Source of the DNA: Erysipelotrichaceae bacterium
Lineage (GTDB): Bacteria > Bacillota_I > Bacilli_A > Erysipelotrichales > Erysipelotrichaceae
Length of the DNA stretch: 60,545 nucleotides
Assembly: GCA_045599505.1 (NCBI GenBank)
Contig: JAZRWC010000067.1
Coordinates: 1-60,545 of the forward strand
Direction: 5' to 3'
Shown here: in pieces, positions 1 to 60,545 of the stretch
Numbering within the stretch: position 1 is the first letter of the stretch
How the letters are laid out: every line of letters begins with the position of its first letter
The notes under the pieces: generated by a model
What the model was told of the DNA's origin: nothing
Databases searched by the model: none
What the model saw: only the letters and a program-made list of their open reading frames with translations
Translations under genes and position numbers: made by a program

Positions 1-278
1 GTTCCATAAGGCTCATCATTAAGCCATTTACCCTCAATATAACTATACGTTGAATCTTGTCCAACAACAAATGAGAAAACCCCAACAATTTCTTCACCAT
101 CGCAAATCACATAGCTATTATGATTATTAATATCATTAATTACTAAATTATCTGCAGGAGAAGAATCCTTCCATTGGTTTGGATTGCCTGTTTTCTTCAT
201 AAAGCTTCTGGCATAAGAGTATATATTTTGAATCTGGTCCCAATCGGACATTTCTGTATTACGAATAGTTAAGTTCAT
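1..278 (-). CDS. GNAT family N-acetyltransferase (3' end cut by window edge)
   Basis: Not in the ORF track because it runs off the window. My translation from the ATG at 276-278 is MNLTIRNTEMSDWDQIQNIYSYARSFMKKTGNPNQW...GKWLNDEPYGT, typical of small Firmicute GNAT proteins. The start abuts the stop of the upstream gene. Confidence 0.7.
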   Translation of the reverse strand, partial: MNLTIRNTEMSDWDQIQNIYSYARSFMKKTGNPNQWKDSSPADNLVINDINNHNSYVICDGEEIVGVFSFVVGQDSTYSYIEGKWLNDEPYG

Positions 279-1247
279 TTATATTCTATTTAGTTCCTTA
301 TCTTTCTTAAAATAGTATGTTTCTACTTTTCCTGGATAACCAGTCGTATAACTGATATCTCCAATGACATCTAAAAAATCGTTTAACTGAATCTTTTGAT
401 TTAATAGTTCATTAAGAACTCCTAAATTATTGCACGCTTTATTCATTCCATTACTGAATAGTTCTTCAAAGCTAGTAGTATAGCTATTATTTTCATTACA
501 AGGATCATACCACTTATCTCTTCGGTAGTTCATGGCATCCATCTTCTCATCATATTTAATAGGAATTAACATGCTTGTACCTAATCCTGGCATATTGAAT
601 ATCTTTTCCAATTTCTCAAAAAGAGGATATTTCTTACCATCAGGATCATTTAGTACTGTCTCAATAAAATATGCATCCTTATAAGCATCTTCAAAAACCT
701 TTAAACTGAATGTTTTCTCATATGTCTTATTAACCGCAAAGTGTAATAACTTAGCTATGCTAGCTTTCTCTTTTTTATTTAGCTTAATGATATTGTTATA
801 TTTAATATCGTGTAAATCTATCTTAAATAAGTCCAACATTCCTCTATCAATCTGACATTCTAACAATTGATGAGCAGGATATGTCTTCTCATATTTTGAA
901 TCTGTTAAATAGTATACATATGGATGAGCAATTGAATCTAAGGCATTATGACAAACAAATCCAGCTATATAAGCTAACATAGTCTCATCATCTTCCTTAA
1001 TTGCCATATCTAACATATTTTCAAAGAAGTCATTTACATGGTTATCATGCATAGCTGAACCTAAAGATGTTACTTCTTTTCCATTAGATTGTAGTGGTAA
1101 GCGATGGTAGAACAATAGCAAATCAGGACCTTGGCATCCCAAGGCAAAAACAGTAGGATGTTTAGAAATAAAGCTAGATACTTTACTTAAATTTACATTT
1201 AAAGATGCTTTTTGTCCTAATAGCCAATGTGTCACAAATCCTGGCAT
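279..1247 (-). CDS. zinc-dependent phospholipase C-like family protein
   Basis: His/Asp-rich motifs GFVTHWLLG, GCQGPDLL, AMHDNHV and CHNALDSIAHPYV. A GGAGG sits 7 nt before the ATG at 1247, so the track start at 1322 is probably too long. Confidence 0.5.
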   Translation of the reverse strand: MPGFVTHWLLGQKASLNVNLSKVSSFISKHPTVFALGCQGPDLLLFYHRLPLQSNGKEVTSLGSAMHDNHVNDFFENMLDMAIKEDDETMLAYIAGFVCHNALDSIAHPYVYYLTDSKYEKTYPAHQLLECQIDRGMLDLFKIDLHDIKYNNIIKLNKKEKASIAKLLHFAVNKTYEKTFSLKVFEDAYKDAYFIETVLNDPDGKKYPLFEKLEKIFNMPGLGTSMLIPIKYDEKMDAMNYRRDKWYDPCNENNSYTTSFEELFSNGMNKACNNLGVLNELLNQKIQLNDFLDVIGDISYTTGYPGKVETYYFKKDKELNRI

Positions 1248-1363
1248 ATTCATTCCTCCATTCCACAACCCATTATAATTATAATGTAAAAGGTTATTAT
1301 ATTCACTAAAAAGGCCAATCACTTTATTAGCGATTGACCTTATTTTTACATAGAATAATTTAC

Positions 1364-1657
1364 TTACTCTTCAATATGTTCTCTACCCATAGCGATGATT
1401 GTCTTAACATGTTCATCAGCTAAGAAGTAGATAATCTGTTTGCCGTTTTTTCTTGATCTGACAAGCTTATTCTGCTTAAGGATTTTTAATTGATGTGAGA
1501 CTGCTGAGATAGTCATATTAAGCTGCTCAGCTATATCAGAAACACTTACCTCATCTTCAAAAAGACAGTATAAAATTCTGATTCTTGTTGAGTCTCCAAA
1601 TACCTTAAATAGCTCTGCTAAGTCATATAATTCGTTTTCATCAATTAATTTAGTCAC
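1364..1657 (-). CDS. ArsR/SmtB family metal-sensing transcriptional repressor (CadC/CzrA-like)
   Basis: Winged-HTH signature FKVFGDSTRIRILYCL...ISAVSHQLKILKQNKLV. GTG start with an AAGGAG RBS. Last gene of the metal-ATPase operon. Confidence 0.85.
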   Translation of the reverse strand: MTKLIDENELYDLAELFKVFGDSTRIRILYCLFEDEVSVSDIAEQLNMTISAVSHQLKILKQNKLVRSRKNGKQIIYFLADEHVKTIIAMGREHIEE

Positions 1658-1667
1658 TCTATTCTCC

Positions 1668-3548
1668 TTATAGCTTGCTTACAAACAACGCTCTAATCGC
1701 ATTAATAACAGCGATAACCATTACACCTACATCCGCAAAAATAGCTGCCCACATACCTGCATAACCTAATGCTCCAAGTAGTAAACATAATAGCTTAACA
1801 CCTATTGCGAAGTAGATATTCTGATATACGATACCTAAACACTTCTTAGATATTCTAACTGCTTGAGATAGTTTCAACAAGTCATCATTCATTAAAACTA
1901 CATCGCTTGCTTCAATTGCAGCATCTGAACCTAAGGCACCCATTGAGATACCGATATCTACTCTTGATAACACAGGAGCATCATTGATACCATCTCCAAC
2001 AAAGGCTACCTTACCATTATTTTGCCATTTAGCTAATATCTTTTCAATTTCATTAACTTTATCAGCAGGTAATAATTGTGAGTGTACTTCTTTGATTCCT
2101 AATTCTCTACCCACAGCTAAAGCTACATCATTATTATCACCAGTTAACATAATTGTGCTTTTAATACCTGCTTTATGCAAATTATTAATAGCTTTTTTTG
2201 CTTCTGGCTTAATAACATCGCTAATAACGATGCAACCTAAATATGTATTCTCTTTAGCTACATATACTAATGTAGCTGTCTTATCAACTTTAGTATATCT
2301 GATATTTTGGCTATCCATTAGTTTGCTATTACCAATATAGATAACACTATCATCAATAGTAGCCTTAATACCGTGACCTGCTATTTCACTAATATCTTTA
2401 ATCCTATCCTTTGATATTTCCTTACCATAAGCTTTGATGATGCTAGTTGCGATAGGATGAGATGAATAACTTTCACAATAAGCTGCTAGCTGTAATAATT
2501 CATCCTTACTAATAGTATCTTCATTTAAAATATCTACCACTTCAAATACACCCTTAGTTAATGTTCCAGTCTTATCAAAAACGATAGCTTTAACTTCACT
2601 TAATGTTTCTAAATAGTTTGATCCTTTAACTAAGATACCTTGTTTACTAGCTCCACCAATACCAGCAAAGAATGTTAATGGGATAGAAATAACTAATGCA
2701 CATGGACAAGAGATAACTAAGAAAGTTAAAGCTCTATAAACCCAATCAAACACATTAGGAGTTTCACCTAAAACTAACAATACTACTGGAGGAACGATAG
2801 CTAAAGCTAAAGCTCCATAACAAACAACTGGTGTATAGTAACAAGCAAACCTGCTAATGAAGTTTTCTGATTTAGATTTTAAGGAACTAGCGTTTTCAAC
2901 TAAATCTAAAATCTTATTAACAGTAGATTCACCAAACTCTTTTGTTGTCTGCACTTTGATTAATCCATTTAAGTTGATGCATCCACTGATTACTTCATCT
3001 CCAACTTTTACACTTCTTGGAACTGATTCACCAGTTAATGCACTAGTATTCAACATTGATTGACCTTCTACAACAACACCATCAATAGGAAGCTTTTCAC
3101 CAGGTTTAACAACGATAATTGTGCCAACCTCTACTTCATCAGGATCCACTTCAACTAGTTGACCATCTTGTTCAATATTGGCATAGTCAGGTCTGATATC
3201 CATCAACTCTGTAATATTTTTTCTACTTTTTCCAACTGCATAACTCTGGAATAATTCACCAATCTGATAGAACAGCATAACATCCACAGCTTCTTCAAGT
3301 TCAGCTATCAATATAGCTCCAATAGTAGCTACAGCCATTAAGAAGTTCTCATCAAATACCTGCCTATTCTTTATTCCCTTAATAGCTTTTAATAAGATAT
3401 CATTGCCGATAACCCAATATGCAACTAGATATATTGGCCACTGGAATAATAAATCTATCGCATCATTTTTTGGAATAAACTTAGCGACAATTATTAAGAT
3501 AATTGTCGCAATGATTCTTATTAAAACTTTCTTTTGTTTTTTAGTCAT
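1668..3548 (-). CDS. cadA: heavy-metal translocating P1B-type ATPase (Cd/Zn/Co type)
   Basis: Motifs SCPCALVIS (CPC), DKTGTLT, TGES and GDGINDAP. 626 aa with no fused N-terminal HMA domain. Confidence 0.9.
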   Translation of the reverse strand: MTKKQKKVLIRIIATIILIIVAKFIPKNDAIDLLFQWPIYLVAYWVIGNDILLKAIKGIKNRQVFDENFLMAVATIGAILIAELEEAVDVMLFYQIGELFQSYAVGKSRKNITELMDIRPDYANIEQDGQLVEVDPDEVEVGTIIVVKPGEKLPIDGVVVEGQSMLNTSALTGESVPRSVKVGDEVISGCINLNGLIKVQTTKEFGESTVNKILDLVENASSLKSKSENFISRFACYYTPVVCYGALALAIVPPVVLLVLGETPNVFDWVYRALTFLVISCPCALVISIPLTFFAGIGGASKQGILVKGSNYLETLSEVKAIVFDKTGTLTKGVFEVVDILNEDTISKDELLQLAAYCESYSSHPIATSIIKAYGKEISKDRIKDISEIAGHGIKATIDDSVIYIGNSKLMDSQNIRYTKVDKTATLVYVAKENTYLGCIVISDVIKPEAKKAINNLHKAGIKSTIMLTGDNNDVALAVGRELGIKEVHSQLLPADKVNEIEKILAKWQNNGKVAFVGDGINDAPVLSRVDIGISMGALGSDAAIEASDVVLMNDDLLKLSQAVRISKKCLGIVYQNIYFAIGVKLLCLLLGALGYAGMWAAIFADVGVMVIAVINAIRALFVSKL

Positions 3549-3554
3549 AAAAGA

Positions 3555-3773
3555 TTATAAATAGATTTCGCAATCGTCTTCTACTTTCTTGCAGTTGGCT
3601 AATACGTTTTCCATAACTTCATTAACATTAGCACCATCTTCAAACTCGACAGTCATGTTTAATGCCATAAAGTTAACAACAGCCTTCTTAACACCCTCAG
3701 TTGAGTTTGCTGCAACTTCCATCTTGTTTGCACAATTAGCGCAATCAACTTCGATCTTGTACTTCTTCTTCAT
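3555..3773 (-). CDS. heavy-metal-associated (HMA) domain protein / metallochaperone
   Basis: MKKKYKIEVDCANCANKMEV carries the CxxC metal-binding motif. The track start at 3812 falls inside the operator palindrome, so the ATG at 3773 is preferred. Confidence 0.7.
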   Translation of the reverse strand: MKKKYKIEVDCANCANKMEVAANSTEGVKKAVVNFMALNMTVEFEDGANVNEVMENVLANCKKVEDDCEIYL

Positions 3774-3795
3774 AATCCTACCTCTTCTCTTTATA

Positions 3796-3813
3796 TTTGA
3801 ACAATTGTTCAAA
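3796..3813. promoter_or_regulatory. ArsR/SmtB-type operator, perfect 18-bp palindrome TTTGAACAATTGTTCAAA
   Basis: Perfect inverted repeat with a TGAACA-N2-TGTTCA core, as in CzrA/CadC 12-2-12 operators. It lies just downstream of the -10 of the operon promoter. Confidence 0.7.
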
Positions 3814-3826
3814 TGTTTACAATATC

Positions 3827-3854
3827 ATTATACCTACTATTCTTCCCATGTCAA
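3827..3854 (-). promoter_or_regulatory. SigA-type promoter of the HMA-ATPase-ArsR operon
   Basis: On the minus strand: TTGACA (3854-3849), 16-nt spacer, TATAAT (3832-3827). Confidence 0.6.
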
Positions 3855-3973
3855 CAATTTACAAAAGAAAGTATCAAATATATGCTATAAAATAACATGA
3901 TTTTGTGTAATACTATTTATTCTTATAAACCGATTATATTATACAACCGCTGTCCCTATGTTCTTTACCCACC

Positions 3974-4006
3974 AAAAAAGAATTGCTCAACCGTGAACAA
4001 TTCTTT
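3974..4006 (-). terminator. orphan intrinsic terminator
   Basis: Stem AAAGAATTG/CAATTCTTT with a 12-nt loop, followed on the minus strand by a U-run. No intact gene lies upstream of it. Confidence 0.45.
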
Positions 4007-4830
4007 ACAACTTTAAGATTATAACCCCTAATCGATTAAAGTGTCTACTTTTTGCTTATCCAGTTCATTAACACGTCCAGATAACTGGGTACATATTAAC
4101 CTGAATATCATTTTTGTACTTTTGGTGTTCAATACATTGAAATCATATGGTTCAATTTTGTTATTAAAATATATATTAATTAGTTTCTAATTTTAGATTT
4201 CTTTACTAAATAACAAATTAGAAATAGACTCAACAAGCAGTAAATCAAGTGTTGATAATGTGACCAAACAACTAATTGTAAATTAAACAAAAACATCACA
4301 AGCAATCTATTGAATAAACCGATTGTTAGGTATCGTTTCCAAAGAAATTCTTTTCCCTTCATTAAAGATAGTATAAAGTCCAATGATGCACTAAACAAAA
4401 TAAGAGGGAAAGAATATTTTAATACGAGCAATGAAAATGATATAAAGTATTCAAAAAATTTGAGGGAAATATATTTATTTTAATATCCATACAGATTCCA
4501 AGATAATCTCATTTGATTATAATAATTTATTTCTACTACCAAATATTCATTTGAAGAAAATATACTACCTATTGCTGGGAAGGTTACTCCCCATGACACT
4601 TTTGCATTCGCAGGTCTTGATGAAGAATCAATAGCACGCATATTATTATACTATTTTATATTACTTTTAAGTCTTTAGTTTAGCAATATAAGTTAATTTT
4701 TCTGAAGATGAATATTCTATTGCTTAAGAACACCCTATTATTTATATATGTTCAGAATCTCAAAACAATTAATTCAAGTAGGAAAGATAATATTTCCTCA
4801 TTTTTTGAAGTATATATCACTCAAATTTCT

Positions 4831-5388
4831 CTAAAGCTTGTCCTTCAAATACTCAAATACCATATCTACTGGTAAGCCCATAATTGTGTAGTAGTTACCT
4901 TCAATCTTACGGATATATTTACCAGCCCAACCTTGAATAGCGTAGCCTCCAGCTTTGTCATATGGCTCTGCAGTTTCAATATATTCATCGATATCTTTGT
5001 CTGAAATATCATTGAAATATACTACAGCAGTATCTGCTACGTTATAAATTTCATCCTTGCTAATAAAGCAGATTCCAGTAATAACTTCGTGCGTTTTACC
5101 TCTTAACATCTGCATCATTTCTTTAGCTTCTTTTTTACTATGAGGTTTTCCTAATATCTTACCATCACAAGCTACTACAGTATCACTGCCTAATACCATT
5201 GCCTCAGGGTTATTGTTAAATACCGCCATGGCTTTTTGTTTAGCTAAAGATTTTACGATCTCTTGGTTAGATAAGTCGTGATTAACAATCTCATCAACAT
5301 CGCTTACCTCAACCACAAAATCCTTAGTAACATATCCCAATAGTTCTTTTCTTCTAGGAGAACCACTAGCTAAAATAATTTTTCTCAT
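4831..5388 (-). CDS. maf: Maf-like nucleoside triphosphate pyrophosphatase (septum formation protein)
   Basis: MRKIILASGSPRRKELL...YAIQG, the typical Maf signature. Confidence 0.9.
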   Translation of the reverse strand: MRKIILASGSPRRKELLGYVTKDFVVEVSDVDEIVNHDLSNQEIVKSLAKQKAMAVFNNNPEAMVLGSDTVVACDGKILGKPHSKKEAKEMMQMLRGKTHEVITGICFISKDEIYNVADTAVVYFNDISDKDIDEYIETAEPYDKAGGYAIQGWAGKYIRKIEGNYYTIMGLPVDMVFEYLKDKL

Positions 5389-5391
5389 CTA

Positions 5392-7371
5392 TTAATCCTC
5401 TTTTGATTTTAATTCTAAAATCATATCTCTTAATTGAGCAGCTCTTTCAAAGTCTAATACTCTTGCAGCCTCTCTCATTTCCTTTTCTAAGCCACTAATT
5501 AGCTTATTGATATCTTCCTTAGACTTCTTACCCATCTTCTTACCCATGTACTTAACAGCCATTTCATGAGTCTCCTTAGAATGGATGGCATCTCTAATTT
5601 CCTTTTTAATAGTCTTAGGAGTAATGCCATTTTCCTTGTTATAAGCCATCTGGATAGCTCTTCTTCTTTCAGTTTCGCTTATAGCCTTCTTCATTGATTC
5701 AGTAATAGTATCACCATACATAATTACTGTACCATTCTCATTTCTGGCTGCTCTACCGATAGTCTGAATCAAGCTTCTCTCACTTCTTAAGAAACCTTCC
5801 TTATCAGCATCTAAAATAGCTACTAAGGATACTTCAGGAATATCCAAACCTTCTCTTAATAAGTTGATACCTACTAATACATCATACTTACCTTTTCTTA
5901 AATCTCTAATGATTTCAGTTCTTTCTAAGGTCTTTGTTTCATGATGTAAGTAAGCAACCTTATACATGCTATTTTCTAAGAACTTTGTTAGTTCTTCAGC
6001 CATCTTTACAGTTAAAGTAGTAATTAATACTCTTTCACCTTTTTCGATTCTAATATCAATTTCGTGTCTTAAATCATCAATCTGGCCTTTTGTTGGTCTA
6101 ACTTCAACCATTGGATCTAATAGTCCAGTAGGGCGAATAATCTGTTGAACAACTTCACCATGAGTCTGCTCTAATTCATAGTCACCAGGAGTGGCACTAA
6201 CACAGATAATCTGATTGATTAAACTTTCAAACTCATCAAATTTTAATGGCCTATTATCTAAAGCACTAGGCAATCTAAAGCCATATTCAACTAAAGTCTG
6301 CTTTCTGCTTCTATCACCATTGTACATACCTCTTACCTGTGGTAAAGATACATGTGATTCATCGACAATTAATAAATAATCCTTAGGGAAATAGTCAAAT
6401 AGTGTAAATGATCTACTTCCTGGTTCTCTAAACTCTAACTGCCTAGAGTAGTTTTCAATACCACTGCATACACCAAACTCTCTTAAAGCTTCTAAGTCGT
6501 ATGTGCATCTTTGTTGTAAACGTTCCTTTTCTAAAGGTTTGCCATTATCTTCAAAGTACTTCAAACGCTCTTTTAATTCAGCTTCGATATTATCGCAAGC
6601 CTTTAATATATCATCCTTGTTTTTAGCGTAACCACTTGCAGGAAAGATATTATACATTGTATAAACCTGTAGAGTTTTGTTTGTTAGAGGATCTACTTCA
6701 CTTATACGATCGATAACATCATCGAATAACTCAACTCTTAACACAAAGGCATCACTATAACCTACAGAGATATCGATGACATCTCCTCTTACTCTGAATG
6801 TTCCTCTTTTCTGTTCCATATCGTTTCTAACAAACTGTCTATCAACCAACATTCTTAATAATTGGTTTCTAGTCATCGGTTCGTTTACTTTGATAGTAAA
6901 GAATAAATCACGGTATTGATCAGGATCACTTGAAGCGTAAATGCAGGCAACAGAAGCAACGATAATAGTATCGGGATGTTCAAGTACCGCATTATATGCC
7001 GCAAGTCTTAACATATCTAACTCATCATTAATCATTGAGTTCTTTTCAATATATGTATCAGTCTTTGGTAAATAAGCTTCTGGCTGGTAATAATCGAAGT
7101 TTGAAACGAAGTATTCGACATGATTGTGAGGGAATAACTCTTTAAGCTCAGTATATAATTGACCAGCTAATGTCTTATTATGAACAAACACTAATGTTGG
7201 TTTATTGATCTTTTGAATAACATTGGCAACAGTAAAAGTCTTACCTGTACCAGTAGCACCTAGTAAGACCTGATATTTCTTATTAGCTTTTAAACCTTCA
7301 ACTAACTGTTCTATAGCTAATGGTTGATCTCCTTTGGGAGTATATTCACTAACTAACTGAAATTCACTCAT
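5392..7371 (-). CDS. uvrB: excinuclease ABC subunit B
   Basis: GATGTGKT Walker A, helicase motifs, and the C-terminal UVR domain [15 protein letters not shown]. Confidence 0.97.
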
Positions 7372-7374
7372 AAT

Positions 7375-7785
7375 TTACTCCAATATCTCTTTATAGTATT
7401 CTTCTATATAGTTCAACATATATTGAATATTACCTTCTCCTGCAAACTTATCAGAAGTGTAATCTTCATCTAAACTCATCCATACTAATGGATTCACCTC
7501 TTCAACTAGCTGGACTTCTTTATTTAGCTTACCAGCAAACACTTCAAGAAGTAAGTCATCTAACTTAAAATGCATATCCATAATATATGTAAGAGTAATA
7601 TCATCCTTAGTAATTCCACTTTCCTCAAATAGTTCCCTATAAGCAGCGTTATAGTCGTCTTCATTCTCTTTAACTTTGCCACCAACGAGGTTGAATTTGC
7701 CTAAGTATGGTTGTTTTACTCTTTTACACATTAGAATCTTGCGATCCTTACTATGATATACAATAATCACATTTACCTTTTTCAT
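7375..7785 (-). CDS. NUDIX hydrolase
   Basis: Nudix box GGKVKENEDDYNAAYRELFEESGI. Confidence 0.8.
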   Translation of the reverse strand: MKKVNVIIVYHSKDRKILMCKRVKQPYLGKFNLVGGKVKENEDDYNAAYRELFEESGITKDDITLTYIMDMHFKLDDLLLEVFAGKLNKEVQLVEEVNPLVWMSLDEDYTSDKFAGEGNIQYMLNYIEEYYKEILE

Positions 7786-7874
7786 ATCAACTATTATACC
7801 ACTACACTAAAAAAGAGACATTATGACTTGTCTTTACTAACTAATCATTATATCTCTATGTACTTTTTTATCTT

Positions 7875-8309
7875 TTAGAATGGTCCACAATCGCTAACTT
7901 CAATAGATTCATCATAGTTGAAATCAGTAAACAAACCTAGCACAAACATTAGTGGTCCATTTAAAACGATTCCTAATAAACAAATCTGTAGAGGCTTCAT
8001 ATCAGCCTTCTTAGCGAAGTTATACCATGCTAAACCCTTGATAATAGCTCTAGCTATCATTACCCAAATAGTCTGTTCAGTCACAAATAAAGTAACTAGA
8101 GCAGTTATGATAAAGAAAGCAATATGTAACTGACATATCTTATATAGGAAGAAGAAATCACTTACAATTGGAATAAGAGCTAAAAATCCTGAATAACCGC
8201 ATTTAGAAAAGAATTTGCATTTACCTACAAAATAAGCAATTACGCCAGCAAGAATTCCAAAAACGTATAAATAAACAACGCCTTCAAAAACAACATCAAA
8301 TATTTCCAT
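7875..8309 (-). CDS. small integral membrane protein (DUF5684-like)
   Basis: Four predicted TM segments. The KCGYSGFLALIPIVSDFFFLYKI segment resembles DUF5684 proteins. Confidence 0.4.
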   Translation of the reverse strand: MEIFDVVFEGVVYLYVFGILAGVIAYFVGKCKFFSKCGYSGFLALIPIVSDFFFLYKICQLHIAFFIITALVTLFVTEQTIWVMIARAIIKGLAWYNFAKKADMKPLQICLLGIVLNGPLMFVLGLFTDFNYDESIEVSDCGPF

Positions 8310-8311
8310 CG

Positions 8312-9736
8312 TTATTCTCCTTTAGCAAGCTGGAATGCCTTTTGAATCTGCACATCGTATTTATCTCTTTGTAGATTCCATGTTCTAACAACAGCACCAT
8401 TTCCAAGGTTGGCTGTTTCTTCATCGATAATGCCAGTAGCAGCTATTCCTGCATCTTTCTGGAAAGCCTTTAAAGCTTCTTCAGTCTGACGATCAAAATA
8501 ACCATCCATTCTACTAACATCATAGCCTAAGAAGTCTAACATCTTCTGCATTGTGGCAACCTTTTCACTTACACTATCGTATTTATAAGTCTCATCATCT
8601 TCTAGAATCAAATATCCTTCATATAGAATTGGATGTAAGCTTACAGGATAATCAGGGGCAATACCAACACCACCGATATAAACACCATTTCCACTTCTCC
8701 AAGTCAAATCAGTGTACTTTAATGCGCTGCCATCTCTAAATCTGATTGTTACCTGGGCAACCCCTTTACCATAGGTAGTATCACCAACAGTAACAGCTCC
8801 ACAGTTTTCAATCATAGCCATTGTGAATACTTCAGAACAACTAGCAGTGTCCTTATCAGTTAAGATAATGTATTTATCAAACTTGAATTTCTCACCATCA
8901 GTAACATAGTCAATAGTTTCATTTCCATCTCTATCTACTTCACGCATAATGATGTCGTTTTTATCCATAAAGTATGAACAGATAGTATCTAAAGTAGTAA
9001 CATATCCACCACCATTATCTCTTAAATCAATAATTAATGATTTAACGTTATTCTCTTTAAAGTACTCTAAATGATTCTTTAGTTCTTTTCCTGTTCCATC
9101 AGAGAATGAAGATAAAGTTAATACACCAACACCATCAATAATTTCAGAGAATACAGTATTGCTGATCTCATCACGAGTAATAGCCATATCGATAACTTCA
9201 TTACCTCTTAACAGTTTGATATGAACATCGGTTCCTTTTTTACCCGCAATAAGAGCAGCCATATCATCAATATCATTTTCGGCTACTACATTACCTTCAA
9301 TTTCAATAATAAAGTCACCAGCTAATACACCAGCAGCTTCAGCTGGAGATCCTCTAACTACTGAGATGACAAAAATGTTGTGGTCAACTTCGTTATATGT
9401 AACACCAATACCAACAAATGATGATTCTAATGATCCAGTAAACATGCTCAACTCTTCTGCTGACATATATTCAGTAAATAAGTCACCTTGAGCACTTACC
9501 ATACCATTAATGGCATCATTATATAGCTGCTTTTGGTATTCATCGCTGTTTTCACCAAAGTAGAATCTCTCCTTTAGAATTGTTACAACAGCATCCATTG
9601 TACCACCGCCAGTAGACATATTATTATTTACGCCATCACCAACAATATCACCTAGAATAAAGCCAGTTCCAAACACAAATAATATCAATAATATAACAAA
9701 TACCGAAATTAGTACTTTGCTTCCAAATCCTCTCAT
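8312..9736 (-). CDS. S41 family C-terminal processing peptidase with PDZ and C-terminal peptidoglycan-binding domain
   Basis: PDZ segment GSPAEAAGVLAGDFI, an S41 core, and the C-terminal PG_binding_1-like EEALKAFQKDAGIAATGIIDEET. An RBS favours the ATG at 9736 over the track start at 9757. Confidence 0.85.
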   Translation of the reverse strand: MRGFGSKVLISVFVILLILFVFGTGFILGDIVGDGVNNNMSTGGGTMDAVVTILKERFYFGENSDEYQKQLYNDAINGMVSAQGDLFTEYMSAEELSMFTGSLESSFVGIGVTYNEVDHNIFVISVVRGSPAEAAGVLAGDFIIEIEGNVVAENDIDDMAALIAGKKGTDVHIKLLRGNEVIDMAITRDEISNTVFSEIIDGVGVLTLSSFSDGTGKELKNHLEYFKENNVKSLIIDLRDNGGGYVTTLDTICSYFMDKNDIIMREVDRDGNETIDYVTDGEKFKFDKYIILTDKDTASCSEVFTMAMIENCGAVTVGDTTYGKGVAQVTIRFRDGSALKYTDLTWRSGNGVYIGGVGIAPDYPVSLHPILYEGYLILEDDETYKYDSVSEKVATMQKMLDFLGYDVSRMDGYFDRQTEEALKAFQKDAGIAATGIIDEETANLGNGAVVRTWNLQRDKYDVQIQKAFQLAKGE

Positions 9737-9845
9737 ATAATTCACCTTCCCCAACATTTTATCATAACAAGTTGTTTTTCGCTAATATGGACTATTTGGG
9801 TAATTCATACAGAGCAATAAAAAGGCACTTTAAAGTGCCATTCTA

Positions 9846-10337
9846 TTACAAATCCGCTTCTCCTTTAACAAGATTAGCTTTAGCTGTTAACTCTAAAACT
9901 GTTAATTTACATACAGCTGTGCGAGCTACTACAAACTTATTATATTCGAAATTTCTAGTTTCCTCATGTCTTGCCATGATGACTTCATCAATAGCTTTCT
10001 GTTTTTCTTCACCATCTAAAAATTCTACTTTGCATTTACCCATTACTGATTTATAACGCATAGTAGCGTCCTTCTTCTCAACAATGCATTCTAACTGTAT
10101 TGGTTTATCCATTTCAAAAGAACAATATGGGTTATTTTTTAACATCTCATATTTTCTTCCAGCCATTGCTCCATGGATATAAAAGCATATCTCTTCACCA
10201 TTTACAGTATAGGCAAAATTTAATGGAACAATATATGGAAAATCTCCATCAGCTAATCCTAATCTGATTATTTCACATTCATCAATAAAGCCGACAATTG
10301 TCTTAAAATCTGTTACTTCACGATCTTTTCTTCTCAT
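9846..10337 (-). CDS. pyridoxamine 5'-phosphate oxidase family (NimA-like FMN-binding) protein
   Basis: MRRKDREVTD...IIRLGLADGDFPYIVPLNF, the pattern typical of Pyridox_ox_2/Nim proteins. Confidence 0.7.
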   Translation of the reverse strand: MRRKDREVTDFKTIVGFIDECEIIRLGLADGDFPYIVPLNFAYTVNGEEICFYIHGAMAGRKYEMLKNNPYCSFEMDKPIQLECIVEKKDATMRYKSVMGKCKVEFLDGEEKQKAIDEVIMARHEETRNFEYNKFVVARTAVCKLTVLELTAKANLVKGEADL

Positions 10338-10660
10338 ATTTATTTACTCCTTGTTCATTAGCTTTTCCCATTCAATTCTAGTCATTGAATAGGTATAAGT
10401 AATCTTGTTTACTTCATCAGTATACTCCTCAAGTCTCTTTTAAACCATAGCCCATAAAACAAAGCCATAAGTTTTATATCTTTCTAAATTTCTATCGATC
10501 TAATTTCTTGTTTTAGTTTCATCAAACTTCTCCTATATTTTCACAATAATGACACAGCCATCTACTATATTCTATATGAATATACATTAATATGTTATTT
10601 TGTTCAGAATAATGTTATATTGTAGTAAATACAATGGATGATAATAAGGGAGGTCCTTCT

Positions 10661-11245
10661 ATGGGTATTTTTGATAAGTTAAGTAGTAATATCGCTAAGG
10701 GTATTGGTAATGCTGTAAGTAAGGCTGCTGAAAACGTAATCGCACCAGCTGCTGAAAAATTAGGAAATAAGATCGCTGAGAAAATAAATGAAGCAACTGA
10801 AAGTTTAGAAGAAAACAAGAACGAAACAAATACTGAAAACTCTGAAGCTAAATCAGGTTTACAGCAAGCTATGGAAAGACTTGAAAAAGCAGCTAATAGC
10901 TATGCTGAAAAATTAGAAAGCCTAGGCATTGATGTAGAAAACGATGATCAAAAAGCTGAGTTTGTAGCAGTACTTTCTTTCTTCCCAAAATGGACAGCTA
11001 CTCCTATTAAGGATGTTGATGGTGAGGAAACTGATGAATATGTCGTATCTAGAATCTCAATTGAGGCAACTGAGAAACAGGTTGAAGAATATAAGGAACT
11101 ACTAGTACAGAATGGTTTCAGTAATCCTGGCCAGATTCAAAAGAAGATCGTTGGTGACAAGGAATTCTGGGTAGACTTCACATTCTCACTAGATGGTGAA
11201 ATCGGATATTGTATCTACAAAACACTACAAAACGAAAATTGGTAA
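10661..11245 (+). CDS. hypothetical protein
   Basis: An AAGGGAGG RBS sits 7 nt before the ATG at 10661 (MGIFDKLSS...). No recognisable family. Confidence 0.5.
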   Translation: MGIFDKLSSNIAKGIGNAVSKAAENVIAPAAEKLGNKIAEKINEATESLEENKNETNTENSEAKSGLQQAMERLEKAANSYAEKLESLGIDVENDDQKAEFVAVLSFFPKWTATPIKDVDGEETDEYVVSRISIEATEKQVEEYKELLVQNGFSNPGQIQKKIVGDKEFWVDFTFSLDGEIGYCIYKTLQNENW

Positions 11246-11252
11246 AATTAAA

Positions 11253-11296
11253 AGGAGACTATCGTGAAATATCTTACGATAGCCTCTTTTATTTTC
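11253..11296. terminator. bidirectional intrinsic terminator
   Basis: A stem of about 12 bp (AGGAGACTATCGT/ACGATAGCCTCTT) flanked by A- and T-runs, between convergent genes. Confidence 0.7.
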
Positions 11297-11302
11297 TATT
11301 AA

Positions 11303-13225
11303 TTACTTAATATTGAAAGCAGCATCTAATCCAGCTTCTGTAGCGTTATTAGCCTTACCTGGCTTTAATGCATCACCGATAACTGTATATTCAACACCTA
11401 ACTGCTTACAAACTTCTTCTAATGGGTTATAAGCCTTAACACCTAATGAAACAACGATTGTATCAAATCCAGATAATACCTTATCACCATTGTATACAAC
11501 GCCATCACTAGTGAACTTGTCAACCTTAGCGTTAACAACCTTCTGAACACCCCATTGAGCGAGTCTCTGTACTAACCAGAAATGTGGAGCAGCTTCTTCA
11601 TCTAAAGCGATATCTTCTCTCATTTCTAATACGGTAACCTTCTTACCATGTTCACCTAAGTAATCAGCAGTTTCAACACCAGTTACACCACCACCAACTA
11701 CTAATACATTGTTGCCTGGGAATACTTTATTGTCTAAAACATCAACTGCAGTAACAACGTTTTCATTTGTGATACCTTCAATTGGAGGTAATGATGGAAC
11801 ACCACCAGTAGCTAAGATAACATAATCATATCCACCATCTTCGATGAACTGCTTAGTTACTTCAGTATTTAATAAGTATTCTACACCATACTTCTTACCC
11901 ATTGTGTGGTAGTATCTGATAGCTGTAACGATATCTGACTTTGTTGGAGGTACTGCTGCTAATCTGAACTGACCACCGATCTTGCCAGTCTTTTCGACAA
12001 CTGTTACTTTGTGTCCTAATCTAGCAGCGTTATAACCAGCTACTAAACCAGCAGGGCCAGCACCAACTACTAATACGTTTCTCTTGTTTTCAACTTCGTT
12101 ATATAAGTACTTACCTTCACCACCAGTTACAGGGTTAACTAAGCATCTAACATAACCAGCTGTATTTAAGTAACCTAAACATGACTGGTTACATGCAATA
12201 CATGGAGCAATTTCATTTACTCTTCCTTCTAATACCTTATTTGGTAATTCAGGATCAGCTAATGACTGTCTACCTAAAGCTACGAAGTCAGCTCTATTAG
12301 CCTTTAAGATATCTTCCATTACATGAACATTGTTTAAACGTCCAACGCAGATTACTGGAATACTAACACTCTTTTTGATCTGTTCTGTTGCGAATTCATT
12401 GAAACCTGCAGGCATAGCGGCTGCAGCTGACATATAAGGAGTTGAAGCATAAGTCATGATTGAAACTGATAAGACGTCAACACCACATTCTTCAGCCATT
12501 CTAGCTACTGCTAAAGATTCTTCTAATGTTCTACCACCATTAACCTTTTCATCATGTGAGAATCTGAAAGATAATGGATAGTCTTCACCACAATATTCTC
12601 TGATCTTCTTGAATACTTCTCTAGGGAATTTCATTCTTGAATCGAAATCTCCACCCCATTCATCAACTCTCTTATTTGAGTGCTGTGACATGAACTGGGC
12701 AACGATATAACCATGTGCACCATGAACTTCAACGCCATCGAAACCAGCGTTCTTAGCTCTTAAAGCAGCCTTACCAAAATCTTCAACTAACTGCCATACT
12801 TCATCGCTTGTTAATTCATGTACTGGTACATTTAAAGCTGGACAAGGTATAGAAGAAACGCCTACTGGCATCATATTAAAGATATAAGGATTAGCTGTCT
12901 GTCTGCCTGCATGATGTAACTGAACGAAAATCTTAGAACCAGCTGCATGAACTGAATCTGCTAATCTCTTCATTCCTGCTACCTGTGAATCATCCCATAA
13001 ACCAATTTCATTTAAAATTGCCTTACCTGTAGGCTGAACTGCACATACTTCAGTATAGATTAAACCATACCCACCTTTTGCTCTAGCAGTATAATAGTCA
13101 ACTAACTGATCAGTAACTTCACCAGCATATGTACCATAGTTTGTTCCCATTGGTGGTACAACAAAACGGTTTTTAATTTCTAAATTACCGATTTTAGCTG
13201 GAGTTAATAATTTTTCAATAGCCAT
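11303..13225 (-). CDS. NADH:flavin oxidoreductase (Old Yellow Enzyme domain + 4Fe-4S + FAD/NAD(P) domain; 2-enoate / 2,4-dienoyl-CoA reductase family)
   Basis: An OYE TIM barrel at the N-terminus, the Cys motif CIACNQSCLGY...RC, and GAGPAG and GGGVTG dinucleotide folds. Confidence 0.85.
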   Translation of the reverse strand: MAIEKLLTPAKIGNLEIKNRFVVPPMGTNYGTYAGEVTDQLVDYYTARAKGGYGLIYTEVCAVQPTGKAILNEIGLWDDSQVAGMKRLADSVHAAGSKIFVQLHHAGRQTANPYIFNMMPVGVSSIPCPALNVPVHELTSDEVWQLVEDFGKAALRAKNAGFDGVEVHGAHGYIVAQFMSQHSNKRVDEWGGDFDSRMKFPREVFKKIREYCGEDYPLSFRFSHDEKVNGGRTLEESLAVARMAEECGVDVLSVSIMTYASTPYMSAAAAMPAGFNEFATEQIKKSVSIPVICVGRLNNVHVMEDILKANRADFVALGRQSLADPELPNKVLEGRVNEIAPCIACNQSCLGYLNTAGYVRCLVNPVTGGEGKYLYNEVENKRNVLVVGAGPAGLVAGYNAARLGHKVTVVEKTGKIGGQFRLAAVPPTKSDIVTAIRYYHTMGKKYGVEYLLNTEVTKQFIEDGGYDYVILATGGVPSLPPIEGITNENVVTAVDVLDNKVFPGNNVLVVGGGVTGVETADYLGEHGKKVTVLEMREDIALDEEAAPHFWLVQRLAQWGVQKVVNAKVDKFTSDGVVYNGDKVLSGFDTIVVSLGVKAYNPLEEVCKQLGVEYTVIGDALKPGKANNATEAGLDAAFNIK

Positions 13226-13302
13226 AATTTTTCTCTCCTTTGTAATATTAGATTATATCCTCATTATAAAAATATATTCGATGTACTTCCATCAAAATAC
13301 CC

Positions 13303-13330
13303 AAAAATAAAACCGTTAATAAATAACGGC
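13303..13330 (-). terminator. intrinsic terminator
   Basis: CCGTTA/TAACGG stem followed by a U-run on the minus strand, directly after the stop at 13332. Confidence 0.5.
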
Positions 13331-13331
13331 T

Positions 13332-13988
13332 TTACACTTCTCTTTTACTTCTATTAATTCCAATTAACAATACACTTATCGCTGAAATTGATAGAGAGAT
13401 AAGTGTTGTCCTATCAATTTTCACTGCTATTCCATAAAAGACTATCATAAATAAACAAATTGCGACGATAAAGCAGAATTTACTGCTAGCGCTCATTTTA
13501 GTAGTTTCACTTTTTTTAGCGATTTCTTCAAATTTACTACTAGTAACAACTATAGCTAATACTAACGCAAATAAAGATATTCCTACTCCTGCTCCAGCGA
13601 TAAACTGTAATACTGGTGACCTCAATTCTAAACCTGTAACGATCGCTGATACTAATAAACCTGTAAAACTAACAATACATACTACATTTACTTTTTTTCT
13701 AAAGGATTCCTTTGCTGCTGTAGTGTAATCAGCAACTAACAAAGCTGTTTCTTTAACATTTGGTTCCATTATCTTTTCTTTTACTTCGCCAGCCAATATA
13801 TCTTTAAGCTCCACACCATAGAACTCGGCAAGTTCAATAAGAATAGAAATATCTGGCAAGTTATTGCCTGTTTCCCAACGTGACACTGTCCTATTAGTTG
13901 TATTTAGCTTTTGAGCTAGTTGCTCTTGAGTAAAACCCTTTTCCTTTCTTAGAGTTCTTAATGTTTCGCCAATTCTTTCCTGATTCAT
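13332..13988 (-). CDS. XRE-family HTH transcriptional regulator with C-terminal transmembrane domain
   Basis: N-terminal LRKEKGFTQEQLAQKLNTTNRTVSRWETG, followed by 3-4 hydrophobic helices. Confidence 0.8.
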   Translation of the reverse strand: MNQERIGETLRTLRKEKGFTQEQLAQKLNTTNRTVSRWETGNNLPDISILIELAEFYGVELKDILAGEVKEKIMEPNVKETALLVADYTTAAKESFRKKVNVVCIVSFTGLLVSAIVTGLELRSPVLQFIAGAGVGISLFALVLAIVVTSSKFEEIAKKSETTKMSASSKFCFIVAICLFMIVFYGIAVKIDRTTLISLSISAISVLLIGINRSKREV

Positions 13989-14127
13989 ATTACTGGCCTC
14001 CTTTCGCTAACATTATTAACGAAAACTAGTATCAATTTAACGACACAAAGCGAGAATTTGATAAATAGACATGCTTTGTCTATTGTTTTCCCCTTATTTT
14101 CTTTAAATATAATACAGTATTACTTAT

Positions 14128-14164
14128 AAAAAAAGCTCACTAATGTGATAAACATTAATGAGCT
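14128..14164 (-). terminator. intrinsic terminator
   Basis: 12-bp stem AGCTCA(C)TAATG/CATTA(A)TGAGCT followed by a U-run on the minus strand. Confidence 0.6.
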
Positions 14165-14189
14165 ATTGTTCAACAAATTATATTATCTA

Positions 14190-14708
14190 TTACTTAACAA
14201 AAGTTACACTCTTTTCAAAGTCATAGCTATGAGGTTCTTTTGTTACAGTAGGGTATCCAACAGCAACCGCAATCTTGAATGAGCTGTTTTCTGGAACGCC
14301 TAACTTTTCATTATAGTAAGCCATCTTTTCAGAATGTAAAACACCATCGACACAACCTAATACGACGCTTCCTAATCCTAAAGAAGCTGCTGCTAAATGA
14401 ACGTTTTGACAAGCGATACCAGCGTCAACACCAGTCCACTTAAAGTTATCATCACCTGAGATGAATAATACTACAGAAGCCTTATAATACCAGCTTGCCT
14501 TAGCGTTTGGATTTAAGTCATTCTGAATTTCATCTAATAATGGATTGCCATTACATACAACTGAAACATGTAGTTCCTGTTCGTTTCTAGCAGTTGGAGC
14601 TTTTAAAGCCGCTTCAACTAAAGTCTTAACTGTTGCTTCATCAAGAGCTCTATCTTCGTAACCACGAATTGAGCTGCGAGTGCTAATTACTTCTAATACA
14701 TTTGCCAT
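14190..14708 (-). CDS. nitroreductase family protein
   Basis: STRSSIRGY...APTARNEQ, the nitroreductase signature. Confidence 0.8.
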   Translation of the reverse strand: MANVLEVISTRSSIRGYEDRALDEATVKTLVEAALKAPTARNEQELHVSVVCNGNPLLDEIQNDLNPNAKASWYYKASVVLFISGDDNFKWTGVDAGIACQNVHLAAASLGLGSVVLGCVDGVLHSEKMAYYNEKLGVPENSSFKIAVAVGYPTVTKEPHSYDFEKSVTFVK

Positions 14709-14790
14709 TTTATTTATTTCCTTTCATTTTATACAATGTTATTTTATCACTAAACAAACTCTTTTTCTTAATTATCGCCTATTATCCATA

Positions 14791-14814
14791 AGAAAAGGGA
14801 CACTTAAGTCCCTT
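14791..14814 (-). terminator. intrinsic terminator of the ftsEX-M23 operon
   Basis: AAGGGAC/GTCCCTT stem followed by UUUUC on the minus strand. Confidence 0.65.
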
Positions 14815-14822
14815 AGATCTCA

Positions 14823-16253
14823 TTAATAACCTACATAGTAGTAGTTAGGATAATAGAATCCATAGATTTCAGATGGATTTACAACACAAGGTGCTCTCCA
14901 GCCTCTATTTGCACAAGCTGCAGAAATATTGCTTGGTAGGCCAAATGTATTGTCATATCTCATGAACATTGATAGGATGTCTGGAACAGATATCTCATCA
15001 TCATTACCTAAATAATGAATCGCTAAATGTAGATGAGCTCCAGATGAGTTACCTGAATTACCTGTTGTACCAATCAACTGACCTTGTAAGATAGGTTCAC
15101 CAATGCCAACATTAATTGAAGATAAATGGTCACACTGGAAGAAATAATACTTACCATTGATGTTACTTAAGTAGAAGACGAAGTTACCTCTACCCCAGTT
15201 ACATGTATTACCCATATAACCACCATTTGCTGAACAACCTCTACCAACATCGACAACAACACCACTAGCTACGGCATATAAATTTGTACCTACGCTAACT
15301 GCTAAGTCGATAGCTGGATGATATCCGCCACCAGCATAATAGTATGCTCCAGTAGAAACAAAGAAATTTGTATTTCTAAAGAAGTGACCGAAACCTGCAG
15401 AAGGTTCAATTCTATTTAATGCTCTATTGATTTCCTCAATATTTGCCTGTAATACGCTATAGTCTTTTTCTAAAGCAGCCATCTGTTCATAGAATGCAGC
15501 CTCCTGGCGTTGGAATTCTTCCATTAACTCTTGAGCATATTCAACTAGATTTTCTAAACCTGTCTTTTTAGTTTCTAACTCTGTCTGCTGGACAAATAGT
15601 AAATCCTTCTGCTCTTGAAGTTCCTCAACATCAGCCTGAAGTAATTCACGCTCATGTTCCATCTCATCAATCTTGCCTAAATCATAGCCAGTGATTTCAT
15701 TGATTGCGCTAATTCTACGCAATAAATCCACAAAGCTATCAGCTCCCATAATGAAACGGATATAGCTGTTTGTTCTAACATTTAACTGATTAGCAGCCAT
15801 TCTATCCTTGATTTGGGTATTTAGTTGATCAATTTTCTCTTCTCTTTCCTGAATCTGAAGGTTTAAGGCTTCAATATTTTCGCCAATTAGTACGATAGAT
15901 GCGTTGATCGCGTCAATCTGCTTTTCTAATATCATGATCTGGCTATTATATTCCGCAATCTTCTGACCTTGAGCGAAGATGTTATTCTTCATCTCATTTA
16001 GGTTAGCTTTTGCGTCATCTAACATTGCTTTTAAATCTTTCTGCTTACGCTCTTCATAGTTTCTAAACTCTCTACATGTAGTTTTTTCATCATCTGAAAG
16101 CTTTGATTTTGTAGAGCATAATTGGCAATAATAGTCATAATTATCCTCAAAATCAGCATCATCTGCTAATAATACAGAATCACTTGGAGTAAAGCTAGTG
16201 AAAGCTACGACAAGTAAAGCGGCTACTAAAAATAATTTTAGGAACCTTCTCAT
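14823..16253 (-). CDS. secreted coiled-coil M23 (LytM) peptidase, PcsB/EnvC-like partner of FtsEX
   Basis: Signal peptide, a long heptad-rich coiled coil, and a C-terminal M23 domain (HPAIDLA...GNSSGAHLHLAI). The ATG at 16253 overlaps the ftsX TGA as ATGA. Confidence 0.8.
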   Translation of the reverse strand: MRRFLKLFLVAALLVVAFTSFTPSDSVLLADDADFEDNYDYYCQLCSTKSKLSDDEKTTCREFRNYEERKQKDLKAMLDDAKANLNEMKNNIFAQGQKIAEYNSQIMILEKQIDAINASIVLIGENIEALNLQIQEREEKIDQLNTQIKDRMAANQLNVRTNSYIRFIMGADSFVDLLRRISAINEITGYDLGKIDEMEHERELLQADVEELQEQKDLLFVQQTELETKKTGLENLVEYAQELMEEFQRQEAAFYEQMAALEKDYSVLQANIEEINRALNRIEPSAGFGHFFRNTNFFVSTGAYYYAGGGYHPAIDLAVSVGTNLYAVASGVVVDVGRGCSANGGYMGNTCNWGRGNFVFYLSNINGKYYFFQCDHLSSINVGIGEPILQGQLIGTTGNSGNSSGAHLHLAIHYLGNDDEISVPDILSMFMRYDNTFGLPSNISAACANRGWRAPCVVNPSEIYGFYYPNYYYVGY

Positions 16254-17146
16254 CGTTTCCACCTCAAATACTTGCTGGCTGCCATAAATGAACCAATCCA
16301 GCCAACTATTACACCCATAGCCACAATAATAGCTGATACATATAATGTGAATGGGAATACGTCAATTAACTTTAGGATACCAGATACTAGTTGGCCATCC
16401 ATTGTTTCATATAAATACTTGTAACCAAAGATTGTTAAGCATACTGGGATGATAGATCCTAGAATACCGATAAATATACCTTCTAAAACTAAAGGAACAC
16501 GGATATAGCTATTAGTTGCACCAACTAAACGCATAATACCGATTTCATCTTTTCTAGATTGAATAGTCAACTTGATAGTATTGTAGATTAAGAATACCGC
16601 AAGGAAAGTAAGTGCTGCTACAAGCACAAATCCTACCTCTCTTACACCATTTAATAAGATGATGAAATCTTCAATACTAGCTCCACCAAAGTCAACCTCA
16701 GCTATACCATCAATTGTCTCGATCTGTTCAGATACACTTGAAATAGTATAACCTTGAGTTACTGTAACAATAAATGCTGGCGAAAGAGGATTATCATCTC
16801 GATAAATCTCAAAGATTTTACCTGCCTCACCATACTTATCAATAAATAATGATAATTCATTATCTGGATTTGAATATTCAACTTCGCTTACTCCCGCAAT
16901 ACGCTTTACCTTAGCTTGTAAATTAGGAATAGCTGATTCATCTAAGTCCTTATCAATCTTAACTAAGATTTGGATTTCTTCTTCTACATCATAAGTAATC
17001 TGAGAAACGTTAAATACTAATAAAGATAAAACGCTGACGATTACTAAAGTGATTGTGATGGCATTAGCTGTTGAAGTAACCATTGCGAAATGGTGAGTAA
17101 TACCCCACCAAGCTTCCTTAAAGGATCTACCAATTCTTCTAAACAT
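16250..17146 (-). CDS. ftsX: cell-division ABC transporter permease FtsX
   Basis: FtsX topology (TM, large extracellular loop, three TM segments). An AGGAGG RBS precedes the ATG at 17146. Located downstream of ftsE. Confidence 0.85.
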   Translation of the reverse strand: MFRRIGRSFKEAWWGITHHFAMVTSTANAITITLVIVSVLSLLVFNVSQITYDVEEEIQILVKIDKDLDESAIPNLQAKVKRIAGVSEVEYSNPDNELSLFIDKYGEAGKIFEIYRDDNPLSPAFIVTVTQGYTISSVSEQIETIDGIAEVDFGGASIEDFIILLNGVREVGFVLVAALTFLAVFLIYNTIKLTIQSRKDEIGIMRLVGATNSYIRVPLVLEGIFIGILGSIIPVCLTIFGYKYLYETMDGQLVSGILKLIDVFPFTLYVSAIIVAMGVIVGWIGSFMAASKYLRWKR

Positions 17147-17822
17147 GGTAATAACCTCCTTCTGGATTATCACTAACAACTACACCCTTATCTAAAGCGA
17201 TAGTTCTCTTTTTAAAGCTATCAACTAATACATCATCATGAGTAACTACGATTACAGTAGTACCTTCCTTATTGATTTTATCTAATAAGTTGATAATTTC
17301 TTGTGAGTGTCTAGGGTCAAGGTTACCAGTAGGTTCGTCACAAATTAATAATGCTGGATTATTGGCGATAGCTCTACCAATAACAACTCTCTGCTGCTGT
17401 CCACCTGATAATTGAGTAGGATAGTTATTGAATTCCTTTGATAAGTCAATAATCTCTAAAACTTCCTTAACTCTGGCATTTACTTCCTTTTTAGGCTTAT
17501 TAATAACCTCTAAAGCAAAGGCAATATTACCAGCGACAGTCTTCTTATCTAATAACTGATAATCCTGGAATACGACACCTATCTTACGACGATATAAAGG
17601 CACCTTTGAAAAGCGTAGTCTTCCTACATTTGTGCCATTTACCATTACAGTTCCTTTTGTTGGTACTTCTTCGCCATCTAAAAGTCTGATTAAAGTACTC
17701 TTACCTGAACCAGTCTCACCGATAACATAGACGAATTCGCCATCATTAATATCTAAAGATACGTTACTTAACGCATTAGTTCCATTTTTATATGTTTTGC
17801 TTACATTCTCAAGGTGTATCAT
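17139..17822 (-). CDS. ftsE: cell-division ATP-binding protein FtsE
   Basis: Walker A GETGSGKST, LSGGQQQR, Walker B LLICDEPTGNLD. An AAGGAGG RBS precedes the ATG at 17822. Confidence 0.9.
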   Translation of the reverse strand: MIHLENVSKTYKNGTNALSNVSLDINDGEFVYVIGETGSGKSTLIRLLDGEEVPTKGTVMVNGTNVGRLRFSKVPLYRRKIGVVFQDYQLLDKKTVAGNIAFALEVINKPKKEVNARVKEVLEIIDLSKEFNNYPTQLSGGQQQRVVIGRAIANNPALLICDEPTGNLDPRHSQEIINLLDKINKEGTTVIVVTHDDVLVDSFKKRTIALDKGVVVSDNPEGGYYHV

Positions 17823-17947
17823 ATAGATCCTCCTTAACATATTTACTATATCATACTTTTAACGCATAAGATATGAAAAAATCACCCACTATTCAGCAAG
17901 TCGAATGACTTTTTTGTGAACACGAGTGAGTGATTTTACTTTATTTT

Positions 17948-19864
17948 TTACCAGCTACCACCTGATGAACCACCGAATCCACCACCTGAAGAGAAGCTAG
18001 AAGAACCACCAGAAGATGAAGATCCTCCAGAACTTGAAGTCTCAGGCATAGATACTAGTGAATGCTGTAATGTAGCCATATGAGATGTTAATGAGTGCAT
18101 CATATAATATCTGTTATAATATGGATCATCATCAGGATATCTATTAGCAGTGCGATACCAATCACACTCTTCAGTCTTGATATTCTTGAAATGCTCATTC
18201 CATAAATCAGTTAAACCTAAAGCATAAGCGAACGGTAAGATATCATAGAAGTAGTATGGGTTATCATCAGTCAATTGCTTTAATCTTGTTGCATCACCTG
18301 CTACGATGAAATCTCTTAAGCCTAAAACTTTTCCTAACATTTCATTGCCGTAAGTAGTTCTCTTACGCATTACTGCCGCTAGTGATAATACTACTATTTC
18401 AAATAAGCTGATTGTGATAGGGTGAATAATCTTTACTTCAGAATTGAAAGATACCACAAACATTATCACAAAAGCGATTAATGCGAAAACAAACGCTAAA
18501 ACTAAATATAATAGTTTCTTGCCTCTTCTCATTACATATATCTCTTTAACAAAGTTAGCTAAGATAAATGCACATCCAATTAATAACATAGCTTGAATAC
18601 TACCAATTAATATTGAAATACCAATACTGTAGTTGTAGTAATAGCTAACTATCATTGAATAGAAACATACTGGAACAAACGCTAAGAAACAACATACATT
18701 CTGCACTGTTATACTCTTTTCAGTGGATAGTCTAGTTAAAGTTGTTTTATAGTAAGCAGATAATTCTCTTGATGCTTTATTAAATGTAGTATAGAAACTT
18801 TCTTTTAAAGAAGACATTCTTCTTTCCTTACGATCATTTCTGAACAAGCCATCAAATAAAGTCTTCTCATATAGTCTAGCTGTGCTATCTAGATCATTAA
18901 TCTTTCTTAAAACTAAATCATCCTTTTCTTCTTCAATTTCAATATAACCTCTTCTACCCCAGTCTAAGATTAAAGAAGTTAAGTCTCTATCATCAACTGT
19001 TTCATTGATGATTACACCAACTTCAGCAGAGGTTACATTAGCTGGAAGATGATATTCATTCTCTTTTGTTACTGGATCATCCTTACCAAAGATTAAGAAT
19101 AATACACCAACGATTAAACTAAAGATAAATCCAATCATTACACCTGTAATTGCAGGGATATTATTATCTGGGAAGACAAAATAGTTTTCTGGTAATACTA
19201 CCTGGATTGATAAGCCTTGATTGTATTTGATTACATCGTGATATGAACCGATAATCTTATTACCTTCAACTTTTACTTCTAAGCCATTTTCACTACCAGC
19301 TCCATACATCATTCCACCAGGATAGCTAACTGCTATCTTACTAATATCAAAGTTCTTTGGCATTGTGATAGTGAAGTCGCATGAATCAGTATCAGTATCC
19401 CACCCATTAGTGATGATATTTAAGAATACCATCTGTAATCCTTCTAAATCTAAATCTCTTGTATGAATTACATAGCTCCACTTATATGTTTCATATTCCT
19501 TAGCGAAGTAATCAGCTGAACCAATCTTTATTTGTTTTGCGTAATCATTTGATTCTGTAGAATATGAATGATCAGAAAGAACTGTTAAATCTGATACAGG
19601 GAAATAATAATTCTTAATTAAATATGAGTCGTTCATTTCCCATTTCATCTTATAGTTTGTAGGAATATTAACGTAGATACCATGTCTTTGTGCAGTAAAA
19701 TGTACAGACATAGTCTCTTCAACTTGGATGCTACCATCTTCATTTACCACAACATCAACGTTATGGCTTCTGATATCAAAAGCCTCCTTAGCGCTAATAT
19801 CAATTGGCCTAATAAGGCCGACGCACACTAATAAAGCTAAAGCTAAAATCCAAAACTTTTTCAT
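17948..19864 (-). CDS. DUF2207 domain-containing membrane protein
   Basis: Signal peptide, an extracellular N-terminal domain, several TM segments, and the characteristic Gly/Ser-rich tail SSSGGSSSSGGSSSFSSGGGFGGSSGGSW. Confidence 0.6.
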   Translation of the reverse strand: MKKFWILALALLVCVGLIRPIDISAKEAFDIRSHNVDVVVNEDGSIQVEETMSVHFTAQRHGIYVNIPTNYKMKWEMNDSYLIKNYYFPVSDLTVLSDHSYSTESNDYAKQIKIGSADYFAKEYETYKWSYVIHTRDLDLEGLQMVFLNIITNGWDTDTDSCDFTITMPKNFDISKIAVSYPGGMMYGAGSENGLEVKVEGNKIIGSYHDVIKYNQGLSIQVVLPENYFVFPDNNIPAITGVMIGFIFSLIVGVLFLIFGKDDPVTKENEYHLPANVTSAEVGVIINETVDDRDLTSLILDWGRRGYIEIEEEKDDLVLRKINDLDSTARLYEKTLFDGLFRNDRKERRMSSLKESFYTTFNKASRELSAYYKTTLTRLSTEKSITVQNVCCFLAFVPVCFYSMIVSYYYNYSIGISILIGSIQAMLLIGCAFILANFVKEIYVMRRGKKLLYLVLAFVFALIAFVIMFVVSFNSEVKIIHPITISLFEIVVLSLAAVMRKRTTYGNEMLGKVLGLRDFIVAGDATRLKQLTDDNPYYFYDILPFAYALGLTDLWNEHFKNIKTEECDWYRTANRYPDDDPYYNRYYMMHSLTSHMATLQHSLVSMPETSSSGGSSSSGGSSSFSSGGGFGGSSGGSW

Positions 19865-19881
19865 TTATAAGCTACCTCCTA

Positions 19882-20424
19882 CTAAAACTCTTTACCAACA
19901 AGATCTTTAATCTGACCTGTAAATTCATGCTTAATTCCATTAATGTTTAAGAAATCCATTGGATGACATAATGTCTCCTTTTTATCTAGATGGATTTCTC
20001 CACTTTCATTTAATATTTCAGCTACAAATTGTGAACAGAAATATCTATGATCTCTTTTCTTATCTATCCCTACTCTTGCATATACTAAACCTAATGCTGA
20101 ATACTTATATTCCTTATCATCGCTAAACATTGTATCAATTTTCTTTTGCATCCTATCAATAGCTTCATCGCTTACCTCTAAAGAATATACTCCTACAGGA
20201 ATCTCCTCATTAAGTTTGTAGAATCCTTCATCTAAAGGCTCCTTTTTTAATCCAGCAGGCAACATAAATCTGGCGTAGTATCTGCCGAAAGAATACATTG
20301 GCTGTAAGGTATTAGAAAAACTAATAGAAGAGTGAGTGTATTCGACAGGCTCATCCCCTAGTTTGTCTATAGCTTTTGATACGATTGAATTTGATTTAGT
20401 TAAGATAATATAGACTTTTTTCAT
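19882..20424 (-). CDS. hypothetical protein, possibly a permuted papain-like (YiiX/C92, NlpC/P60-related) hydrolase
   Basis: A His-containing YTHSSISF motif precedes a Cys-containing RYFCSQFVAEIL motif, the order seen in permuted papain-fold enzymes. Confidence 0.35.
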   Translation of the reverse strand: MKKVYIILTKSNSIVSKAIDKLGDEPVEYTHSSISFSNTLQPMYSFGRYYARFMLPAGLKKEPLDEGFYKLNEEIPVGVYSLEVSDEAIDRMQKKIDTMFSDDKEYKYSALGLVYARVGIDKKRDHRYFCSQFVAEILNESGEIHLDKKETLCHPMDFLNINGIKHEFTGQIKDLVGKEF

Positions 20425-20426
20425 GT

Positions 20427-21821
20427 TTACTTCTTTTCAAACTTATAAATAGTTGTATGTTTTACCACCTTGTTAGGCTCAATGATTGAAGAAGGGAAAT
20501 TATTATGATGAACATTATCAGGATAATATTGAGTTTCTAAAGCTACCGCTTCATAGCTTTTGTATACAGCGCCATTTTTCCCGCCCTCTTCATTTAGGAA
20601 ATTGCCTGTATACATTTGAATGCCTGGCATATCAGTATAGATAGACATAATTGTCTCATCATTTCTTAATGCACCAGCAAATCTGATTGTTCCATCATAA
20701 TCGTTTATACAATAATTATGATCATATCCATTACCATATACTAATGGTAAATAATCTGCTTTGATATCTTTTGATAACTTTTTAGCTACAGTAAAATCCA
20801 TAGCTGTGTTTCTTATATCTAATAAGTTGCCATTTGGAATTAGATTACCATCTGTTTCAGTAACATAATCACAATTTAATACAACTTCATGATCTAATAC
20901 TGTACCTTTATCATGGCCATTTAGATTGAAATATGAATGTTGAGTTGGATTGAATACTGTCTTAGCATCTGAAATACATCGATAGTCAATTACTAAAGCT
21001 GAATTTTCAACAGTAAAGCTAACAGTAAACACTCTATTTCCTGGGAAATAATCATCTTCATTTTTAGCGATCGTTTCCATAACAACCTTATTACTTTCAA
21101 AGGATTTTACTTCATATATTCTCTTATCACATAGTTTGTGTGAGTGAAGATTATTTCCATTATTATTGATGACAAGATTATACTTTTTACCATCAATTTC
21201 CAAATCACCTTTAGCGATTCTATTTCCATTAGGGAAAATAGTTGATCCTAAATGTGGTCCATTATCGAAGTATCTTGTAATATCTTCATAGCCTAAAACT
21301 ACATCCTTACCATTAGGCAAGATAATGTTAGTGATATCAGCTCCATAATTAATAACTGATACCTTAATAGTTCCATCAGTAATTGTGTACTTGTATATAT
21401 CTTTATTATCAATAGTAGTAGTTAGATATTTTCTTTCTTCCATCTTTAATCTCTTTAATATTTCTTCATCAGCTGGGCAGAAATCATAATCATCGATTTC
21501 ATTTACAGTTATCCACTTTAAATCATTATGTTCTAATAGCTTTGGTGTACCTTGAGCTATTTTACAGTTAAACAGTGTTAAGTTTACTAGTAAATCAGGA
21601 TATTGGTGAAGAACTTCCATATAGCTTTCAAAAACATCAACTTTTATATCAAGCTCTTCGACACATTCTCTAATTAGAGCATCCTTTTTTGATTCATTGG
21701 GTTCAACCTTTCCTCCAACGAATTCCCACAATAATCCTCTAGCTTTATTAGCTGGTCTTTGACAAACCATAAATTTATCTTTATCCCATATTAGAGCGGC
21801 TACTACTTCAGTGACCTTCAT
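20427..21821 (-). CDS. fusion protein: N-terminal NUDIX (MutT-like) + C-terminal aldose 1-epimerase (mutarotase)
   Basis: Residues 1 to about 125 carry the Nudix box GGKVEPNESKKDALIRECVEELDI. Residues from about 135 to 464 carry mutarotase motifs (NGNRI, NLHSH, NPTQHSYFNL, ALETQYYPD). Confidence 0.75.
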   Translation of the reverse strand: MKVTEVVAALIWDKDKFMVCQRPANKARGLLWEFVGGKVEPNESKKDALIRECVEELDIKVDVFESYMEVLHQYPDLLVNLTLFNCKIAQGTPKLLEHNDLKWITVNEIDDYDFCPADEEILKRLKMEERKYLTTTIDNKDIYKYTITDGTIKVSVINYGADITNIILPNGKDVVLGYEDITRYFDNGPHLGSTIFPNGNRIAKGDLEIDGKKYNLVINNNGNNLHSHKLCDKRIYEVKSFESNKVVMETIAKNEDDYFPGNRVFTVSFTVENSALVIDYRCISDAKTVFNPTQHSYFNLNGHDKGTVLDHEVVLNCDYVTETDGNLIPNGNLLDIRNTAMDFTVAKKLSKDIKADYLPLVYGNGYDHNYCINDYDGTIRFAGALRNDETIMSIYTDMPGIQMYTGNFLNEEGGKNGAVYKSYEAVALETQYYPDNVHHNNFPSSIIEPNKVVKHTTIYKFEKK

Positions 21822-21879
21822 ATTAACACCTTCTTCTTATTAATTATACTTCATTTCCCATAATATAGATAACCCCATA

Positions 21880-21908
21880 AGAAAAGAAGGCTAATTACTA
21901 ACCTTCTT
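21880..21908 (-). terminator. intrinsic terminator after glgA
   Basis: AGAAGG/CCTTCT stem followed by UUUUCUU on the minus strand. Confidence 0.55.
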
Positions 21909-21914
21909 GATTTC

Positions 21915-23330
21915 CTATAATGTTGCGTATAATGCTTTATACTTCTTAGCTGAATTTTCCCAGCTAACATCTAATGCCATAGCTGAATCCTGTAAAGTCT
22001 TCCAATCAGCTTTGTTGTAATAATATACTTCAGTAGCTAATCTTAGTACATCTACTAATTCATTACCATTGAAGTTTCTGAATGAGAATCCTGTTCCTGA
22101 CTTGTCATACTGGTTATAAGGTAATACTGTATCACCTAAGCCACCAGTTTCTCTAACAAGAGGTAATGTACCATATCTCATTGCGATTAATTGAGAAATT
22201 CCACATGGTTCAAATAATGAAGGCATTAGTAATAAATCTAATCCACCATAAATTGAATGTGATAATTCTTCATTATAACCACAATAGAATACAGCTCTAT
22301 GAGGATAATCGTATTCAATCTGTCTGAAACGAGATTCAATATAGCTATCACCAGTACCTAAAATTACTAACTGGATATCTAATCCCATAATTCTATGCAT
22401 CTGGTCGATTAATAATGATGCTCCCTTTTGCCATGTTAATCTTGATACCATACCAACAAGTAATACATCATCAGCTACTCTTAATCCAAGCTTTTCCTGT
22501 ATTTCTCTCTTACAAACTTTCTTGTTTTCTCTATTTTCAGCATCGAATCTAGCAACTAAGCACTTGTCTGTTGCTGGATTCCAAGAGTTAACATCGATAC
22601 CGTTAACGATACCAACTAAGTCTTCAACTCTTGTCTTTAATACTTCCTGCATATTTTCACCGAATTCATCAGTTAAGATTTCGCCAGCATATGTTTCAGA
22701 TACTGTAGTAACCTTATCAGCAAACTTGATAGCAGCCTTCATATAGCTGATACCATCACCATTTCTGATGTCTCCGTTTTCATAATACATTCTATCTAAG
22801 TTGAAGTAACGTAGCATATCTGCTGGGTAATTACCCTGGAATAATAAGTTGTGAATAGTGAATACATGCTTAATATCGTTATTGTTGTATTCGCACTTGC
22901 ATAATACTGGGATCATACCTGTATGCCAGTCATGAGAATGGATAACATTTACTTCAAATGGAAGATACTGCATCATTTCTAATACAGCCTTTGCGAGGAA
23001 AGCGAATCTTTCGCCATCATCAACATATCCATATAAATCATCGCGATAGAAATAGTTATCCTGTCTAATGAAATAGTAATCAACTCCTGTTGAAGCTACT
23101 GTGTGATATAAATCAGCATCAGTAGAGATTAATCCTGATTCAACATGATGTCTTGTTACATATTCCATTTCAGAACACTTATCAACAATCTTCTTGTACA
23201 TTGGCATCATTACAGCTACTTGATGATCTTCATCATTTAAGCACTGTGGAAGAGAGCCAATAACGTCAGCTAGTCCGCCGCTCTTAACAAATGGTAAACC
23301 TTCACTCGCTGCAAATAAAATGCCTTTCAT
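21915..23330 (-). CDS. glgA: glycogen synthase
   Basis: N-terminus FAASEGLPFVKSGGLADV. GT5 family length. Located in the glg context. Confidence 0.95.
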   Translation of the reverse strand: MKGILFAASEGLPFVKSGGLADVIGSLPQCLNDEDHQVAVMMPMYKKIVDKCSEMEYVTRHHVESGLISTDADLYHTVASTGVDYYFIRQDNYFYRDDLYGYVDDGERFAFLAKAVLEMMQYLPFEVNVIHSHDWHTGMIPVLCKCEYNNNDIKHVFTIHNLLFQGNYPADMLRYFNLDRMYYENGDIRNGDGISYMKAAIKFADKVTTVSETYAGEILTDEFGENMQEVLKTRVEDLVGIVNGIDVNSWNPATDKCLVARFDAENRENKKVCKREIQEKLGLRVADDVLLVGMVSRLTWQKGASLLIDQMHRIMGLDIQLVILGTGDSYIESRFRQIEYDYPHRAVFYCGYNEELSHSIYGGLDLLLMPSLFEPCGISQLIAMRYGTLPLVRETGGLGDTVLPYNQYDKSGTGFSFRNFNGNELVDVLRLATEVYYYNKADWKTLQDSAMALDVSWENSAKKYKALYATL

Positions 23331-24448
23331 TAAATAGTATCCTTTCTTCTAACGTATAATACGTCATCTGCTGTTCCAACTAATTTGTTTACATGTTCTA
23401 CATGAGCACCCTTATCAACTACTACGTAGTCAACTTCAGAGTTTTCACCAATTACTGCACCAGGTAATAAGATAGAGTTCTTAACAACTGCACCCTTCTT
23501 AATCTTAACACCACGTCCTACAACGCAGTTTTCAACTGTACCCTGGATAACACAACCATTAGCTACATAAGAGTTCTTAACAGAAGCTGTTGGAGCATAG
23601 AATGCTGGAGCACTGTCGCTAGTCTTAGTGTAGATTGGCCAATTTTTACCGAACATTGAGTATGCTACATCATATTCTAATACCTGCATATTGTTGTAGA
23701 AATATTCCTGTAATGAATTGATGCATCCTAAATATCCTTCATATCTGTAACCAACAACATTGTAGTAATTTACATAGTCAACAATGTAATCAGTTAAGCT
23801 GTAAATTGAAGAGATTGAGCTTGCTGTATCAACGATTTCAACAAACTTATCCTTAGTCATTACGTATGTTTCTAAAGAGATATACTTCTGACTAACTGCA
23901 GCTGCGTTAATCTTGAATTCAGTAATTCTGTTATCGCCTGCTAAGAAGTCACATTCAACACAGCCAACGAAATGCTTATCAGCATCTGTTACTTCCTTGA
24001 ATACACAAGTGATATCAGCACCAGTTGCTGCATGCTGCTTAACTACATCACGATAATCAATCATATTGATCATGTAGCTTGGAGTAATAACAACATAATC
24101 TTCCTTGCATTCTAAGATTTCTTCCATGCTTTCTTCTAATAAAGCTACATCTGTTGAGTAAATCCTAGAGCTGCTTCTCTTTTCACTAGTTAAAATCTGT
24201 AATAATCCATGCTTTGGATTAATATCATATTGAGATCCATTACCGATATGCTCGATTAATGAACGATTCTTTTCCTTAGCTAAAATCTTAATCTGGTCAA
24301 TTCCTGAATTAACCATGTTAGAAATAGTAAAGTCAACTACACGATATCTTCCTAAGAAAGACATTGCAGGTACTGTTCTGTATTCAGATAAGCCTTCTAC
24401 ATGAACGCGATCGTTTTCAAAGTTTACGATACCTAAAATTCCATTCAT
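23330..24448 (-). CDS. glgD: glucose-1-phosphate adenylyltransferase subunit GlgD
   Basis: A GlgC paralogue lacking the GGxGxRL motif, placed between glgC and glgA as in Firmicutes. Confidence 0.85.
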   Translation of the reverse strand: MNGILGIVNFENDRVHVEGLSEYRTVPAMSFLGRYRVVDFTISNMVNSGIDQIKILAKEKNRSLIEHIGNGSQYDINPKHGLLQILTSEKRSSSRIYSTDVALLEESMEEILECKEDYVVITPSYMINMIDYRDVVKQHAATGADITCVFKEVTDADKHFVGCVECDFLAGDNRITEFKINAAAVSQKYISLETYVMTKDKFVEIVDTASSISSIYSLTDYIVDYVNYYNVVGYRYEGYLGCINSLQEYFYNNMQVLEYDVAYSMFGKNWPIYTKTSDSAPAFYAPTASVKNSYVANGCVIQGTVENCVVGRGVKIKKGAVVKNSILLPGAVIGENSEVDYVVVDKGAHVEHVNKLVGTADDVLYVRRKDTI

Positions 24449-24449
24449 C

Positions 24450-25571
24450 TTAAGCTACCTCCTTTTCTGTAATTAAGCAAACCTTTTCAGGTGTACCAAT
24501 TTCAGCGTTTTCCTTAACTGTTAAGCCTTCAGAAACGATACAATGAACAACCTTTGCACCCTTCTTGATAGTTACATTAGGCATGATTACTGAATCAACT
24601 ACTTCAGCGCCTTCCTCAATTCTTACATCCTGGAATACAACTGATCCATTTACCTTACCATAAACTACACAGCCCTGGTTGATTAATGAACGAGTGATTT
24701 CAGCAGTATTACTAATATATTGTGGAGTAGTGATCTGGTCTTCAGTATAGATCTTCCAATTATCATCAGATAAATTTAATGGATTTTCTTCTACTAATAA
24801 GTCCATATTAGCTTCCCATAATGAATCGATAGTTCCAACGTCTTTCCAATAACCCTTGAATGGATAAGCGTAGATCTTCTTGCCTTCGTTTAGTAATGAA
24901 GGAATGATGTTCTTACCAAAGTCATTTGAAGTATCAGTCTTAGCTGCATCTTCGATTAAGGCTTTTCTTAATGTTGGATATGAGAAGATATAGATACCCA
25001 TACTTGCTAAGTTGTTCTTAGGTACAGGTGGCTTTTCCTCGAATTCATAAATTGAATTGTCTGGATTAGTGTTCATGATACCAAAACGCTTAGCTTCTTC
25101 TAATGTAACAGTTAAACCAGCGATAGTAACATCAGCGCCCTTTTCCTTATGGAATGATAACATTTCATCATAGTCCATCTTATAGATGTGGTCACCAGAT
25201 AAAATTAAAACGTATTCAGGATTGTACTGATCCATGAATTCAATGTTCTGATAAATTGCGTCTGCAGTACCCTTATATAAACCGAATCCTGTTTCCTTTT
25301 CTCTAGGAGATAGAACGAATGTACCAGCGTTTCTGCCAGATAATCCCCATGTAGATCCCTTAGATACATAAGAGCTTAATAAAATTGATTCATACTGTGT
25401 TAATACACCGACATAATTGATCTTTGAGTTTGCACAATTACTCAAAGGGAAGTCGATAATACGATACTTTCCTCCATAATAAACAGCTGGCTTAGCAGTC
25501 TTTGTTGTTAAATCGAATAATCTTGTTCCTCTACCACCAGCTAATATCATGGCTAACATTTCTGTTTTCAT
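24450..25571 (-). CDS. glgC: glucose-1-phosphate adenylyltransferase
   Basis: [12 protein letters not shown]...[13 protein letters not shown] signature. Confidence 0.95.
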
Positions 25572-25647
25572 AAATTATCCCACCATTCTATTATTTCTAC
25601 ATTCTATGTAGTTCAATTAATTACTAACATTGTAACACATATTATTA

Positions 25648-25662
25648 TGGTTGCGCTTTCAA
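25648..25662 (-). promoter_or_regulatory. candidate catabolite-responsive element (cre) upstream of glgC
   Basis: The minus-strand sequence TTGAAAGCGCAACCA fits WTGNAANCGNWNNCW at all constrained positions. Confidence 0.35.
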
Positions 25663-25667
25663 ATTTG

Positions 25668-26879
25668 TTACTTTTTAAACATTTCTCGCACTATAGAAAT
25701 GAAATATAGCGAACCGGTAATAATCACTGTCTTATTAGTGTTTAAGGCATACTCAATAGCCTTATTGTAGTCACTAATAGCCTTTACATCGAACCCATAC
25801 GCTAAGTTTTCTGCTGTTTCCTTACGAGCGTTTTCGAATTCAGTGACAATTACTTCACCTCTTTCAACAAGCATCGCTAGCATCTTCTTATATTCCTTAT
25901 CTCTTAAGGCGCTAAATACGATGACATATTCCTTATCTAGAGCATCTAATGAAGCGCATAGTTTTTCTACACCATTATCATTATGAGCTCCATCAATAAT
26001 TACTTCGGGATCTAAAGATACTCTTTCAAATCTTCCCGCCCATAAACATTGCAAGCCATTAAGAATATCTTCTTCACTTACCTTAACTAATTCCTTTTCA
26101 TTTAGGTAATCGATTAGTTCAACAGCAGCGCTTGAATTTAAACATTGATATACCGCCTGATTTGGAATGCTTAAATGATGATTTTTATAGTCGTATTCGA
26201 TATGATCAGTTACCACAACGTTTTTAGGCTCATCTGTCAAAATTAAATTGCCATGCTTTTCTTCTATTACCTTTTTAAACACATCAACTGCTTCACCCTT
26301 CTTTTCGAATGTAACAACAGTTAATCCTTCCTTGATAATACCAGCTTTTTCATAGGCAATCTTTTCGATTGTGTCACCTAATATTCTCATATGATCCATC
26401 TCAATATTAGTAATTACTGAACCAATTGGATCAATAATATTTGTGGCATCTAATCTTCCACCTAAACCTACTTCATAAACAACATAATCAACATTGTTAT
26501 CTAAAAAGTAGTTGATTGAGATGATCATATCAATTTCAAACATTGATAAGTCATGTTCATCCCACTCTTCTTTGTATTTGTTACAAATATCGATGAAGTA
26601 GTTTTCATCAATATTTACATCATTAATTCTAATTCTATCTAAATGAGTAACTAAATGTGGTGAAGTGAAGCTACCTACCTTATAACCAGCAGCCTGTAAG
26701 ATGCTACGGATATAATTGGTTGTTGACCCCTTACCATTAGTACCAGCTACATGAATACACTTTAACTTTCTTTGAGGATTGCCGATTAAATCGATATAAC
26801 TGCGATAGTCTGAATACTCATGAAAGCTTTTTCTTCTATTCATCACCCAACTTAATGTTTCATCAATATTAGTAAACAT
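25668..26879 (-). CDS. folC: bifunctional folylpolyglutamate synthase / dihydrofolate synthase
   Basis: P-loop HVAGTNGKGST and the Mur-ligase fold pattern. Confidence 0.85.
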   Translation of the reverse strand: MFTNIDETLSWVMNRRKSFHEYSDYRSYIDLIGNPQRKLKCIHVAGTNGKGSTTNYIRSILQAAGYKVGSFTSPHLVTHLDRIRINDVNIDENYFIDICNKYKEEWDEHDLSMFEIDMIISINYFLDNNVDYVVYEVGLGGRLDATNIIDPIGSVITNIEMDHMRILGDTIEKIAYEKAGIIKEGLTVVTFEKKGEAVDVFKKVIEEKHGNLILTDEPKNVVVTDHIEYDYKNHHLSIPNQAVYQCLNSSAAVELIDYLNEKELVKVSEEDILNGLQCLWAGRFERVSLDPEVIIDGAHNDNGVEKLCASLDALDKEYVIVFSALRDKEYKKMLAMLVERGEVIVTEFENARKETAENLAYGFDVKAISDYNKAIEYALNTNKTVIITGSLYFISIVREMFKK

Positions 26880-26880
26880 C

Positions 26881-27540
26881 CTACATCCTCCAATCTATCT
26901 GGCTTAAGCCATTATTTTTCAAATACTCATTAGCCTTCTTAAAATGACCATTACCAAAGAAGCCACGATATGCGCTTAATGGTGATGGATGAGCGCTGGT
27001 CAAAACTAGATGTTTCTTGTTTTTTAGTAATGCCTTTTTACTTATGGCGTTAGATCCCCATAATAAGAATACGATAGGTTGATCCAAGCTATCTAAATAT
27101 TCGATGACATGATCTGTAAAGATTTCCCAACCTCTTCCTTTATGAGAATTAGCTAACCCTTCTTGAACAGTTAATACCGTATTTAGTAACATTACTCCTT
27201 GACTTGCCCATCTTTCCAAGTAACCATTTTTGCTCATCTTAATTCCATATTCATCTTCAATTTCTTTATAAATATTAACCAAAGATGGTGGAAGCTTGAC
27301 TCCTGGTTTTACCGCAAAGGCTAAACCACAAGCCTGGTTAACTTCATGATATGGGTCCTGACCTAAAATAAATACCTTAACCTTATCTACATCTGTGAAC
27401 CTGAATCCATTAAAAACGTCTCTTTTTATTGGGAAGATTGTCTTATTTGCGTACTCTTCCTTCAAAAAAGAGGACAATTTTTTAAAATAATCCTGTTCAA
27501 ACTCATTTTTTAAAAAACTATCCCAACTTTTATTTATCAT
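26881..27540 (-). CDS. ung: uracil-DNA glycosylase (family 1)
   Basis: Motifs GQDPYH and HPSPLSA. Confidence 0.95.
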   Translation of the reverse strand: MINKSWDSFLKNEFEQDYFKKLSSFLKEEYANKTIFPIKRDVFNGFRFTDVDKVKVFILGQDPYHEVNQACGLAFAVKPGVKLPPSLVNIYKEIEDEYGIKMSKNGYLERWASQGVMLLNTVLTVQEGLANSHKGRGWEIFTDHVIEYLDSLDQPIVFLLWGSNAISKKALLKNKKHLVLTSAHPSPLSAYRGFFGNGHFKKANEYLKNNGLSQIDWRM

Positions 27541-27542
27541 TA

Positions 27543-29513
27543 TTAATTACTTCCCAAAACTAATGTTTCCAAAGCTTTGACTGTTACGCTATCTTCAACT
27601 ACTTCATTTTTCAAAGTACCCTTATCACATAAGATGACTTTTGAACCATCAAACTTATAAGTGTACTCATGAGTAGTTGCGTTAATTAAGATGGTTAAAG
27701 AATCTACCTTGTAGATAATAACACCATCTACTACTTCAGCATCAACTTTCCTAGCGTTAGAAATATGATACTTCTTCTTTAAATAGATAATACTAGCAGT
27801 ATGCTCGATAACATCCTTATATCCTAATTTCATTTCATCAGTCAATTTATTGACCTCTTCTGGTCCATTATAAGTGTTATCTAGACCCCTTTTACTTAGA
27901 CAGTATTCTTGTCCTGCATGGATAAATGATACTCCCTGAGCTAATAAAACGCAGTCTAAAATGACCTTTGTTCTATCGATTAACTGCTGTTTTGTTTCAT
28001 TAATACAGCATGAACATAGCTTGTCGTAACAAGTCATATTGTCATGGCATTCTGCGTAGTTGATGCTTCTACTAGGATCACCACCAAAGCGATTTCCTAA
28101 TAATACATCCTTAGCTTTACTAGCTAGCCAGCTATTACCACTGCCATAGCCAGTTGAAGTTGCACTGAATGTGCTTCCCTTAATTGTGTCCCTAAACTCA
28201 TCGTTAAAGAAACCGATTTCTGGTAGCTTATCCATATTATCATAATGAGCTAGCTTTGACTTATCGCAACCAGCATTCATTACCCAACCTTCACCATATA
28301 ACATTACATCTTCCTTGATGACCTTTAATGACTTTAATGCTTCATTGATTGTCTCTACATCAATAAAGCCCATTAAGTCAAAGCGGAATCCATCAATATC
28401 AAATTCATTAACATAATACTTTAATGTATCGATGATGAACTTTCTATGCATTGGTAAAGCACTATCGCACTCTGAACCACAGAATGTGCCTTCAGCTAAT
28501 TGTCCCTTTTCATCATAACGATAATAGTAATAAGGAACGCACTTATTTAAGTTAGAGCGATAAGCATAATAATGATGATTGAATACGACATCAAGATTTA
28601 CTCTAATGCCACGCTTATGTAAGTTGGTAACTAACTGCTTAAACTCATCTCTCACCTTTAATGGTTCAGCAGGATTAGAGCTATAGCTACCATCTAACAC
28701 CTGATAATTTACTGGATCATAACCCCAGTTGTAATATAAATCCTTATGGTAGTCATTAACGCTACCAAAGTCATTTACTGGTAATAATTGAACATGAGTG
28801 ATACCTAAATCCTCAATGTAATCAAGATCTTCACTCATTGCGACAAATGTACCATCGCTAGTTACATCTCTAACAGATAACTCATAAATGATACTATCGC
28901 GCTTATTTACCTTTGGTAGTTCAACCCTTTTTACAGGTGATAAAGCCACTACCACACTATCTTTACCATTAGCTGTCACTGCCTTAGAATATGGATCTGT
29001 TGTCTCAAAAGTTTCTCCATTAACGCTAACGATATAATGATATATACTACCAGTCAAATCACCAGAAAAAGCCAAGGCATATGTACCTTGTTCTTTTCTG
29101 TTCATTTTAAACACCTTATCATTGATGCATAATAAGACGCTACTTGCTGTAGGTGCCCACAACTTGAATGAAGTAATAGATGGACTAGCTACAGCTCCTA
29201 AGTCTTTACCGCCATAGTAGAATTCTTCGTTAAAACGATCACTCTTAACAATGAAACGATAAACTAAAGGAACTGTATAACCATTTACCATCATAACATC
29301 ATATGGTTTAGATATTTCGATATCCCCATCATATGTTAGGTTATATTCAACCCTATCGGATTTTGAGTTAATTGAAACAACTTTTAGCTCAATAATTTCA
29401 TCATTATAAACCAAATGAAACTTCTCGCTTACTCCATTGCATAATCTTTTGGATATAGTCACCTTTATTTGATTATAATCATCTAAATATGCTTGTGACA
29501 GATAACCATTCAT
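27543..29513 (-). CDS. pulA: type I pullulanase / glycogen debranching enzyme (GH13)
   Basis: YNWGYDP, GFRFDLMG, YGEGW and ECHDN, the conserved GH13 regions of pullulanases. Confidence 0.85.
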   Translation of the reverse strand: MNGYLSQAYLDDYNQIKVTISKRLCNGVSEKFHLVYNDEIIELKVVSINSKSDRVEYNLTYDGDIEISKPYDVMMVNGYTVPLVYRFIVKSDRFNEEFYYGGKDLGAVASPSITSFKLWAPTASSVLLCINDKVFKMNRKEQGTYALAFSGDLTGSIYHYIVSVNGETFETTDPYSKAVTANGKDSVVVALSPVKRVELPKVNKRDSIIYELSVRDVTSDGTFVAMSEDLDYIEDLGITHVQLLPVNDFGSVNDYHKDLYYNWGYDPVNYQVLDGSYSSNPAEPLKVRDEFKQLVTNLHKRGIRVNLDVVFNHHYYAYRSNLNKCVPYYYYRYDEKGQLAEGTFCGSECDSALPMHRKFIIDTLKYYVNEFDIDGFRFDLMGFIDVETINEALKSLKVIKEDVMLYGEGWVMNAGCDKSKLAHYDNMDKLPEIGFFNDEFRDTIKGSTFSATSTGYGSGNSWLASKAKDVLLGNRFGGDPSRSINYAECHDNMTCYDKLCSCCINETKQQLIDRTKVILDCVLLAQGVSFIHAGQEYCLSKRGLDNTYNGPEEVNKLTDEMKLGYKDVIEHTASIIYLKKKYHISNARKVDAEVVDGVIIYKVDSLTILINATTHEYTYKFDGSKVILCDKGTLKNEVVEDSVTVKALETLVLGSN

Positions 29514-29515
29514 AA

Positions 29516-31915
29516 TTAAAATTTAATCTCCTCTAAATGCCAAATATCTCTGTTATATTCGCCAATTGTTCTATCAGATGAGAAGAATCCTGACTGAGCA
29601 ATATTTGCTAAACACTTCTTAGTGAATTCTCTTCTATTTCTGTATAAATCATTAACCTGCTTTTGTGCATCCTTATAAGCATGGAAGTCAGCTAATAAGA
29701 AGAATTCGTCATTTCTATATAAGATTTCATCAAAGATACTTCTGAATTCATCTCTATTTTCAGCGAATGTTCCATCTACTAATGAATCCATAATGTTTCT
29801 GATTGTTTCATCATTTCTATAGATTTCCATTGCGTTATAGCCAGAATTCCTAAGCTGATTGATTTCTTCAACAGTCTTACCAAAGATTGCGATGTTATCA
29901 TCTCCAACGTTTTCTCTAATTTCAACGTTAGCACCATCTAATGTACCTAATGTGATAGCACCATTCATCATTAACTTCATGTTACCAGTACCACTAGCTT
30001 CCTTACCAGCTGTAGAAATCTGTTCAGAAACATCTGCAGCGTTTAATAAAATTTCAGCTAAAGATACACGGTAGTTAGGTAAGAATACTACCTTAATAAA
30101 CTTGTTAACCTGCGGATCGTTATTGATTACTCTACTTAATGTGTTGATTAACTGGATAACCTTCTTAGCGAATACATAGCTTGGTGCTGCCTTAGCACTA
30201 AACATAAATGTTGTTGGTACCATATCAAAATCAGGATTGTTCTTGATCTGCTGGTATAAGTAGATGATATGCATACAATTTAACATCTGTCTCTTATATG
30301 CATGTAATCTCTTAGCCTGTACGTCAAAGATGCTATCTGGATCAACATCAATATTCATAGTTCTCTTGATGTAATCTGCTAAGATAACCTTTCTTTCACG
30401 CTTAACAGCTTGGAACTTTTCGATTAATTCATCATCTTCGATATGTTCATTAAGCTTAGATAAATCTGTTAAATTTCTTGTAAAGCTATCACCGATAGTT
30501 TCCTTTAATAAAGAAGTTAACTGAGGGTTAGAATATAATAACCATCTTCTATGAGTGATACCGTTTGTCTTATTGTTGAACTTTTCTGGATATAAGCGAT
30601 AGAAGTCCTTCATTACATCATCCTTTAAGATTTCAGTATGAATTCTAGCTACACCATTAATAGAGAATACAGTAGCGTCAGCCATATGTGACATATGAAC
30701 CTGACCATCCTTGATGATAGCTACTCTATTAGCTAATTCATAATCGTTTGTCTTGCTTACTACTTCAGCTCTGAATCTGTTATCGATTTCCTTAATTAAT
30801 AAGTATACTCTTGGTAAAAGCTTACTAATCATTCTTTCAGGCCACTTTTCTAAAGCTTCCTGCATGATTGTGTGGTTTGTATAAGCAACTGTATGCTGAA
30901 CGATATCCCAAGCCTTATCCCAGCTGTATCCGTGCTCATCAAGCATAATTCTCATTAATTCTGGGATGATTAAAATTGGATGAGTATCATTTAACTGAAT
31001 AACAACCTTATCAGCTAAGTTATCTAATGTGCCATACTTACGTAAATGTGCACCTAAAATAGACTGTAAACCAGCACTTACGAAGAAGTATTCCTGCTTA
31101 ATTCTTAACATTCTTCCATCTTCAGTTGAGTCATCTGGATATACGTTCTGACAAATTCTATTTACATCTGTGATATATGGAATGAAATCCTGGCCAGCTG
31201 GGCTGTTTTCACTAGCTTCTGGCTTCCATAATCTTAATGTGTTTACACACTTATTGTTTGCACCGATTACTGGTACATCATATGGAACAGCCTTAACAAC
31301 CTGAGCGTTAACATGCTTAACGTCCATGATGCCATCTTCTCTCCAATATGTTTCAACATTACCATAGAACTTAACTTCTACAGCATGTCTGATATTTCTT
31401 GTTTCCCATGGGTTACCATAATGTAACCAAATATCAGGTACTTCTACCTGCTTATCATTTTCAATTAACTGTTTGAATAAACCATATTCATAACGAATAG
31501 AGTTACCATGTCCAGGTAATCCTAATGTAGCTAATGAATCTAAGAAACATGCTGCAAGTCTACCTAAACCACCGTTACCTAAACCAGCATCTGTTTCTGT
31601 CTCTTCTAGCTCGTTCAAGTCAAATCCTAATTCTTCTAATCCTTCCTTAACGATATTGTAGATACCTAAATTTAACAAGTTGCTTGTTAATAATCTACCG
31701 ATTAAGAATTCCATAGAGAAGTAGAATAACTGCTTCTGCTCATTCTTGTTTACTGAATCCTTTGATTCCTTCCAATTGATGTTTGCATAATCTCTAACCA
31801 TTTCACCTAATGTAAGGTATCTTTCAGATGGATAAGACTTACTAACATCATGTCCATAAATCTCAACAATCTTTTCGCAGAAACGTGCCTTGAATTGTTC
31901 CTTTGTACTAAACAT
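29516..31915 (-). CDS. glgP: glycogen/maltodextrin phosphorylase
   Basis: GT35 signature EASGTGNMKLMMNGA (PLP lysine region). 799 aa. Confidence 0.95.
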   Translation of the reverse strand: MFSTKEQFKARFCEKIVEIYGHDVSKSYPSERYLTLGEMVRDYANINWKESKDSVNKNEQKQLFYFSMEFLIGRLLTSNLLNLGIYNIVKEGLEELGFDLNELEETETDAGLGNGGLGRLAACFLDSLATLGLPGHGNSIRYEYGLFKQLIENDKQVEVPDIWLHYGNPWETRNIRHAVEVKFYGNVETYWREDGIMDVKHVNAQVVKAVPYDVPVIGANNKCVNTLRLWKPEASENSPAGQDFIPYITDVNRICQNVYPDDSTEDGRMLRIKQEYFFVSAGLQSILGAHLRKYGTLDNLADKVVIQLNDTHPILIIPELMRIMLDEHGYSWDKAWDIVQHTVAYTNHTIMQEALEKWPERMISKLLPRVYLLIKEIDNRFRAEVVSKTNDYELANRVAIIKDGQVHMSHMADATVFSINGVARIHTEILKDDVMKDFYRLYPEKFNNKTNGITHRRWLLYSNPQLTSLLKETIGDSFTRNLTDLSKLNEHIEDDELIEKFQAVKRERKVILADYIKRTMNIDVDPDSIFDVQAKRLHAYKRQMLNCMHIIYLYQQIKNNPDFDMVPTTFMFSAKAAPSYVFAKKVIQLINTLSRVINNDPQVNKFIKVVFLPNYRVSLAEILLNAADVSEQISTAGKEASGTGNMKLMMNGAITLGTLDGANVEIRENVGDDNIAIFGKTVEEINQLRNSGYNAMEIYRNDETIRNIMDSLVDGTFAENRDEFRSIFDEILYRNDEFFLLADFHAYKDAQKQVNDLYRNRREFTKKCLANIAQSGFFSSDRTIGEYNRDIWHLEEIKF

Positions 31916-31933
31916 TTTTTCTTTCCCCTTCGC

Positions 31934-33736
31934 TTATCTAATCTTAGCTTCAAAAATAATACCAGAATATGGTGCTACTCTAATATTAATCTTGTATTTC
32001 ATCTTATGAATGTTGCCTTTTCTAGCTACAACCTTTTTGAAGTTGCACATGTTGCATCCACCATAGATGTCTTTCTCTGAATTTAATATTTCAGTAAAAT
32101 AGCCGTATGTTGGTACACCAATTTCGAAGTTTTCATATGAAACTGGCGACATATTAAGTACAGTTACATAGACATATTCATCATCGTAACGTACATAGCT
32201 ATAAACTCTCTGCATCGCATTGTCTGCATCAATCCACTTATAGCCCTTTTGTTGATAATCATATTTATAGAAAGCAGGTTTGCTCTTATAAATATTATTT
32301 AGATCACGGCATAATCTTTTAAAGCTATCATGATTAGGATATTTCATCATAAACCAATCTAGCTCTTTATTTTCGTCAAACTCTCTAAATGAAGCAAATT
32401 CATTGCCCATAAAGCTTAGCTTCTTACCAGGATGAGTATATAAATATACCATCAGATTTCTACACTGTCTAAACTTGTCTTCATAGCTTCCCCACATCTT
32501 GTCTACTAGAGTAAGCTTTGAATGAACAACTTCATCATGTGAGAATGGAAGAATGAATCTTTCATTATAGAAATACGCCATAGAGAAGTTGATAAGATTG
32601 TGATTGAAGTGACGGAACTCTGGGTCCATATGATAATACTTTAATGTATCATTCATCCAGCCTAAATCCCACTTATAGTCAAAGCCTAATCCAGTCTTTG
32701 GATCAGCTGTAACTCCCTTATAATCACTGCTGTCTTCCGCAATTGTCATTACAGTTGGGAACTTCTCGTGAATATGATAGTTGAAGCGTTTAATAAAACT
32801 GATTGCGTTCTCATTTACTCCTAAAGCCTTATTGCCATGGTAGTAGATAAGATTGCTGACAGCATCAACTCTTAAACCATCAATATGGTACTTATCAAGC
32901 CATAAACAGCTTGAGCTAAGTAAGAATGACTTAACTATATTTTTACCAAAATCGAAATAATATGTTCCCCATTCACTTTCAATATCAGATTCATATAGCT
33001 TAGTACCATCAAATCTTCCTAAGCCAAATGTATCCTTTAAGAAATGAACTAGAACTATATCCATAATGACACCGATACCGTTATTATGGCAGGCGTCAAT
33101 GAACATCATTAATTGATATGGTGAACCATATCTTGATGTGATACTGAAGTAACCATATTGTTGGTATCCCCAAGATGCATCAAGAGAGTGTTCGTTTAAT
33201 GGTAGTAATTCAATGTGAGTATATCCCATCTCTTTTACATATGGGATTAGCTCATCGATCATTTCATAATAAGTAAACCATTTACCTTCCTTATTATGTT
33301 TAAAGCCACCTAAATGTGCTTCATAAATGTTAAGTGGTTTATCAAGATTTCTTGTTCTCTCCCTCATCCACTTTTCATCAGTCCACTTATAATCTAAAGA
33401 GACTACTCTACTAGCAAAACCAGGTCTAAGCTCATTGTAGAATCCATAAGGGTCAGCTTTTTCTACTAACTTTCCTTTAGAATCCTCTACCACATATTTA
33501 TATGTAGCATACTCTTTTACTCCCTTAACCTTAGTTTCCCAGAAGCCTAATGTAGACTTCATCATAAAGTTTGCAGTCTTACTCCAGTTATTAAATTCTC
33601 CAGACAGCCTAACGCTTTTAGCGTTTGGAGCATAAACTCGGAATATAACGCCATCTTCAACTGGATGGGCACCAAAAATCTCATAGCCGTTTAAGCTATA
33701 TCCATCATAAAAACTTTGAAGATCGTTTAAATTCAT
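31934..33736 (-). CDS. glgB: 1,4-alpha-glucan branching enzyme
   Basis: GH13 branching-enzyme motifs DIVLVHF, GLRVDAV and FSHDEV. A GGAGG RBS precedes the ATG at 33736, so the track start at 33769 is probably too long. Confidence 0.9.
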   Translation of the reverse strand: MNLNDLQSFYDGYSLNGYEIFGAHPVEDGVIFRVYAPNAKSVRLSGEFNNWSKTANFMMKSTLGFWETKVKGVKEYATYKYVVEDSKGKLVEKADPYGFYNELRPGFASRVVSLDYKWTDEKWMRERTRNLDKPLNIYEAHLGGFKHNKEGKWFTYYEMIDELIPYVKEMGYTHIELLPLNEHSLDASWGYQQYGYFSITSRYGSPYQLMMFIDACHNNGIGVIMDIVLVHFLKDTFGLGRFDGTKLYESDIESEWGTYYFDFGKNIVKSFLLSSSCLWLDKYHIDGLRVDAVSNLIYYHGNKALGVNENAISFIKRFNYHIHEKFPTVMTIAEDSSDYKGVTADPKTGLGFDYKWDLGWMNDTLKYYHMDPEFRHFNHNLINFSMAYFYNERFILPFSHDEVVHSKLTLVDKMWGSYEDKFRQCRNLMVYLYTHPGKKLSFMGNEFASFREFDENKELDWFMMKYPNHDSFKRLCRDLNNIYKSKPAFYKYDYQQKGYKWIDADNAMQRVYSYVRYDDEYVYVTVLNMSPVSYENFEIGVPTYGYFTEILNSEKDIYGGCNMCNFKKVVARKGNIHKMKYKINIRVAPYSGIIFEAKIR

Positions 33737-33782
33737 CAGTAAAGTCCTCCATTGTCTATTGTATATCAAAGAAAGATTTTAT

Positions 33783-33830
33783 ACAAAGAAAATCGCAAAA
33801 AGTATGTATTACAACACTACTTTTTGCGAT
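33783..33830 (-). terminator. intrinsic terminator (13-bp perfect stem) between the membrane-protein gene and the glgB promoter
   Basis: ATCGCAAAAAGTA/TACTTTTTGCGAT followed by UUUUCUUU on the minus strand. A TTGTAT-17-TACAAT promoter follows. Confidence 0.75.
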
Positions 33831-33880
33831 CAGTATTTTTGTAAAGCGTTTCCAAAATAATCAATTGAAAACTATCGGTC

Positions 33881-34495
33881 TTATTTATTGTTAGCACTCA
33901 CCTTTTTGTAGGCATATATAAAGATACTTACAGCCATAATAGTCAGGTAAACACTTAAAAGTGGATACAATAGCATAGAGTTACTAAAGCGATATCCATA
34001 ATCAACTATCATTTCCTTAATCATCACAACTAGTAATATGACAAGTACAATTACATCATAATACTTTGGAATTTTAGCTACTAGTATATAAATGAAATTA
34101 GCAAACACAAAAGCCGTGATTAGTTTGATAGTCATGTCAGTAGCAGTATCTAATATAGAATCAGGTAATAATTCTAATGGAATCACTGTCGTAATTAACA
34201 ATGGGGTAACTTGCGCACCAACAAAGAAGGCTCCTAACCATTTATTAATCTCTTGTTTTTCAGATGACAATATAAATGAGCAACCTACTACCGATAGAAT
34301 AGGATAATATCCTTTAAAGCATTGACAAAAAAAGCCAAGTGTATTATCAATCTTTACACTGTACTCATCAATAATATGCCATCCATTATTTGCTGACAAA
34401 AATTCCATACCCATAAACAGGCCCAATAGCAGAAATGGTAGCATATATTTATATCCACGAATATCATTATCACTGTACATTCTATCTTCTTTCAT
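33881..34495 (-). CDS. hypothetical integral membrane protein
   Basis: About six hydrophobic helices and a good AAGGAG RBS. No family recognised. Confidence 0.5.
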   Translation of the reverse strand: MKEDRMYSDNDIRGYKYMLPFLLLGLFMGMEFLSANNGWHIIDEYSVKIDNTLGFFCQCFKGYYPILSVVGCSFILSSEKQEINKWLGAFFVGAQVTPLLITTVIPLELLPDSILDTATDMTIKLITAFVFANFIYILVAKIPKYYDVIVLVILLVVMIKEMIVDYGYRFSNSMLLYPLLSVYLTIMAVSIFIYAYKKVSANNK

Positions 34496-34556
34496 CTACA
34501 TCTCCTTAATACTAATCTCATTATATGTTGGATTAAATATTTTTGCGAGTTTTTTT

Positions 34557-34590
34557 AAAAAAAAGATGTTCAACGCATATTGAACATCTT
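34557..34590 (-). terminator. intrinsic terminator after the MATE gene
   Basis: 11-bp stem AAGATGTTCAA/TTGAACATCTT followed by a U8 run on the minus strand. Confidence 0.8.
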
Positions 34591-34595
34591 ATCAT

Positions 34596-35942
34596 TTATC
34601 TTAAATGAGCTTTCTTTGGCCATTTAGCAAACATGTAATAGAACAACGCTAATAAGCCAGCAGTTGTATAACCGATAACTCCAGAGAAGTAGATAATCTT
34701 AATATCATTGATCATTTTTAAGCCAAAGAATACGAAGCAATATCTAGCTAAACATTGAGTCAGGATACCATTGATCATTGGAATTCTAACATTTCCTGCT
34801 GCCCTGAAAGCACCATGGAATGTATGTGACCATCCAACAAAGATATAGCTGAATACCATAATTCTAGTCATTGTTACACCATGTCTAACAATTTCTGGAT
34901 CCTTATTGATCATCATAACTAATGGTGGTGCTGCAACGAAGATTAATGAGCAACCAAGTACACCGATAATAGTAACTAATAATAAGCTCTTCATTAATAT
35001 ATCCTTAGCTCTATCGTATAGCTTAGCACCATAACATTGAGACACCATGTTTGTTGTTACACTTGAAAATGCCATCAAAGGAATTTGGGCAAAGTTAGCG
35101 ATTTTTTCCGCCGCACCAATACCAGAAATAGCTTCATTAGGGAATAAGTTGATGTATGATTGAATCATCATACTGCTTAAAGCAATACACATATTACCGA
35201 TACCAGCAGGAATACCCAAAGCACAAACTCTCTTTACCATTCCAAAGTCAAACTCCATGTGGAAGACATCAAATTCTACAACATTCTTCATCTTCATCAA
35301 CAATCTAACAACGAATATATCAACAATTAATTGAGAAATAATTGTAGCTAAAGCTGTTGCGTATGCACCTAGATGCATAACTCTAACAAATAAGACACCT
35401 AATGTCATATTGATAGCACAAGATAATATTAAGTAGTATAGAGGATGCTTAGCATCACCAAAGCTTCTTAAAATATAGAATACTACCTGGTATGTTAATA
35501 CAGCTGCATGTCCTAAACTGTAAACTCTTAAATATACTAAGGCTGTTGGATAGATATCTGGCTGAATATTAGTAACACCCATTAAAAATGGTATTAATAA
35601 TTCTGAAATTATAGTTAATAATAAACCTCCACCAATAGAGAACATGATACAACTATCTACTGAGATTTTTAATTTTTTCTTATCACCGCTACCAAAGCAA
35701 TTTCCTACAACTACACCTGCTCCAGCTGCAATACCAGAAAACATAAATCCATAGATATTACAAATTGAGTTGCAGGCGCTTACTGCACTTAAGGCTAACT
35801 TGCTTACGTAGTTACCAACAATAACGGTGTTTGTTAAATGATAAACAGAATTAAATACGTTGGCTAAAATAATAGGCCATACAAATGTGATGATTTGTTT
35901 CCAAACATTTCCTTCTGTAAAGGTTATATTATCTTTACTCAT
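34596..35942 (-). CDS. MATE family efflux transporter
   Basis: 448 aa with 12 TM segments and an N-terminus typical of MATE/NorM-like proteins (WKQIITFVWPIILANVFNSVY). Confidence 0.8.
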   Translation of the reverse strand: MSKDNITFTEGNVWKQIITFVWPIILANVFNSVYHLTNTVIVGNYVSKLALSAVSACNSICNIYGFMFSGIAAGAGVVVGNCFGSGDKKKLKISVDSCIMFSIGGGLLLTIISELLIPFLMGVTNIQPDIYPTALVYLRVYSLGHAAVLTYQVVFYILRSFGDAKHPLYYLILSCAINMTLGVLFVRVMHLGAYATALATIISQLIVDIFVVRLLMKMKNVVEFDVFHMEFDFGMVKRVCALGIPAGIGNMCIALSSMMIQSYINLFPNEAISGIGAAEKIANFAQIPLMAFSSVTTNMVSQCYGAKLYDRAKDILMKSLLLVTIIGVLGCSLIFVAAPPLVMMINKDPEIVRHGVTMTRIMVFSYIFVGWSHTFHGAFRAAGNVRIPMINGILTQCLARYCFVFFGLKMINDIKIIYFSGVIGYTTAGLLALFYYMFAKWPKKAHLR

Positions 35943-36032
35943 ATTCTATTCCCCTTTTTCTTAATACTAATTCTATCACTTATACAAATTATTTACTTAA
36001 ATTTAACACTCAATAAAATACATTTTTACAAG

Positions 36033-36062
36033 AGAAAAGGCTCCACCATTTCTGGCAGAGCC
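36033..36062 (-). terminator. intrinsic terminator of the large ncRNA
   Basis: On the minus strand: GGCUCUGCCA-GAAA-UGGUGGAGCC (10-bp stem including two G-U pairs), followed by UUUUCUCUUG. Confidence 0.8.
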
Positions 36063-36792
36063 TCATAAATTGTGCATGTCATCCTTCGGCAATCCGCGCC
36101 TCCAGAATATATTCTTTCAGTTTTCCCGACCTTACGGCCAGTTCAGTTTTTCAGTTTTTAGCACTTCTCTTTACCACAGCTCAGATTACTCCAAACTGCT
36201 GCTGTTTCCCCAGTTCGCCTTTCAGCTCACCAAGGCTTCCATGCTCAGTCCAAACAACCTCGCACTTCGCACTTACCTCCAAGGCTAACGCCCCTTCAGC
36301 CGTCCCTTTCTTCCACCATTTTGCGACGATGAACCGCAGTAGCAAGCTCTCGCTTACCACAGGAACTGAGCAACTCTTTCAAGCCACCTACTAGCCTTTC
36401 GACCAGCTTCCCTAGCTACTCGCCTTATTTCATGCTTCTCACCAGATCTTCAACTCTCATCCAGGTTCTCCCTGAACTTCGTCTGACGACTATTGCTTTC
36501 GTTACCTACTTGCCGAAGCGAACCTAACTCGTCTCGCTCCCTGAGCCACCCTTTCGAGCAACCCATCACCTGTTTCCTCAAGGCTCTCACCCTGCCTCCC
36601 CAGGCAACGCCCTAGCCAATCCTTGACTAAGCCTACGACCCATTGCAGACCGTTTCCCTTGGGCCATCCAACCTTACGGCTACCAAGCCCGTGCCCTTAC
36701 TATCCACCAGCAATCTTGCGACCAACCAACAAAATTCTAGGCACCTTCACCAACGCTTTCGCGCCTTCTCAACTGGCCTTTCGACCGGCCGA
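36033..36792 (-). ncRNA. large (about 760 nt) highly structured non-coding RNA, family unassigned (ornate OLE/ROOL/GOLLD-class candidate or new)
   Basis: A GC-rich island in an AT-rich genome. No minus-strand ORF of 60 aa or more. It has its own near-consensus promoter and an intrinsic terminator. At least nine GNRA-capped hairpins, one UUCG hairpin and a GAAA-capped terminator are present. The transcript strand is strongly G-rich and C-poor. Confidence 0.75.
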
Positions 36793-36798
36793 GACAAT

Positions 36799-36827
36799 AT
36801 ATTACCACGGCTATATATATGTGTCAA
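36799..36827 (-). promoter_or_regulatory. SigA-type promoter of the large ncRNA
   Basis: On the minus strand: TTGACA (36827-36822), 17-nt spacer, TAATAT (36804-36799), preceded by an A/T-tract UP-like region. The predicted TSS is near 36790. Confidence 0.75.
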
Positions 36828-36862
36828 CAACTTTTTTATATTTTTCAAAAAATTTTTTATAA

Positions 36863-38098
36863 TTATTTTTCTTTCTTTTTAAATAGGTATTCGTCAACCT
36901 TCTTAACAATTACTTCAGGTATTTCTCTTTCAACTGGGAAACAATATGAATTAACTACTCTTTCAGTAAATGTTTTAACAAACTCTGTTGTCTTTAATAG
37001 GTTTAAGCTATCCATGAAGAAGAATTGATCATATCTATCATGGATGTAGGCCATTCCATTACCACCGAATCTGGCAAAGCTTACAGCAGGAATTCCCTTA
37101 TCAGCAAATGGGATGCAATCTGATGAATAGATATCATGTTTTACAGTAATCTGGAAACCAACTTCCTTTGAAAGATAATTTATGTAGTGCATTAATCCTT
37201 CAGGTCCTGTTACCATAGCTATATCATTTCCTAGTACTGGTCCAGCTACATCGACATTTATATTGAAGATAATCTTTTCTAATTCTGATTCGTGTTTTGC
37301 TACATAGTCTTTAGAACCTAGTAGTCCTCTCTCTTCAGAGCCACACCAGATGAAACGTAATGTTCTATCGGGTTTATTTTCTATAAAGTAATTATATAAT
37401 TCTGTTAAGATTACACTTCCTGCTCCATTATCGTAAACACCTTTTGAATATTCTACAGAATCAAAATGAGCTGTTAATGTGATTACTTCTTCAGGATACT
37501 TTTCCCCTTTAATATCGCTTATGACGTTGCAAGAGTTGATCTTATAAGTATCCTGTTTTGTCTTAATTGTCACTTTCTCAGGGTTTTCTAAAACTAACGC
37601 CATAGCATCTTCAATCTTCATATTAACCCCAGGAATATTACCCTTTTCTCTTAATATTCCTCTTAATTCACGATGTGATAGGTCGTTTTTATCATTTAAT
37701 TGTCCATTGAATGTGATAAAGCCTTTAGCTCCAGCTTTAATAAGCTTTTCAAACATCTTTACCCCTAAACCATTAACCATAACTATCTTGTCTTTACAAT
37801 TTTGTAAGCCAACCGCGTTATCACTATTTAGATAATAGAACTCCGCTGTAATACCTTCTTCAGGAGTGTTTGCACATTGATAGAAAGTTGAAACCTCATA
37901 TGACTTCTTATCTGTTGTTAATTCACTAACTGTAACATCTTGCCAATCTACTTCAAACTCTTCAATTACTGCTTTTCCACCAGCTTTTTCAACAGCCTGT
38001 TTTAGGCTATTTGCAGCTTGTCTTTCTTGAGGGCTACCACTGATTCTTGTATATCCAATCTCTTCTAACAATGCCCACTGTCTTTTGCTATCAATCAT
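36863..38098 (-). CDS. M28 family metallopeptidase (aminopeptidase)
   Basis: Metal-ligand pattern TAHFDS, YDNGAGS, CGSEERGLLGS and a distal HD. PA-like insert. Confidence 0.7.
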   Translation of the reverse strand: MIDSKRQWALLEEIGYTRISGSPQERQAANSLKQAVEKAGGKAVIEEFEVDWQDVTVSELTTDKKSYEVSTFYQCANTPEEGITAEFYYLNSDNAVGLQNCKDKIVMVNGLGVKMFEKLIKAGAKGFITFNGQLNDKNDLSHRELRGILREKGNIPGVNMKIEDAMALVLENPEKVTIKTKQDTYKINSCNVISDIKGEKYPEEVITLTAHFDSVEYSKGVYDNGAGSVILTELYNYFIENKPDRTLRFIWCGSEERGLLGSKDYVAKHESELEKIIFNINVDVAGPVLGNDIAMVTGPEGLMHYINYLSKEVGFQITVKHDIYSSDCIPFADKGIPAVSFARFGGNGMAYIHDRYDQFFFMDSLNLLKTTEFVKTFTERVVNSYCFPVEREIPEVIVKKVDEYLFKKKEK

Positions 38099-38139
38099 TA
38101 TTTACTACCTATTTCTTTCTAATATTGCCATTAAGGCAT

Positions 38140-38164
38140 AAAAAAGGAAGATTTACATCTTCCT
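38140..38164 (-). terminator. intrinsic terminator after ptsH
   Basis: AGGAAGAT-TTAC-ATCTTCCT followed by U6 on the minus strand. Confidence 0.8.
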
Positions 38165-38181
38165 ATTCGTTTTCAACTAAA

Positions 38182-38448
38182 TTAACCGATAACCTTCTGA
38201 GCCTTTAAAGTTTCAACGATTGTGTTTACTGCTTCTTCTTCACCTTCACCATCACAGCAGATTGCGATTTCAGACTGTGTAGGAATACCTAAAGACATAA
38301 CACCCATGATTGACTTCATATCAACTGTACGTCCCTTGAAAGAAACTGAAACTTTGCACTTGCACTTGCTAGCTGCGTTAACTGCTACTGTAGCAGGACG
38401 AGCATGTAATCCAACTGGATCGATAACTAAAACTTTTACTTCTGTCAT
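38182..38448 (-). CDS. ptsH: phosphocarrier protein HPr
   Basis: MTEVKVLVIDPVGLHARPAT (His15) and KSIMGVMSLG (Ser46). An AAGGAG RBS precedes the ATG at 38448, so the track start at 38514 is too long. Confidence 0.9.
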   Translation of the reverse strand: MTEVKVLVIDPVGLHARPATVAVNAASKCKCKVSVSFKGRTVDMKSIMGVMSLGIPTQSEIAICCDGEGEEEAVNTIVETLKAQKVIG

Positions 38449-38499
38449 ATTATTAAATCTCCTTTTTCCATATTTTTCTACCATCATTTTATACTCTTT

Positions 38500-38514
38500 T
38501 GGTATCGTTTTCAA
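38500..38514 (-). promoter_or_regulatory. candidate cre box overlapping the ptsH promoter -35
   Basis: The minus-strand sequence TTGAAAACGATACCA fits WTGNAANCGNWNNCW at all constrained positions. Confidence 0.35.
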
Positions 38515-38614
38515 TAAATGAACTATTAATTTTTACACCAATAACCCCTAATATTGACCCTATAATCACTTTTAATGTAGTTATTTAGATTTTTACTTAT
38601 AAAATAGATGTTTT

Positions 38615-39766
38615 TTATAATAGTGCTGCCGATTTTCTTCGCTTATATATCAAAGCTAAAATAGATGACATAACAGCGAATAAGCCAATCACAAATAACG
38701 CTACATTTACATTGTAGCTATCTTCTAAAGCCCCTACTAGTAAAGGAGCAATCAAAGCACTACTTGATGAATATAAAGCTAACCCTACCTGCTGGCCGCT
38801 TGATCTGATATTTTCTGGCGTCTCTTCTAGTATCAGATATTTACTTGTAACAGTCATAACTGGATAAGTAATAAACTGTAAGATTGAAATCAAGAATATC
38901 TGAGTTAAAGTAGTTGATAAACCGTATAGTAAATATCTCAATCCATAAACTGATGCACATAATAACATCATATTACCTGATCCAATCTTGTCTAATAACT
39001 TCTTTCCTAAAAAGAATAAAGGAAGCTCAATCATAGCCGATAAAGACCAATAGAAGCTAACCTGTGATGGTTTAGCATGTAATAATTCCATCTTATCAAC
39101 AATTGTATAATCTAATGATACCTGCATAATAAATGTACCAAGTAGCATCACACAAACTAGCATATACATAGGATTGGTAACTAACTTACCAATATCCTTA
39201 ACATCCATCTTTTCACTAGAGTTTTTAACTGCATCTGGAATCAAGTAACAGATACCTAATGAGATTATTGTTGTTAAACCAAAGGCAATCGGTACTAATT
39301 GATAACCAAAAGTCTCAACAACTTTAGAGATTACTGCACTACCTACTGCCCAACCTACTGAACCAAAAGCTCTACAAAAACCATATGACTCATTACAATC
39401 GCTCTCTAAAATCCAACTATCAATTAATCCTTGCAGCATTCTCATAAAGCCAATATTACCAGCTACTGCTAACAAATGAATAATGACGTTTTGAGTTTTT
39501 GTAAGATATAAAATTAACACTATAACAATATAAAACGCCCAAACGAAATTAGCATATTTCTTAATAGCTTTGCTCTTGTCGCAAAAATATCCTAAGATAA
39601 ACTGTCCAACAATACCACAAATAGCACCAACAGCGTACATTACACTTCTTAATGAAGCGCTATATCCTAAAGAAATAAGGAATGAAATCATCAGACAATA
39701 GCCTAACGCTAAACAAAACCATTCCATAAAGAACAACGCTGTAAACAATATCTTCTGTTTCTTCAT
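38615..39766 (-). CDS. MFS transporter
   Basis: 383 aa with about 12 TM helices and a composition typical of major facilitator proteins. Substrate unknown. Confidence 0.6.
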   Translation of the reverse strand: MKKQKILFTALFFMEWFCLALGYCLMISFLISLGYSASLRSVMYAVGAICGIVGQFILGYFCDKSKAIKKYANFVWAFYIVIVLILYLTKTQNVIIHLLAVAGNIGFMRMLQGLIDSWILESDCNESYGFCRAFGSVGWAVGSAVISKVVETFGYQLVPIAFGLTTIISLGICYLIPDAVKNSSEKMDVKDIGKLVTNPMYMLVCVMLLGTFIMQVSLDYTIVDKMELLHAKPSQVSFYWSLSAMIELPLFFLGKKLLDKIGSGNMMLLCASVYGLRYLLYGLSTTLTQIFLISILQFITYPVMTVTSKYLILEETPENIRSSGQQVGLALYSSSSALIAPLLVGALEDSYNVNVALFVIGLFAVMSSILALIYKRRKSAALL

Positions 39767-39845
39767 AATTTATCACCGTTTGATATTGTACCATACTTTA
39801 ATGAAATATATGTTATACTAGTTATATAAACAGAGGTGTTATTAC

Positions 39846-41111
39846 ATGGAAGAAGTAATTAGAATAACTGGAGGAAAACGTCTTAACGGAACTATTAGAG
39901 TATCTGGAGCTAAAAACGCTACAGTAGCTTTAATCCCAGCTAGTGTACTTGGCTATTCCAAGGTAACTATTGTTGGTATTCCAAATATCTCTGACGTTAA
40001 ATCTCTAAAAGAAATCCTTGAATATATGAATGTTAAGATTACTACTCCTGCATTGGATGAATTAATTATTGATCCAAGCAACATGGTTAATAAACCACTA
40101 GTAATCGACGCAGTAAGCAAATTAAGAGCTTCATATTATTTCATGGGAGCTTTATTAGGAAAGTATAAAAAAGTAATTATCAGAATGCCTGGTGGATGTA
40201 ACTTAGGCCCTAGACCTATCGACTTACATTTAAAGGGCTTCGCTGCACTAGGAGCAAATATCGACTATAAGGATGACAACTATATCCTAACTGCTGATAA
40301 ATTAGTTGGAACAAGAATCTACTTAGACTTCGCTTCAGTAGGTGCTACTATTAATATCTTAATGGCTGCAGTATACGCTGAAGGTATTACAACTATTGAA
40401 AACGCAGCAAGAGAACCTGAAATTATCGACTGTATTACTTTATTAAAGACTATGGGTGCTAAGATTAGTGGTGGTGGAACTAGCACTATTACTATTGAAG
40501 GAGTAGAAAGACTAGAAGGATGCTTCCACGAAATCATCCCAGATAGAATCGAAGCAGGCACATACATTGTCATGGCAGCTGCTATGGCTGATCATGTAAG
40601 AATCGATAATGTTATTCCTCATCATTTAGAATCATTAATTTCTAAATTAAACCAGTGTGGAGTAAATATCGTTCCTAGCATCGATCATGTTGATGTATAC
40701 AAAACAGGCAAGGAATTAGTAAGCACAAATATCAAGACAATGCCTTATCCAGGTTTTGCGACAGACTTACAAGCTCCTTTATCAACATTATTGACTCAAG
40801 CTAAAGGAAACTCAACAATAACTGAAACTATCTATCCTGAAAGATTCAAGCATTGTGAGCAGTTGAATTTAATGGGTGCAAACAACATCATTACTTCTCC
40901 AAAAGCTACAATCGTTGGTCCAACTAAACTGCATGGTACCGATGTCAAAGCTACAGATTTAAGATGTGGCGCTGCACTTGTTATAGCAGGATTAATAGCT
41001 GAAGGAACAACAACAATTCATGACATCTATCATATTGATAGAGGGTATGAAGATATCGTTAGTAAACTAAAAGCATTAGGTGCAGATATAAGAAGAGAAA
41101 TTGTCGATTAA
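39846..41111 (+). CDS. murA: UDP-N-acetylglucosamine 1-carboxyvinyltransferase
   Basis: ITGGKRLNGTIRVSGAKNA..., catalytic Cys in MPGGCNLGPRPIDLH. 421 aa. Confidence 0.95.
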   Translation: MEEVIRITGGKRLNGTIRVSGAKNATVALIPASVLGYSKVTIVGIPNISDVKSLKEILEYMNVKITTPALDELIIDPSNMVNKPLVIDAVSKLRASYYFMGALLGKYKKVIIRMPGGCNLGPRPIDLHLKGFAALGANIDYKDDNYILTADKLVGTRIYLDFASVGATINILMAAVYAEGITTIENAAREPEIIDCITLLKTMGAKISGGGTSTITIEGVERLEGCFHEIIPDRIEAGTYIVMAAAMADHVRIDNVIPHHLESLISKLNQCGVNIVPSIDHVDVYKTGKELVSTNIKTMPYPGFATDLQAPLSTLLTQAKGNSTITETIYPERFKHCEQLNLMGANNIITSPKATIVGPTKLHGTDVKATDLRCGAALVIAGLIAEGTTTIHDIYHIDRGYEDIVSKLKALGADIRREIVD

Positions 41112-41125
41112 TTTTAACTAATAAA

Positions 41126-41170
41126 ATACACGTGAACCTAATTATGATCCACGTGTATTTTTTATTTTTT
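41126..41170 (+). terminator. intrinsic terminator after murA
   Basis: ATACACGTG/CACGTGTAT stem followed by a long T-run. Confidence 0.8.
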
Positions 41171-41206
41171 AGTTTGAGATTCAATAAATTCAGGATCTTT
41201 TACTAA

Positions 41207-41596
41207 TGTGAAAATCCTATTTGCACTTTAAACTTATGCGTAGCATACAATAATAATGGAAAATTTAGTGGAACTGAAGAAGCATCTATAAAAGAACTCC
41301 TAAATTCAAATTGCTACGCTAAACCGAACTTAGGAAATAAATATATACACGAATATTCCAAAGCAGCTAAAAGCTTTGAAACTATCTATTTTAATGATTT
41401 TTTCAAATTAGAAGATAAAGATGCGGTATTCTTTTATGCAGGATTAAACCCTCTACCTCAAGGTTATTCTTGTGCAATTGTAAAAGATGTTAAGATGGAA
41501 GTTGGCTACATAATAAGAAATTCTCAATATAATAGACTGAAACCTTTCATAGAATATACTAAAAATTACATAAGTAATCTATTACAGAACAAATAA
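41207..41596 (+). pseudogene. start-less open frame (about 129 codons), probable 5'-truncated gene remnant
   Basis: The frame is open from 41207 to the TAA at 41594-41596 (...NNNGKFSGTEEASIKELLNSNCYAKPNLGNKYIHEYSKAAKSFETIYFNDFF...). There is no ATG, GTG or TTG until 32 codons before the stop. It starts right after the murA terminator. Confidence 0.3.
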
Positions 41597-41641
41597 TTAT
41601 TATTAATAAATGTCGATATTTTCATTATAACAAAACACAAT

Positions 41642-41682
41642 AAAGCCTATACTACTTGAGCTTAAGTAATATAGGCTTTTTT
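41642..41682. terminator. bidirectional intrinsic terminator
   Basis: AAAGCCTATA/TATAGGCTTT stem followed by T6. Confidence 0.7.
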
Positions 41683-41685
41683 AGT

Positions 41686-42303
41686 TTACTCTACAACTTT
41701 TTGAGCAATAACAACATCCATACAATGATTGTGTGGAACCCCTGAACTATGACATTCAAAGATTGTTTCATCAACCTTTAATAGTTTCCAATCAGGATAG
41801 TATGCAAATAGCTCTCCTGTCTGCCACATCTTTTCTTCAATGTCCCAGTCTGGTGCTAATGGAATAAATGGCTTATCAACAAATACATTAAACCAATGAA
41901 TACCATTAACATTTGTTGCTTCTTTAATCTTTTTGAAGAAGATATCTTTCTTATCATCAAACAAGTATTGTACTGTCCCTGTTGAATAGATGATATCGTA
42001 CTTTTCAGTAAGATTTAAATCGTTGATATCAGCGATAAACGCATTGATTTCAACACCTTCCTTTTCAGCTAAGGCTTTAGTTTTTCTAATACCATTTTCT
42101 GTAATATCGAAAGCTGAAACACTGTATCCCTGTTTTGCCAAAAATACTGCATCCTTGCCTTCTCCACAACCGATATCTAAAACTTTAATATCCTTGCTAG
42201 GAGGAATAATCTTCATTAATTCATAGCATAATTCAGCTGGTTCAAATCCCCAGTAATACTCATCTGAATCATACCACTTCTCATACATTGTTCTAATAGA
42301 CAT
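41686..42303 (-). CDS. class I SAM-dependent methyltransferase (TehB-like)
   Basis: Motif I VLDIGCGEGKDAVFLA, followed by AFDIT. Confidence 0.75.
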   Translation of the reverse strand: MSIRTMYEKWYDSDEYYWGFEPAELCYELMKIIPPSKDIKVLDIGCGEGKDAVFLAKQGYSVSAFDITENGIRKTKALAEKEGVEINAFIADINDLNLTEKYDIIYSTGTVQYLFDDKKDIFFKKIKEATNVNGIHWFNVFVDKPFIPLAPDWDIEEKMWQTGELFAYYPDWKLLKVDETIFECHSSGVPHNHCMDVVIAQKVVE

Positions 42304-42305
42304 AA

Positions 42306-43415
42306 TTAATCAACGTACTTAGGAGCGCCATGTCTAGCTGACTTAACTGGAACTGCAGCCTTGAACTTAGCATATAATGGATGATAATCAGTCTTTAATG
42401 TCTGCTGTGCAAATTCAGCTAATAATGGAGCTACTGCTAAATATGCTAATGGTAAGATTTCTTCTGGTAATACTACATCAGTAGTGATTGCATCTTCACC
42501 ATCTCTAGGATCATTAGTTACGATATATGTCTTATCTGAAACAAACTTACATGCCTGGTAAATTTCATGCATTCTATTTGTTGCAGCATCTTTTCTATTA
42601 CTATCATAGATAATAGTTACGAAATCAGGATTGATTGGGTAACAAGGGCCGTGTAAGAATTCTTCTGTTTCATAAGCTGTAGCATGAATCTTAACAGTTT
42701 CTCCAATCTTTAATGCACCTTCAACACATGTAGCGAAGTTGCTTCCAGCACCTACTAACCATACATCCTTCATTGATAATAATTCCTTCTGATGGCTTTC
42801 GATGAACTTTAATGAAGAAGCCTGTAACTGCTTATGAGCATCCATAGCTAATACGATAGAATCCTTCCAGCACTTATTTTCTTCTGCACTCATTAAGCCC
42901 TTAGCTGTCTGTGCTTCGATACCAAATAACATTAAGTATTCAGCTAATGTGATAACACCCTTAGTTACATAACCAACTAATTCGATACCAACACCCCAGT
43001 CGCATACTAAATCACATTCATCTTTGAAATCTGATTCAACATTACCAGTGATACCAATCTTCTTTAAGCCCTTTTCCTTTAATACCTGGATAGCTTCTAA
43101 TGAGTTAGTACTCTTACCAGACTGTGATACAACTAATACGAAATCATCTTCATCAACATTATTGTCATAATGAACGAATGTGAATGGTGATAATAACTTA
43201 ACTTCCTTATTTAAAACCTTACGTAAGAAGTTTACAGCACATAAAGATCCATTATAGCTTGATCCTGATGCGATGATCACAACTCTCTTGAATTCCTTTT
43301 CTAAGTAAGCATCAACTAAAGACTTAGTTAATTCTTCGCTTCTCTTTACGTTAGCTAAAACTGCTTCAGGAGTTTCAACAACGTAAGTTTTCATAGTTAA
43401 CTTCTTTTCTTCCAT
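42306..43415 (-). CDS. double-SIS-domain sugar-phosphate isomerase/aminotransferase-like protein (GlmS C-terminal / FrlB-like)
   Basis: SIS motifs ASGSSYNGS and SQSGKSTNSLEA, with a second SIS half. Confidence 0.7.
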   Translation of the reverse strand: MEEKKLTMKTYVVETPEAVLANVKRSEELTKSLVDAYLEKEFKRVVIIASGSSYNGSLCAVNFLRKVLNKEVKLLSPFTFVHYDNNVDEDDFVLVVSQSGKSTNSLEAIQVLKEKGLKKIGITGNVESDFKDECDLVCDWGVGIELVGYVTKGVITLAEYLMLFGIEAQTAKGLMSAEENKCWKDSIVLAMDAHKQLQASSLKFIESHQKELLSMKDVWLVGAGSNFATCVEGALKIGETVKIHATAYETEEFLHGPCYPINPDFVTIIYDSNRKDAATNRMHEIYQACKFVSDKTYIVTNDPRDGEDAITTDVVLPEEILPLAYLAVAPLLAEFAQQTLKTDYHPLYAKFKAAVPVKSARHGAPKYVD

Positions 43416-43457
43416 TTTATTATTTACCTCACTTGTTATTAATATTCTATCAAACTA

Positions 43458-43472
43458 CTATAGCGCTTTCAA
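43458..43472 (-). promoter_or_regulatory. cre-like box (imperfect) upstream of the SIS-methyltransferase operon
   Basis: The minus-strand sequence TTGAAAGCGCTATAG matches WTGNAANCGNWNNCW except at the last two constrained positions. Confidence 0.2.
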
Positions 43473-43656
43473 TTGATATACAACAAATTGACACATTCAA
43501 AAAAGCCTTTATTTTCCTATATTTTTTGAATCTTTAATGCATCAAAAATAACGCAAAAATCGCTACTTTTTTATTGAATTAGCCATTTATCTATGATACT
43601 ATAATCATGCACTTACTTTGGATTTACATTTAATCCAAGGCGGAAGGAGATCGAAT

Positions 43657-43860
43657 ATGAAGGAAAAGACACATCCAACAGTATTTGAAACAAAGGTTAT
43701 CTGTGCTTCATGTGGTAACGAATTCATGACTCATTCAACTAAGAAGGAAATCAAGGTTGATACATGTTCTAATTGCCATCCATTCTACACAGGTAGACAG
43801 CGTTTCCAGGCTGCTGCAGGACGTATTGAACAGTTCAATAAGAAGTACGGCTTAAAGTAG
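43657..43860 (+). CDS. rpmE: 50S ribosomal protein L31 (zinc-binding type A)
   Basis: MKEKTHP...CASCGNEF...[22 protein letters not shown] precedes the ATG at 43657. Confidence 0.95.
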
Positions 43861-43879
43861 TAGATTAGAGTGATTATGA

Positions 43880-43908
43880 AGAAGCTTCGCAAATGCGAAG
43901 CTTTTTTC
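43880..43908 (+). terminator. intrinsic terminator after rpmE
   Basis: AAGCTTCGC-AAAT-GCGAAGCTT followed by T6. Confidence 0.85.
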
Positions 43909-43968
43909 TTTCAACCGTAGATTTACATAATTCTATCAATTAGAATATAGATAAGAAGGTATAAGTGT

Positions 43969-44910
43969 ATGAATAATAAACCTATTAATATTATATTTGA
44001 TGGCGATCCAGGCCATGATGATGCCTTAGCTATTCTTTTAGCTAGTGCTAGCGAAAAGATTAATATCCTAGCTATAACAGCAGTAAATGGTAACTGCTCA
44101 GTTGATAAAGCAGCTTATAACGCATTAAGAATTTGTGCATTGCTGAATATTAAAGCTCCTGTAGCTAAGGGACAAAATGGTCCTTTATATGTAAAGTCAC
44201 TAGCTGCTCCTAGCAATATACATGGGGAAAGTGGACTAGATGGACCAGCTCTTCCAGAACCAGATAGAGAATTAGAGTCTATCAGCGCTATTGAACTAAT
44301 GATTAAAACTTTAGAACAAACTGATGATCTGGTAACTATCGTAGCTACTGGACCATTAACTAATGTTGCAGCTTTACTATTAGTAAGGCCCGATTTAAAA
44401 CCTAAAATTGAAAGAATCTCTATTATGGGTGGTGGAATTCTTTATGGTAACTGGACTCCTGCAGCAGAATTTAATATCTTAGTTGACCCTGAAGCTGCTG
44501 ATATCGTCTTTACTAGCGGTATTCCAATCTATATGGCTCCATTAGATGTTACTGAAAAAGCGTTAATACTACCTCAAGATGTCGAAGAGATTAAAAGCTT
44601 AAACAATAAAGTATCTGATATAGTATGGCAATGGCTAGAATTCTTCTATCGCTTCCATAAATCAATTGGCTATCAAGGAGCACCAATGCATGACCCTTGT
44701 GCTGTAATGGTATTATTGCACCCTGAAATATTCCAGTTAGTTGATATGCATGTAGATATCGAAACTGAAGGAAAATATACTTATGGTGCAACTATCGGTG
44801 ATATCAATCATATTACTGATAAACCTAATAACGCTACTGTTTTAATGAATTTAGATAGAGAAGCTTTTGTAAGATATTTAGTAGAAGCAGTTAGAAAGTT
44901 TGAGGATTAA
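43969..44910 (+). CDS. nucleoside hydrolase (inosine/uridine-preferring, IUNH family)
   Basis: N-terminal aspartate motif DGDPGHDDALA, GPLTNVA, AEFNI..DPEAA. Confidence 0.9.
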   Translation: MNNKPINIIFDGDPGHDDALAILLASASEKINILAITAVNGNCSVDKAAYNALRICALLNIKAPVAKGQNGPLYVKSLAAPSNIHGESGLDGPALPEPDRELESISAIELMIKTLEQTDDLVTIVATGPLTNVAALLLVRPDLKPKIERISIMGGGILYGNWTPAAEFNILVDPEAADIVFTSGIPIYMAPLDVTEKALILPQDVEEIKSLNNKVSDIVWQWLEFFYRFHKSIGYQGAPMHDPCAVMVLLHPEIFQLVDMHVDIETEGKYTYGATIGDINHITDKPNNATVLMNLDREAFVRYLVEAVRKFED

Positions 44911-44913
44911 TTT

Positions 44914-45444
44914 ATGAAGAATGTATTCTTATCTATAGATAATATTAATGATAATAAGGAACTATTATCATTATTAAATAACGATCCTGAAATTAATATA
45001 ATTAGTGCTGAACAATTAGCTAGTTTAAAGGCTACTGTAATAGTAAATGGTCCATTAACCGAGCTTAATAATTTACTTCTTACTAATTGGAAATTAAGAA
45101 ATAATATCGAGGAAATTTTATTTATTGGGGGAAGTGACAGGTATGGGGATGTTACTCCAGTAGCTGAAAAGAATATCTACGCAGATCCCAAAGCAGCACA
45201 AAGTGTTTTCTTATCAAATATCCAAATGGTAGTATTCCCATTAAACTTCACTAGAAACAAAACTAATAAATCTATATATCCATATTATTATATAAAGGAT
45301 AATAGTAAATTTACTGTAGAACCTTGTGGCATATTTGTAGAAACTTCAGGAAAGTATTCAAAAGGCATGACAGTAACTGATATCTACTCAGATAAACAAT
45401 TTGAAGATCAACATTGTTTGATGGTTCTAGATTGTTCCTTATAA
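44914..45444 (+). CDS. truncated, catalytically degenerate nucleoside-hydrolase-like protein
   Basis: 176 aa. It aligns by eye to the IUNH core (NGPLTELNNLL, GGSDRYGDVTPVAEKNIYADPKAAQSVF), but DxDxxxDD is replaced by SIDNINDNKE and the C-terminal third is absent. Confidence 0.55.
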   Translation: MKNVFLSIDNINDNKELLSLLNNDPEINIISAEQLASLKATVIVNGPLTELNNLLLTNWKLRNNIEEILFIGGSDRYGDVTPVAEKNIYADPKAAQSVFLSNIQMVVFPLNFTRNKTNKSIYPYYYIKDNSKFTVEPCGIFVETSGKYSKGMTVTDIYSDKQFEDQHCLMVLDCSL

Positions 45445-45450
45445 TCACAA

Positions 45451-45485
45451 AGACCAATAGCTTAAAACTATTGGTCTATTTTTTG
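45451..45485 (+). terminator. intrinsic terminator
   Basis: AGACCAATAG/CTATTGGTCT stem followed by a T-run. It overlaps the 3' end of the convergent gene. Confidence 0.75.
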
Positions 45486-46300
45486 TTATTCAAACTAATA
45501 AGTACTATTTCAGGATTATTAAATCCTCTTAATGGGAATAGACTATTTCCTAAACCTCGAGATATTAGCATATCCCTACCATTTAAACTGTGTACCCCTT
45601 CGCTATATTTCGGTAGTAGTAATTGTTGAGGGGCAAATAATCCCCCAATTAATGGTAGTCTAACTTGTCCACCATGAGCATGTCCTGTTAATACCAAATC
45701 AACGGGATAGCTAATATAGCTTTCAAAGAATTGTGGACGGTGTGATAGTAGAATAGTAAATCTCTCATCTTCATTTACTAGTGATTCTAAATTATTTATT
45801 AGATGCTCTTTTTGAACAGATTTATTTTTAAGAGAGCCAAACCCGACATCGTCAAAACCAATTAATCTAATATCATCATTAATGATTTCCTTATCATTTC
45901 TAATAAGATGAACTCCCAATTTTAATATCTCATCTTCATACTGTTTAGAATACTTTTTAGCTTCATGATTACCATAAACATAGTATACTGGACAAATCTC
46001 AACTAATTTACTAGCCAAGTATATTCCTCTTTCATATTTTGTTCTTCTTTTATCAATCAAGTCACCAGTAATCATAATATAATCAGGATTACACGCTTTA
46101 ACCTTATTAATAAGGTTTATATTATCTTTACCAAACAAATCATTATGAACATCTGATAAATGAACTATTCTATAGTTATTCTTTAATTTTCCACTAGTAA
46201 AACCATATTCACTTATCCCTATATTCTTATTCTGATAAATAAAATAGCTCAATAAACATATAGCTAATATAACAATTAAAACAATTACTAATGGTTCCAT
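45476..46300 (-). CDS. membrane-anchored metallophosphoesterase (YkuE-like)
   Basis: Motifs HLSDVH, TGDLID, GNHE and GHAHGGQ, with an N-terminal TM helix. Confidence 0.85.
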   Translation of the reverse strand: MEPLVIVLIVILAICLLSYFIYQNKNIGISEYGFTSGKLKNNYRIVHLSDVHNDLFGKDNINLINKVKACNPDYIMITGDLIDKRRTKYERGIYLASKLVEICPVYYVYGNHEAKKYSKQYEDEILKLGVHLIRNDKEIINDDIRLIGFDDVGFGSLKNKSVQKEHLINNLESLVNEDERFTILLSHRPQFFESYISYPVDLVLTGHAHGGQVRLPLIGGLFAPQQLLLPKYSEGVHSLNGRDMLISRGLGNSLFPLRGFNNPEIVLISLNNKK

Positions 46301-46378
46301 AAATTACCCTCATCAATATTATAGCTTATTTGGAATTATTATTTGAATAATGTATAATTAGAGTGAGGTGTTTTTACT

Positions 46379-47446
46379 ATGGACAAAATGTTAGCAAGAT
46401 TAGAAACAATGTCTGCTCGTTATGACGAAATCAACGATATCTTAATTAATACACCATCATTCTCAGATGCTAGAGAATATGCTAAGTTAAGTAAAGAGCA
46501 GGCTTCACTTCAGGGAACTGTTGAAGTTTACCATGAATTAAAAGATGTTATGACACAAATTGAAGAAGCTAATTTGTTGTTAGATGATAAAGATTTAAGA
46601 GAAATGGCTGAAATGGAATTAGAAGAACTTAATCCAAGAAAGCAGGAATTGATCGATAGATTAGAAGTGTTATTAATCGAAAAAGATCCTAACGATGAAT
46701 GCGACGCTATCTTTGAAATTAGAGGAGCTGCTGGTGGAGATGAAGGTAATATCTTCGCTGGCGACTTATATAGAATGTATGTTAAATACGCTGAAGGAAA
46801 GGGCTGGAAGGTTGAAACTATCGATGCTTCAGAATCAGAAGCTGGTGGATTCTCTCAGATTTCATTCATCGTAAGAGGTAATGAAGTTTATAAAGAATTA
46901 AAGTTTGAATCAGGTGCTCATAGAGTACAGCGTGTTCCTAAAACTGAATCACAAGGTAGAATTCAGACTTCTACTGCAACAGTATTAGTATTACCAGAAG
47001 TTGAAAATATTGATTACACTATCAATATGGAAGACTTAACATTTGAAACTCATAGAGCTTCAGGTGCTGGAGGACAGCATATCAACAAAACTGACTCAGC
47101 TGTAAGAATCACTCATATTCCTACAGGTATCACTGTAAACTGCCAGGATGGTAGAAGCCAGATCCAGAACCGTGAAACAGCATTAAGAATCGTTACTGCA
47201 AGAGTATATGACTACTACAAGCAGAAGGAAGAAGCTGAAAAGGGTGCTGAAAGAAGAAGTAAGATCGGTACAGGTGATAGAAGTGAAAAGATTAGAACTT
47301 ACAACTATCCACAGAACCGTGTAACTGACCATAGAATTGGATTTACTTTACAGCAGCTTGATAGAGTTATGGAAGGTAAGCTTGATGATATTATCGCTGC
47401 ATTATTAGATGCAGATCAGAAAGCTAGAATCGCTGGAGAACAATAG
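46379..47446 (+). CDS. prfA: peptide chain release factor 1
   Basis: GGQ motif (SGAGGQHINKTDSAVR) and the RF1-type tripeptide region QRVPKTESQGRIQTS. Confidence 0.95.
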   Translation: MDKMLARLETMSARYDEINDILINTPSFSDAREYAKLSKEQASLQGTVEVYHELKDVMTQIEEANLLLDDKDLREMAEMELEELNPRKQELIDRLEVLLIEKDPNDECDAIFEIRGAAGGDEGNIFAGDLYRMYVKYAEGKGWKVETIDASESEAGGFSQISFIVRGNEVYKELKFESGAHRVQRVPKTESQGRIQTSTATVLVLPEVENIDYTINMEDLTFETHRASGAGGQHINKTDSAVRITHIPTGITVNCQDGRSQIQNRETALRIVTARVYDYYKQKEEAEKGAERRSKIGTGDRSEKIRTYNYPQNRVTDHRIGFTLQQLDRVMEGKLDDIIAALLDADQKARIAGEQ

Positions 47447-47450
47447 TCAG

Positions 47451-48308
47451 ATGCCATCATATCGTAAGCTTTTACAACAAGCTATTAAAAAGTGTGAATT
47501 AAGCGGTGTCAGCGCTGATGCCCCTCAATTATTACTAACTGAGACATGCGGATTATCTAATACCGATTTATATGTGAAATATGATGAGGATGTTAATCCT
47601 GAATTTATTGAACAATTCAATAATGGTGTTGAAAGATTATGTAATGGAGAACCTTTACAGTATGTATTAGGATATTGGTGGTTCTGTGGCTACAAAATGG
47701 TTGTTAATGAAGGTGCATTAATTCCTCGTCCTGAAACAGAAGAGTTAGTTGGCAACGTATTAGCTGATTCTGATTATTACTTTGCCGATTTAGAAACAAT
47801 CGAAATCGCAGATGTAGGAACAGGTTCAGGAGCTATCGCTATAGCTCTCAAAAATGAGGAACAGAAATTCCATATGACAGCTACTGATATTTCCTTTGAA
47901 GCATTAGACGTAGCTAAAGAAAACGCATCTATCAACAATTGTGAAATTGATTTCTTACAAGGAGACATGCTTCAACCACTTATCGATAAAGGAATTAAGC
48001 TAGATATCCTAGTAAGTAATCCTCCATATATCCCAGCTCACCAGCAAATGGAAAAAGCTGTTGTGGATTTTGAACCACATGTTGCCTTATTTGGTGGAGA
48101 TGATGGATTATTCTTCTATCGTAAGATATTTGAAAAAGCCTATGAAGTTGTTAAAGAGCATTCATTTATGGCTTTTGAAATTGGATATGATGAAAAAGAA
48201 GCTATCACTAAACTAGTTGAACAATACTTCCCTAATGATAAATATGAAGTATTAAAAGACATCAATGGCAAGGATAGAATGTTATTCGTATATCATAATT
48301 TAGATTAG
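47451..48308 (+). CDS. prmC: release factor glutamine N5-methyltransferase
   Basis: DVGTGSGAIA and the NPPY motif. Immediately downstream of prfA. Confidence 0.9.
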   Translation: MPSYRKLLQQAIKKCELSGVSADAPQLLLTETCGLSNTDLYVKYDEDVNPEFIEQFNNGVERLCNGEPLQYVLGYWWFCGYKMVVNEGALIPRPETEELVGNVLADSDYYFADLETIEIADVGTGSGAIAIALKNEEQKFHMTATDISFEALDVAKENASINNCEIDFLQGDMLQPLIDKGIKLDILVSNPPYIPAHQQMEKAVVDFEPHVALFGGDDGLFFYRKIFEKAYEVVKEHSFMAFEIGYDEKEAITKLVEQYFPNDKYEVLKDINGKDRMLFVYHNLD

Positions 48309-48412
48309 TTATTAAAATCATATGTTATCTATTTGGTTAGTTCCTTATAGTAATATATGATTTTTATTAAGGATAAAATCAATTATAATATTAGTAATTG
48401 GAGGTATTCTCT

Positions 48413-49348
48413 ATGGGATTCAGATTTTATAAATCATTCAAAATAGCTAAAGGTTTAAAACTTAACATTTCTAAAAGTGGCCCTTCTTTAACAATTGGTA
48501 AGAGAGGATTAACATTTAATCTATCTAAAAGAGGAACATATATGACAGCTTCTTTACCAAAGACAGGCTTATCATATAGAACAAAAATTGGTGGCAAGAA
48601 AAAATCATCAACTAATACTAATCAAACTTTAACTGAACAATATTCATCATCAAAGAAATATTCAAAGATTCCTGAATATGAAGAAAATAAACAATTAGTT
48701 GAAGATTATTTAGAAAATGAAAACTTCATAGTCAACATGCATAACTACAGCCCTGATGTTGTTACACAAGAAGATTTCGTAAATCATTTATCAGAATTAG
48801 ATAATGAAGAAATGGCAAATTCATTAGGAAGTTTAATCTCTGGTGATCAAGAAGTATTAACAGAAGTATTAGATAACTTCTTTAGCGATACTCAAATGCC
48901 TTATGAGATGAATGTTTCCTATAATCTAAGTGATGACTCATTATACTTAGATGTGGATTTACCTGAAGTAGAAGACTTCCCTAATAAATATCCAACATTA
49001 ATGATGACTGGGGAAATACTAGATAAGGTTAAAAACGTTACAACTGTTAGAAGCCAATACGCTAATTCAGTAATAGCTTTGTCAATCTTTTTAGCAGCTA
49101 ATATTTTCAACATTACTCCTTACATCAAACAGATTATCGTATCTGGATATACGCAAAAGAGAGATTCTGTCGGAGATATAAAGGATGTATATTTATATTC
49201 AGTTATCTATACTAGAGAACTATTTGAGGAAGCTAACTTTGAAGAACTTGGAAAGCCTTATGACTTTATGCTAAAGTTCAGAAATAGAATTAATCTATCC
49301 ACTACTTCAACATTCAAAGAAATAGTTCCATTCCCAAATTTTCAATAA
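48413..49348 (+). CDS. DUF4236 domain-containing protein
   Basis: The N-terminus MGFRFYKSFKIAKGLKLNISKSGPSLTIGKRGLTFN is the DUF4236 signature. A GGAGG RBS precedes the ATG at 48413. Confidence 0.6.
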   Translation: MGFRFYKSFKIAKGLKLNISKSGPSLTIGKRGLTFNLSKRGTYMTASLPKTGLSYRTKIGGKKKSSTNTNQTLTEQYSSSKKYSKIPEYEENKQLVEDYLENENFIVNMHNYSPDVVTQEDFVNHLSELDNEEMANSLGSLISGDQEVLTEVLDNFFSDTQMPYEMNVSYNLSDDSLYLDVDLPEVEDFPNKYPTLMMTGEILDKVKNVTTVRSQYANSVIALSIFLAANIFNITPYIKQIIVSGYTQKRDSVGDIKDVYLYSVIYTRELFEEANFEELGKPYDFMLKFRNRINLSTTSTFKEIVPFPNFQ

Positions 49349-49356
49349 TTAATTAA

Positions 49357-49396
49357 AGCCCTCACTTCAATCCAATGAAATGAGGGCTATTGTTTT
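49357..49396 (+). terminator. intrinsic terminator
   Basis: AGCCCTCA/TGAGGGCT stem with a 16-nt loop, followed by ATTGTTTT. Confidence 0.55.
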
Positions 49397-50342
49397 ATGA
49401 TATTTCTATTATTCTATTCCTTAATTCTTCTTTAATGTCTTCAGCTACTTTATTATAAGGATACAATATTTCATATTCATTTAAAGAATACTCTTTCTTT
49501 CTTGAGAAAATAAAATTGGAACTGTTTCTAAATGAAATCAATACAAACGGATCTTTATCATCTACTAAATCCTTTAATCTTGTATCCAAAAAGCAGTATG
49601 TATATATTTGAGCTTTACTATATCTTTTTTCATCAAAAAAGATATACTTTACAGCCATCTTTGAATTTTGATTATTATATTCCATAATTCCAATTAATTG
49701 TCCATTACTATACAACAATCGAGTATAAGGATAATACGACATTATACTTATCATATTATTCTCTATTTGAACAGTATACTCTATAGGCTTGTTTTCTTTT
49801 CCAATTGTAATATTTGTTAAACCTGTTTTAGAGAAATCATTTTTCACAATTGCCAAACATATGTCATCATCAACCCCATTTTCATAACTTGCCCAATATA
49901 CAGGAAGACTTTTACCATGAATCATATCAGCTAATGAAATATAGCTATCATCCACTTTGTCTATATGATATGGATTAAATCTATAAACTTCTTTTTCGCA
50001 TTCATAAGCTGCAAATCCATTAAAATAACTTATACAATAATTTCCCCACCAGTTATTTAGGTTCTCATAATACTTAACAGAAAAAGTATGAACTACTAAT
50101 TCATTGTTAATTATCACTTCACATTCGATTGGAAGCATTCCATTAACTGATTTTGTTTGATAGCCAATTTCAAACTCGTCACCATATTTGTCAAACCAAA
50201 ATGCTGAGTTATCTAATATATTAGTCTCAATATACTCATGAAGTCTATTATGATAATATCCTGCATTTGCATTACTAATTCCATAAGTAAAGAAACTAAT
50301 ATATATTAGGCCTGCTAACAATATTATAATTGCCTTTTTCAT
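49395..50342 (-). CDS. hypothetical secreted protein
   Basis: Signal peptide MKKAIIILLAGLIYISFFTYGISNANA from the ATG at 50342. No family recognised. Confidence 0.5.
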   Translation of the reverse strand: MKKAIIILLAGLIYISFFTYGISNANAGYYHNRLHEYIETNILDNSAFWFDKYGDEFEIGYQTKSVNGMLPIECEVIINNELVVHTFSVKYYENLNNWWGNYCISYFNGFAAYECEKEVYRFNPYHIDKVDDSYISLADMIHGKSLPVYWASYENGVDDDICLAIVKNDFSKTGLTNITIGKENKPIEYTVQIENNMISIMSYYPYTRLLYSNGQLIGIMEYNNQNSKMAVKYIFFDEKRYSKAQIYTYCFLDTRLKDLVDDKDPFVLISFRNSSNFIFSRKKEYSLNEYEILYPYNKVAEDIKEELRNRIIEIS

Positions 50343-50343
50343 T

Positions 50344-50559
50344 TTATCTTGCACCAACAATATTATAAGAATAACTTATAGCACCAATTAATGACCAAGC
50401 AGAATTATCAAATCTATTTCTTCCATTTAAATAACAAGAATTTGAGACCACTTCTGTTAGGATTTCTACCTTATCTTCCTTTGTTGGCTCATCCGCGAAC
50501 ACATTAAGTGGCACTATAAACATAAATAGTACAAGACAAATAGATAATATTTTTTTCAT
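50344..50559 (-). CDS. hypothetical small secreted protein
   Basis: Signal peptide MKKILSICLVLFMFIVPLNVFA and a GGAGG RBS. The stop lies one base from the next start. Confidence 0.45.
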   Translation of the reverse strand: MKKILSICLVLFMFIVPLNVFADEPTKEDKVEILTEVVSNSCYLNGRNRFDNSAWSLIGAISYSYNIVGAR

Positions 50560-50571
50560 AAAGATTCCTCC

Positions 50572-51570
50572 TTATCTATTTAACAAATCAAATTGAATTG
50601 GTTGTAAAAATCTATCTTGAGCTTCTTGTCTGCTCTTGCAATGACCAAGTACCCACATAAGTTTAGTCACAATTGCTTCTGGAGTCATATCTCTAGCTTC
50701 AATAATACCTGGTAACTCCTTAGCTAAGCGTCCTACTTCATAGACGTTCATATCAGAACCTTCATGTTGCACTTGAGTAGAGAATACAACAAGCTTTCCT
50801 TCTTCAGACCATTTGGTAACTGAATGAAGTAGCTCTTTATCATTGTAATCTGGTAAACCACCAACTCCAAATCCTTCAATAATTAAGCCATCATATTTAT
50901 CTCTAATAATATCTAATACTTCAGATCTAATACCTGGAATTAATCTTAGTACAAATATTCTAGGATTAATGTGACCATAGAATGTTGGTTCTTTTGTTGG
51001 TTTATGTGAAATAAAATTGATTAAATGCCTATCACTGAATACAGCTGTTTCTGGATAATCAATAGAATTGAATGCATTGAAACTCTTACTTCTAACCTTT
51101 CTTGCTCTTGTTGCTAAGATTGCTTTATTGTCAAAGACAATATGAACACCCCAAGCATCATTGCTTACTGCATATTTGAAAGCACATAATAGATTATTTC
51201 TTGCATCAGTATCCTTATTAGCGATTGATTTTTGTGAACCTGTAAAGACAATTGGAATTGGAAGATTCTGGATAAGATAACTAATGGCTGCTGCACTATA
51301 AGCCATAGTATCAGTACCATGAGTAATCACAATACCATTATATTTTGTATATCTTTCCTTAATAGTTTTAACGATTTCTAGCCAATTATCCGGCCCCATA
51401 TTTGTAGAGTCAATATTAAATAGCTGAATCAAATCTACATCACAGATTTCTCTTAATTCTGGGACGTAATCAACAAGCTCACTGGATGTTAATGTTGGTT
51501 CTAATCCACCATATTCATTAATCTTACAAGCTATTGTTCCACCAGTGGAAATCATTAGTATTTTTTTCAT
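50572..51570 (-). CDS. ansA: type I L-asparaginase
   Basis: STGGTIA and HGTDTM active-site motifs. 332 aa. Confidence 0.9.
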   Translation of the reverse strand: MKKILMISTGGTIACKINEYGGLEPTLTSSELVDYVPELREICDVDLIQLFNIDSTNMGPDNWLEIVKTIKERYTKYNGIVITHGTDTMAYSAAAISYLIQNLPIPIVFTGSQKSIANKDTDARNNLLCAFKYAVSNDAWGVHIVFDNKAILATRARKVRSKSFNAFNSIDYPETAVFSDRHLINFISHKPTKEPTFYGHINPRIFVLRLIPGIRSEVLDIIRDKYDGLIIEGFGVGGLPDYNDKELLHSVTKWSEEGKLVVFSTQVQHEGSDMNVYEVGRLAKELPGIIEARDMTPEAIVTKLMWVLGHCKSRQEAQDRFLQPIQFDLLNR

Positions 51571-51614
51571 AATTAATCCTCATTTTCTATCTATATTATC
51601 CATCTTTTGCACAA

Positions 51615-51648
51615 AGAAAAAAAGAAGCAAATCTTTTAGTTTGCTTCT
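51615..51648 (-). terminator. intrinsic terminator after rlmH
   Basis: AGAAGCAAA/TTTGCTTCT stem followed by U7 on the minus strand. Confidence 0.75.
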
Positions 51649-52112
51649 TACTTGTGATATGCTTCGTTATTTAAAATCTTATATCCACGATAAATCTGCT
51701 CTAAAATTAGTAGTCTAGCAATATTATGTGGGAAAGTCATTTCAGAAAGCTTTAATAGATAATCAGCCCTATCTTTAACTTCTTGGCTTACCCCTAGTGA
51801 TCCTCCAATCACAAATGTGATATTTGAAGAATGATATGTATTTATCTCTTCAATCTTCTTAGCGAACGCTACACTATCTAATTGTTTGCCTGTAAGTTCT
51901 AACAAGACTACATAACTATCCTTTTTAATAGCTTTTAGTATTTTCTGTCCTTCTAGTTGCTTGACTGTCTGTTCAGGTAATTTATCGTTTGGTTCATCCT
52001 GCAATTCAACTATCTCAATTTTAGTATATCCAGATATTCTCTTTTTATACTCATCGATAAGACTAGCAAGTGATATTTCTTTGATTTTACCAACAGCGAT
52101 AATTGTTATCAC
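51648..52112 (-). CDS. rlmH: 23S rRNA (pseudouridine1915-N3)-methyltransferase
   Basis: SPOUT family pattern with a C-terminal ...LSEMTFPH..ARL.L.EQIYR. The GTG start overlaps the metG TGA as GTGA. Confidence 0.9.
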   Translation of the reverse strand: MITIIAVGKIKEISLASLIDEYKKRISGYTKIEIVELQDEPNDKLPEQTVKQLEGQKILKAIKKDSYVVLLELTGKQLDSVAFAKKIEEINTYHSSNITFVIGGSLGVSQEVKDRADYLLKLSEMTFPHNIARLLILEQIYRGYKILNNEAYHK

Positions 52113-54043
52113 TTAATGTTAGCTCCATCTTCTACTTCTGATAAGCTAACTACTTCTAACTTACCATTTTCGTCTTCTGCAGATAAGATCATACCTTGAG
52201 ATTCAACACCTCTTAAAGTAACAGGCTTTAAGTTTGCGATGAAGGCAATCTTCTTACCAACTAACTGTTCTGGCTTATACCATTTAGCGATACCACTAAC
52301 AATCTGTCTAGTGTCAGTTCCACACTTAATCTTAAATACTAACAACTTATCAGCCTTTGGATGCTTGTCACATTCTAAGACTGTACCAACTCTAATATCT
52401 AACTTAGCGAAATCATCGATAGATACTTCATCCTTGTATTCCATCTTCTTTACAACTGGCTTTTTGCTTTCTAAGTATTCATTGATTTCTACTAACTTCT
52501 TAGCAGCATCAATTCTTGCGAATAATACTGTTGGAGTTTCAGTAACCTTATTATTAGTTTCGTAGTTACCCCAAGTTAATACTGAGTCATATGAAGTTGC
52601 CTTTGTATTGATCTGTGAATATACATTCTGTGCTGTTTCAGGCATGAATGGTTCCATTAATACTGTCGCAATTCTGATACCTTCAAATAAGTTATATAAA
52701 ACTGTATTTAATCTTGGATTATTAGCTTCATCCTTAGCTAATGACCATGGAGTAGTTTCATCAATGTACTTGTTACATCTTCTTAATAAATCTAAGATAG
52801 CTTCAATAGCGTCAGCTACTCTTAAATCATCCATCTTCTTATCTACCTTCTTAACAGTATCTAAGGCGAATGTTACTAATTCATCATCTAATGGTTCCTT
52901 ACAAGTAGGTTCTGTTAATGTACCACCGAAATACTTATTAGTCATTGCGATAGTTCTATTTACTAAGTTACCATATACGTTAGCTAAGTCAGAGTTAATT
53001 CTTTCAATAACTAAGTCCCAAGTAATTGAACCATCCTGAGAAAATGGCATTTCATGTAATGCGAAATATCTAACAGCGTCAACACCAAAATACTTTACTA
53101 AGTCATCAGCGTAGATTGCGTTACCTCTTGATTTAGAAATCTTATCTTCGCCAACTAGCATCCAAGGATGACCGAATACCTGCTTAGGTAAAGGTTCACC
53201 TAAAGCTAATAACATGATTGGCCAATAAATAGTATGGAATCTGATGATATCCTTACCGATTAAGTGTAAATCTGCTGGCCAGTACTTATTGTACATTTCA
53301 TCATGATTGCCATCACAATCATATCCAATACCAGTGATATAGTTGCTTAATGCATCAATCCAAACATAAACAACATGCTTGTCATCGAAATCTACAGGTA
53401 CGCCCCACTTAAATGAAGTTCTTGATACACATAAATCCTGTAAACCTGGCTATAAGAAGTTATTAATCATTTCATTCTTTCTGCTTTCAGGCTGAATGAA
53501 TTCTGGATGATCTTCGATATAGCCCATTAATTCGTCAGCATACTTGCTCATCTTGAAGAAATATGATTCTTCCTTTTCCTTATGAACAGGTCTACCACAG
53601 TCTGGACAATTTCCATCGACTAATTGAGCTTCTGTCCAGAATGATTCACATGGAGTACAATACCAGCCTTCGTATTCACTCTTATAAATATCTCCTTGGT
53701 TATAAAGCTTCTTGAAAATCTTCTGAACCTGCTTTTCATGATATTCATCAGTAGTTCTAATGAACTTATCATAAGAAGTGTTCATTAAATCCCAGATTTC
53801 TTTAATTGTTCCTGCTTTTTCATCTACATACTGCTTAGGAGTCATTCCAACTTCCTTAGCCTTTTCTTCAATCTTCTGACCATGTTCATCAGAGCCAGTC
53901 TGGAAGAATACATCATATCCTACCATTCTCTTGTATCTAGCGATACTATCAGCCATGATAATTTCATAAGTGTTACCAATATGTGGCTTTGCACTTGCAT
54001 AGGCAATTGCGGTTGTAATGTAATACTTTCCTTTATTTTCCAT
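52109..54043 (-). CDS. metG: methionine--tRNA ligase, one reading frame interrupted by a single in-frame TAG at 53450-53452
   Basis: The track fragments 53450..54043 (HIGH-type KPHIGN, zinc knuckle CTPC...CPDC) and 52109..53296 (KISKS, anticodon domain, C-terminal tRNA-binding domain) are in the same frame. The 150 nt between them translate without stops as [51 protein letters not shown]. That is conserved MetRS sequence. Confidence 0.9.
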
Positions 54044-54061
54044 CTTTTTTACCTCCTAAAA

Positions 54062-54275
54062 AATAAAAAGGCACCATATTTAAGGACGTCTTAAACGTGG
54101 TACCACCTTAGTTACTTCTCAATACGTTAACGCCGTCATACGTTCTTATCTACATATCGATAAGACTGCTCCAAGACCATGTTCTCAATATACCTCGAAT
54201 ATTTTTCACCAGACAATATCTCTCTTGATTTGCTAATATATTGATACTCTTCTTTTCATCGCTTTACTACTAAAG
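54062..54275 (-). promoter_or_regulatory. T-box riboswitch leader, Met (AUG) specifier, with terminator
   Basis: On the minus strand: AGCGAUGAAAAGAAGAGUA (stem I base), AGAGA, GGUGAAA distal loop, GAAC-AUG-G specifier (AUG at 54180-54178). The T-box sequence AAGGUGGUACCACG lies at 54107-54096. The terminator GGUACCA...UGGUGCC is followed by a U-run. Confidence 0.85.
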
Positions 54276-54322
54276 TATAAATGAACTCTCTTATTTTGTC
54301 ATTATATATTTTAATAATCTAG

Positions 54323-54350
54323 TTTACCTACTATTTTGTTATGCTATAAT
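54323..54350 (+). promoter_or_regulatory. SigA-type promoter with extended -10
   Basis: TTTACC (54323-54328), 16-nt spacer ending in TGC, TATAAT (54345-54350). Confidence 0.6.
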
Positions 54351-54363
54351 ACTCAAGCAAACA

Positions 54364-54493
54364 TCTTATAAAGAGCGCAGGAGGGACTAGCCCATCGATC
54401 GTGCACCAACCTATTTAGTTAGGTGGTAAAGCTAGTATGATAAGATAACTTTTACTAGATCACCCAAGGTAAAGTTATCTTGGGTGTTTTTTT
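54364..54493 (+). promoter_or_regulatory. SAM-I clan (S-box) riboswitch with terminator/antiterminator expression platform
   Basis: AUCUUAU-AAAGAG-CGCAGGAGGGACUAGCCCAUCGAUCGUGCACCAACC-UAUUUAGUUAGGUGGUAAAGCUAGU-AUGAUAAGAU matches the S-box core (P1, AGAG, GGAGGGA, GCCC, CAACC, GGUG.UAA). The terminator is CACCCAAG...CUUGGGUG followed by U7. AAGAUAACUUUUAC can pair with GUAAAGUUAUCUU as the antiterminator. Confidence 0.8.
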
Positions 54494-54522
54494 GACTTGT
54501 TCAATAAGGAGGTAGTAAAAGT

Positions 54523-55320
54523 ATGATTGAAAAAGTTAATCCATGCCATCCAGATAAGGTGGCAGATAGAATTGCTGGAGCTATCGTTGATTTAGCTTAT
54601 ACAAAAAGTGCTAATCCAAAGGTAGCAGTAGAAGTATTATTAGGACATGAAAATTGTCATATTATCGCTGAAACAAGCGAAGAATTCTCTTATGATGAAG
54701 TTAAAAGTTTAGTTACTAGAATTACCGGAGAAGTAAATTTAGATTTACAGGTGGTTAAGCAGGATGAACATTTAGCAGGTAATCAATCTGAAAAAATCAG
54801 ATGTGGTGATAATGGTATCTTTAAGGGAACTGTTTTAACAGAAGAACAGAAGAAGATTTCTTTAGTAGCTAGAGATATTTATAAAAACTTCCCAACTGAT
54901 GGTAAGTACATTGTTGATAATGATCGTATTATTGTTTGCCAATCAAATGGTTCAACTGAAGACATCGCTAAAGTTGAAAGTTTAAAAGATTTCAAAACTG
55001 TAATCATCAACCCATTAGGTGATTGGACTGGTGGTATCAATGTTGACTCTGGTGCAACTAATAGAAAGTTAGGGTCTGACATGGCTGATTCAGTTACTGG
55101 TGGAGGTCTTCATGGAAAAGACTTATCTAAGGCTGATGTTTCTGTTAACATCTACGCTTTCTTAAAAGCACAAGAAACTAATCAGACAGTTTCAATCTGT
55201 TGTGCTATTGGTGATGATACAATTGATGGAAAGCCATATGAAGAAATCGTTGAAGTAGCTAGAGAATTTATTAACTCATTAGGTGGATTTGAAAAGTTCG
55301 CTGAATGGGGCTTGTATTAA
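54523..55320 (+). CDS. miniature S-adenosylmethionine synthetase (MetK)-like protein, 265 aa
   Basis: By-eye alignment to MetK motifs: CHPDKVADRIAGAIVD (EGHPDKIADQISDAVLD), CGDNG (GAGDQG), TDGKYIV (PDAKSQV), INPLGDW..GG..DSGATNRK (INPTGRF..GGP.GDCGLTGRK) and GGGLHGKDLSKAD (GGGAFSGKDPSKVD). It sits behind a SAM riboswitch. Confidence 0.65.
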   Translation: MIEKVNPCHPDKVADRIAGAIVDLAYTKSANPKVAVEVLLGHENCHIIAETSEEFSYDEVKSLVTRITGEVNLDLQVVKQDEHLAGNQSEKIRCGDNGIFKGTVLTEEQKKISLVARDIYKNFPTDGKYIVDNDRIIVCQSNGSTEDIAKVESLKDFKTVIINPLGDWTGGINVDSGATNRKLGSDMADSVTGGGLHGKDLSKADVSVNIYAFLKAQETNQTVSICCAIGDDTIDGKPYEEIVEVAREFINSLGGFEKFAEWGLY

Positions 55321-55326
55321 AAAATG

Positions 55327-55362
55327 ACCCTCTTATCAAATATAGATAAGAGGGTTTATTTG
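55327..55362. terminator. bidirectional intrinsic terminator
   Basis: 11-bp stem ACCCTCTTATC/GATAAGAGGGT flanked by A6 and a T-rich run. Confidence 0.8.
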
Positions 55363-55887
55363 TTAATGAAATAATAAACTGCAGAATTCGTTAAATAATG
55401 TAATATCAGCTTCCATAGAGAATACGATATACCATCCTTCTTCCCTAACAAATGATTCTACATGACCATTAGGTAAATTGAATTCCATACTATTTTCCTT
55501 ATCGCTACCAGTCAATATTTCAAATTGTTTATCACAATAATAGAAAGTATAATTCTCATAATTATCTAAGCAAGTAACTGTCATATCTTGAGTATTATTA
55601 GTTAATATCTCAGAAAGAGAATATTGATCTAGATCATATAATATATATTCATCTTTTTCATTATCCATATCCTTCATAGGATAAATCTCTGCTGGTAAAT
55701 TATAACTATTGATTGGTTCTACTTCCTTAGGTGCCACCTTATTTAACGTAATAGGATTCACAAATATAGCTAACACTAATACAGCAACTAATGATGAGCC
55801 CGTCATTAGTGCTCTTCTTTTTTGTTTATTATACTTATCCCTTCTACTAAGAAGGTTATTAATCATTTCTTTATCACTTTTCATCAT
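55363..55887 (-). CDS. putative anti-sigma factor (single-pass membrane protein)
   Basis: It overlaps the sigma-factor gene by 14 nt. It has a short cytoplasmic N-terminus, one TM segment (GSSLVAVLVLAIFVNPI) and an extracytoplasmic domain. Confidence 0.5.
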   Translation of the reverse strand: MMKSDKEMINNLLSRRDKYNKQKRRALMTGSSLVAVLVLAIFVNPITLNKVAPKEVEPINSYNLPAEIYPMKDMDNEKDEYILYDLDQYSLSEILTNNTQDMTVTCLDNYENYTFYYCDKQFEILTGSDKENSMEFNLPNGHVESFVREEGWYIVFSMEADITLFNEFCSLLFH

Positions 55888-56407
55888 CTATCTTCTCCAA
55901 TTGTTGTTTAAGAGCTCTTTTTCCTCTATATAATAACGTCTCTATCTGACGCTTATCCTTTTTTAATATCCTTGATATTTCTTCATTTGAGAAATCATCA
56001 AAATACTTTAACTGTATAGCTTGACGATAATCCTCCTTAATGGAATCTAACGCCAGATACAATTGATAGTAATCTTCTTTCAAGTTATCCTTATAATATT
56101 TTCTTTCTTCCTCTTTAGAGAATTCATCAATATTAAATTCAGTCTTCTTTCTTCTTAGATAGTCTAAGGCTATATTTCTAGCGATAGTATATAACCATGT
56201 CTTGAAGGAATATTTAGGTATAAAAATTGGCTTTTTCACCATTATCTTAAAGAAGGTATCTTCACACAAATCTTCAGCAGTATGGATATCGTTAACATAG
56301 CTATTAATATATATTATTAGACCGGTCCTATAGCTACTAACAATCTCAACTAATCCATCATCATTACCTGACAAATACTTTTTATAGCTTGCATCCCCTT
56401 TGTCCAT
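55874..56407 (-). CDS. RNA polymerase sigma-70 family (ECF-type) sigma factor
   Basis: Region 2 (FKTWLYTIARNIALDYLRR) and region 4 HTH (FDDFSNEEISRILKKDKRQIETLLYRGKRAL). An AGGAGG RBS precedes the ATG at 56407. Confidence 0.8.
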   Translation of the reverse strand: MDKGDASYKKYLSGNDDGLVEIVSSYRTGLIIYINSYVNDIHTAEDLCEDTFFKIMVKKPIFIPKYSFKTWLYTIARNIALDYLRRKKTEFNIDEFSKEEERKYYKDNLKEDYYQLYLALDSIKEDYRQAIQLKYFDDFSNEEISRILKKDKRQIETLLYRGKRALKQQLEKIDDEK

Positions 56408-56526
56408 GTGATTTCCTCCTTTCACTTATTCAACGCTATTATATTATCAAATCTCATCTATTAACCAAAAACTATTAAAATTATTGAATAAAAGATATGA
56501 TATAATAAATTAGTGAGGAATTTGTT

Positions 56527-57159
56527 ATGAAAAAAGGATTGTTTCTAACTATTGAAGGTTGTGATGGTTCAGGCAAAACTACTGCCTGCAACAAAGTCAT
56601 TGAAATGTTAACTAAAGAAGGTTATGAAGTAGTATATACAAGAGAACCAGGTGGAAGTGATATCGCCGAGCAGATTAGAAATGTTATTTTAGATATTAAT
56701 AACACTGCTATGAACGATAGAACTGAAGCTTTGTTATATGCTGCAAGCAGAAGACAACATTTAGTAGAAAAGGTTATGCCTGCTTTAGAAGCTGGAAAAA
56801 TCGTTATCTGCGATAGATTCGTTGATTCATCTTTAGTTTACCAGGGATATGCTAGAAAAATCGGTGTTGATGAAGTCATGGAAATCAATAAGTTCGCTAT
56901 TGGTGATTGCATGCCTGATTTAACATTATATTACGCTATCGACTATAGAACTGGATTAAAGAGAATTGCCAGTAGAAAGAATTTAGATAGATTGGATGTA
57001 GAAAGCGAAAACTTCCATAAGATGGTTCAAGAAGGATACGAATTAATCGTTAAGAAATATCCTGAAAGAATCAAGGTTGTAGATGCTGAAAAAGATCCAG
57101 AAACAGTCGCATTACAAACTTACAAAATTATAAAAGCAAAGGTAGAAGAAAATGTTTAA
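56527..57159 (+). CDS. tmk: thymidylate kinase
   Basis: FLTIEGCDGSGKTT P-loop and DRF..SS.VYQG. Confidence 0.95.
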   Translation: MKKGLFLTIEGCDGSGKTTACNKVIEMLTKEGYEVVYTREPGGSDIAEQIRNVILDINNTAMNDRTEALLYAASRRQHLVEKVMPALEAGKIVICDRFVDSSLVYQGYARKIGVDEVMEINKFAIGDCMPDLTLYYAIDYRTGLKRIASRKNLDRLDVESENFHKMVQEGYELIVKKYPERIKVVDAEKDPETVALQTYKIIKAKVEENV

Positions 57160-58135
57160 AGATGTCCTAAAGAAACAACAACCGGTTGTTTATAAGACTC
57201 TTTCTAATGCCTTGAAAAACAAACAACTATCTCATTGTTATATGTTTTCTGGCGATAAAGGAACTCTAAAAAAAGAGACAGCTATACTAATTGGTCAATC
57301 ATTAGTATGCACTAATAAAACTAGTGAATTTGGTTGTGAACAATGCCTTGAATGCCAACGTATCGCAAATGGTAGTTATTTAGATTTTATAGATATTTCT
57401 TCAGAAAAGAACATTAAAGCTGAAGAGATTGAAGAACTACAGAATCAATTCAGAAAGACCGCTTTAGAAAGAAGCGGTAAAAAGATTTTCATTATTGAAA
57501 ATTGTGATAACCTTACTATTTCCAGTGCTAATAAACTATTAAAGTTTATTGAAGAGCCAACAGATACTATTACTGGTATACTATTAACTTCTCAAATTGA
57601 AAGAGTGTTACCAACTATAATTTCCAGATGTCAGGTTATCAATTTTAAGCCTTTAGATAAATCAGCTTTCTATGATTATGCTAAAAAAGAGGGAATTGAT
57701 GAATTAAGTTGTCACTTTATTTCCAATTTAGTTAATTCGACTAATGAAATTAGTCAGCTAAATTCAAAGTCAGCCTACAACGAAGCTATCAAGCTATTCT
57801 GCGAATTTGGATACAACTTCTTTAAGGAAAAAGCTTCTGGCTTCACTTACTTACAAAATGCATTATCAAAAAGCAAATCAAAGTCAAAATCTACAGATAA
57901 CAGAGAAGTCATTAGTTATTTCCTGGATTTATGTTTAATCTTCTGTGATGACTATTCTACTAAGTACAGCTCAGATGATGAAACATATTCTAACTTATTA
58001 ACTTCTGCCTTAGAAAAGAATTTCGATTTCGCTTCATTTATGAAAGCTACTATAGAAACTAAAGATGCCTTAAAAACTGGAGCTAATGGTCAATTGGTTA
58101 TTGATCAATTGCTCTACAAACTATTGGAGGTATAA
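57152..58135 (+). CDS. holB: DNA polymerase III subunit delta'
   Basis: HCYMFSGDKG, zinc module C..C..C, the position after tmk, and SRCQVINF. Confidence 0.85.
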   Translation: MFKDVLKKQQPVVYKTLSNALKNKQLSHCYMFSGDKGTLKKETAILIGQSLVCTNKTSEFGCEQCLECQRIANGSYLDFIDISSEKNIKAEEIEELQNQFRKTALERSGKKIFIIENCDNLTISSANKLLKFIEEPTDTITGILLTSQIERVLPTIISRCQVINFKPLDKSAFYDYAKKEGIDELSCHFISNLVNSTNEISQLNSKSAYNEAIKLFCEFGYNFFKEKASGFTYLQNALSKSKSKSKSTDNREVISYFLDLCLIFCDDYSTKYSSDDETYSNLLTSALEKNFDFASFMKATIETKDALKTGANGQLVIDQLLYKLLEV

Positions 58136-58136
58136 C

Positions 58137-59009
58137 ATGACAGACATGCAAAATCAAAGTCAGGATGTATCCTATAAATATTGTGTCGCTGTAAAGTTTA
58201 ATGGTTCCAAAAAAGCCTACAACTTCGGTACTAATAGTGAAGACTTTAACTATGGAGACAAAGTAATTGTTGAAACAGTTAGAGGTTTAGAACTAGGCGA
58301 ATTAATAAGTGATGTTAGAGATAGTTCGTTAAGCACTACATCATTATCTTTAAAGCCTATCTTAAGAAAAGCTACTTACGAAGACGAACAACAGCACAAA
58401 CGTAATATTGATGACGTTCCTGAATTATTATCAAAATGTCAGGATTGTATCGATGCACTATCATTAGATATGCATTTAATCAGTGCTGAATATACATTAG
58501 ATAGAACTAAAGTAATCTTCTCTTATGTTGCTGATGAGAGAGTTGACTTTAGAGAATTATTAAAATCACTAGCTGCAACATTCAAATGCCGCATTGAGTT
58601 AAGACAGATTGGTCCTAGAGATAAGGCTAAGATTGTTGGTGGATTAGGAAATTGCGGTATGGAAACTTGTTGCTCTAGATTCTTAGATGATTTTGATATC
58701 GTATCTATCAATATGGCTAAAAACCAATTATTAGCTTTAAATACAGCTAAGTTATCAGGACAATGTGGTAAGCTAATGTGCTGTTTAAAGTTTGAAGATG
58801 ACACATACAAAGAACTAAGAAAAGGCTTACCTAAAATGAACGCAGCTGTTTATTATCAGAACGAAAGATATCGTGTTACAAGCATGAATATTTTAAATAA
58901 CAGTGCTCATTTAGCTAACAAGGAAAGTGCTGTTGATATTTCTTTAGATGAGTTAAAGCTACTAGTTTCTGATAAAAAAGAGCCAACAAAAAGTGATACA
59001 AAGGGTTAA
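58137..59009 (+). CDS. ricT: PSP1 domain protein YaaT/RicT (stage 0 sporulation / regulatory iron-sulfur complex)
   Basis: The PSP1 core and the C-terminal Cys cluster GNCGMETCCSRFL...GQCGKLMCCLKFE. A GGAGG RBS precedes the ATG at 58137. Confidence 0.85.
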   Translation: MTDMQNQSQDVSYKYCVAVKFNGSKKAYNFGTNSEDFNYGDKVIVETVRGLELGELISDVRDSSLSTTSLSLKPILRKATYEDEQQHKRNIDDVPELLSKCQDCIDALSLDMHLISAEYTLDRTKVIFSYVADERVDFRELLKSLAATFKCRIELRQIGPRDKAKIVGGLGNCGMETCCSRFLDDFDIVSINMAKNQLLALNTAKLSGQCGKLMCCLKFEDDTYKELRKGLPKMNAAVYYQNERYRVTSMNILNNSAHLANKESAVDISLDELKLLVSDKKEPTKSDTKG

Positions 59010-59031
59010 TGAACACTGAAGTGAACCCAAA

Positions 59032-59050
59032 AGTTTGGACAAAGAATTTA
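59032..59050 (+). repeat. IS left terminal inverted repeat
   Basis: See the mobile element entry. Confidence 0.75.
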
Positions 59051-59109
59051 TTATGATAGGCTAGCCTATCATAATAAATTTCGCGCCAGATGGGAGGGTT
59101 CATTTTTAT

Positions 59110-59622
59110 ATGGCAAAACTAACAATAGAGGATAAAAAAGAAATTGTGAGGCTTAGACTAGAAGAAGGAATGTCTTATTTAGATTTATCTATAAGATTCG
59201 GAATTAGAAAGCATAACATAGTAATGCTTGTCAAAAAGTATAAATTACATGGGGAGAAGATATTTGAAAAATCACGTAGAACATTTACTCCAGAAATAAA
59301 GCTTGAAATAATCAACAGAGTTATGAATGGAGAATCTAAAACTTCTTTAGCTATAGAATATTTAATCACAGAAGCTATGATAATAGATTGGCTTAAAAGA
59401 TACGAAGAAAATGGTTATAATGGTCTTAAGAATAAACCGAAAGGAAGACCATCAGCCATGAGAAAGAAAAAAGAAGAAATAGTATATGATGATCCAAAAG
59501 ACAAGGAACTGGCTGTATTAAAACAGCGAAATCTTGAGCTTGAGGCAGAGGTAGAAGCACTAAAAAAATTGAGAGCCTTGGTTCTACAAAGGAACGCGCA
59601 ACAACTAAAGAAAAAACAATAG
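59110..59622 (+). CDS. IS3-family transposase OrfA (HTH + leucine-zipper region)
   Basis: HTH regions, then the coiled segment LAVLKQRNLELEAEVEALKKLRAL. It ends just after the AAGAAAAAAC slippery run. Confidence 0.85.
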   Translation: MAKLTIEDKKEIVRLRLEEGMSYLDLSIRFGIRKHNIVMLVKKYKLHGEKIFEKSRRTFTPEIKLEIINRVMNGESKTSLAIEYLITEAMIIDWLKRYEENGYNGLKNKPKGRPSAMRKKKEEIVYDDPKDKELAVLKQRNLELEAEVEALKKLRALVLQRNAQQLKKKQ

Positions 59623-60512
59623 TTGTAACAGAACTAAGGTCAAAATATGAACTGCGCATTCTTTTAAAGGTAGTTGGATTAAAGAAATCAACATATTACT
59701 ACGCCCTAAAATCAATGAAAGAAGATAAAAACGCTGATATTAAGGAAATAATTAATCAGATATTCTATGAGAATTACTCAAGACAGGGTTACAGGCCAAT
59801 AACACTTGAATTAAGAAACAGGGGTCTAGTTGTTAATCACAAGAAGGTAAAAAGACTAATGAAGCTTATGGGACTATATGCGGTATGTCCTAAAGCTAAA
59901 TATAAGTCATATAAAGGTGATATGAATGGTACTGTAAAGAATCTTCTTCTTCTTGATAAAAAGGTTGATGAAGAAAACCATAAGACAACATATACTCAGA
60001 ATTTCTCAACGACTACTGTAAACCAGAAATAGACTACAGATGTTAGCGAATTCCATATATCAGATGGTAAACTTTATCTTTCGCCAATACTTGATATGCA
60101 CAATAATGAGATAGTGGGATTTGATATTTCAAAAACACCTGACTACTCACAGATCAAGCGAATGCTTGATATGGCTTTTTCAAAATATGAGGATCTTAAA
60201 GGTCTTATCTTTCATAGTGATCAGGGATGGCAGTATCAGATGCAGCCTTATCATAAGGCATTAGCTGACAGAGGAATTATTCAGTCGATGAGCAGAAAGG
60301 GAAACTGTATGGATAACGGAATCATGGAACAGTTCTTTGGAAAGATGAAGAATGAGATGTTCTATGGTCATGAGAATGATTTCAAATCTCTAGATGAATT
60401 ATATAAAGCCATGGTTGATTATATCGATTATTACAACAATAAGAGAATTACGGTAAAGTTAAAAGGCTTAACCCCTTGCCAGGCAAGGAATCAAGCCTTA
60501 TCATTAACTTAA
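59613..60512 (+). pseudogene. IS3-family transposase OrfB (-1 frame), interrupted by an in-frame TAG at 60030-60032
   Basis: The -1 frame reads KTIVVTELRSKYELRILLKVVGLKKSTYYY...NQK-TAG-TTDVSEFHISDGKLYLSPILDMHNNEIVGFDIS...HSDQGWQY...NCMDNGIMEQFFGKMKNE (DDE). The TAG sits where IS3 transposases have Trp (NQKW.TD). Confidence 0.8.
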
Positions 60513-60521
60513 TATTTTTTA

Positions 60522-60540
60522 GTCCAACTTTTTGGGTTCA
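60522..60540 (+). repeat. IS right terminal inverted repeat
   Basis: The reverse complement TGAACCCAAAAAGTTGGAC matches the left end. Confidence 0.75.
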
Positions 60541-60545
60541 GGACA

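Follow-up and report, generated by a model that had tools for sequence, protein, structure and literature searches.

Genomic context and base composition

The candidate noncoding RNA (ncRNA) was located on the minus strand of the window, that is, the whole 60.5-kb stretch of DNA analyzed (60,545 nt), between the genes for an M28 peptidase and a MATE protein, and the identities given to both flanking genes in the initial annotation were confirmed with Pfam (Table 1). Immediately downstream of the candidate lie MATE, encoded on the same strand, and, at 33881–34495, the gene for a 204-aa multi-pass membrane protein to which no family could be assigned. The locus is ordinary chromosome with neighboring housekeeping genes that are syntenic with those of relatives, and the flanks of the region join these syntenic genes without a break. 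Gene annotation agreed with the earlier description of a context lacking adjacent tRNAs, a prophage, and recognizable OLE-type neighbors, and ARAGORN returned zero tRNA genes and no tmRNA gene in the 60.5-kb window. No terminal repeats, integrase gene, or reverse transcriptase gene was found around the region, and no second copy of the candidate was detected in the window by nhmmer and pattern scans.

The interval had been described as a sharp compositional island, which was reproduced by a scan with 200-nt windows, giving a G+C fraction of 0.48–0.58 over 36100–36800 and 0.24–0.37 in the flanks. The island extends over 36030–36830, had a G+C content of 52% versus 33.5%, and was the sole such island in the window. 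Its minus strand showed a strong G excess, the whole candidate being composed of 26.6% A, 15.4% C, 36.8% G, and 21.2% U. The first 200 nt of the transcript contained 40.0% G and 16.5% C, or 56.5% G+C, in agreement with the previous hand count (~41%, ~16%, and ~55%, respectively). Extended intergenic stretches of high G+C content are a recognized hallmark of structured ncRNA in AT-rich genomes (PMC6429828).

Table 1. Features of the candidate ncRNA locus, with positions in the window
Feature	Position	Strand	Description and basis
M28 peptidase	36863–38098		Flanking gene; Pfam
A/T-rich tract, possible UP element	36828–36862	minus	Upstream of promoter; sequence read
Sigma-70-type promoter	36799–36827	minus	TTGACA, 17-nt spacer, TAATAT, TG (extended −10); sequence scan
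Candidate ncRNA body	36030–36795	minus	~760 nt; G+C 52%, G 37%, C 15%
Two-hairpin module, copy 1	36751–36786	minus	GGUC-GAAA-GGCC, then GGCGC-GAAA-GCGUU; pattern match and GNRA scan
GCAA-capped hairpin	36711–36724	minus	UGGUC-GCAA-GAUUG; GNRA scan and pattern
30-nt GUAA-capped hairpin	36661–36690	minus	Inner 5 bp, 3x3 internal loop, outer GGGCU/GGCCC stem; fold and scan
GAGA-capped 6-bp hairpin	36579–36594	minus	CAGGGU-GAGA-GCCUUG; GNRA scan; absent from the initial annotation
GAAA-capped 10-bp hairpin	36542–36565	minus	Half of the pairs G-U; fold and scan
Two-hairpin module, copy 2	36369–36407	minus	GCUGGUC-GAAA-GGCUAGU, then GGUGGCUU-GAAA-GAGUUGCU; pattern and scan
GAGA-capped 9-bp hairpin	36339–36360	minus	GUGGUAAGC-GAGA-GCUUGCUAC; fold and scan
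GUAA-capped 10-bp hairpin	36176–36199	minus	GCAGUUUGGA-GUAA-UCUGAGCUGU; fold and scan; absent from the initial annotation
GUAA-capped 6-bp hairpin	36126–36141	minus	CUGGCC-GUAA-GGUCGG; scan and pattern
Intrinsic terminator	36028–36064	minus	GAAA-capped stem 36064–36037, then UUUUCUCUU
MATE	34596–35942	minus	Flanking gene; Pfam

Promoter and terminator

A near-consensus minus-strand promoter with an upstream A/T tract and a strong GAAA-capped intrinsic terminator downstream had both been proposed, and both were recovered here. The promoter (TTGACA at 36827–36822, TAATAT at 36804–36799, and TG at 36807–36806) matched 10 of the 12 consensus positions and was the top-scoring site of the region, with transcription predicted to start at approximately 36795–36790. 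The A/T-rich tract upstream overlaps a 21-nt tandem repeat present in 2.2 copies (36816–36861). The terminator lies ~760 nt downstream of the promoter on the same strand, has a stem of 10–12 bp (12 pairs when G-U pairs are counted), and was the only terminator-like site in 35800–37000. The two signals bracket the G+C island precisely.

Such signals could also belong to a giant cis-acting 5′ leader of MATE that would be transcribed from the promoter at 36827 and in which the terminator would serve as a regulated attenuator of read-through into the gene. MATE is on the same strand and starts only 95 nt from the terminator, and the promoter scan found no site with at least 9 of 12 matches between the two. 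In relatives, moreover, the MATE orthologues belong to a uvrB-maf operon, and a MATE gene moved out of this operon needed new transcription signals. However, we know of no riboswitch or attenuator leader that approaches 760 nt, the known ones being several times shorter, and no riboswitch model matched (Moco was sub-threshold, at 20.6 bits versus a gathering score of 36). A non-exhaustive look identified no antiterminator alternative, the orthologues follow a 20-nt gap in their operon without any comparable leader, and a plausible extended −10 promoter of its own (TGaTAGAAT, 35978–35970) was read just upstream of the MATE ribosome-binding site. We consequently consider a MATE leader quite improbable.

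Coding potential

The period-3 power of the island was z = −0.6, versus 14.0 for MATE, 14.0 for the M28 peptidase gene, and 8.9 for glgB. The initial annotation slightly overstated its case in reporting no minus-strand open reading frame (ORF), since two ORFs with GTG starts, 59 and 46 aa long, are present, but neither of them had a Pfam match, and the region as a whole lacks codon periodicity. Two long antisense frames likewise had no match in Pfam, and no protein homologues of these frames were found. A coding origin was therefore rejected, there being no period-3 signal and no protein-family match in any frame tried.

Predicted fold and GNRA-capped hairpins

The minimum-energy fold of the minus strand had a free energy of −271.8 kcal/mol, with z = −4.1 versus −0.07 for the plus strand. 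It pairs 61% of the bases, with G-U pairs making up 30% of all pairs, as had been anticipated from the G/C skew, and it consists of ~20 mostly local stem-loops in a beads-on-a-string layout. The long-range helices were unstable between the minimum-energy and centroid structures. When folded alone, the 5′ half reached z = −4.2 (100 shuffles), and the 3′ half, at z = −2.3, was only modestly better than shuffles. The fold is a prediction from this single sequence, as no homologue was found for a test of covariation.

A uniform scan for GNRA-capped hairpins with at least 4 bp identified 12 on the minus strand and 0 on the plus strand, which upheld the orientation previously deduced from these loops. 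Dinucleotide shuffles gave 1.20 ± 1.04 such hairpins, and none of the 500 shuffles reached 12. Eleven of the hairpins in the candidate have at least 5 bp, corresponding to 1.45 per 100 nt, compared with 0.26 in the 16S and 0.10 in the 23S rRNA of E. coli. This density exceeds that of the rRNAs ~5–14 times and was the highest value measured in the analysis. For hairpins with at least 4 bp, the density was ~1.6 per 100 nt in the island versus 0.09 on the minus strand of the window outside it. Nine of the ten hairpins listed in the initial annotation were present where it had placed them. The C(UUCG)G hairpin at 36519–36512 did not hold up: only two pairs close it, the scan found no hairpin of the UNCG type with 4 bp or more, and the UUCG falls within a 7-bp stem of the minimum-energy fold.

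These results also bear on the reading that the region is no RNA feature, but arose as an insertion of GC-rich DNA, through chimeric assembly, or by decay of a coding sequence. The clusters containing the M28 peptidase and the MATE protein consist of one sequence each, and no relatives of the region were found, which would be compatible with such an origin. However, the hairpin excess and the folding energy are strictly strand-specific, and an artefact at the DNA or compositional level would not produce that signal. The missing period-3 signal and protein-family matches, the precise bracketing by promoter and terminator, and the unbroken junctions with syntenic genes also argue against it, and we regard this reading as very improbable. 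A REP- or MITE-type element was rejected because no second copy exists in the window and the fold is specific to one strand. The description of the region as non-coding and strand-specific is thus supported.

Internal repeats

All five hairpins of the form RGYC-GNAA-GRYY in the 60.5-kb window fall inside the candidate ncRNA (0.22 expected), and the pattern of a two-hairpin module of 34–36 nt matched twice (0 expected). This repeated module provided the sole internal sequence comparison for pair changes: relative to copy 1, the second hairpin of copy 2 carries a compensatory change from G-C to U-A and a wobble change from C-G to U-G. The internal local alignment scored 61 versus 35.6 ± 5.9 for shuffles, the shuffle maximum being 59, with an offset peak at ~372–395 nt. 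Only the ~37-nt module was recovered internally by nhmmer and blastn, with E values of 0.02–0.2. These scores are suggestive of a tandem duplication of a whole unit, but the extended duplication was only marginally significant and the module alone was recovered; the claim made here is therefore confined to a repeated module and does not extend to a duplicated RNA.

Repetition of this kind would be expected of a hairpin-array decoy or sponge, in which repeated, near-identical GNRA hairpins titrate or organize one RNA-binding protein, as CsrB and RsmZ do with CsrA. The five copies of one 12-nt hairpin type, the repeated module, and the string of ~20 local hairpins are all consistent with such a function. 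No candidate binding protein is encoded nearby, however, and the hairpins vary in stem length and context. Only 1 of the 20 hairpin loops in the minimum-energy fold is a GGA loop, so the array is not of the CsrA type, and GNRA loops more often serve RNA–RNA contacts. A sponge accordingly appears unlikely, if less so than a MATE leader.

Search for known families and homologues

Comparison with the Rfam covariance models, which had been recommended as the first check, yielded no family at the gathering score or as a true match at E ≤ 10. When the whole window was searched with Rfam 15 (4227 models) at gathering scores, only a T-box and a SAM riboswitch were reported, 17 kb away. With permissive filters and hits accepted up to E ≤ 10, 35900–36950 yielded nothing beyond sub-threshold noise (Moco, ctRNA_p42d, and rli47), and the best score, that of Moco, fell on the terminator hairpin. 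Rfam 15 presumably includes OLE, ROOL, GOLLD, HEARO, raiA, RNase P, tmRNA, and the group I and II introns. The reported lack of RNase P, tmRNA, and group II intron hallmarks was therefore borne out by Rfam and, for tmRNA, by ARAGORN.

Several specific candidates were rejected. RNase P RNA, tmRNA, SRP RNA, and 6S RNA gave no covariance-model match. HEARO/IscB omega-RNA, TnpB omega-RNA, and bridge RNA had no Rfam match, and the flanking genes encode an M28 peptidase and MATE, not a nuclease or recombinase. An origin from rRNA was dismissed because only chance matches of 10–23 nt (best E 0.12) to E. coli 16S and 23S rRNA were obtained.

No homologues of the candidate were found in the syntenic loci of relatives, by blastn against phages and plasmids, or by exact-pattern scans of IMG/VR and the JGI metagenomes. 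The loci comprised M28-peptidase relatives from species-representative genomes (L001–L010) and the M28 and MATE homologues that ranked closest in a set of 5.8 billion proteins (L011–L020), and over these 265 kb no counterpart was detected by nhmmer (E ≤ 100) or by scans for GC islands and GNRA density. One GNRA-dense stretch in L011 proved to be an unrelated 23-nt tandem repeat. The sensitive mode of blastn found no match in 50,697 phage and 72,556 plasmid records.

The large collections were covered by exact DNA patterns and pseudo-protein queries only, which are weak searches. The patterns of the two-hairpin module and of a second conserved block had no match in IMG/VR, and a relaxed module pattern had none in the JGI metagenomes. 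A less stringent pattern, consisting of two RGYC-GNAA-type hairpins with a spacer, matched twice in IMG/VR, and both were discarded as high-GC chance matches. The pseudo-protein queries, translated from the stop-free antisense frames to catch spurious ORF calls or back-translated patterns, returned nothing from IMG/VR, the JGI metagenomes, or the index of 5.8 billion proteins, and two matches in a representative library of 1.84 billion were low-complexity false positives. An exact look-up of three proteins from the window gave no record elsewhere, and no described class with the features of the candidate was found in the literature.

The flanking proteins are 62–73% identical to those of the nearest genomes, and the closest relatives in the protein searches with M28 and MATE showed 67–73% identity. 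The nearest genomes share the gene order around the locus, with an aminotransferase gene in place of the RNA, MATE, and the membrane protein. MATE reached its present site through relocation. The locus is a lineage-specific rearrangement junction, and the candidate could thus be young or transient.

A junction of this kind might also harbor what is left of a structured RNA of foreign or mobile origin, such as a group II intron lacking an ORF, some other ribozyme, or part of a larger RNA gene. Such a relic would still be transcribed but be decaying or functionless. The candidate occupies the position of the relatives' aminotransferase gene beside the relocated MATE, its G+C content is foreign to the host, no homologue exists in the related loci searched, and its size range and richness in GNRA loops recall group II introns. 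Against such decay, the 11 GNRA hairpins with at least 5 bp are intact, which argues for ongoing selection, and the consensus promoter and terminator are of host style. A relic is also opposed by the lack of any match to an intron, RNase P, or other Rfam family at E ≤ 10, by the chance level of the rRNA matches, and by the lack of terminal repeats, integrase, and reverse transcriptase nearby. We rate this explanation as improbable, on a par with a MATE leader.

Proposed role

On this evidence, 36030–36795 on the minus strand probably contains a genuine structured ncRNA gene. The full statement, namely that this is an independent gene encoding a highly structured ~760-nt ncRNA outside the described families, scaffold mechanism included, is one that we hold with slightly better than even confidence. 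A stable structural or scaffold RNA would be the most likely role, and the scaffold or assembly mechanism specifically, which is drawn by analogy, is put forward tentatively, at rather below even chances. The initial annotation had proposed a large, ornate ncRNA of a possibly new class. The first part of this proposal is sustained by the non-coding, strand-specific, and GNRA-rich character of the region, its own promoter and terminator, and the lack of an Rfam family; for the second part no homologues were found, and a new RNA class is plausible but unproven.

In the proposed mechanism, transcription would begin at the candidate's own near-consensus promoter, with its extended −10 and A/T-rich upstream tract, and end at the intrinsic terminator. 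The transcript would fold into ~20 mostly local stem-loops, 12 of them GNRA-capped, five of the form RGYC-GNAA-GRYY, and with one module present twice. The product is envisaged as an abundant, nuclease-resistant, trans-acting structural RNA. Its GNRA loops may make A-minor or tetraloop–helix contacts, through which the RNA would be compacted, several copies would be linked, or the repeated hairpins would be displayed to a partner protein. Its function would be that of a scaffold and not of a base-pairing regulator. The G-rich, C-poor, and G-U-rich helices would fit a constraint at the RNA level under AT-biased mutation pressure in a genome with 33% G+C.

A more far-reaching possibility, which we regard as doubtful, is that this RNA is the founding member of an undescribed class of large ornate RNAs independent of OLE, ROOL, and GOLLD. 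Such a class would be chromosomal, strongly expressed, ~760 nt long, and built from reiterated GNRA modules, and it might form an A-minor-mediated particle or, with the adjacent orphan membrane protein, a membrane RNP scaffold.

To our knowledge, only a handful of bacterial ncRNAs longer than 500 nt are without known function, including OLE, ROOL, GOLLD, and a few others. A further, unrelated RNA of comparable size would enlarge this very small group, and the ordinary chromosomal setting and the highest GNRA-hairpin density measured set the candidate apart. It is attractive for structural studies because of its extreme regularity, and cryo-EM has revealed that such large RNAs form unexpected RNA-only assemblies (PMC12286853). 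The candidate is represented by one sequence, on one contig of an uncultured Erysipelotrichia bacterium, and its value hinges on homologues or expression. It is best described as a candidate for a real, unclassified, and currently orphan large structured RNA.

Comparison with known RNAs

ORF-less group II introns are 600–900 nt long, with multiple GNRA tetraloops and a relatively high G+C content, and the candidate lies within this range in its length, tetraloops, and G+C. It differs in that neither domain V nor the D1–D4 models matched at E ≤ 10, a promoter and a terminator delimit it instead of exons, and no reverse-transcriptase gene is nearby. CsrB and RsmZ resemble it as long RNAs that consist largely of numerous short hairpins whose loop sequences recur. 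However, the loops of the candidate are GNRA with a single GGA among 20, no Rfam model matched, and its ~760 nt compare with ~370 nt for CsrB.

The raiA motif, or ModT, is an abundant structured RNA of ~200 nt from Bacillota and Actinomycetota. Like the candidate, it is a stand-alone structured RNA of Bacillota without a known biochemical function. It is reported to be conserved in more than 2500 species, whereas the candidate, ~4 times longer and without an Rfam match, lacks such wide conservation.

A-minor-type contacts are typical of GNRA loops. They also hold together the assemblies of ROOL and GOLLD, RNAs of 580–800+ nt that form RNA-only nanocages and whose genes lie in phages and prophages, in many cases close to tRNA islands (PMC12286853). 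The candidate belongs to the same size class and shares their ornate, many-helix style, so that any multimerization would be suggested by analogy only. In contrast to these families, for which hundreds of covarying members are available, no such members were found for the candidate and neither covariance model matched it, and it lies in a housekeeping chromosomal region with no tRNAs in 60.5 kb and no phage similarity.

OLE RNA, the ornate, large, extremophilic RNA of Bacillota, is ~600 nt in length. Like OLE, the candidate is a large, highly structured ncRNA from an anaerobic member of the Bacillota, GC-rich for its genome, without an assigned catalytic or regulatory role, and followed directly by membrane-protein genes, here those for MATE and the 204-aa multi-pass protein. 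Unlike OLE, which is embedded in an operon, it has its own promoter and terminator; it also gave no match to the OLE model, and its neighbors include no recognizable oapA, oapB, or oapC, as judged from the M28 peptidase, MATE, and the unclassifiable 204-aa protein. It is, moreover, much denser in GNRA hairpins and has an extreme skew of G over C. The analogy of the candidate with OLE, ROOL, and GOLLD would thus be a resemblance in size and style.

Composition, transcription signals, and coding potential

The interval between the M28 peptidase and MATE genes, both confirmed by Pfam, had a G+C content of 0.48–0.58 across 36100–36800, compared with 0.24–0.37 in the flanks (200-nt windows). It was the single GC island in the 60,545-base window (300-nt scanning window, threshold of the genome mean + 0.12). 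The minus strand was G-rich and the plus strand strongly C-rich, and the whole candidate RNA contained 26.6% A, 15.4% C, 36.8% G, and 21.2% U. The hand count of the initial annotation for the first 200 transcript nucleotides was borne out by the computed values of 40.0% G, 16.5% C, and 56.5% G+C.

The consensus scan returned one strong minus-strand promoter, the TTGACA-17-TAATAT site proposed previously, which matched 10 of 12 positions and had a TG before the −10 hexamer. The proposed terminator was likewise recovered as the one terminator-like site, and the two signals define a transcript of ~760 nt. The DNA upstream of the −35 hexamer was nearly pure A/T. Because the promoter region forms a 21-nt tandem repeat, a near-copy of the −35 hexamer, TTGAAA, lies upstream of it and may act as a second promoter or UP-like element. 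A plus-strand promoter-like site shares this A/T tract and reads into the M28 gene from its 3′ end, antisense to it.

The period-3 spectral power of the island was at shuffle level (z = −0.6), in agreement with its proposed non-coding nature; equal-length pieces of MATE, M28, and glgB gave z values of 14.0, 14.0, and 8.9. The minus strand of the island contained two short ORFs (59 and 46 aa) with GTG starts. Pfam had no match for these ORFs or for the long stop-free antisense frames of the plus strand, and the latter had no credible homologue in billions of predicted proteins. Therefore, a recently degraded gene is an unlikely origin of the island.

Positions of the features in the window and in related or compared loci
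Feature	Positions	Strand	Detail
Candidate RNA body	36030-36795	minus	
M28 peptidase gene	36863-38098	minus	
MATE gene	34596-35942	minus	
204-aa membrane protein gene	33881-34495	minus	predicted multi-pass
−35 hexamer of RNA	36827-36822	minus	TTGACA
−10 hexamer of RNA	36804-36799	minus	TAATAT
Terminator-like stem	36064-36037	minus	GAAA loop, then UUUUCUCUU
Tandem repeat at RNA promoter	36816-36861	plus	2.2 copies of TATATGTGTCAAMAAMTTTTT
Promoter-like site	36835-36863	plus	TTTATA-17-TATAAT, 10/12 positions
Putative extended −10 of MATE	35978-35970	minus	TGaTAGAAT, ~28 nt upstream of start codon
Two-hairpin module, copy 1	36786-36751	minus	
Two-hairpin module, copy 2	36404-36371	minus	
Additional GNRA hairpins	36594-36579; 36199-36176	minus	
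Replaced segment	33881-36862		aminotransferase at 11214-12488 in relative's locus L017
uvrB-maf	4831-7371		
AT-rich stretch downstream of maf	3813-4830		no ORF > 83 aa
T-box leader	54079-54268	minus	116.6 bits; gene 53450-54043 (minus)
SAM-I riboswitch	54363-54446	plus	49.6 bits; gene 54523-55320 (plus)
Tandem array, nearest relative (L011)	13290-13420	minus	five ~23-nt units, palindromic core GTGCCGAATTTTCGGAAATGAAA
Tandem hairpins, viral contig (L021)	1100-1180	minus	two copies of GCCGCCGGTCGAAAGGCCGGTGGTTGCTGGTAAG

Strand-specific folding and repeated modules

Hairpins were counted where four or more consecutive Watson–Crick or G-U pairs closed a GNRA loop. The RNA contained 12 on its minus strand, while 500 dinucleotide shuffles gave 1.20 ± 1.04 (maximum 5; none reached 12) and the plus strand of the island gave none. 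Eleven hairpins had at least 5 bp (0.46 expected), corresponding to 1.45 per 100 nt, compared with 0.26 and 0.10 in E. coli 16S and 23S; at 4 bp or more, the density was 1.58 per 100 nt in the RNA and 0.09 in the remaining minus strand of the window. Nine of the ten hairpins in the initial annotation were found in place, but the C(UUCG)G hairpin was supported neither by the minimum-energy fold nor by the uniform scan. Two further GNRA hairpins were added.

The folding energy of the minus strand was −271.8 kcal/mol (shuffles −236.7 ± 8.5; z = −4.1), and the plus strand had z = −0.07. Folded alone, the 5′ half gave z = −4.2 (100 shuffles) and the 3′ half z = −2.3. In the minimum-energy structure, 61% of the bases were paired and G-U accounted for 30% of the pairs, which explains both the inability of the complementary strand to fold and the excess of G over C. 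The predicted helices were mostly local. Because the minimum-energy and centroid structures disagreed on the long-range ones, we assert no overall architecture. What these analyses demonstrate is a non-coding island, predicted to be structured strand-specifically and bracketed by strong transcription signals. The RNA would be stand-alone, and probably abundant and stable.

The hairpin form RGYC-GNAA-GRYY had five matches in the 60-kb window (0.22 expected), all on the minus strand within the RNA. A two-hairpin GAAA module (GGUCGAAAGGCYAGU, short spacer, GGCNYGAAAGNGUUG) occurred twice, with 0 expected. Between the copies, the second hairpin changed from G-C to U-A and from C-G to U-G, and these two changes, one compensatory and one wobble, are the sole covariation-like evidence for the RNA. 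A longer alignment of the two halves (offset ~382 nt) scored 61 against 35.6 ± 5.9 for shuffles (maximum 59), and nhmmer and blastn recovered the module alone (E 0.02–0.2). Consequently, we claim the repeated module as demonstrated, and an internal duplication of the whole RNA as at most possible.

GNRA tetraloops are well known for making A-minor and tetraloop–helix contacts. Such contacts glue the OLE, ROOL, and GOLLD assemblies together (PMC12286853). The loops of the candidate RNA would build tertiary or quaternary contacts, so that a structural or scaffold RNA is the most economical reading, which we put forward tentatively. Its close kin, a hairpin array serving as a decoy for one RNA-binding protein, appears rather doubtful.

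Genomic context and relatives

The best homologues of the M28 and MATE proteins among 5.8 billion proteins were 67% and 73% identical, and exact records of three window proteins were found nowhere besides the window; judged by these sequences, the source is an essentially unsampled Erysipelotrichia bacterium. The neighborhood comprised housekeeping genes in an order agreeing with that of relatives, and an artefact or chimera seems highly improbable. The nearest genome, GCA_002315205.1, had the order murA-like, MFS, HPr, PGM, M28, aminotransferase, glgB, phosphorylase, pullulanase, UDG, and FolC. The window shared this order at and beyond the aminotransferase slot, except that the RNA, MATE, and a 204-aa membrane protein occupied the slot itself, which in the nearest relatives holds the aminotransferase gene between M28 and glgB; this is a lineage-specific replacement in an otherwise perfectly syntenic locus. 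In relatives, the MATE orthologue directly followed uvrB-maf after a 20-nt gap. At this site, the window has ~1 kb of AT-rich DNA, which may be a scar of MATE relocation; tblastn found no MATE remnant there. The RNA thus lies at a lineage-specific rearrangement junction and, as the compared loci indicate, is conserved with neither M28 nor MATE.

These arrangements bear on whether the RNA is a giant MATE leader, which would far exceed any leader known to us. The relatives' MATE orthologues have no leader, and an extended −10 element, plausibly the promoter of MATE, precedes its ribosome-binding site; it was missed by the consensus scan because it has no −35 match. This explanation is accordingly improbable.

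The 204-aa protein, an orphan adjoining the orphan RNA, had no match in Pfam, NCBIfam, or PDB sequences and was unrelated to the soluble 180-aa protein after MATE in relatives. Elsewhere in the window, a T-box leader and a SAM-I riboswitch share a single 480-nt intergenic region, where they lie back to back, and control divergent genes. In the nearest relative, a tandem array that looks like iterated operators or binding sites lies upstream of an AAA_14/DUF4143 ATPase gene.

Related loci totalling 265 kb were scanned with nhmmer, for GC islands, and for GNRA density, and no counterpart of the RNA was found. Metagenomes yielded no match to degenerate patterns back-translated from the antisense frames or to a relaxed two-hairpin module pattern, and IMG/VR pattern scans yielded nothing real. 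Since these exact-pattern searches would miss homologues below ~90% local identity, this absence is weak evidence. One high-GC viral contig matched the hairpin pattern by chance, through what are probably tandem terminator hairpins just after a stop codon.

Comparison with known RNA families

The RNA region matched none of the 4227 families of Rfam 15 at gathering thresholds; permissive filters (E ≤ 10) gave three sub-threshold matches alone. The best of these, the Moco aptamer (20.6 bits, cut-off 36), merely overlies the terminator hairpin. A decaying relic of a mobile ribozyme is quite unlikely: the hairpins are intact, the promoter is of host style, and no intron or ribozyme model matched. 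ARAGORN detected no tRNA or tmRNA in the entire window, and sensitive blastn of the RNA against 50,697 phage and 72,556 plasmid records gave no match. An rRNA origin was rejected, with only chance matches of 10–23 nt to E. coli 16S and 23S (best E 0.12). Literature searches turned up no described class with these properties.

The RNA fits no covariance model of OLE, ROOL, or GOLLD and is without the phage or tRNA context of the latter two, but it resembles all three in size, composition contrast, and ornateness. Among the known kind of large ornate bacterial ncRNAs whose function is unknown, this singleton is most aptly regarded as a candidate for a new class.

Follow-up and report, generated by a model that had tools for sequence, protein, structure and literature searches.

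Methionine adenosyltransferase (MAT, or SAM synthetase) is among the most conserved enzymes known. In Firmicutes its gene, metK, is classically controlled by SAM-I (S-box) riboswitches, and in the S-box regulon the SAM riboswitch works as an OFF switch that is expected upstream of genes for SAM-producing enzymes.

Phages carry MetK homologues too. An ‘S-adenosylmethionine synthetase’ of ~345–353 aa is described for Streptococcus suis phage phiNJ3 and its relatives and for S. pyogenes prophage Phi1207.3 (orf29); all three Pfam domains are recognised in the orf29-type proteins, and it has been proposed in print that the phage MetK supplies the methyl donor for the phage methylase (PMC4260502). 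A MetK with a 135-aa truncation, called ‘truncated MetK’ and argued to have its catalytic domain spared, is encoded by Streptococcus agalactiae prophage 12/111phiA, which has been linked to Javan-like streptococcal prophages; this protein was studied by phenotype, namely aggregation and biofilm formation (PMC8223999). In the full-text literature that we searched, MATs of ~260 aa are mentioned at the level of annotation (PMC8223999, PMC4260502), and we came across no study of their biochemistry or structure.

Here we describe a 265-aa MetK-like ORF in a 60,545-nt stretch of Erysipelotrichaceae DNA (the whole stretch analysed, hereafter the window). Our analysis makes it likely that this ORF encodes a functional, minimised methionine adenosyltransferase (EC 2.5.1.6) of a phage type, adopted by its host under SAM feedback.

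Results

A single-gene unit among housekeeping genes

The gene unit comprises the following features:

54523–55320, + strand: mini-metK ORF, ATG start, 265 aa, a compact MAT homologue of the phrog_1569 family
54506–54512, + strand: ribosome-binding site AAGGAGG, 10 nt before the ATG, read from the sequence
55326–55356, both strands: bidirectional terminator hairpin with 11–12 bp stems, from a terminator scan

A sequence-only reading of this DNA had aligned the ORF by eye to the motifs of MetK, and the translation indeed contains all five motifs that it quoted (NPCHPDKVADRIAGAIVD, CGDNG, TDGKYIV, DSGATNRK and GGGLHGKDLSKAD) within 265 aa, with significant similarity in both phmmer and hhalign. 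The sequence and the terminator scan place no further gene on the same strand between mini-metK and the hairpin at 55326–55356, which closes mini-metK as a single-gene unit and also ends the convergent gene at 55363–55887 (− strand).

In the window, mini-metK has housekeeping genes for neighbours (rlmH, metS with a T-box, an ECF sigma factor gene, tmk and holB), and no phage genes were found near it among the genes of the window examined. Its GC content is host-like (34.5%, compared with 34.1 ± 1.8%). Searching the mini protein with phmmer against all six-frame ORFs of the 60-kb window returned only the protein itself, that is, no canonical metK; a 383-aa ORF at 38615–39766, considered as a candidate canonical MetK, was rejected, as it is an MFS transporter. 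The metS gene in the window has an in-frame TAG. Reassignment of this stop codon was considered as an explanation and rejected, TAG terminating 10 of the 49 long ORFs in the window.

A compact SAM-I riboswitch precedes the gene

Upstream of the ORF lies a leader with the following features:

54323–54350, + strand: promoter-like site, TTTACC, 16-nt spacer and TATAAT with an upstream TG (consensus scan, 10 of 12 matches)
54363–54446, + strand: SAM-I (S-box) aptamer (Rfam RF00162, 49.6 bits against a gathering score of 44.4, E 2.1e-8)
54442–54481, + strand: predicted antiterminator, in which AAGATAACTTT (54442–54452) is exactly complementary to AAAGTTATCTT (54471–54481), read from the sequence
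54461–54493, + strand: intrinsic terminator with an 11-bp stem (hairpin 54461–54486), a 4-nt loop and a T7 tract, from the terminator scan

The earlier placing of the ORF behind an S-box riboswitch thus holds, as the RF00162 match is above the gathering score and the leader is kept in 27 other genomes. The aptamer ends 77 nt upstream of the ORF, with the terminator in between, and the promoter-like site would initiate transcription a few bases upstream of the aptamer. At 84 nt the aptamer is compact, comprising P1, P2/P2b, P3 and the P2-loop/J3-4 pseudoknot. The P4 helix is absent: the P4 positions of RF00162 are deleted in the match, so that there is no four-way junction including P4, and in the aligned aptamers only 4 nt lead from the pseudoknot strand to P1. 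The window aptamer therefore represents the SAM-I core in a variant without P4.

Within the expression platform, AAGATAACTTT shares bases with the 3’ strand of P1, and AAAGTTATCTT with the loop and 3’ arm of the terminator, whose predicted folding energy is −16.2 kcal/mol (z −4.2). Judging from these overlaps, antiterminator pairing and terminator/P1 pairing would be mutually exclusive. At high SAM, the bound aptamer would let P1 and the terminator form and transcription would stop, while at low SAM the antiterminator would form and the mini enzyme would be made. Such an arrangement would reproduce the feedback loop classically formed by S-box and metK, the mini enzyme standing in for MetK.

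Of 80 genome loci, 27 have the same aptamer and terminator upstream of the gene, as has locus L088, and there are no phage genes near those 27. Riboswitch-linked chromosomal copies thus occur in 27 or more further genomes at species level, from uncultured members of the Bacilli and Clostridia. Aptamers from 28 other loci score 54–67 bits against RF00162, and in the related loci a hairpin with a T-tract is again found 3’ of the aptamer. When the aptamer helices were compared across loci, 98.1% of cells were paired, as against 29–45% in slid controls; compensatory changes on both sides were seen in 12 of 26 aptamer pairs, one pseudoknot pair among them, and the covariation score was reached by none of 500 shuffles. 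Aptamer and protein fall into two co-diverging types among the riboswitch-linked loci. The other riboswitch-linked loci share no conserved synteny with the window; in one lineage mini-metK adjoins a PNP_UDP_1 gene, which we read as an MTA/SAH-nucleosidase-like gene.

A divergent MetK fold with all catalytic residues

The sequence-only reading had proposed several checks, and those run here all spoke in its favour. One was a search with the three SAM synthetase domain models. PF00438 (S-AdoMet_synt_N) is the only Pfam domain to pass (43.1 bits against a threshold of 33.1), while PF02773, the C domain, is weakly detected below threshold (12.3 bits against 25) and PF02772, the central domain, is not reported in the Pfam search of the 265-aa protein. 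The TIGR01034 equivalog fails as well (43.7 bits against a cut-off of 309.4). Together, the one passing, one weak and one absent Pfam domain show that the mini-MetK family is too divergent for the curated MetK models.

Searched with phmmer against PDB sequences, the protein hits only SAM synthetases (best E 2.3e-9; residues 3–72 and 152–216), and aligning the family profile to E. coli MetK with hhalign yields a probability of 98.6% and an E of 9e-16. The AlphaFold monomer model (pLDDT 95.9, pTM 0.93) could be compared with E. coli MetK, as had been suggested, and matches canonical MATs exclusively and along the whole chain: the best 50 Foldseek matches in the PDB are all MATs, headed by 7loo_B (E. 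coli MetK; E 4.6e-19, query-normalised TM-score 0.79). Structural alignments with canonical MATs show ~20% identity. The BFVD viral structure library gave no significant match (best E 0.025).

The contrast in size with the ~380–400 aa of known bacterial MetKs was also borne out, since every characterised or solved MAT matched is at least 377 aa long (377–430 aa for the solved ones, against 265 aa). Compared with the canonical enzyme, the mini protein lacks about 120 residues, the last ~40 at the C-terminus among them. All three MetK domains, each of which had seemed shortened by eye, are kept in the model and alignments but trimmed in their loops, and the gating-loop region (residues 80–93) is remodelled and has the lowest pLDDT (85–89). 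Taken together, model and alignments indicate that the mini protein is a real but highly divergent MetK with the three-domain pseudo-threefold α/β fold.

All 16 mapped catalytic or ligand positions of E. coli MetK are retained. The pairs (E. coli/mini) are:

H14/H9, D16/D11, K17/K12, E42/E37, E55/E50, Q98/Q80, D118/D96, K165/K128
S186/S141, F230/W168, D238/D175, R244/R181, K245/K182, K265/K199, K269/K203, D271/D205

The counterparts are identical except for the conservative change F230/W168, and the 16 positions are invariant in 286 relatives (66–75% identity to the window protein), in the 29 riboswitch-linked copies and the 80 IMG/VR copies alike. This includes the nine residues that the sequence-only reading had singled out for checking (H14, D16, K165, D238, R244, K245, K265, K269 and D271), each of which has an identical counterpart. 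The mapping was made by hhalign against E. coli MetK and by MAFFT with an intermediate 345-aa phage MetK, and the K165/K128 equivalence depends on the alignment: MAFFT pairs TDGK with PDAK, while hhalign puts DGK on DDGK174–176. We rejected the latter placing in favour of PDAK163–165 because of the MAFFT alignment with the 345-aa phage MetK and because, in the predicted structure, a helix, a short loop, DGK and a β-hairpin follow one another in that order. A few divergent relatives (40–49% identity) have lost catalytic residues, and therefore not every member of the family need be an enzyme.

These residues also bear on whether the MetK fold could here serve a related but different chemistry, such as adenosylation of another nucleophile, synthesis of a SAM analogue for hypermodification of phage DNA or RNA, use of another NTP, or mainly tripolyphosphatase activity. 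The distance from canonical MetK, seen in the TIGR01034 score and the ~20% structural identity, would be in keeping with such a change, as would the remodelled gating loop, and with radical-SAM enzymes and several methyltransferases beside the phage copies (see below), unusual cofactors would be unsurprising. At the same time, the counterparts of the methionine-holding E55, Q98 and D238 are invariant, as are that of the adenine-stacking F230 (W168) and the phosphate and metal ligands, and if SAM is what the enzyme makes, a SAM-specific OFF riboswitch, as predicted upstream of the chromosomal copies, is fitting. We consider a different chemistry unlikely, and prefer to read the protein as a methionine adenosyltransferase.

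A large, mostly phage-borne family

Going beyond the sequence-only reading, we found that mini-MetK is not a one-off but a very large, predominantly phage-borne family. It comprises more than 8,000 clusters at 90% identity, with proteins of 260–267 aa that show 100% coverage of and 70–75% identity to the ORF, and it corresponds to PHROG phrog_1569 (E 5.6e-69 over residues 1–264), which is annotated as ‘unknown function’. Copies reside mostly in phages, mainly temperate phages of gut and rumen Firmicutes. There they are hemmed in by DNA methyltransferase genes, radical-SAM genes and the terminase gene, lie beside the packaging genes, and have SAM-consuming enzymes encoded on their flanks. Translational coupling of the phage copies to the DNA methyltransferase and radical-SAM genes suggests that the phage mini-MAT tops up SAM for phage DNA methylation. 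Some longer cluster representatives, namely P0206 (joined to capsid and ClpP) and P0276 (joined to a C5 methylase), were set aside as evidence for gene fusion, since they resemble chimeric gene calls or fragments. Several Javan prophages carry 260-aa homologues that are 63% identical to the ORF, and, given the Javan-like link of prophage 12/111phiA, its truncated MetK probably belongs to the mini-MetK family as well, an assignment made through that link and not by direct sequence comparison.

A protein spread so overwhelmingly by phages might instead be a non-catalytic mimic of MetK, one that binds host MetK (forming heterodimers), or binds SAM or methionine, and so modulates host SAM metabolism or counters a SAM-dependent defence; in that case the copies on chromosomes would act as regulators and not as enzymes. 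Phages are known to target host MetK: the SAM lyase of T3 binds it, as seen in PDB 8bb1, one of the Foldseek matches of the mini-MetK model. Absolute conservation of 16 catalytic positions in 286 members, on the other hand, is not expected of a mimic, and a gene that would be made at low SAM fits a producer of SAM better than an inhibitor, which leaves this reading very improbable beside that of an active enzyme.

A further question is whether the window copy is a leftover prophage passenger without a role in the host, its riboswitch being coincidental or regulating something else. A neighbour-joining tree of the family, built to see whether the riboswitch-linked copies are monophyletic and in which direction the gene was transferred, is star-like and weakly resolved, with two riboswitch-linked clusters and some phage copies nested among them; this interleaving, and the different synteny around the cassette between lineages, is what a passenger might leave. 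But the unit is complete, from riboswitch and terminator to ribosome-binding site, gene and second terminator, and the arrangement recurs in at least 27 species with two co-diverging aptamer/protein types. Moreover, no phage genes lie nearby, the composition of the gene is host-like, and the ORF is intact with invariant catalytic residues. We find a passenger hardly credible on these grounds, and retain the reading of a functional, host-adopted MAT.

Discussion

With the three-domain fold and the complete catalytic apparatus both kept, the mini enzyme should work like MetK. It would form a dimer, in line with the homodimer or tetramer of dimers expected of a MAT, with active sites at the subunit interface and bind ATP, Mg2+/K+ and L-methionine; the adenosyl group would be moved to the methionine sulfur and the tripolyphosphate hydrolysed (ATP + L-Met -> SAM + PPi + Pi).

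We put forward more tentatively, and would not yet favour over its converse, a larger proposal: that in several lineages of uncultured small-genome Bacilli and Clostridia from gut and rumen a phage-type mini-MAT replaced the canonical and almost universal housekeeping metK, inherited its S-box control, and is the only SAM synthetase there. If this replacement is real, an essential core gene would have been displaced xenologously by an auxiliary gene of phages, the sole SAM synthetase of the cell would be a 260-aa enzyme of phage ancestry, and the lower size limit of functional MATs would be set anew.

An active family would show which third of MAT is dispensable, and would offer a compact scaffold for enzymatic synthesis of SAM and SAM analogues. 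Gut and rumen phages carry this family in great abundance, mostly labelled ‘hypothetical’ or ‘unknown function’, so naming it would annotate thousands of genes and, if the suggested role is correct, would point to SAM supply as limiting phage self-methylation. The riboswitch-controlled chromosomal copies provide functional evidence independent of protein homology, because in them the gene would be under SAM feedback control, and it is these copies that prompt the proposal of a replaced core gene.

Comparison with known systems

Canonical MetK (E. coli, 384 aa) and the mini enzyme have in common the fold and the motifs HPDK, GD(Q/N)G, (P)D(A/G)K, NP.G, D.G.T.RK and GGG...GKD.SK.D, while the mini enzyme differs in its trimmed loops, the loss of the last ~40 residues, its ~20% identity and its failure against TIGR01034.

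In temperate phages of streptococci, the ~345–353 aa MetKs share the niche of the mini copies, with replication genes on one side and the terminase on the other, and this niche adjoins a ParB-DNA methylase and a C5 methylase (PMC4260502). They are 80–90 aa longer than the mini protein and 29% identical to it, and a riboswitch is reported for none of them. The MetK of 12/111phiA is a prophage accessory gene without a riboswitch in a host that also has canonical MetK, whereas the window copy is chromosomal and has one. Similarly, phrog_1569 matches the ORF end to end but describes phage proteins, while the window copy is chromosomal and riboswitch-controlled.

The S-box metK attenuation unit of Bacillus subtilis and other Firmicutes resembles the window unit in its SAM-I core, in its mutually exclusive antiterminator and terminator, and in OFF control of a gene for SAM synthetase; in the window, the exclusive pairing and the OFF control are predicted from the sequence and the enzyme is a likely SAM synthetase. 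The window unit differs in that its aptamer is a compact 84 nt without P4 and in that the enzyme under control would be a mini, phage-type MAT.

A compact metK-like gene behind a SAM-I riboswitch

The sequence-only reading had described a minimised MetK-like ORF behind a SAM riboswitch, and the observation is confirmed: all of the MetK motifs that it quoted are present in the 265-aa ORF (here mini-metK), and the aptamer upstream matches the Rfam model above its gathering score. The unit consists of the following elements.

54323-54350, just upstream of the aptamer: promoter-like pattern TTTACC-16-(TG)TATAAT
54363-54446 (+): SAM-I (S-box) aptamer, Rfam score 49.6 bits (gathering score 44.4; E 2.1e-8)
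54442-54452: predicted antiterminator segment AAGATAACTTT, overlapping the 3' strand of P1
54461-54493, 3' of the aptamer: terminator, 11-bp hairpin plus T7
54471-54481: AAAGTTATCTT, exact complement of AAGATAACTTT, overlapping the terminator loop and 3' arm
10 nt 5' of the mini-metK ATG: AAGGAGG site
54523-55320 (+): mini-metK ORF, ATG start, 265 aa
55326-55356: bidirectional terminator, closing the mini-metK unit

The two complementary segments, which were read from the sequence, are predicted to form with the aptamer and terminator a standard antiterminator/terminator platform, that is, an OFF switch. Because of this platform, the AAGGAGG site and the closing terminator, mini-metK appears to be a self-contained single-gene transcription unit under riboswitch control. 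Its surroundings are ordinary chromosome, with rlmH and metS (with a T-box leader) on one flank and an ECF sigma factor, tmk and holB on the other, and its GC content (34.5%) matches that of the rest of the window (34.1 +/- 1.8%).

A single in-frame TAG (~53447-53449, '...MINNFL*PGLQDLCVSR...') interrupts the metS (methionyl-tRNA synthetase) gene, at 52109-54055 (-) behind the T-box leader at 54079-54268 (-), leaving segments of 201 and 446 codons. We rejected a recoded genome as its source because TAG terminates 10 of the 49 long ORFs in the window; in this essential gene the TAG reflects either a nonsense mutation or a sequencing error, or else marks a site of read-through.

Homology, fold and active site

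By curated models, the protein qualifies as MetK in part only: it passes the Pfam N-terminal domain (43.1 bits, threshold 33.1), is sub-threshold for the C-terminal domain (12.3 bits against 25), and had no reported match to the central domain in the Pfam scan. Moreover, scoring 43.7 bits against NCBIfam equivalog TIGR01034, far under the cut-off of 309.4, it does not count as a member of the curated MetK equivalog family. Homology to MetK is secure at the level of sequence comparison, because phmmer against PDB sequences returned SAM synthetases only (best E 2.3e-9) and hhalign matched the family profile to E. coli MetK (sequence verified as identical to PDB 7ll3_A) with a probability of 98.6% and E 9e-16.

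An AlphaFold2 model built with 33 family members as input (mean pLDDT 95.9, pTM 0.93, zero disordered segments) shows a complete predicted MetK fold. All of its top 50 Foldseek matches in the PDB are canonical methionine adenosyltransferases (MATs) of ~370-395 aa, the best being E. coli MetK 7loo_B (E 4.6e-19, query-normalised TM-score 0.79); none of the 50 is of comparable size, and neither phmmer nor Foldseek against the PDB found a solved MAT shorter than 377 aa. Alignments show that the ~120 residues absent relative to canonical MetK come from trimmed loops across all three domains and from the C-terminal ~40, so that the earlier impression of a shortening in each pseudo-repeat was right.

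Active-site residues were mapped with the hhalign alignment and with a MAFFT L-INS-i alignment in which a 345-aa phage MetK served as bridge. The equivalences (E. coli MetK/mini enzyme) are H14/H9, D16/D11, K17/K12, E42/E37, E55/E50, Q98/Q80, D118/D96, K165/K128, S186/S141, F230/W168, D238/D175, R244/R181, K245/K182, K265/K199, K269/K203 and D271/D205. In practice none of the 16 positions varies across 286 full-length relatives (the window protein, 79 genome loci, 80 IMG/VR loci and listed database clusters) that are only 66-75% identical to the window protein, the sole departures being one sequence gapped at H9, D11 and K12 and one K12N; the catalytic residues singled out by the sequence-only reading (H14, D16, K165, D238, R244, K245, K265, K269 and D271) are thus all matched. 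The K165/K128 equivalence depends on the alignment, with hhalign placing DGK on E. coli DDGK174-176 and MAFFT placing TDGK on PDAK163-165. We set the former aside and accepted the latter because the model places helix 107-122, a short loop, DGK and beta-hairpin 127-140 in the same succession as in MetK.

With the MetK fold and active-site residues kept, the computational results support, as far as they can, the proposal of a minimised MAT, and the protein is probably a functional MAT. Four divergent family representatives (P0134, P0167, P0204 and P0214; 39-48% identity, protein alignment A1) have lost catalytic residues: HPDK reads TPNK or ANINK, GD(N)G differs, and other residues stand in for the K and D of GKDxSKxD. 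These may be inactive or neofunctionalised paralogues.

Riboswitch-linked chromosomal copies

A SAM-I aptamer above the gathering score lies directly 5' of mini-metK in 27 of the 80 best genome loci (54-67 bits) and also at L088, a locus from the metagenome contig set; the terminator platform is likewise conserved. No phage neighbours were found at the 27 genome loci or L088. The flanks are heterogeneous chromosomal genes, and the genomes are MAGs from gut and rumen, labelled Bacilli, Erysipelotrichaceae, Clostridia or Oscillospiraceae.

When 29 aptamers were aligned, 98.1% of cells were paired, with compensatory double changes in 12 of 26 pairs, one of them a pseudoknot pair (CUAG/CUAG to CAAG/CUUG); no shuffle reached the observed score, and slid controls dropped to 29-45% paired. 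The aptamers fall into two types, 'ATCTTATAAAGAG...' and 'TGTCCATAAAGAG...', which correspond to two clusters of proteins in a neighbour-joining tree, and therefore aptamer and gene diverged together. The tree is star-like, with some phage copies nested among riboswitch-linked ones, without settling the direction or number of transfers.

These aptamers (window 54363-54446 and 28 loci, alignment A3) are unusually compact, at 84-91 nt against 108 nt for the model, have no P4 helix, and leave only ~4 nt from the pseudoknot strand to P1; as aligned, they may be a naturally occurring SAM-I subclass that lacks P4 and goes with mini-metK. At L004:5600-6001, L020 and L025:5623-6001 the aptamer lies ~300 nt 5' of the start codon rather than the usual ~70-100 nt, and at L004 an 82-aa ORF stands between aptamer and gene. 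At Clostridia-type riboswitch loci, an ECF-transporter S component (PF07155, E 2e-43) is found ~100-130 nt 3' of mini-metK (L012:6914-7471, L031:6887-7465, L045:3767-4345), which could be a co-regulated transporter with a SAM- or methionine-related substrate.

Phage-borne copies

Searching 5.8 billion proteins with mini-metK gave at least 8,000 scored matches, all with E <= 0.001; the best 120 of these are 259-297 aa long (mostly 260-267), align over 100% of the query and share 70-75% identity with it. Clustering at 50% yielded 211 family representatives at E < 1e-30. The family is encoded on at least 596 IMG/VR contigs and in 36 GenBank phage records, the latter nearly always labelled 'hypothetical protein' and including Streptococcus Javan prophages, Terrisporobacter and Gardnerella phages, and gut Oscillospiraceae phages; PHROG phrog_1569 ('unknown function') matches mini-metK end to end (E 5.6e-69).

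In phages, mini-metK has SAM consumers around it, within the late or packaging region: its upstream neighbour is the small terminase subunit or a ParB_N-N6/N4 DNA methylase, adenine and cytosine methylases often follow, and a radical-SAM gene is sometimes 5'. Coupling to the upstream neighbour is tight: among the 79 viral loci with upstream sequence, 75 have a gap of no more than 25 nt, and at most 2 have space for an upstream riboswitch. The species-representative genome collection holds at least 524 mini-metK loci in many phyla at 65-72% identity, a spread consistent with carriage on mobile elements.

At L038:3727-5040, a 437-aa radical-SAM protein, itself a SAM consumer, lies directly 5' of mini-metK in place of a DNA methylase, and ORFs of about the same length (435-439 aa) precede the gene at L017, L042 and L053. 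Two mini-metK copies on different contigs occur in Longibaculum muris (L035, L079), Anaerosporobacter faecicola (L040, L071) and one Lachnospiraceae MAG (L038, L055), at least L035, L038, L040, L055 and L079 being of the tightly coupled, phage-context type; such duplicates suggest polylysogeny.

Proposed role and comparison with known systems

In the host, falling SAM would leave the aptamer empty, the antiterminator would form, and transcription would read through so that mini-metK is made; with SAM replete, P1 and the terminator would form and shut mini-metK off. In the phage, mini-metK would raise SAM for phage DNA methylation before packaging. Mini-metK is best read as a compact phage-type MAT subfamily, apparently domesticated in the window under S-box control. 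On this reading the size floor for MAT would be lower than known so far, a very abundant phage 'unknown' would gain a function, and displacement of an essential core gene becomes a possibility that can be tested.

It is possible, though somewhat less likely than not, that mini-metK is the sole MAT of the riboswitch-linked lineages, having replaced the canonical one. Searching the window ORFs with the mini protein found no canonical metK within the 60 kb. Co-existence of both forms is normal for prophage copies, because streptococcal hosts of such copies possess their own MetK (PMC8223999) and the two genes occur together at L075. On that Cloacimonadota MAG contig (JALNXT010000001.1), mini-metK (L075:81-863, its upstream sequence cut off) and canonical metK (L075:2322-3449; 375 aa, 349 bits to E. 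coli MetK) lie on the same strand, 1.5 kb apart.

The literature searched yielded neither a report of a riboswitch-controlled chromosomal mini-metK nor any biochemical or structural work on a ~260-aa MAT. The paper on S. agalactiae prophage 12/111phiA describes a 'MetK with a 135-amino-acid truncation' and links it to aggregation and biofilm phenotypes, but reports no enzymology (PMC8223999); this protein probably belongs to the mini-metK family. Phage SAM synthetases of ~345-353 aa have been annotated in comparable methylase modules, where they have been suggested to supply the methylase with methyl donor (PMC4260502), but share only 29% identity with the mini enzyme. Its closest characterised relatives are the canonical MetK proteins; although it falls outside their curated equivalog family, the mini enzyme, whose activity we infer, resembles them in every computational test.
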